Source: Methanothermobacter thermautotrophicus str. Delta H (GTDB lineage Archaea; Methanobacteriota; Methanobacteria; Methanobacteriales; Methanothermobacteraceae). From it: a stretch of 32,000 nt of DNA. The stretch covers positions 1,170,001 to 1,202,000 of the forward strand of contig NC_000916.1 of the NCBI RefSeq assembly GCF_000008645.1, read 5' to 3'. The position numbers and the translations under genes were made by a program. Positions 1 through 32,000 of this stretch are shown piece by piece (the first letter of the stretch is position 1; the number at the start of each line of letters is the position of its first letter). The notes under the pieces were generated by a model. It was not told the origin of the DNA. It made no database searches and saw only the letters and a program-made list of their open reading frames with translations.

Positions 1-24691: not shown

Positions 24692-25273
24692 ATGGAAGAA
24701 TACGCTATCATACTGGATTACCTTCCACTTGGTTACATGAGCGAAGGGTTCGGTACATTCAAGAAGAGGCCTGTTGCCCAGGCACTGGGTAAGGATGAGT
24801 TCACCCTCCTGGAGTTAACACCAAGACCGGACGTGGACCTTGAAATCCACGAGGAGGTCTACATCGGTAAGGGTAAAAGGGACAAGATCGCCCGTATAAA
24901 CAGGAGGCTCCGTCACAATGAACTCACAGCCACCGCCAGGGTTGAGCTGCCCTACGTCGTTGAGGAGATAATAAAATCAAATGAGGACCGGTTTGTAAAG
25001 TTCTTCAACGAGGCTGGACCCATAAGTACCAGGCTTCACCAGCTTGAACTTCTTCCAGGAATCGGTAAAAAGCACATGTGGGATATCCTCAAGGCCCGTG
25101 AGGAGAAGCCCTTTGAAAGTTTCGAGGACATAAAGAACAGGGTCCCCATGTTATCAGACCCTGTTAAACTCATCGTCAGGAGGGTCCTCATGGAACTGGA
25201 TGTTGAGGGCGCCAAACGGGGAAAACGTAAGTACAACATATTCACAAGACCGCCCCAGAAGAGGAGGGGCTGA
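24692..25273 (+). CDS. DUF655-family nucleic-acid-binding protein (OB fold + HhH)
   Basis: MEEYAIILDYLPLGY...FTLLELTPRP followed by an HhH-like LPGIGKKHMWDIL. It sits in the conserved rpl21e-rpoF-DUF655-rsmA neighbourhood. Confidence 0.7.
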   Translation: MEEYAIILDYLPLGYMSEGFGTFKKRPVAQALGKDEFTLLELTPRPDVDLEIHEEVYIGKGKRDKIARINRRLRHNELTATARVELPYVVEEIIKSNEDRFVKFFNEAGPISTRLHQLELLPGIGKKHMWDILKAREEKPFESFEDIKNRVPMLSDPVKLIVRRVLMELDVEGAKRGKRKYNIFTRPPQKRRG

Positions 25274-25303
25274 TCCTTCAATTTAAATTTAGAATCTATT
25301 TTT

Positions 25304-26125
25304 ATGTCAGGGCTCTACACCGAGACAAGGGAGGTGCTGAGGAAGTATGGTGTGAGGCTTAGAAGGAGCCTCGGCCAGAACTACCTCATAGATGAGGTCA
25401 AAAGGCAGCGCATACTTGAATACGCTGACCTCAGGGAAGATGACAGGGTCCTTGAGATAGGACCGGGTATAGGGACCCTCACACTTCCAATGGCAGAACT
25501 TGCTGGTCATGTCACCGCAATTGAGAGTGATCCCCTCATTGCAGCTATCCTGATGGACAGGCTTCAGGTGGATAACGTTGATGTGATAGTCGGTGATGCC
25601 CTCAGGGTTGATTTTCCAGAATTCAACAAGGTCGTATCCAACCTGCCCTACCAGATCTCCTCCCCCATAACCTTCAGGCTTCTGGAGCATGACTTTGAAC
25701 TCGCTGTTCTCATGTACCAGAAGGAATTTGCAAGGAGAATGGTTGCAGAGCCGGGTACAAGGGAGTACTCAAGACTGTCGGTCATGGTGCACTTCCTTGC
25801 AGAGGTTGAAATAGTTGACTACCTCAAACCGGGCTGTTTCTTCCCCCGTCCCAGGGTTGAATCTGCGGTTGTAACCCTTAAACCTACGGGTTTCAGGGCC
25901 CCGGCATTCCTAGAGGATGTATGCCGTGCACTCTTCCAGCACAGGAAGAAGAAAACCTCAAAATCCCTCAGAGAATCATTCCATGAAATAAGGACTGATC
26001 TGAGCTTTAATGAAGTTCTGAGGGGTCTTCCACCAGAAATACTGGAGAAGAGGGTCTTTCAGCTGAGACCAGAGGATATACTTGAAATAGCAGAGCATAT
26101 AGAGGATCTCTCAGGTTCTTCCTGA
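25304..26125 (+). CDS. rsmA: 16S rRNA (adenine-N6,N6)-dimethyltransferase RsmA/KsgA (Dim1)
   Basis: LGQNYLID, SAM motif VLEIGPGIGTLT and NLPYQISSP are all present. Confidence 0.9.
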   Translation: MSGLYTETREVLRKYGVRLRRSLGQNYLIDEVKRQRILEYADLREDDRVLEIGPGIGTLTLPMAELAGHVTAIESDPLIAAILMDRLQVDNVDVIVGDALRVDFPEFNKVVSNLPYQISSPITFRLLEHDFELAVLMYQKEFARRMVAEPGTREYSRLSVMVHFLAEVEIVDYLKPGCFFPRPRVESAVVTLKPTGFRAPAFLEDVCRALFQHRKKKTSKSLRESFHEIRTDLSFNEVLRGLPPEILEKRVFQLRPEDILEIAEHIEDLSGSS

Positions 26126-26190
26126 GCTGGGCCTTCATCAGCACATCCCTGAGAAAACTATAAGTATTATGTAAACTATTTTTTACATAG

Positions 26191-26628
26191 GTGATTGTTT
26201 TGATAATAGCAAGACCCCAGTGGTTCGGTAGAAGAAAGTACGGTGGCTGGGGAGTCTCAATAAAAACCTGGCAGGGCGCAGTATACCTTGCATGCGTATT
26301 CCTGCTGCTCGTCGGGATCCAGCTACTTCCCCTCAACACCACCACAAGGATGTATGTGACAGGTGCCTGGCTTGCATTCATGTTCCTGGACATGTTTGAT
26401 GTTATGTGGAAGGTGAAAAGGGATGAAAGGGAGTACCTCCATGAGGCCATAGCAGAAAGAAACGCCGCATGGGCCATGATGCCAGTGCTTGTAATTGGAG
26501 TGTTCATAGAACTCATCTCAAGTTCCCTGCAGGGAAAGCCCCACGTCGACCCCTTCATTTTACTTGCACTCCTTGCAGGTGTCCTTGCAAAATCCGTGAC
26601 AAACTACCGGCTGGAGAGGGAGAATTGA
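26191..26628 (+). CDS. Small integral membrane protein (DUF2178-like arrangement with a downstream XRE regulator)
   Basis: 145-aa ORF with about four hydrophobic helices. Its stop overlaps the TTG start of the HTH gene. The start is ambiguous (GTG 26191 or TTG 26200). Confidence 0.45.
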
Positions 26629-26834
26629 GGACACTAATAAGGGAACACAGGAAGGAACTCGGATTAACCCAGGAGGAACTCGCAGAGAGGGTTGGGGTAA
26701 CAAGGCAGACCATAATAGCCCTTGAGAAGGGACGTTACAGCCCCTCCCTCATCCTTGCCCACAGGATCGCAAGGGCCCTGGGAAGGGAGCATATCGAGGA
26801 TATCTTCATCCTTGATGAGGACGGTGCAAAATGA
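26625..26834 (+). CDS. XRE-family helix-turn-helix transcriptional regulator (69 aa)
   Basis: (M)[52 protein letters not shown] is a classic Cro/C1 HTH. TTG 26625 is preceded by GGAGAGGGAG and overlaps the upstream TGA. The 5' part of the tracked ORF from 26469 merely overlaps the membrane gene. Confidence 0.8.
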
Positions 26835-27421
26835 AAATGATAAGATACGGTGAAATTAAAATAAAGACCTGCGAAAACGTCTATGAACCAGCAGAGGACA
26901 CCTTCCTCCTTGCAGATAACCTGGATGTCAGGGAGGGTGATCGTGTCCTTGAAATAGGTACAGGAACAGGACTTGTTGCCATAAGAGCATCAGAGAAGGG
27001 AGATGTGACTGCAACCGATGTGAATCCCGCCGCAGTTAAGTGCACGCAGGAGAATGCCATTATCAATGGAGTTGAACTCAGGGTCCTGCAGGGGGACCTC
27101 TTTGACCCGGTTGAGGGCGAAAAATTTGACGTCATCCTCTTCAACACACCCTACCTTCCAGCCACCGGGGATGATGCCACAGGGGATGTCCTGGACCTCG
27201 CCTGGAATGGGGGCCCCGACGGCAGGATGGTTATAGACAGGTTCCTTGATGAGGTCCCGGCACACCTGAAACCTGGGGGGAGGGTCCAGCTGGTGCAGTC
27301 CTCCCTCTCCGATACAGAGAAGACCCTCCAGAAACTGGCAGATATGGGCTTTGATGCGTCGGTTACTGCAAGTGAGAGGTACTTCTTTGAGGAGATAGTC
27401 CTGATAACAGCCATGATTTAA
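26831..27421 (+). CDS. HemK-related class I methyltransferase (PrmC/Mtq2-like N5-glutamine methyltransferase family)
   Basis: SAM motif [12 protein letters not shown] and catalytic FNTPYLP (NPPY-type). ATGA overlaps the upstream HTH gene. Confidence 0.75.
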
Positions 27422-27461
27422 TAAAAAAATTTTATAACCACCACTGAGCTGGTGTGTCATG

Positions 27462-27477
27462 TTTTTCCAGTTTTTTT
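27462..27477 (+). terminator. Paired oligo-T tracts after the methyltransferase gene
   Basis: GTTTTTCCAGTTTTTTT lies about 40 nt downstream of the stop codon. Confidence 0.35.
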
Positions 27478-27508
27478 AATCGCCCATCGATTTATGGCGA
27501 GTCCCCCG

Positions 27509-27516
27509 TTTATATA
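27509..27516 (+). promoter_or_regulatory. Candidate TATA box (TTTATATA) for the C39-peptidase cassette; an alternative TAATATATAT sits at 27568-27577
   Basis: There is a consensus archaeal TATA about 90 nt upstream of ATG 27608. The second box would start transcription within a few nt of the ATG, giving a leaderless-type transcript. Confidence 0.3.
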
Positions 27517-27607
27517 CCTACTATGAAATTTTACTGTCGCCTCAAGTAATATGCTGTAGCTGATCCGTAATATATATGAGTTTTTTGTATAGAATTATTA
27601 TAAGTTA

Positions 27608-28567
27608 ATGGGAGTGTCCAAAGTGAGAGGTTTGTATATACTGTTGCTGGTCGTGCTCCTCCTCGCGGTGTCTGTTAACTCTTCAGCCGCTGCAGACAAC
27701 TGTACAGTCCTTGAAGCACAGGGGGATGATGTAGCGGGTGCACTGACCCATAATGTTACAGTGGATTCTGAGGGTGTGGTCCTCCAGACAAGGAACTACA
27801 CCTGCGGACCCGCAGCACTCGTCACCGTCCTCCAGAGACTCGGAGTGAACACCACAGAGGATGAACTCGCAGGCCTTGCCGGAACAACCGAGGACGGGAC
27901 CACCATGCAGGGCCTCCTGGAAGCCAGCAGGGCCAAGGGAGTGAACGCAACCGGCATGAAACTAAACATATCTGAACTCAAAGAAAACATGATCGCCTAT
28001 ACCATCAATGACGGCACCGGACACTACACCGTAATAAACGGAATCACCAATGACACGGTCAAACTCGCAGATCCAAGCCTCGGGAACATCGAAATGAATA
28101 TAGAAGAGTTCACTGAGATCTACAGCGGATATGCACTGGTTATAAATGATCCTAATAATCCAAGACAGGTCAACGGAACCACAGAACAAACAAATAATCA
28201 AACAGATCAAAGCAACGAGAACACCTCATCAGAAACCATAAATAACCTGACAGATACCACCTCTGATGTGCAGGCAGACAACAGAACTCTGACTGATGAG
28301 GAAATGCAGAACATTAAAGGTAAAAAATGGAGGCATAAACATTGGCATCCATGGAAGTGGCGGTGTTCTTATCATTGGCATGGTTGGTATCCTGTGCGTG
28401 TCCGTGCCTATTATGGATTCCATATAGTCTCTTATACAGCCCAAATGGTGCGCTGTGCTTGTACGCTGGATGCTGATGGCTTTGACTATTATTATGCTCG
28501 CTGTAAGACCTATGGTGATCGCTATATGGATTGGTATCGGCGCGTGGGATATAGGTATGCGGCATGA
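27608..28567 (+). CDS. Secreted C39-like cysteine peptidase fused to an N/T/Q-rich linker, a double-glycine-leader-like motif and a cationic Trp/Tyr/His-rich C-terminal module of about 80 aa (cassette 1)
   Basis: Sec-type signal (KVRGLYILLLVVLLLAVSVNSSAAA). The peptidase core has Q60-x5-C66 (LQTRNYTCGPAAL), H139 (GTGHYTVI) and D155 (KLADP). There are 13 N-x-S/T sequons in residues 1-239. The junction is LTDEEMQNIKGK (28289-28324). The tail is aa 240-319. An alternative start is GTG 27623 after GGGAGTG. Confidence 0.75.
   Translation: MGVSKVRGLYILLLVVLLLAVSVNSSAAADNCTVLEAQGDDVAGALTHNVTVDSEGVVLQTRNYTCGPAALVTVLQRLGVNTTEDELAGLAGTTEDGTTMQGLLEASRAKGVNATGMKLNISELKENMIAYTINDGTGHYTVINGITNDTVKLADPSLGNIEMNIEEFTEIYSGYALVINDPNNPRQVNGTTEQTNNQTDQSNENTSSETINNLTDTTSDVQADNRTLTDEEMQNIKGKKWRHKHWHPWKWRCSYHWHGWYPVRVRAYYGFHIVSYTAQMVRCACTLDADGFDYYYARCKTYGDRYMDWYRRVGYRYAA
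27999..28330 (+). repeat. Direct repeat copy A (3' half of the peptidase domain, the linker and the junction motif)
   Basis: By hand alignment to 29020..29348 I count 7 substitutions plus one 3-nt indel. Similarity ends abruptly just after GGTAAAAA. Confidence 0.9.
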
Positions 28568-28613
28568 AGAAATTAAGTGTGGAATATGAGTATCATTCGG
28601 AGGTATGTGAAAA

Positions 28614-28979
28614 ATGAAACGGGCATATGTCCTGCTAATTGGTTTGTCAATGCTTCTCATCTCCTTGATAGTACCATTCCCTCTAGCATTGTCCTTTGTT
28701 ATCCTGGCAGGATTATTTATCGCACATTTCAGTAAGATGGAAGAAAAAGAGGTTAACATGATTATAACAGCCACGGTATCTTTATTCATAGGATTACTGG
28801 GAGGATTACTTGGATCGATGATTCACCACAATATTTCATCAACCTGGACACTACTATCTGCTCATGGGGGACTCTTTTTAATAGCCTTAATTGGATACTT
28901 TTTCATGGTCCTAATACTGATGACATTAGGATCCATGATAGACAAGGTTATATCGAAAGCTAGATCAAAATCCCTTTGA
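28614..28979 (+). CDS. Small 4-TM membrane protein, candidate cognate immunity/protection protein of cassette 1
   Basis: 121-aa ORF with GGAGGT 9 nt upstream of the ATG. It has four hydrophobic helices and lies 46 nt downstream of the cassette-1 gene. I recognise no family. Confidence 0.65.
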   Translation: MKRAYVLLIGLSMLLISLIVPFPLALSFVILAGLFIAHFSKMEEKEVNMIITATVSLFIGLLGGLLGSMIHHNISSTWTLLSAHGGLFLIALIGYFFMVLILMTLGSMIDKVISKARSKSL

Positions 28980-29006
28980 GTTTCCGCAGACCCCACCACA
29001 ACATCA

Positions 29007-29576
29007 ATGACACCAGAAGATACCATCAATGACGGCACCGGACACTACACCGTAATAAACGGAATCACCAATGACACGGTCAAACTCGCAGATCCAAGCC
29101 TCGGGAACATCGAAATGAATATAGAAGAGTTCGCTGAGATCTACAGCGGATATGCACTGGTTATAAATGATCCCAATAATCCACAGGTCAACGGAACCAC
29201 AGAACAAACAAATAATCAAACAGATCAAAGCAACGAGAACACCTCATCAGAAACCATAAATAACCTGACAGATACCGCCTCTGCTGTGAAGGCAGACAAC
29301 AGAACTCTGACTGATGAGGAAATGAAGAACATTAAAGGTAAAAACTGGAAGTACAGGTTAAATCAAAGGTTAAAGAGACAGGGAAGATGGAAAAGAAATG
29401 CATGGTACAACCGAAGCTTTAACTGGTGGAGAGTCTACTATGGAGGTGCCTGGGTCTGTGTAGCACCAGGTTACACAAATCATCCCGTGGGTAAGCTTTT
29501 TGGTTTCTTAGGGACAGTTTATCTAGGCACCGTGGGAACAGCGCATCTTAACGAAGGGTGGTGGACATATACCTGA
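29007..29576 (+). CDS. N-terminally truncated paralog (orphan module). It has no signal peptide and no catalytic Cys, keeps the His/Asp half of the peptidase domain, the linker and the junction motif, and carries a different cationic Trp-rich tail (cassette 2)
   Basis: 189-aa ORF. Homology to cassette 1 begins at TINDGTGHYTV. The junction is LTDEEMKNIKGK (29307-29342). The tail NWKYRLNQRLKRQGRWKRNAWYNRSFNWWR...GKLFGFLGTVYLGTVGTAHLNEGWWTYT follows. No SD precedes ATG 29007, so independent expression is uncertain. Confidence 0.55.
   Translation: MTPEDTINDGTGHYTVINGITNDTVKLADPSLGNIEMNIEEFAEIYSGYALVINDPNNPQVNGTTEQTNNQTDQSNENTSSETINNLTDTASAVKADNRTLTDEEMKNIKGKNWKYRLNQRLKRQGRWKRNAWYNRSFNWWRVYYGGAWVCVAPGYTNHPVGKLFGFLGTVYLGTVGTAHLNEGWWTYT
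29020..29348 (+). repeat. Direct repeat copy B
   Basis: It pairs with 27999..28330 at an offset of 1,021 bp, in the same orientation. Confidence 0.9.
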
Positions 29577-29645
29577 CATTTAATTTTATTTTTATGAAAT
29601 AGGAGGAGTATCTAGGATATAAGTGAAAAACATGAAAAAATAATA

Positions 29646-29957
29646 ATGTTACTCCTGTCTGTAGTCTTTTTTGGGATTTTTTTATACATAGAATTTAATT
29701 TTTTCCAATACTCAGAGTTAAGATTGTTAATGTTCATGTTAATTGTACTAACTCTTTATGGATATGCCAGACTTCAAAGTATCTATGATACCCCCGCAAG
29801 AAGATTAAAACTTTTGTTTTACACAATAGTTCTGGCTTTATTATTTTATATAGTAATACTAACCCGGCAGCCAGCGTTACTAAGAAATACCATGACTATA
29901 GTGACTATAGCGGCGTTAATTCTACTTGCATTTGATAAAAAAGAGAAGGTGAAATAG
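29646..29957 (+). CDS. Small 4-TM membrane protein, candidate cognate immunity protein of cassette 2
   Basis: 103-aa ORF with four hydrophobic helices and very AT-rich coding sequence. It shows no similarity to the cassette-1 membrane protein. There is no SD at ATG 29646. An upstream ATG (29632) followed by A6 is out of frame by one base. Confidence 0.5.
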   Translation: MLLLSVVFFGIFLYIEFNFFQYSELRLLMFMLIVLTLYGYARLQSIYDTPARRLKLLFYTIVLALLFYIVILTRQPALLRNTMTIVTIAALILLAFDKKEKVK

Positions 29958-29959
29958 CC

Positions 29960-30410
29960 AACATAATAGTTATCGACAGATGAGACTAACCCTAACTAAA
30001 TGAAAGTGTTGAAGTTGCAGATCCAAGGAAAAAGATAGACAATTAACACCCCCACAATTTCCAAGAGATTTACAGGCTACACTACTGTAATCAACCAAGA
30101 AACAGATGACATTCCGGCCGTGGACAGCGCAGCTCAAACCAGCACTTAAAACAACCCTAACCAAAGAGAAAATGCAGAACATCAAGGGTAAAGGTGAAGG
30201 TTATTCCTTCAAGATCGAAGTTTTTTCACTCTTTGTCTTGGGTGTTTCCTTGGTCTTACATTCATCTTATACGTGACATTAAGAAGAGAGTTCCGAAAGC
30301 AGGAGACATCGGTTTGTTCATAGCAAACATCTCATGCTCTTTTAAGTATTCCGCAAACACATCTAATTGTCTGCTCTGCATGCTAGATTGGATATAGATA
30401 TGCAGCATAA
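29960..30410 (+). pseudogene. Decayed third copy of the peptidase 3' half, linker, junction and tail (cassette 3 remnant)
   Basis: The translation fragments NIIVIDR*D*P*LNESVEVADPRKKIDN*HPHNFQEIY align to HYTVINGITNDTVKLADPSLGNIEMNIEEFTEIY. A frameshifted GYTTVINQ aligns to GYALVIND. The junction LTKEKMQNIKGK is at 30157-30192. The 3' end GGATATAGATATGCAGCATAA (30390-30410) matches the cassette-1 3' end GGATATAGGTATGCGGCATGA (28547-28567) at 18/21 positions. Confidence 0.6.
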
Positions 30411-30468
30411 ACTTTTATGGGGTTCATTTTATTCCACATATATTAAAACTAGGCGTGGGTGAAGGAAG

Positions 30469-30660
30469 ATGCGGGTTTGTGTGTCATCCTGAACAGTCTT
30501 ACTTTCCTTAGGGGAGATATTTAATGTATTCCTTAGAGCTGTTTGATGCTCTTTCCCTTTGTGGCTTGTCATAGCCGGCTATTTTATTGCACGTTTCAGC
30601 GAAAAAATAGAAAAGACATGGTAATAGTGGCTATGGTATGTCTTTCACTGCATGAGTAGA
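30469..30660 (+). pseudogene. Decayed homolog of the cassette-1 4-TM protein gene
   Basis: ATGCGGG at 30469 parallels ATGAAACGGG at 28614. The fragment LVIAGYFIARFSEKIEKTW** followed by frameshifted DMVIVAMVCLSL aligns to FVILAGLFIAHFSKMEEKEVNMIITATVSLF. It is interrupted by stops and a frameshift. Confidence 0.5.
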
Positions 30661-30941
30661 TTACTCATAGCACTAATAATAAATATCCCCTCTTAAAAAG
30701 CTTTTCGAGACAAAAACCGCTGAAAAATTGAAGTGTTATTAAGATGCACAATATTATAACCCAACTTTAGGAAAGGAACCAGACATCACGGATGCTCTCA
30801 CATGGAACAGTGAGAGACGCATGTTACCCCGACCCAGAAATCAAACAATATTGGAGATCCCCAAGTGGATCCCCTGATAAAACCAGGCCCCTACCATTTT
30901 TCAAGGATTTGAAAAATGAATTATAGGACCTTTTAAACCGT

Positions 30942-32000: not shown

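Follow-up and report, generated by a model that had tools for sequence, protein, structure and literature searches.

A tandem array of C39 peptidase, variable tail and small membrane protein genes in Methanothermobacter thermautotrophicus as a candidate archaeocin locus with swappable cassettes

The window analysed here, a 32,000-nt stretch of the Methanothermobacter thermautotrophicus str. Delta H chromosome (NC_000916.1, positions 1,170,001-1,202,000), carries on its forward strand an array (27608-30660; window coordinates throughout) composed of a full-length peptidase gene (ORF1), a gene for a four-transmembrane-segment (4-TM) protein, an orphan copy with another tail and another 4-TM gene, and decayed remnants. 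In our preferred reading, to which we assign a probability of roughly 0.58, this locus encodes a Sec-exported, self-processing archaeocin precursor, the matching immunity proteins and a set of silent spare cassettes. The swappable array probably represents a type of archaeal antimicrobial-peptide system that has not been described before. The ORFs of a first-pass annotation, made from the letters alone, were all present at their coordinates. As the segment 26800-31000 is 100% identical to CP064324.1, a complete Methanothermobacter chromosome, and at least five further assemblies share its layout, the arrangement is not due to chance. The locus is bounded by a methyltransferase gene and dapF. 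The sole perfect TTTATATA in the intergenic region 5′ of ORF1, an archaeal TATA-box-like element (27509-27516, forward strand), is a candidate promoter of ORF1 and possibly of the entire array. Just upstream of the array lies a conserved pair of genes for an HTH protein and a small membrane protein (26191-26834), which is invariant whatever the cassette type.

ORF1 (27608-28567; homologues use the alternative GTG start at 27623) encodes a 319-aa precursor consisting of signal peptide, C39 peptidase, linker, leader motif and a tail termed A. The Sec-type signal peptide (MGVSKVRGLYILLLVVLLLAVSVNSSAAA, approximately aa 1-29, 27608-27694), read from the sequence, coincides with an N-terminal helix in the AF2 model (residues 6-25), and its cleavage site is a prediction. 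The Peptidase C39 domain (aa 57-183, 27776-28156) matches the Pfam profile PF03412 with E=9e-34 and 116.6 bits against a cut-off of 22, and its Q60 (27785), catalytic C66 (27803-27805), H139 (28022-28024) and D155 (28070-28072), whose codons were checked, line up with the catalytic residues of PCAT1, ComA and LahT. These three double-glycine peptidases are also its best sequence matches in the PDB (E ~1e-10; 2.6e-10 over the full length for PCAT1) and account for the top 22 Foldseek matches of ORF1, with an rmsd of 1.6-2.5 Å and, against isolated peptidase-domain entries, a target-normalised TM-score of 0.74-0.82. Judged by its modelled fold and aligned residues, the C39 domain is thus a true double-glycine peptidase. 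It is followed by an N/T/Q-rich, sequon-rich linker (aa 184-227, 28157-28288), predicted to be disordered (pLDDT <50 for aa 187-223), with sequons at aa 189, 197, 205, 213 and 225. ORF1 as a whole contains 13 N-glycosylation sequons, all N-terminal to the tail, as compared to 3.7±1.7 in shuffled sequences, an enrichment that indicates an extracellular location of the product. The N-terminal part is strongly anionic (net charge -21, pI 4.1). The signal, C39 core, linker and 80-aa cationic tail proposed in the first-pass annotation were therefore all recovered.

The junction between conserved part and tail, previously described only as sharp, holds a double-glycine-type leader motif that the first-pass annotation had missed (LTDEEMQNIKGK, aa 228-239, 28289-28324). 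Family-wide, this motif reads L-T-x-E-E-M-Q-N-I-K-G-[K/R] and is in exact register with the bacterial double-glycine leader (L-12, E-8, M-7, I-4, G-2), with G238 (-2) invariant and L228 (-12), E231/E232 (-9/-8), M233 (-7) and I236 (-4) at least 90% conserved. LahT requires hydrophobic residues at these same positions -4, -7 and -12 of its leader (PMC10885120). A position-specific scoring matrix (PSSM) built from 15 bacterial double-glycine (GG) leaders scored the LTDEEMQNIKGK 12-mer highest of all sites in ORF1 and placed the motif first in 48 of 62 homologues. Of the 39,432 six-frame 12-mers of the window, for which the 99.9th percentile is 7.4 bits, the motif alone attained its 19.9 bits. 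Sub-threshold NCBIfam matches to GG-leader bacteriocin models recurred (TIGR01847, TIGR03949, NF038034), and no family member passed the TIGR01847 cut-off (14.0 vs 15.7 bits). At position -1 the family has K, R or Q, whereas characterised double-glycine peptidases accept G, A or S. AF2 modelled the motif confidently in ORF1 (pLDDT 73-92, helix 230-235 and strand 237-238) and likewise in a Methanothermus homologue of 44% identity, in both cases between linkers of pLDDT <50. This pLDDT pattern and the secondary structure suggest that the motif may be docked in the C39 active site, and cleavage is predicted to occur after K239, that is, following Gly-Lys. Given the match to a GG leader and the confident modelling, it appears that the peptidase and its own substrate form one fusion protein. 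A precedent is StbD-CT, whose C39 domain was shown experimentally to process its own linker in cis, at a GG site (bioRxiv 10.64898/2026.05.07.723447). The first-pass annotation had taken the conserved module to be a delivery part; conserved it is, but because the junction is a GG-type leader that a C39 domain should recognise, it is more likely a releasing peptidase.

Tail A, the predicted released product, comprises 80 aa with four Cys and is cationic and aromatic (28325-28564; pI 9.6, net charge +9), and homologues of it occur behind the same motif in Methanobacteriaceae MAGs. Tail B, carried by the orphan copy, has a pI of 10.4 and a net charge of +10; among 1.8 billion representative proteins it had no homologues outside this family. 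Across the family, tails range from 27 to 180 aa, and all 48 distinct ones are net positive (median +6). A cationic product joined to an anionic pro-part is typical of antimicrobial peptide precursors. Each tail gene is followed by one for a small membrane protein, here referred to as its partner. ORF2 (28614-28979, preceded by a GGAGGT Shine-Dalgarno sequence) encodes the 121-aa 4-TM protein noted earlier, with four hydrophobic segments, and ORF4 (29646-29957) the 103-aa 4-TM partner of tail B; we predict them to be immunity proteins A and B, respectively. The earlier description of ORF4 as unrelated to ORF2, with four segments of its own, holds, but in other strains the protein has 114 aa and starts at a Shine-Dalgarno-coupled ATG that in the window is TAG (29612-29614). 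ORF2 belongs to no Pfam or NCBIfam family, and none of the tails or partners matched a known toxin, bacteriocin or immunity family in either collection.

Across genera, the type of tail and the membrane protein encoded downstream vary together. When loci were compared pairwise, 23 pairs were alike in both tail and partner and 182 in neither; 2 were alike in the tail only (weakly) and 3 in the partner only. ORF2-type partners accompany A-type tails across genera at 62-65% identity. Between genera, the core is 54.9% identical, as compared to 87.5% for the tail and 89.9% for the partner, and tail-plus-partner modules have been exchanged horizontally. In locus L017, a premature stop truncates the tail while the partner gene is intact.

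The orphan gene ORF3 (29007-29576, 189 aa) consists of the C-terminal half of C39, the linker, a leader motif (LTDEEMKNIKGK, 29307-29342) and tail B (29343-29573), all on the forward strand. As reported before, it lacks signal peptide and catalytic Cys, since it matches just the C-terminal third of the Peptidase_C39 profile (positions 84-132). The C39 3′ half, linker and leader form a direct repeat, with copy 1 at 27999-28331 and copy 2 within ORF3 at 29020-29349, which would serve as substrates for homologous recombination. The copies are 97-99% identical in DNA, in agreement with the ~98% noted earlier, and spaced by 1,018-1,021 bp; the junction is sharp, as their identity stops 7 nt past the Gly-Lys codons. 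In other Methanothermobacter strains (L024-L026), the locus corresponds to that of the window with precisely one repeat unit of 1,018 bp removed; tail B, there carried on the full-length gene, and its partner would thus be expressed in place of tail A. Arrays in other strains contain further intact orphans, F and D, and orphan cassettes also occur in Methanobacteriaceae MAGs and other genera.

The third copy proved to be more than the decayed peptidase fragment previously described. Its head (29990-30192, forward strand) is indeed a C39 3′ fragment with stops, detected by tblastn and as repeats D3 and D4 at 76-78% identity, and ends in a leader motif (LTKEKMQNIKGK, 30157-30192). This head matches that of an orphan still intact in other strains (E=2.5e-17) and is 98.9% identical to L027, where it precedes an intact tail F. 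The copy is composite, however, in that a deletion has joined the leader motif straight to the middle of a D-type partner pseudogene (fragment 30199-30383), which contains a frameshift and a stop and matches the partner (112 aa) that accompanies tail D in Methanothermobacter sp. KEPCO 2 (tblastn E=3e-13). A decayed homologue of the first 4-TM gene had been claimed in this region; while the main remnant is thus of D type, a weak ORF2-like stretch at 30553-30615 (tblastn E=7e-4, 50% identity over 24 aa) is tentatively assigned to an A-type partner.

Every computational refutation test named in the first-pass annotation was run and passed: the C39 profile and structure comparison gave a strong match with aligned residues, the loci between methyltransferase gene and dapF carry tail A plus orphan B in some strains and tail B directly in others, and tails and 4-TM proteins co-vary. 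The tail swap between strains, this co-variation and the orphans in other genera support the suggested logic of conserved part, variable tail and putative protector gene.

In the mechanism we propose, the ORF1 product would be exported via the Sec pathway and probably N-glycosylated, with the anionic C39 domain tied by a flexible linker of ~45 residues to the leader helix LTDEEMQNIKGK and, beyond it, the strongly cationic 80-aa peptide. Outside the cell, in the reducing conditions of a methanogen, the peptidase would bind the leader in its groove, either within one molecule or between sister molecules, and cut after Gly-Lys, freeing the tail to act on competing Methanobacteriales, probably at the membrane, with the adjoining small membrane protein shielding the producer. 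The orphan cassettes, being devoid of signal peptide and catalytic Cys, would be silent spares, whose partner genes may provide continued immunity to the peptides of neighbours. Homologous recombination over the 333-bp repeat would swap the expressed tail. Points that count against this mechanism are the K, R or Q at -1, the TIGR01847 scores below cut-off, the lack of Pfam or NCBIfam matches to toxin, bacteriocin or immunity families, the anchor-like tails discussed below and the loss, in the window, of the Shine-Dalgarno-coupled start of the B-type partner gene.

Co-variation of tail and membrane protein is equally predicted for a ligand-receptor pair. In such a scheme of surface anchoring or self/non-self recognition, which we regard as rather unlikely, the tail would be non-toxic and bind its cognate membrane protein. 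Bound on the same cell, it would anchor the extracellular C39 peptidase, or, bound on kin cells, it would act as an identity tag; the leader-like motif would be an autoinhibitory pseudo-substrate or a shedding site. Eight of the 48 tails resemble plain transmembrane anchors with basic C-terminal ends (e.g., P0033, P0052, P0066) and fit a membrane anchor at least as well as a toxin, and in the relatives P0047 and P0061 PD40 surface repeats take the place of short tails. Yet every tail is cationic against an anionic pro-part, and plain anchoring predicts neither silent orphans and recombination-mediated tail switching between strains nor horizontal tail-plus-partner exchange and retention of the partner after tail loss; self/non-self recognition, unlike plain anchoring, is compatible with such polymorphism. 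Little weight falls on a role in quorum sensing, in which the freed tail would be a pheromone like ComC, BlpC or PlnA and the membrane protein would take part in sensing. GG-type leaders do precede pheromones, a possibility raised for an archaeal C39 locus (PMC6393860), and an HTH and membrane protein gene pair lies just upstream; but that pair is unchanged across cassette types, no kinase or other signalling domain was found in the partners (100-170-aa membrane proteins), the tails far exceed known pheromones in length, and orphan arrays or strain-level swapping do not mark loci of that kind.

The first-pass annotation had itself offered a secreted pseudomurein cysteine peptidase with variable wall-binding tails, and the ORF1 protein is extracellular and would have a precedent in PeiR, a prophage-encoded pseudomurein endoisopeptidase of C39 type from a methanogen virus (PMC6189367; PDB 8Z4H), in which C39 is the effector. 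PeiR, however, matched only half the domain at E=0.086, as compared to 2.6e-10 for PCAT1, and was absent from the top 50 Foldseek matches; the Pfam search found no pseudomurein-binding repeats, and the GG-leader motif, tail-specific membrane partners and orphan cassettes would be left unexplained, making this improbable. That the C39 domain itself is the toxin, with the tails as targeting or entry modules, seems very improbable, even though polymorphic toxins include C39-family toxin domains (Tox-PL-C39, PMC3482391; StbD, bioRxiv 10.64898/2026.05.07.723447). A Foldseek match to 8ssk (E=7.7e-6) also speaks for it. In polymorphic toxin systems, the toxin is the variable, immunity-matched part. 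Here, conservation lies in C39, and it is the tail with which the partner co-varies; the orphans lack the catalytic Cys, and membrane proteins, not soluble peptidase inhibitors, serve as partners.

The known systems closest to the proposed archaeocin precursor include class II bacteriocins and RiPPs with double-glycine leaders processed by the C39 domains of PCAT/AMS transporters (PCAT1, ComA, LahT), with which it shares a homologous domain with the same Q/C/H/D residues, an amphipathic leader helix with hydrophobic -4, -7 and -12, Glu -8 and Gly -2, a cationic product of 30-100 aa, and an adjacent small membrane protein as presumed immunity factor. It differs in that the peptidase carries a Sec signal peptide, is extracellular and stands outside any ABC transporter, that the leader is internal and C-terminal to the peptidase on one polypeptide, that K, R or Q occupies -1 in place of G, A or S, and in its orphan cassette arrays. 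Signal-peptide-bearing C39 peptidases without ABC transporter fusion are also known in FapD (Pseudomonas functional amyloid) and FilB, to which NCBIfam similarity was weak and far below cut-off (NF058616, E=1.7e-7; NF050078, E=6.7e-10); these have separately encoded substrates and no variable tails, orphan cassettes or cognate membrane partner. The haloarchaeal archaeocin halocin C8 is likewise an archaeal antimicrobial peptide from the C-terminus of a larger exported precursor, reportedly a Cys-rich peptide of ~76 aa from a secreted pro-protein of ~280 aa. The N-terminal part of this ProC8 is said to be an immunity protein, not a peptidase, with Tat export and no GG leader, and no sequence similarity to it was detected (no Pfam or NCBIfam match).

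With bacterial polymorphic toxins (CDI CdiA-CT/CdiI, Rhs; Zhang et al. 2012, PMC3482391), which include orphan CT-immunity modules and releasing peptidases, the array has in common a conserved N-terminus, sharp junction and variable C-terminus, a co-varying cognate downstream gene, 5′-truncated orphans that retain the junction region, and recombinational switching between strains. Its payloads, in contrast, are short cationic peptides in which no enzymatic toxin domain is recognisable, its partners are membrane proteins, its host is archaeal, Sec is the sole export route, with no T5SS, T6SS, T7SS, Rhs or filamentous repeats, and the conserved module is essentially just the C39 releasing peptidase. 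StbD-CT of Citrobacter rodentium, a CdiA-like protein, combines C39 and GG site on one polypeptide with a flexible linker in a polymorphic toxin context, and is cleaved in cis in a manner dependent on reducing conditions (bioRxiv 10.64898/2026.05.07.723447). There, however, C39 lies C-terminal to the cleavage site and is the toxin, cleaving GyrB and ParE, and the immunity protein binds the peptidase, whereas in the present array the conserved N-terminal module is the peptidase, and the payload is presumably the variable tail.

All four genes of the first-pass annotation were recovered as described. ORF1 (27608-28567; 319 aa) is the full-length precursor, and ORF3 (29007-29576; 189 aa) is an orphan, i.e. 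5′-truncated, cassette that matches just the last third of the Peptidase_C39 profile and thus is devoid of signal peptide and catalytic Cys. Their partner genes, ORF2 (28614-28979; 121 aa) and ORF4 (29646-29957; 103 aa), each encode a small membrane protein with four hydrophobic segments; the two proteins are unrelated to one another and matched no family in Pfam or NCBIfam. The cassettes share a pair of DNA repeats (27999-28331 and 29020-29349; 97-99% identity, spacing 1,018-1,021 bp), whose identity ends 7 nt past the Gly-Lys codons preceding each tail. G+C content is 39% in the variable part of the locus as compared to 49-52% in the conserved part of ORF1 and the flanks, and window positions 26800-31000 are 100% identical to the complete Methanothermobacter chromosome CP064324.1. 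Directly upstream of the methyltransferase gene, a gene for a 145-aa membrane protein overlaps one for a 69-aa XRE-type HTH protein (26191-26834), a pair kept in all compared strains whatever the cassette type. Promoters were searched with a TATA-box pattern only, which placed a candidate TATA box at 27509, and a sigma-70 promoter and terminator scan was set aside because the host is archaeal.

The assignment of ORF1 to the C39 peptidases was confirmed by a match to PF03412 (Peptidase_C39) over aa 57-183, covering profile positions 4-132 of 133 and scoring 116.6 bits where 22 would suffice (E=9e-34). The nearest solved structures by sequence were all double-glycine peptidase domains (PCAT1, LahT, and ComA; E about 1e-10). 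The postulated Cys/His/Asp core of ORF1 (C66, H139, and D155) aligned with the catalytic triad of these three, including an Ala in the C66 column of the PCAT1 C-to-A mutant chain. Across the family, D155 never varies, whereas conservation is at least 90% for C66, H139, and the oxyanion Gln, Q60. In an AlphaFold2 model of ORF1 built on 62 homologs, the core (the C39 peptidase part) reached a pLDDT >90, and a Foldseek search against the PDB returned ComA, PCAT1, and LahT domains as its best 22 matches (rmsd 1.6-2.5 Å, 26-28% identity), with target-normalized TM-scores of 0.74-0.82 against the isolated peptidase-domain entries among them. The modeled papain-like fold of ORF1 is superimposable on those of ComA, PCAT1, and LahT. 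ORF1 further carries 13 N-glycosylation sequons, every one before the tail, as compared to 3.7±1.7 in shuffled sequences; together with the N-terminal hydrophobic signal, this excess argues that the protein resides outside the cell.

The junction at which conservation had been said to break off was indeed sharp, and it turned out to be something beyond that earlier description, namely a double-glycine-type leader. Homologs (81 at E≤1e-3) come essentially from Methanobacteriales alone, with representatives in Methanothermobacter, Methanothermus, and MAGs of Methanobacterium or Methanobacteriaceae. Their alignments run from the conserved C39 core through a variable linker to the motif L-[TS]-x-E-E-M-Q-N-I-K-G-[KR], after which all similarity stops. 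Variants of this motif occur in nearly every family member; its Gly never changes, and conservation is at least 90% at the L, M, I, and both E positions. Counted back from the predicted cleavage site, L228, E232, M233, I236, and G238 of ORF1 occupy positions -12, -8, -7, -4, and -2, respectively, which at the level of sequence is the consensus register of bacterial double-glycine (GG) leaders. In those leaders, the hydrophobic residues at -4, -7, and -12 are accommodated by pockets in the C39 domain (PMC10885120). A position matrix of 15 classical bacterial GG leaders, here applied to an archaeal host, put its top site on this 12-mer, in the same register, in ORF1 and 48/62 homologs; its score of 19.9 bits was matched by no other among the 39,432 six-frame 12-mers of the 32-kb window (99.9th percentile, 7.4 bits). 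In NCBIfam scans, the motif repeatedly matched GG-leader bacteriocin models below threshold (among them TIGR01847, TIGR03949, NF038034, NF047798, and TIGR03893), with the best TIGR01847 score of 14.0 bits not passing the cut-off of 15.7.

Structure modeling provided a second view of the motif. In ORF1, it was assigned a pLDDT of 73-92 (helix 230-235, strand 237-238), with the preceding 45-residue linker and most of the following tail staying below 50. A Methanothermus fervidus homolog (44% identical) showed the same pattern, its motif block reaching 92 (helix 210-214, strand 217-218). Since such confidence for a few residues flanked by disorder is normally seen only if they pack on a folded domain, the leader motif probably docks on the C39 domain. 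Cleavage by ORF1 after a GG-type leader is predicted from this leader-like motif present in cis.

Several homologs deviate from this layout. The metagenomic 95-aa protein P0083 consists of a 27-residue N-terminal leader ending in LSTEEMQKIIGK and followed directly by tail B, i.e. the architecture of a classical stand-alone double-glycine bacteriocin precursor, and may represent an orphan or a substrate processed in trans. Some homologs (P0019, P0025, P0030, P0035, P0037-P0039, P0056, P0057, P0067, and P0085), ORF1 not being among them, contain a second conserved motif, [ML]-x-[VIL]-[KR]-G-[KR]-G (e.g. DPMAVKGKG), 10-20 residues past the signal peptide. Because this motif is similar to the last residues of the C-terminal leader, the protein may also cut itself here and so detach the peptidase from an N-terminal anchor. 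In the Methanobacterium-type proteins P0037, P0039, P0041, and P0043, two leader-like motifs stand in tandem before the tail (e.g. LTDKEMESIKGQ...LTSEMMESIRGR), suggesting that processing takes two steps or that an additional short peptide is set free.

The sequences beyond the junction differ from the precursor part in charge. The mature N-terminal part of ORF1 has a pI of 4.1 and a net charge of -21; tail A has a pI of 9.6 and a charge of +9, and tail B a pI of 10.4 and a charge of +10. All 48 distinct tails of the family (27-180 aa) are net positive, with a median of +6, and eight of them look like simple transmembrane anchors. A profile of leader and tails retrieved just a chance match, PBP3, from the PDB sequences. 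Among 1.8 billion representative proteins, tail B had only three real homologs, all behind the same motif, and a word-indexed search with tail A yielded a single protein, P0082, an intact orphan with tail F. The tails are mosaic, as the segment KWRHKHWHPWKWRCSYHW heads tail A and tail F alike.

The proposed co-variation of tails with their partners was borne out. Pairwise comparison of 21 distinct tail-partner pairs showed both elements to be similar in 23 cases and neither in 182; similarity was confined to the tail in two cases (weak) and to the partner in three. One partner call (c17), a spurious ORF antisense to dapF, was discarded. For tail types A, B, C, and F, the partner family of Methanothermobacter is also the one present in distant Methanobacteriaceae. 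The order of core and tail identity is reversed between the two scales of comparison: within Methanothermobacter, cores are 82-94% identical and tails unrelated, whereas between genera, cores are 51-61% and same-type tails 60-88% identical, with one inter-genus case showing 54.9% identity in the core, 87.5% in the tail, and 89.9% in the partner.

The partners themselves vary in form. In L029 (1064-1810), the gene downstream of a tail-F′ precursor has a 248-aa product that resembles an F-type partner fused to a C-type one, i.e. two immunity-like modules in one chain. Three very Trp-rich tails from a K_DeepCast Methanobacteriota MAG (L004, L005, and L006) have no detectable mutual similarity, and their partners form one family of 150-163 aa, whose members combine a soluble beta-rich domain with a single TM helix at the N-terminus; here the partner is conserved and the tail has diverged. 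The L008 partner is a 266-aa 7-TM protein, and the C39-tail gene of M. fervidus (L030; CP002278.1) is followed by a gene (6845-7612) for a 255-aa multi-pass membrane protein of the SpoIIM family (PF01944), not a small 4-TM protein. The related C39 proteins P0047 and P0061 bear PD40 (PF07676) beta-propeller repeats after the peptidase in place of a short cationic tail, so that the same secreted peptidase module also serves large surface proteins.

Comparison of the locus between the methyltransferase gene and dapF revealed several assemblies with the layout of the window, and the tail was not invariant: in L024-L026, the full-length gene carries tail B, with the B-type membrane gene coming directly after it. 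Relative to the window, these loci lack precisely one repeat unit: positions 26807-28331 and 29020-31000 of the window both align to L024 and overlap on its single repeat copy. This argues that homologous recombination over the 333-bp repeat interconverts a state in which tail A is expressed and tail B is an orphan with one in which tail B is expressed. The upstream start codon of ORF4, for which an AGGAGG Shine-Dalgarno sequence is placed (window 29595-29646), is ATG in L018, L023, L024, L025, and L028, giving a 114-aa product. At the same position, the window, L019, L020, L022, and L027 have TAG, and ORF4 could therefore start only at the internal ATG 29646, without a Shine-Dalgarno sequence.

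Of the third copy postulated in the first-pass annotation, the decayed C39-derived remnant stood, and its reading as a plain third cassette did not. Up to 30192, the window shares 98.9% identity with the metagenomic contig L027 and 97.4% with L028; past this point, both contigs have an undamaged tail F accompanied by a 114-aa 4-TM gene of its own, and then a D-type orphan as a further cassette. The window copy is therefore a deletion product, in which the cassette F leader runs directly into the central part of a pseudogene for a D-type partner (30199-30383; E=3e-13), 3′ of which lies a weak A-type partner fragment. The string IGYRYAA (30387-30407), considered as a remnant of the end of tail A, was rejected as too short (E about 0.02).

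Orphans of this 5′-truncated kind are present in the window and in L002, L003, L005, L006, L008, L009, L017, L027, and L028, and Methanobacteriaceae MAGs contain full-length genes as well as orphans. Methanothermobacter sp. KEPCO 2 harbors three full-length cassettes in tandem at another site. The arrays in L016 (4307-9371; KEPCO 2) and L017 (CP064337.1, a second site) lie between trp genes and hypC and between thrE and a metallo-beta-lactamase-fold gene; among their members is a full-length D cassette duplicated in tandem. Given these different chromosomal sites in different strains, arrays seem to move or to arise independently. A scan of genome contigs returned ten relevant loci; its other matches, C39 genes of Helicobacter and Campylobacteraceae, are unrelated to the system.

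The best-supported reading is that the locus encodes a Sec-exported, self-processing archaeocin precursor system, with cleavage, toxicity, and immunity as its inferred parts. The anionic, glycosylated C39 pro-part would bind the leader in cis and cut after Gly-Lys, thereby freeing the cationic peptide, and the adjacent membrane protein would confer immunity. Orphans would be silent spares, whose partner genes might keep up protection against neighbors. Individual cases fall on both sides: in L017, a premature stop shortens the tail and leaves the partner gene intact, which counts for an archaeocin, and the loss of the Shine-Dalgarno-coupled start codon of the B-type partner in the window counts against it.

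The competing explanations each account for fewer of these observations. This holds for a ligand-anchor or kin-recognition pair formed by tail and membrane protein, the likeliest of the rivals, for a pheromone system, and for the C39 peptidase itself acting as the toxin. It likewise holds for a wall hydrolase, which the first-pass annotation had put forward as a pseudomurein peptidase with wall-binding tails: PeiR, a C39-type pseudomurein peptidase of a methanogen virus (PMC6189367), matched with E=0.086 over half the domain (8Z4H; aa 9-74), and Pfam detected no pseudomurein-binding repeat (PMBR) in ORF1. Pseudomurein endoisopeptidases pair such repeats with a catalytic domain of the PeiR (C39-like) or PeiW/PeiP (C71) kind. 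Other C39-like wall-associated enzymes of methanogens are unrelated to this system (PMC6189367, PMC13642728).

Extending the archaeocin reading to the order, we give a probability of roughly one half to an undescribed class of ribosomal antimicrobial peptides in Methanobacteriales: Sec-exported autoprocessing precursors, in which a C39 peptidase with P1 shifted to Lys/Arg acts on its own leader, with swappable cationic toxins, membrane immunity genes, silent arrays, and weapon switching by homologous recombination. Known archaeocins stem from haloarchaea and Sulfolobales, and we know of no antimicrobial peptide system characterized in methanogens. If true, no archaeocin from a methanogen would predate them, and they would offer a natural supply of inhibitors specific to this group. 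The locus raises the questions of whether methanogens wage peptide warfare, how a C39 peptidase that is not part of an ABC transporter can act with Lys or Arg at P1, and whether methanogen-specific inhibitory peptides exist, a point of relevance to biogas reactors and methane mitigation. Genetic tools exist for M. thermautotrophicus Delta H-type strains. The system would also account for the strain-level diversification of a ‘Peptidase C39’ gene and its neighborhood among subsurface Methanobacterium single-cell genomes (PMC8115248).

A literature search, which did not extend to Makarova et al. 2019, returned no description of a peptidase-leader-payload fusion or of cassette switching. No match to the Halocin C8 family was obtained in Pfam (E≤1) or NCBIfam (E≤10), and the likeness to its precursor is limited to the principle of freeing a peptide from the C-terminus. 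For one archaeal locus that combines a C39 peptidase with GG leaders encoded by separate genes, a bacteriocin-like nature has been suggested as a possibility (PMC6393860). PCAT/AMS transporters carry C39 fused N-terminally to ABC transmembrane and ATPase domains, whereas ORF1 has a signal peptide, ends at 319 aa, and contains no ABC domains; matches of NCBIfam PCAT models to ORF1 were confined to their peptidase segment, far below cut-off. Double-glycine leaders have G, A, or S at -1, and the K, R, or Q found there in essentially all members is the one clear departure; such leaders are N-terminal in a small PCAT-exported precursor, whereas the motif of ORF1 is internal (aa 228-239), downstream of the peptidase. 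Processing in cis has a bacterial precedent in StbD-CT, a CdiA-like toxin whose C39 domain was shown experimentally to auto-process, when conditions are reducing, at a Gly-Gly of its own flexible linker (bioRxiv 10.64898/2026.05.07.723447).

Polymorphic toxin systems share with the present one a conserved N-terminus, sharp junction, and variable C-terminus among close relatives, a co-varying cognate gene immediately downstream, and orphans with recombinational replacement of the expressed C-terminus. They differ in their delivery apparatus or long repeat stalk (T5SS, T6SS, T7SS, or Rhs), in place of which only a Sec-type signal peptide is found here; the array neighbors are housekeeping genes, and neither the C-terminal region nor the downstream protein matched toxin or immunity families in Pfam or NCBIfam. 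The system would thus combine two bacterial logics, double-glycine leader processing and polymorphic-toxin cassette switching, in a new arrangement, with peptidase, leader, and payload in one Sec-exported chain.

Follow-up and report, generated by a model that had tools for sequence, protein, structure and literature searches.

A C39 peptidase with an internal leader-like motif in a probable polymorphic peptide-toxin locus of Methanothermobacter

Introduction

Why would an archaeon join, in a single polypeptide, a peptidase, a motif that resembles a double-glycine leader and a C-terminal tail that differs from one gene copy to the next? The question is raised by a 319-residue protein of Methanothermobacter thermautotrophicus str. 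Delta H. Its gene lies in a stretch of 32,000 nucleotides (NC_000916.1, positions 1,170,001 to 1,202,000), which was analysed as a whole and is referred to here as the window; all coordinates are counted from its first letter. An earlier note on this DNA had read the boundary between the conserved and variable parts of the protein as an internal leader and proposed that the protein could process itself there. We examined the peptidase, the motif, the tails and the neighbouring genes, together with their homologues in other genomes.

Results

The main gene encodes a canonical C39 peptidase without an ABC transporter

The product of the main gene consists, in this order, of a putative signal peptide, a C39 peptidase domain, a linker rich in Asn, Thr and Gln, the leader-like motif and a tail, tail 1 (Table 1). 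Nearly all of its 81 homologues belong to Methanobacteriales, and the wider family in which a C39 domain is followed by the motif was found in Methanobacteriales and CPR bacteria. In the putative signal peptide, a basic n-region and a Leu-rich core are followed by SSAAA and then Asp. AlphaFold models a helix over residues 6-25 of this region, and the alignment shows an N-terminal hydrophobic segment in the full-length homologues as well.

Table 1. Features of the locus, with coordinates in the window.
Feature	Position	Strand	Basis or remarks
Main gene, 319 aa	27608..28567	+	ORF; Pfam PF03412 E 9e-34; 81 homologues
Putative Sec-type signal peptide, ~aa 1-29	27608..27694	+	Read by eye from the sequence
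C39 peptidase domain, aa 57-183	27776..28156	+	Pfam, AlphaFold, Foldseek
Gln60	27785-27787	+	Oxyanion-hole Gln, six residues ahead of Cys66
Cys66	27803-27805	+	Catalytic Cys of the C39 domain
His139	28022-28024	+	Catalytic His of the C39 domain
Asp155	28070-28072	+	Catalytic Asp of the C39 domain
Homology arm copy 1	27999..28331	+	C39 3' part, linker, motif
N/T/Q-rich linker, aa 184-227	28157..28288	+	Predicted disordered; 5 N-x-S/T sequons
Leader-like motif LTDEEMQNIKGK, aa 228-239, positions -12 to -1	28289..28324	+	Conservation, profile, AlphaFold
Tail 1, predicted released peptide	28325..28564	+	80 aa, 10.2 kDa, pI 9.6
Candidate immunity gene 1, 121 aa	28614..28979	+	4 predicted membrane helices
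Orphan cassette 2	29007..29576	+	C39 C-terminal part without catalytic Cys, linker, LTDEEMKNIKGK, tail 2
Tail 2	29343-29573	+	Part of orphan cassette 2
Candidate immunity gene 2, 103 aa	29646..29957	+	4 predicted membrane helices
Decayed cassette 3	29999..30276	+	C39 3' remnant, LTKEKMQNIKGK, 27-aa tail

By profile, catalytic residues and fold, the domain is a canonical C39 peptidase. It scores 116.6 bits with PF03412, for which the cut-off is 22 (E 9.1e-34; positions 4-132 of the 133 in the profile), and is modelled by AlphaFold with a pLDDT of about 95. The top Foldseek matches of the model are PCAT1, ComA and LahT150 (E 3e-9 to 3e-8, rmsd 1.6-2.4 Å, 25-28% identity), and 3zua, 7sgr, 8ssk and 8ssm are also among its structural neighbours. 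Among 100 family domains with the motif downstream, the catalytic Cys and Asp are retained in all and the His in 98, while the oxyanion-hole Gln is retained in 74 and replaced by Ala in 22. The residue numbers given in the earlier note (C66, H139, G238 and K239) were right.

No ABC domain was detected by Pfam in the 319-residue protein. NCBIfam ABC models match the peptidase part alone, far under their cut-offs, and the matches to FapD (E 1.7e-7) and FilB (E 6.7e-10) are likewise far under theirs. Two other identities were considered and ruled out. A pseudomurein endoisopeptidase of the PeiW/PeiR kind does not fit the PF03412 assignment (E 9e-34), and PeiR is the 33rd structural neighbour. The C39-like glycosidase A0A126R2S0 differs in architecture, having a pseudomurein-binding N-terminal domain and a C-terminal C39-like domain in which Asn replaces the catalytic Asp (PMC13642728).

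In the linker, residues 189-221 have pLDDT values below 50. The motif starts 45 residues past the end of the domain, compared with a family median of 24 (range 3-76). Large relatives bear a beta-helix stalk and wall-binding repeats.

A conserved motif lies exactly at the junction with the variable tail

The block LTDEEMQNIKGK is the last conserved one ahead of the point where three cassettes diverge. It recurs as LTDEEMKNIKGK at 29307-29342 in cassette 2 and as LTKEKMQNIKGK at 30157-30192 in cassette 3, and comparison of the sequences bore out both copies as the earlier note had placed them. Its claim that the motif at 28289-28324 marks the conserved/variable junction was likewise confirmed, by the ORF and by the DNA repeats (27999-28331 versus 29020-29349, 97-99% identity), which end 7 nt past the Lys codon; beyond the repeat end, the tails of the proteins of copies 1 and 2 are unrelated.

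In an alignment of 44 homologues with a mean column identity of 25%, the positions of the C-terminal half that are at least 90% conserved are limited to L-12, M-7, I-4 and G-2, corresponding to L228, M233, I236 and G238 in the window. The earlier note had named conservation at -2, -4 and -7 among homologues as a test on which its proposal could fail, and the proposal passed it. The same pattern emerges from 136 non-redundant junctions, where L-12 is present in 134, E-8 in 106, M-7 in 130 and I-4 in 125 (132 if Val is included), and where position -2 is Gly in 118 and Ala in 13. Conservation collapses at +1.

Position -1 is the least conserved between -12 and -1, apart from -10 and -5. Lys or Arg is the commonest residue both here and at -3, and occupies -1 in 80 of the 136 junctions (~59%), the rest having Q, M, T, N and others. 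Only 8 of 108 members positive for the leader pattern have Gly, Ala or Ser at -1, and a true Gly-Gly at -2/-1 occurs in P0149, P0185, P0196 and P0202. The deviation at -1 described earlier, a Lys, is thus present in the window, but Lys is not fixed in the family.

The prevalence of basic residues at -1 and -3 would suit cleavage of the junction by another protease of the host or target, for instance a Lys/Arg-specific one, in which case the C39 domain would be a toxin itself or mature other peptides; C39-fold toxins do exist, namely Tox-PL-C39 (PMC3482391) and StbD/Cpe1. Yet the conserved sites are the positions of C39 recognition (-12, -7, -4 and Gly at -2) and not the basic residues. Moreover, the C39 domain is constant and the tail polymorphic, the reverse of what is expected of a toxin domain, and motif and domain occur together across Methanobacteriales and CPR bacteria. 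We regard cleavage by another protease as distinctly unlikely.

A lone occurrence of the loose double-glycine-leader pattern is not significant, because its chance rate is about one per 4,000 residues; the six-frame translation of the window contains 13 matches in 43,182 residues, two of which are these junctions. The motif is significant because it is placed exactly at the junction, because 108 of 145 members have the pattern within 130 residues past the C39 domain, compared with 6.2 ± 2.3 in shuffled sequences, and because its key residues are at least 90% conserved. One could still suppose that the block does no more than mark where recombination stops, or where a shared structural linker ends, and that its likeness to a leader is coincidental: besides the chance rate, the breakpoints between strains fall at this block. 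The codons argue otherwise. Pairwise nucleotide identity within the motif is 0.81 at first, 0.80 at second and 0.50 at third codon positions, five Leu codons and four Gly codons are used, and identity drops to 0.28-0.30 directly past the junction. With the amino acids preserved and third codon positions free to vary, the target of selection is the peptide and not the DNA. The excess over shuffled sequences also speaks against coincidence, as do the recognition of real leaders by a junction profile and a gain in pLDDT that needs the peptidase domain (both below), and we consider this explanation highly improbable.

The junction motif resembles genuine double-glycine leaders

L228, E232, M233 and I236 agree with the consensus L-S-x-x-E-L-x-x-I-x-G-G at -12, -8, -7 and -4, and G238 supplies the Gly required at -2. 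The motif departs from a standard leader in two respects: K239 stands where Gly, Ala or Ser is required, and the site is internal and C-terminal to the peptidase instead of N-terminal in a separate small precursor.

A profile built from the archaeal junctions alone also detects, in the same register, the N-terminal double-glycine leaders MKELTKNEMKNIKGG of peptides that adjoin C39-ABC exporter genes in bacterial loci. Genuine leader peptides score 17.9-19 bits with the junction profile, and no unrelated match reaches 8 bits across 82 loci and the window; the same search revealed no other double-glycine-type substrate, either in the window or among the archaeal loci. The match to leaders at -12, -8, -7, -4 and -2 proposed in the earlier note is thus sustained by both the fit to the consensus and this cross-detection. 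Among the NCBIfam and Pfam models that contain double-glycine leaders, the sole match was NF038034 (lactococcin G-beta/enterocin 1071B), with whose leader half residues 228-249 align below threshold (E 0.056-0.21), a suggestive result that cannot stand by itself. The cross-detection by the junction profile supports the view that, in sequence, the junction motif and real double-glycine leaders are effectively the same.

Characterised C39 peptidases cleave after Gly-Gly, Gly-Ala or Gly-Ser. Lys at -1 would call for an open S1 pocket. The columns that covary most with the residue at -1 (63, 145, 152, 157 and 60) separate two clades, a signal confounded by phylogeny.

The motif is modelled with confidence when the peptidase is present

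In the AlphaFold model of the full protein, the motif reaches a pLDDT of 82-92 between flanks below 50; residues 230-234 form a helix, and 237-238 belong to a strand. When the C-terminal half was modelled alone, the pLDDT of the motif was 53-69 and the strand was lost, the two models resting on alignments of unequal depth (44 vs 29 sequences). These values are indirect evidence that the motif may dock to the peptidase.

Docking would suit an inhibitor as well as a substrate. The motif might bind the peptidase uncut, as a tethered pseudo-substrate with an autoinhibitory or structural role, the full-length protein being functional and its C39 domain acting on other substrates. HlyB-type C39-like domains bind substrates and do not cut them, which offers a parallel, and we take the structural neighbours 3zua and 7sgr to be such domains. 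Lys and the other non-small residues at -1 are also not canonical for C39 peptidases. On the other hand, the catalytic triad is almost invariant, some members have a true Gly-Gly at the same position, and the window and archaeal loci offer the domain no alternative substrate of the double-glycine type. The rest of this alternative concerns the tails.

The tails are cationic and linked to genes for small membrane proteins

Aromatic residues make up 27.5% of tail 1, which also contains four Cys. Net charge is positive in 116 of 124 tails, and median aromatic content is 18.5% in the tails versus 4% in the N-terminal parts. The N-terminal carrier of the window protein has a pI of 4.1 and holds every N-x-S/T sequon of the protein. 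The composition of the tails is suggestive of toxicity. A word-indexed search for relatives of tail 1 outside a C39 context returned P0216 as sole candidate; the same search missed P0001 and so does not bear on how widely such tails are spread.

Certain tails, notably those of CPR bacteria and of Methanobrevibacter-like homologues, resemble a membrane helix with a basic cluster after it, and these could be anchors rather than toxins. If the motif is an uncut pseudo-substrate, the variable tail would be a membrane or cell-wall anchor or a targeting module, and several tails have this appearance. Tails 1 and 2, however, contain no hydrophobic segment that reaches the membrane-helix threshold, and an anchor needs neither a cognate, co-varying membrane-protein gene nor a silent store of tails. 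We consider it unlikely that the motif is bound and left uncut, and return to the tails as candidate released peptides.

Candidate immunity gene 1 has a GGAGG ribosome-binding site 9 nt upstream, and neither Pfam nor NCBIfam has a family for its product. In L004, L005 and L006, three further loci, relatives of tail 1 always precede a relative of this 121-residue protein, with 65-93% identity. Similarly, in L001-L003, L006 and L009 the 103-residue protein sits after tail 2 or a sequence like it. More generally, a small ORF with two to four predicted membrane helices follows most cassettes, compared with 10% of background ORFs, and each tail type stays paired with its own downstream membrane protein in other genera. 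The co-varying downstream genes are predicted to be cognate immunity genes.

Related strains have exchanged tails at the junction

The strains start to differ precisely at the junctions 28331/29349 and 30192. Locus L001 corresponds to the window minus the segment between the two homology arms, and in related strains the expressed gene carries tail 2 (P0004; L001-L003), P0004 and L001 pairing the N-terminal part of the window protein with that tail. No immunity ORF was found after decayed cassette 3 in the window. An intact version, with a 78-residue tail and a 114-residue membrane protein, is present in L081 and L082 (P0216), whose homology to the window ends exactly at 30192; L081 also holds the beginning of another cassette, and L005, L009 and L024 have as many as three additional ones. 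Across the homologues, one and the same tail can follow N-terminal parts that diverge, and near-identical N-terminal parts can bear different tails.

Exchanged C-terminal modules, a co-varying downstream gene and silent cassettes with a shared arm are hallmarks of polymorphic toxins, and the locus possesses all three. Its description as a polymorphic toxin and candidate immunity system with orphan cassettes is an addition to the earlier note.

Discussion

We put at roughly 65% the probability that the locus is a Methanothermobacter polymorphic peptide-toxin system, archaeocin-like and with its own immunity genes, that has the C39 domain as its releasing peptidase. The observations behind this reading are the architecture of the protein, its conservation, the similarity of the motif to real double-glycine leaders, the linkage between tails and candidate immunity genes and the natural cassette swaps. 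From them we infer the course of events that follows, from export and cleavage, with its exact bond and its occurrence in cis or in trans, to toxicity and immunity.

The precursor would be exported via Sec by means of its N-terminal signal peptide, and the C39 cysteine peptidase domain would fold outside the membrane. Carried on its flexible linker, LTDEEMQNIKGK would dock in the substrate groove of its own or a neighbouring molecule, where the Cys66/His139/Asp155 triad, with Gln60 as oxyanion-hole residue, would cleave after Gly238-Lys239. Cleavage would free a cationic, Trp/Tyr-rich peptide of ~80 residues from its acidic carrier, and the small four-helix membrane protein encoded directly downstream would shield the producer. 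The silent cassettes, each made up of the 3' end of the peptidase, the linker, the motif, another tail and its own immunity gene, would recombine into the expressed gene through the common arm of 330 nt that ends at the junction.

A broader reading, to which we give even odds when all its parts are taken together, is that the locus represents an unrecognised class of Sec-dependent, self-releasing polymorphic peptide toxins common to pseudomurein-walled methanogens and CPR bacteria. In this class, the C39 peptidase would have left the cytoplasmic side of an ABC exporter for the cell exterior and would have its own leader-like site, with P1 relaxed from Gly to Lys, Arg or nearly any residue. The acidic, sequon-bearing N-terminal part would hold the cationic peptide inactive before cleavage. 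Methanogen habitats are reducing, and a strictly reducing habitat would let an extracellular cysteine protease act. Finally, delivery of the module at the cell surface would fall to the large relatives, which have a beta-helix stalk and repeats that bind pseudomurein.

Descriptions of natural antimicrobial peptides from methanogens are, to our knowledge, very scarce. If the proposed system operates, its dozens of tail types with matched immunity genes would form a catalogue of candidate anti-methanogen peptides, of relevance for methane control in rumen and digesters and for strain competition in Methanothermobacter bioreactors, and would reveal an undescribed archaeal route to making and diversifying antimicrobial peptides. 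Double-glycine processing would be separable from ABC export and could run in cis after Sec translocation. C39 peptidases would accept Lys or Arg at P1, and mining rules that require Gly-Gly, Gly-Ala or Gly-Ser together with a nearby exporter would therefore miss the class. C39 would also join the releasing peptidases of polymorphic toxins, and a common weapon architecture would connect Methanobacteriales with CPR bacteria.

Comparison with known systems

In the literature that we consulted, the only mentions were of a 'predicted C39 peptidase, arCOG10864' (PMC4158269) and, for single-cell genomes of Methanobacterium, of a hypervariable C39 gene (PMC8115248); prior mention elsewhere is possible.

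The Sec-exported, stand-alone peptidases FapD (of the Fap amyloid systems) and FilB are similar in having a C39 domain outside the cytoplasm without an ABC fusion, but they act on separate protein substrates and have neither a fused polymorphic tail nor cassettes. A precedent for self-processing is StbD-CT, where a C39 domain self-cleaves in cis at a Gly-Gly in the neighbouring flexible linker, under reducing conditions only (bioRxiv 10.64898/2026.05.07.723447). The structural neighbours 8ssk and 8ssm belong to this StbD-CT/Cpe1 group. There, as in Cpe1, the peptidase is itself the toxin, its site is N-terminal and the cut is made inside the target cytoplasm. In the present protein, the site follows the peptidase, whose proposed role is that of carrier. 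Among archaea, the halocin C8 precursor ProC8 of haloarchaea is also exported with a C-terminal peptide, and one cut frees an antimicrobial peptide of ~76 residues (summarised in bioRxiv 10.64898/2026.07.27.741052). Its N-terminal part, however, is the immunity protein, its protease is unknown, and it has no sequence relationship to the protein described here.

Polymorphic toxins such as CdiA-CT, Rhs and MafB, known for in-cis releasing peptidases and orphan cassettes (Zhang et al. 2012, PMC3482391), share with this locus a constant N-terminal part, a variable C-terminal (here putative) toxin and a downstream (here candidate) immunity gene, as well as natural swaps and silent cassettes whose shared homology arm stops at a conserved motif, similar to VENN or PxxxxDPxGL. 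The only role given to C39 in the 2012 survey is that of a toxin domain (Tox-PL-C39), not that of a releasing peptidase. The cargoes here are short peptides and not enzyme domains, and the hosts are pseudomurein archaea and CPR bacteria.

The PCAT/AMS exporters of class II bacteriocins, microcins and competence peptides (ComA, PCAT1, LahT) have the same peptidase fold and triad, and their leaders follow the same consensus, with hydrophobic residues at -12, -7 and -4, acidic residues at -8 and -9 and Gly at -2. Their cargo, too, is a small cationic peptide encoded beside a membrane-protein immunity gene, for which there is a candidate here. Unlike these exporters, the Methanothermobacter protein has no ABC transporter and would be exported by a predicted Sec-type signal peptide. 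Its leader is internal and C-terminal to the peptidase within one polypeptide, its residue at -1 is Lys or variable instead of Gly, Ala or Ser, and its processing would be extracellular.

A conserved motif at the junction with the variable tails

The earlier note had described a leader-like motif where the conserved part of the C39 protein gives way to its variable tail, and this observation is confirmed. The three copies lie where they had been placed, and the numbering of C66, H139, G238 and K239 is right in the window protein. The motif also sits at the point of divergence, as claimed: the repeats 27999-28331 and 29020-29349, which are 97-99% identical in DNA, stop 7 nt past the Lys codon, and tails 1 and 2, the variable C-termini of the main gene and of the orphan cassette 2, are unrelated beyond that end. 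The neighbours of the locus are ksgA, a HemK-like methyltransferase gene and dapF; the closest protein matches come from Methanothermobacter. Immediately upstream of both the methyltransferase gene and the putative toxin locus lies a small XRE-type helix-turn-helix gene whose start is overlapped by an ORF for a 145-aa hydrophobic protein (26191-26834), a pair conserved in three loci of relatives (L001-L003).

Coordinates of the main gene, the motif copies and the candidate immunity genes in the window
Feature	Position	Strand	Remark
Main gene ORF	27608-28567	+	319 aa
Motif LTDEEMQNIKGK	28289-28324	+	residues 228-239 of the window protein
Second motif copy LTDEEMKNIKGK	29307-29342	+	
Third motif copy LTKEKMQNIKGK	30157-30192	+	
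Candidate immunity gene after tail 1	28614-28979		121-aa protein
Candidate immunity gene after tail 2	29646-29957		103-aa protein

Resemblance to double-glycine leaders

Forty-four homologs, picked by overall similarity, were aligned (mean column identity 25%). In the C-terminal half, conservation of 90% or more is confined to L228, M233, I236 and G238, which correspond to -12, -7, -4 and -2 of the motif; the earlier note had singled out -2, -4 and -7 as residues that homologs should share, and each reaches that level. Among 136 non-redundant junctions, Leu occupies -12 in 134, Thr or Ser -11 in 119, Glu or Asp -9 in 118, Glu -8 in 106, Met -7 in 130, Ile or Val -4 in 132, Lys or Arg -3 in 110 and Gly -2 in 118 (Ala in 13), and the information content of their logo drops sharply at +1. 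Across the 12 codons, pairwise nucleotide identity falls from 0.81 and 0.80 at codon positions 1 and 2 to 0.50 at position 3, with five Leu codons and four Gly codons in use; directly past the junction, it is 0.28-0.30 at every codon position. This pattern indicates that selection acts on the motif peptide.

As a positive control, a 14-column profile built from archaeal junctions alone was run against six-frame translations of 82 loci and the window. All matches of at least 8 bits were family junctions, orphan cassettes or genuine N-terminal double-glycine (GG) leaders, and no unrelated match reached that score. The genuine leaders, detected at 17.9-19 bits with their second Gly opposite the archaeal Lys, belong to 55-aa peptides (MKELTKNEMKNIKGG followed by AGLSAAV) and adjoin genes for 698-aa C39-ABC exporters in Bacilli and Tenericutes MAGs. 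The loci that served as this control, L065:719-3504 and L070:4397-7181, encode the exporter, then an accessory protein and a pair of small peptides with GG leaders, beginning MKELTKNEMKNIKGG and MKDLSVKELKNIKGG. It is highly improbable that the motif is a recombination boundary with a coincidental likeness to leaders, given how identity differs between codon positions and that the junction profile also detects real leaders.

A literature-style pattern ([LIVM]x3[DEQNST][LMIAV]x2[ILVM]xGx), sought within 130 aa past the C39 domain, was found in 108 out of 145 members of the family, compared with 6.2 ± 2.3 for shuffled sequences; the negative members mostly carry degenerate versions of the motif, as judged by eye. 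In the window, this loose pattern has a chance rate of about 1 per 4,000 aa; the leader argument is built on the position and family-wide conservation of the motif, not on a single pattern match. In the AlphaFold model, residues 221-240 have pLDDT values of 82-92, with a helix at 230-234, a strand at 237-238 and both flanks below 50. When residues 195-319 were modelled alone with the matching alignment, the motif scored 53-69 and the strand was lost, which is indirect evidence that the motif may dock onto the peptidase. Several independent lines from sequence and models agree in supporting a double-glycine-type leader.

Residue -1 and the predicted cleavage site

Lys is not fixed at -1, where the 136 junctions have K (62), R (18), Q (15), M (13), T (11), N (7) and, more rarely, other residues. 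Only 8 of the 108 pattern-positive members carry Gly, Ala or Ser there, four of them (P0149, P0185, P0196 and P0202) with a true GG. Since cleavage by characterised C39 peptidases follows Gly-Gly, Gly-Ala or Gly-Ser (summarised in bioRxiv 10.64898/2026.05.07.723447), the family would need a permissive S1 site; peptidase positions covarying with the -1 residue reflected clade-level differences only. Cleavage is predicted after -1, with a possible error of one residue; this register is supported by how far apart the hydrophobic positions lie, by the family members with GG and by the way real leaders align with the motif. Cutting of the junction by another protease is distinctly unlikely, as the conserved positions are those of C39 recognition and not basic residues.

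Anatomy of the window protein

The N-terminus reads as a Sec-type signal peptide (basic n-region, Leu-rich core and SSAAA ahead of Asp30), consistent with an AlphaFold helix at 6-25. Pfam Peptidase_C39 covers residues 57-183 (E 9e-34, 116.6 bits, cut-off 22), a domain modelled at a pLDDT of about 95. Its nearest folds are the PCAT1, ComA and LahT150 peptidase domains (Foldseek E 3e-9 to 3e-8, rmsd 1.6-2.4 Å, identity 25-28%), and the pseudomurein endoisopeptidase PeiR ranks only 33rd. Gln60, Cys66, His139 and Asp155 are spaced as expected for C39. Across 100 non-redundant family domains, each followed by the motif, Cys and Asp are present in all and His in 98. The oxyanion-hole Gln (position 60; window 27785-27787) is Ala in 22 of these domains, mostly in members with a residue other than Lys or Arg at -1, such as giant Methanobacterium proteins; their Cys, His and Asp are intact.

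After the domain come a 45-residue linker with many Asn, Thr and Gln residues (pLDDT below 50 over 189-221), the motif and an 80-aa tail. The mature N-terminal part has a pI of 4.1. All 13 N-x-S/T sequons lie ahead of the junction (27608-28324) and none in the tail, a hint that the carrier may be glycosylated and the peptide not.

Exchange of tails and candidate immunity genes

The tail WRHKHWHPWKW stands behind N-terminal parts 94% and 51% identical to the window protein, and the CWQFLAPVTIGTIIISVRNKYVPKKYW tail type behind at least six different lineages, indicating that tails are swapped among lineages. Net charge is positive in 116 of 124 tails, and aromatic residues make up 18.5% of the median tail, versus 4% in N-terminal parts. 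Every tail type retains its own small membrane-protein gene downstream: tail 1 is paired with the 121-aa protein in L004, L005 and L006, and tail 2 with the 103-aa protein in L001-L003, L006 and L009, orphan positions included. Over all loci, an ORF with 2-4 predicted membrane helices lies within 350 nt after most cassettes, compared with 10% of background ORFs.

Three metagenomic contigs of Methanothermobacter have a syntenic locus that corresponds to the window minus the segment between the two repeats, which joins the N-terminal part of the window protein to tail 2 (P0004; identity 98.3-98.5% on either side). Cassette 3, decayed in the window, is complete in L081 and L082, where it has a tail of 78 aa and a four-helix protein of 114 aa; the homology of these loci to the window ends exactly at 30192. 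These loci of a Methanothermobacter strain (L081:1-2193 and L082) hold cassette 2, the intact cassette 3 with its membrane protein and a further cassette start of the P0007 tail type. Close strains show at least four different arrangements of the toxin locus. The orphan cassette ORF at 29007-29576 (P0023), annotated in NCBI as 'MULTISPECIES C39 domain-containing protein', lacks a signal peptide and the catalytic Cys. P0005, the main gene product of one M. thermautotrophicus genome, has 244 aa and ends six residues past the junction at KWRHKH; its tail looks disrupted.

Alternatively, the motif might stay uncut as a tethered pseudo-substrate, and the tail might serve as an anchor. We consider this unlikely in view of the near-invariant triad, the members with a true GG, the cognate candidate immunity genes and the silent store of tails.

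Breadth of the family and variant motifs

A profile search of 1.84 billion representative proteins retrieved 143 with E values no higher than 1e-30. The C39-motif-tail module of Methanobacterium forms the end of proteins of 1,200-2,260 aa (L021:2199-8981, L020, L022-L026, L033, L036 and L045) with pseudomurein-binding repeats (PF09373) and regions of right-handed beta-helix, a layout resembling a CdiA-like stalk. Their Trp/Tyr-rich tails of 150-180 aa are followed by four-helix immunity candidates and orphan cassettes. In CPR bacteria (Candidatus Uhrbacteria and Microgenomates MAGs; L058, L059, L061 and L063), signal peptide, C39 domain and linker precede motifs such as ITDDELSGMTGK or LSELTDEEADAVNGK, with the Gly-Lys end seen in the window and hydrophobic tails thereafter. 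The family was either transferred between CPR bacteria and Methanobacteriales or is old.

A second, shorter leader-like motif, [IL]TADPMAVKGKG, lies about 10 residues past the signal peptide (about aa 25-40) in 21 homologs, including P0019, P0030, P0034, P0035, P0037-P0039, P0045, P0048-P0050 and P0052; the window protein does not have it. This motif is similar to LTxEEMQNIKGK but one residue shorter between Met and Val, and could be a second C39 site for trimming the N-terminus or freeing the protein from an uncleaved signal anchor. Tandem motifs occur in P0037, P0039, P0041, P0043, P0084, P0085 and L012:1865-2341, the first ending IKGQ and the second, about 10-15 residues on, IRGR or IRGK.

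Predicted mechanism and comparison with known systems

The sequence and model evidence supports, as far as it reaches, a predicted C39 self-processing at the leader-like motif within a putative toxin and immunity system. The protein would be exported by Sec first, and the peptidase would then fold outside the membrane. The tethered leader-like helix would occupy the peptidase groove, and a cut after Gly238-Lys239 would free the cationic peptide, from which the downstream membrane protein would shield the producer. Recombination via the shared arm would diversify the tails.

Literature mentions of these proteins, in a coverage that did not extend to Makarova et al. 2019 (mBio), were of three kinds only: a 'predicted C39 peptidase, arCOG10864' (PMC4158269), a C39 gene found to be hypervariable in single-cell genomes of Methanobacterium (PMC8115248), and a C39 locus of archaea in which the GG leaders belong to separate proteins (PMC6393860). 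The family is absent from a 2026 survey of bacteriocins in archaea, and Zhang et al. 2012 (PMC3482391) list C39 as a toxin domain only. The exchanged tails, the paired candidate immunity genes and the natural swaps are hallmarks of the polymorphic toxin/immunity loci with orphan cassettes described there. The novelty would lie in the predicted combination of double-glycine processing with a polymorphic toxin system, each of which is known. The nearest experimental precedent is StbD-CT, whose C39 domain cuts its own linker in cis after Gly-Gly under reducing conditions only (bioRxiv 10.64898/2026.05.07.723447); the reducing habitats of methanogens and groundwater CPR bacteria may let an extracellular cysteine protease work.
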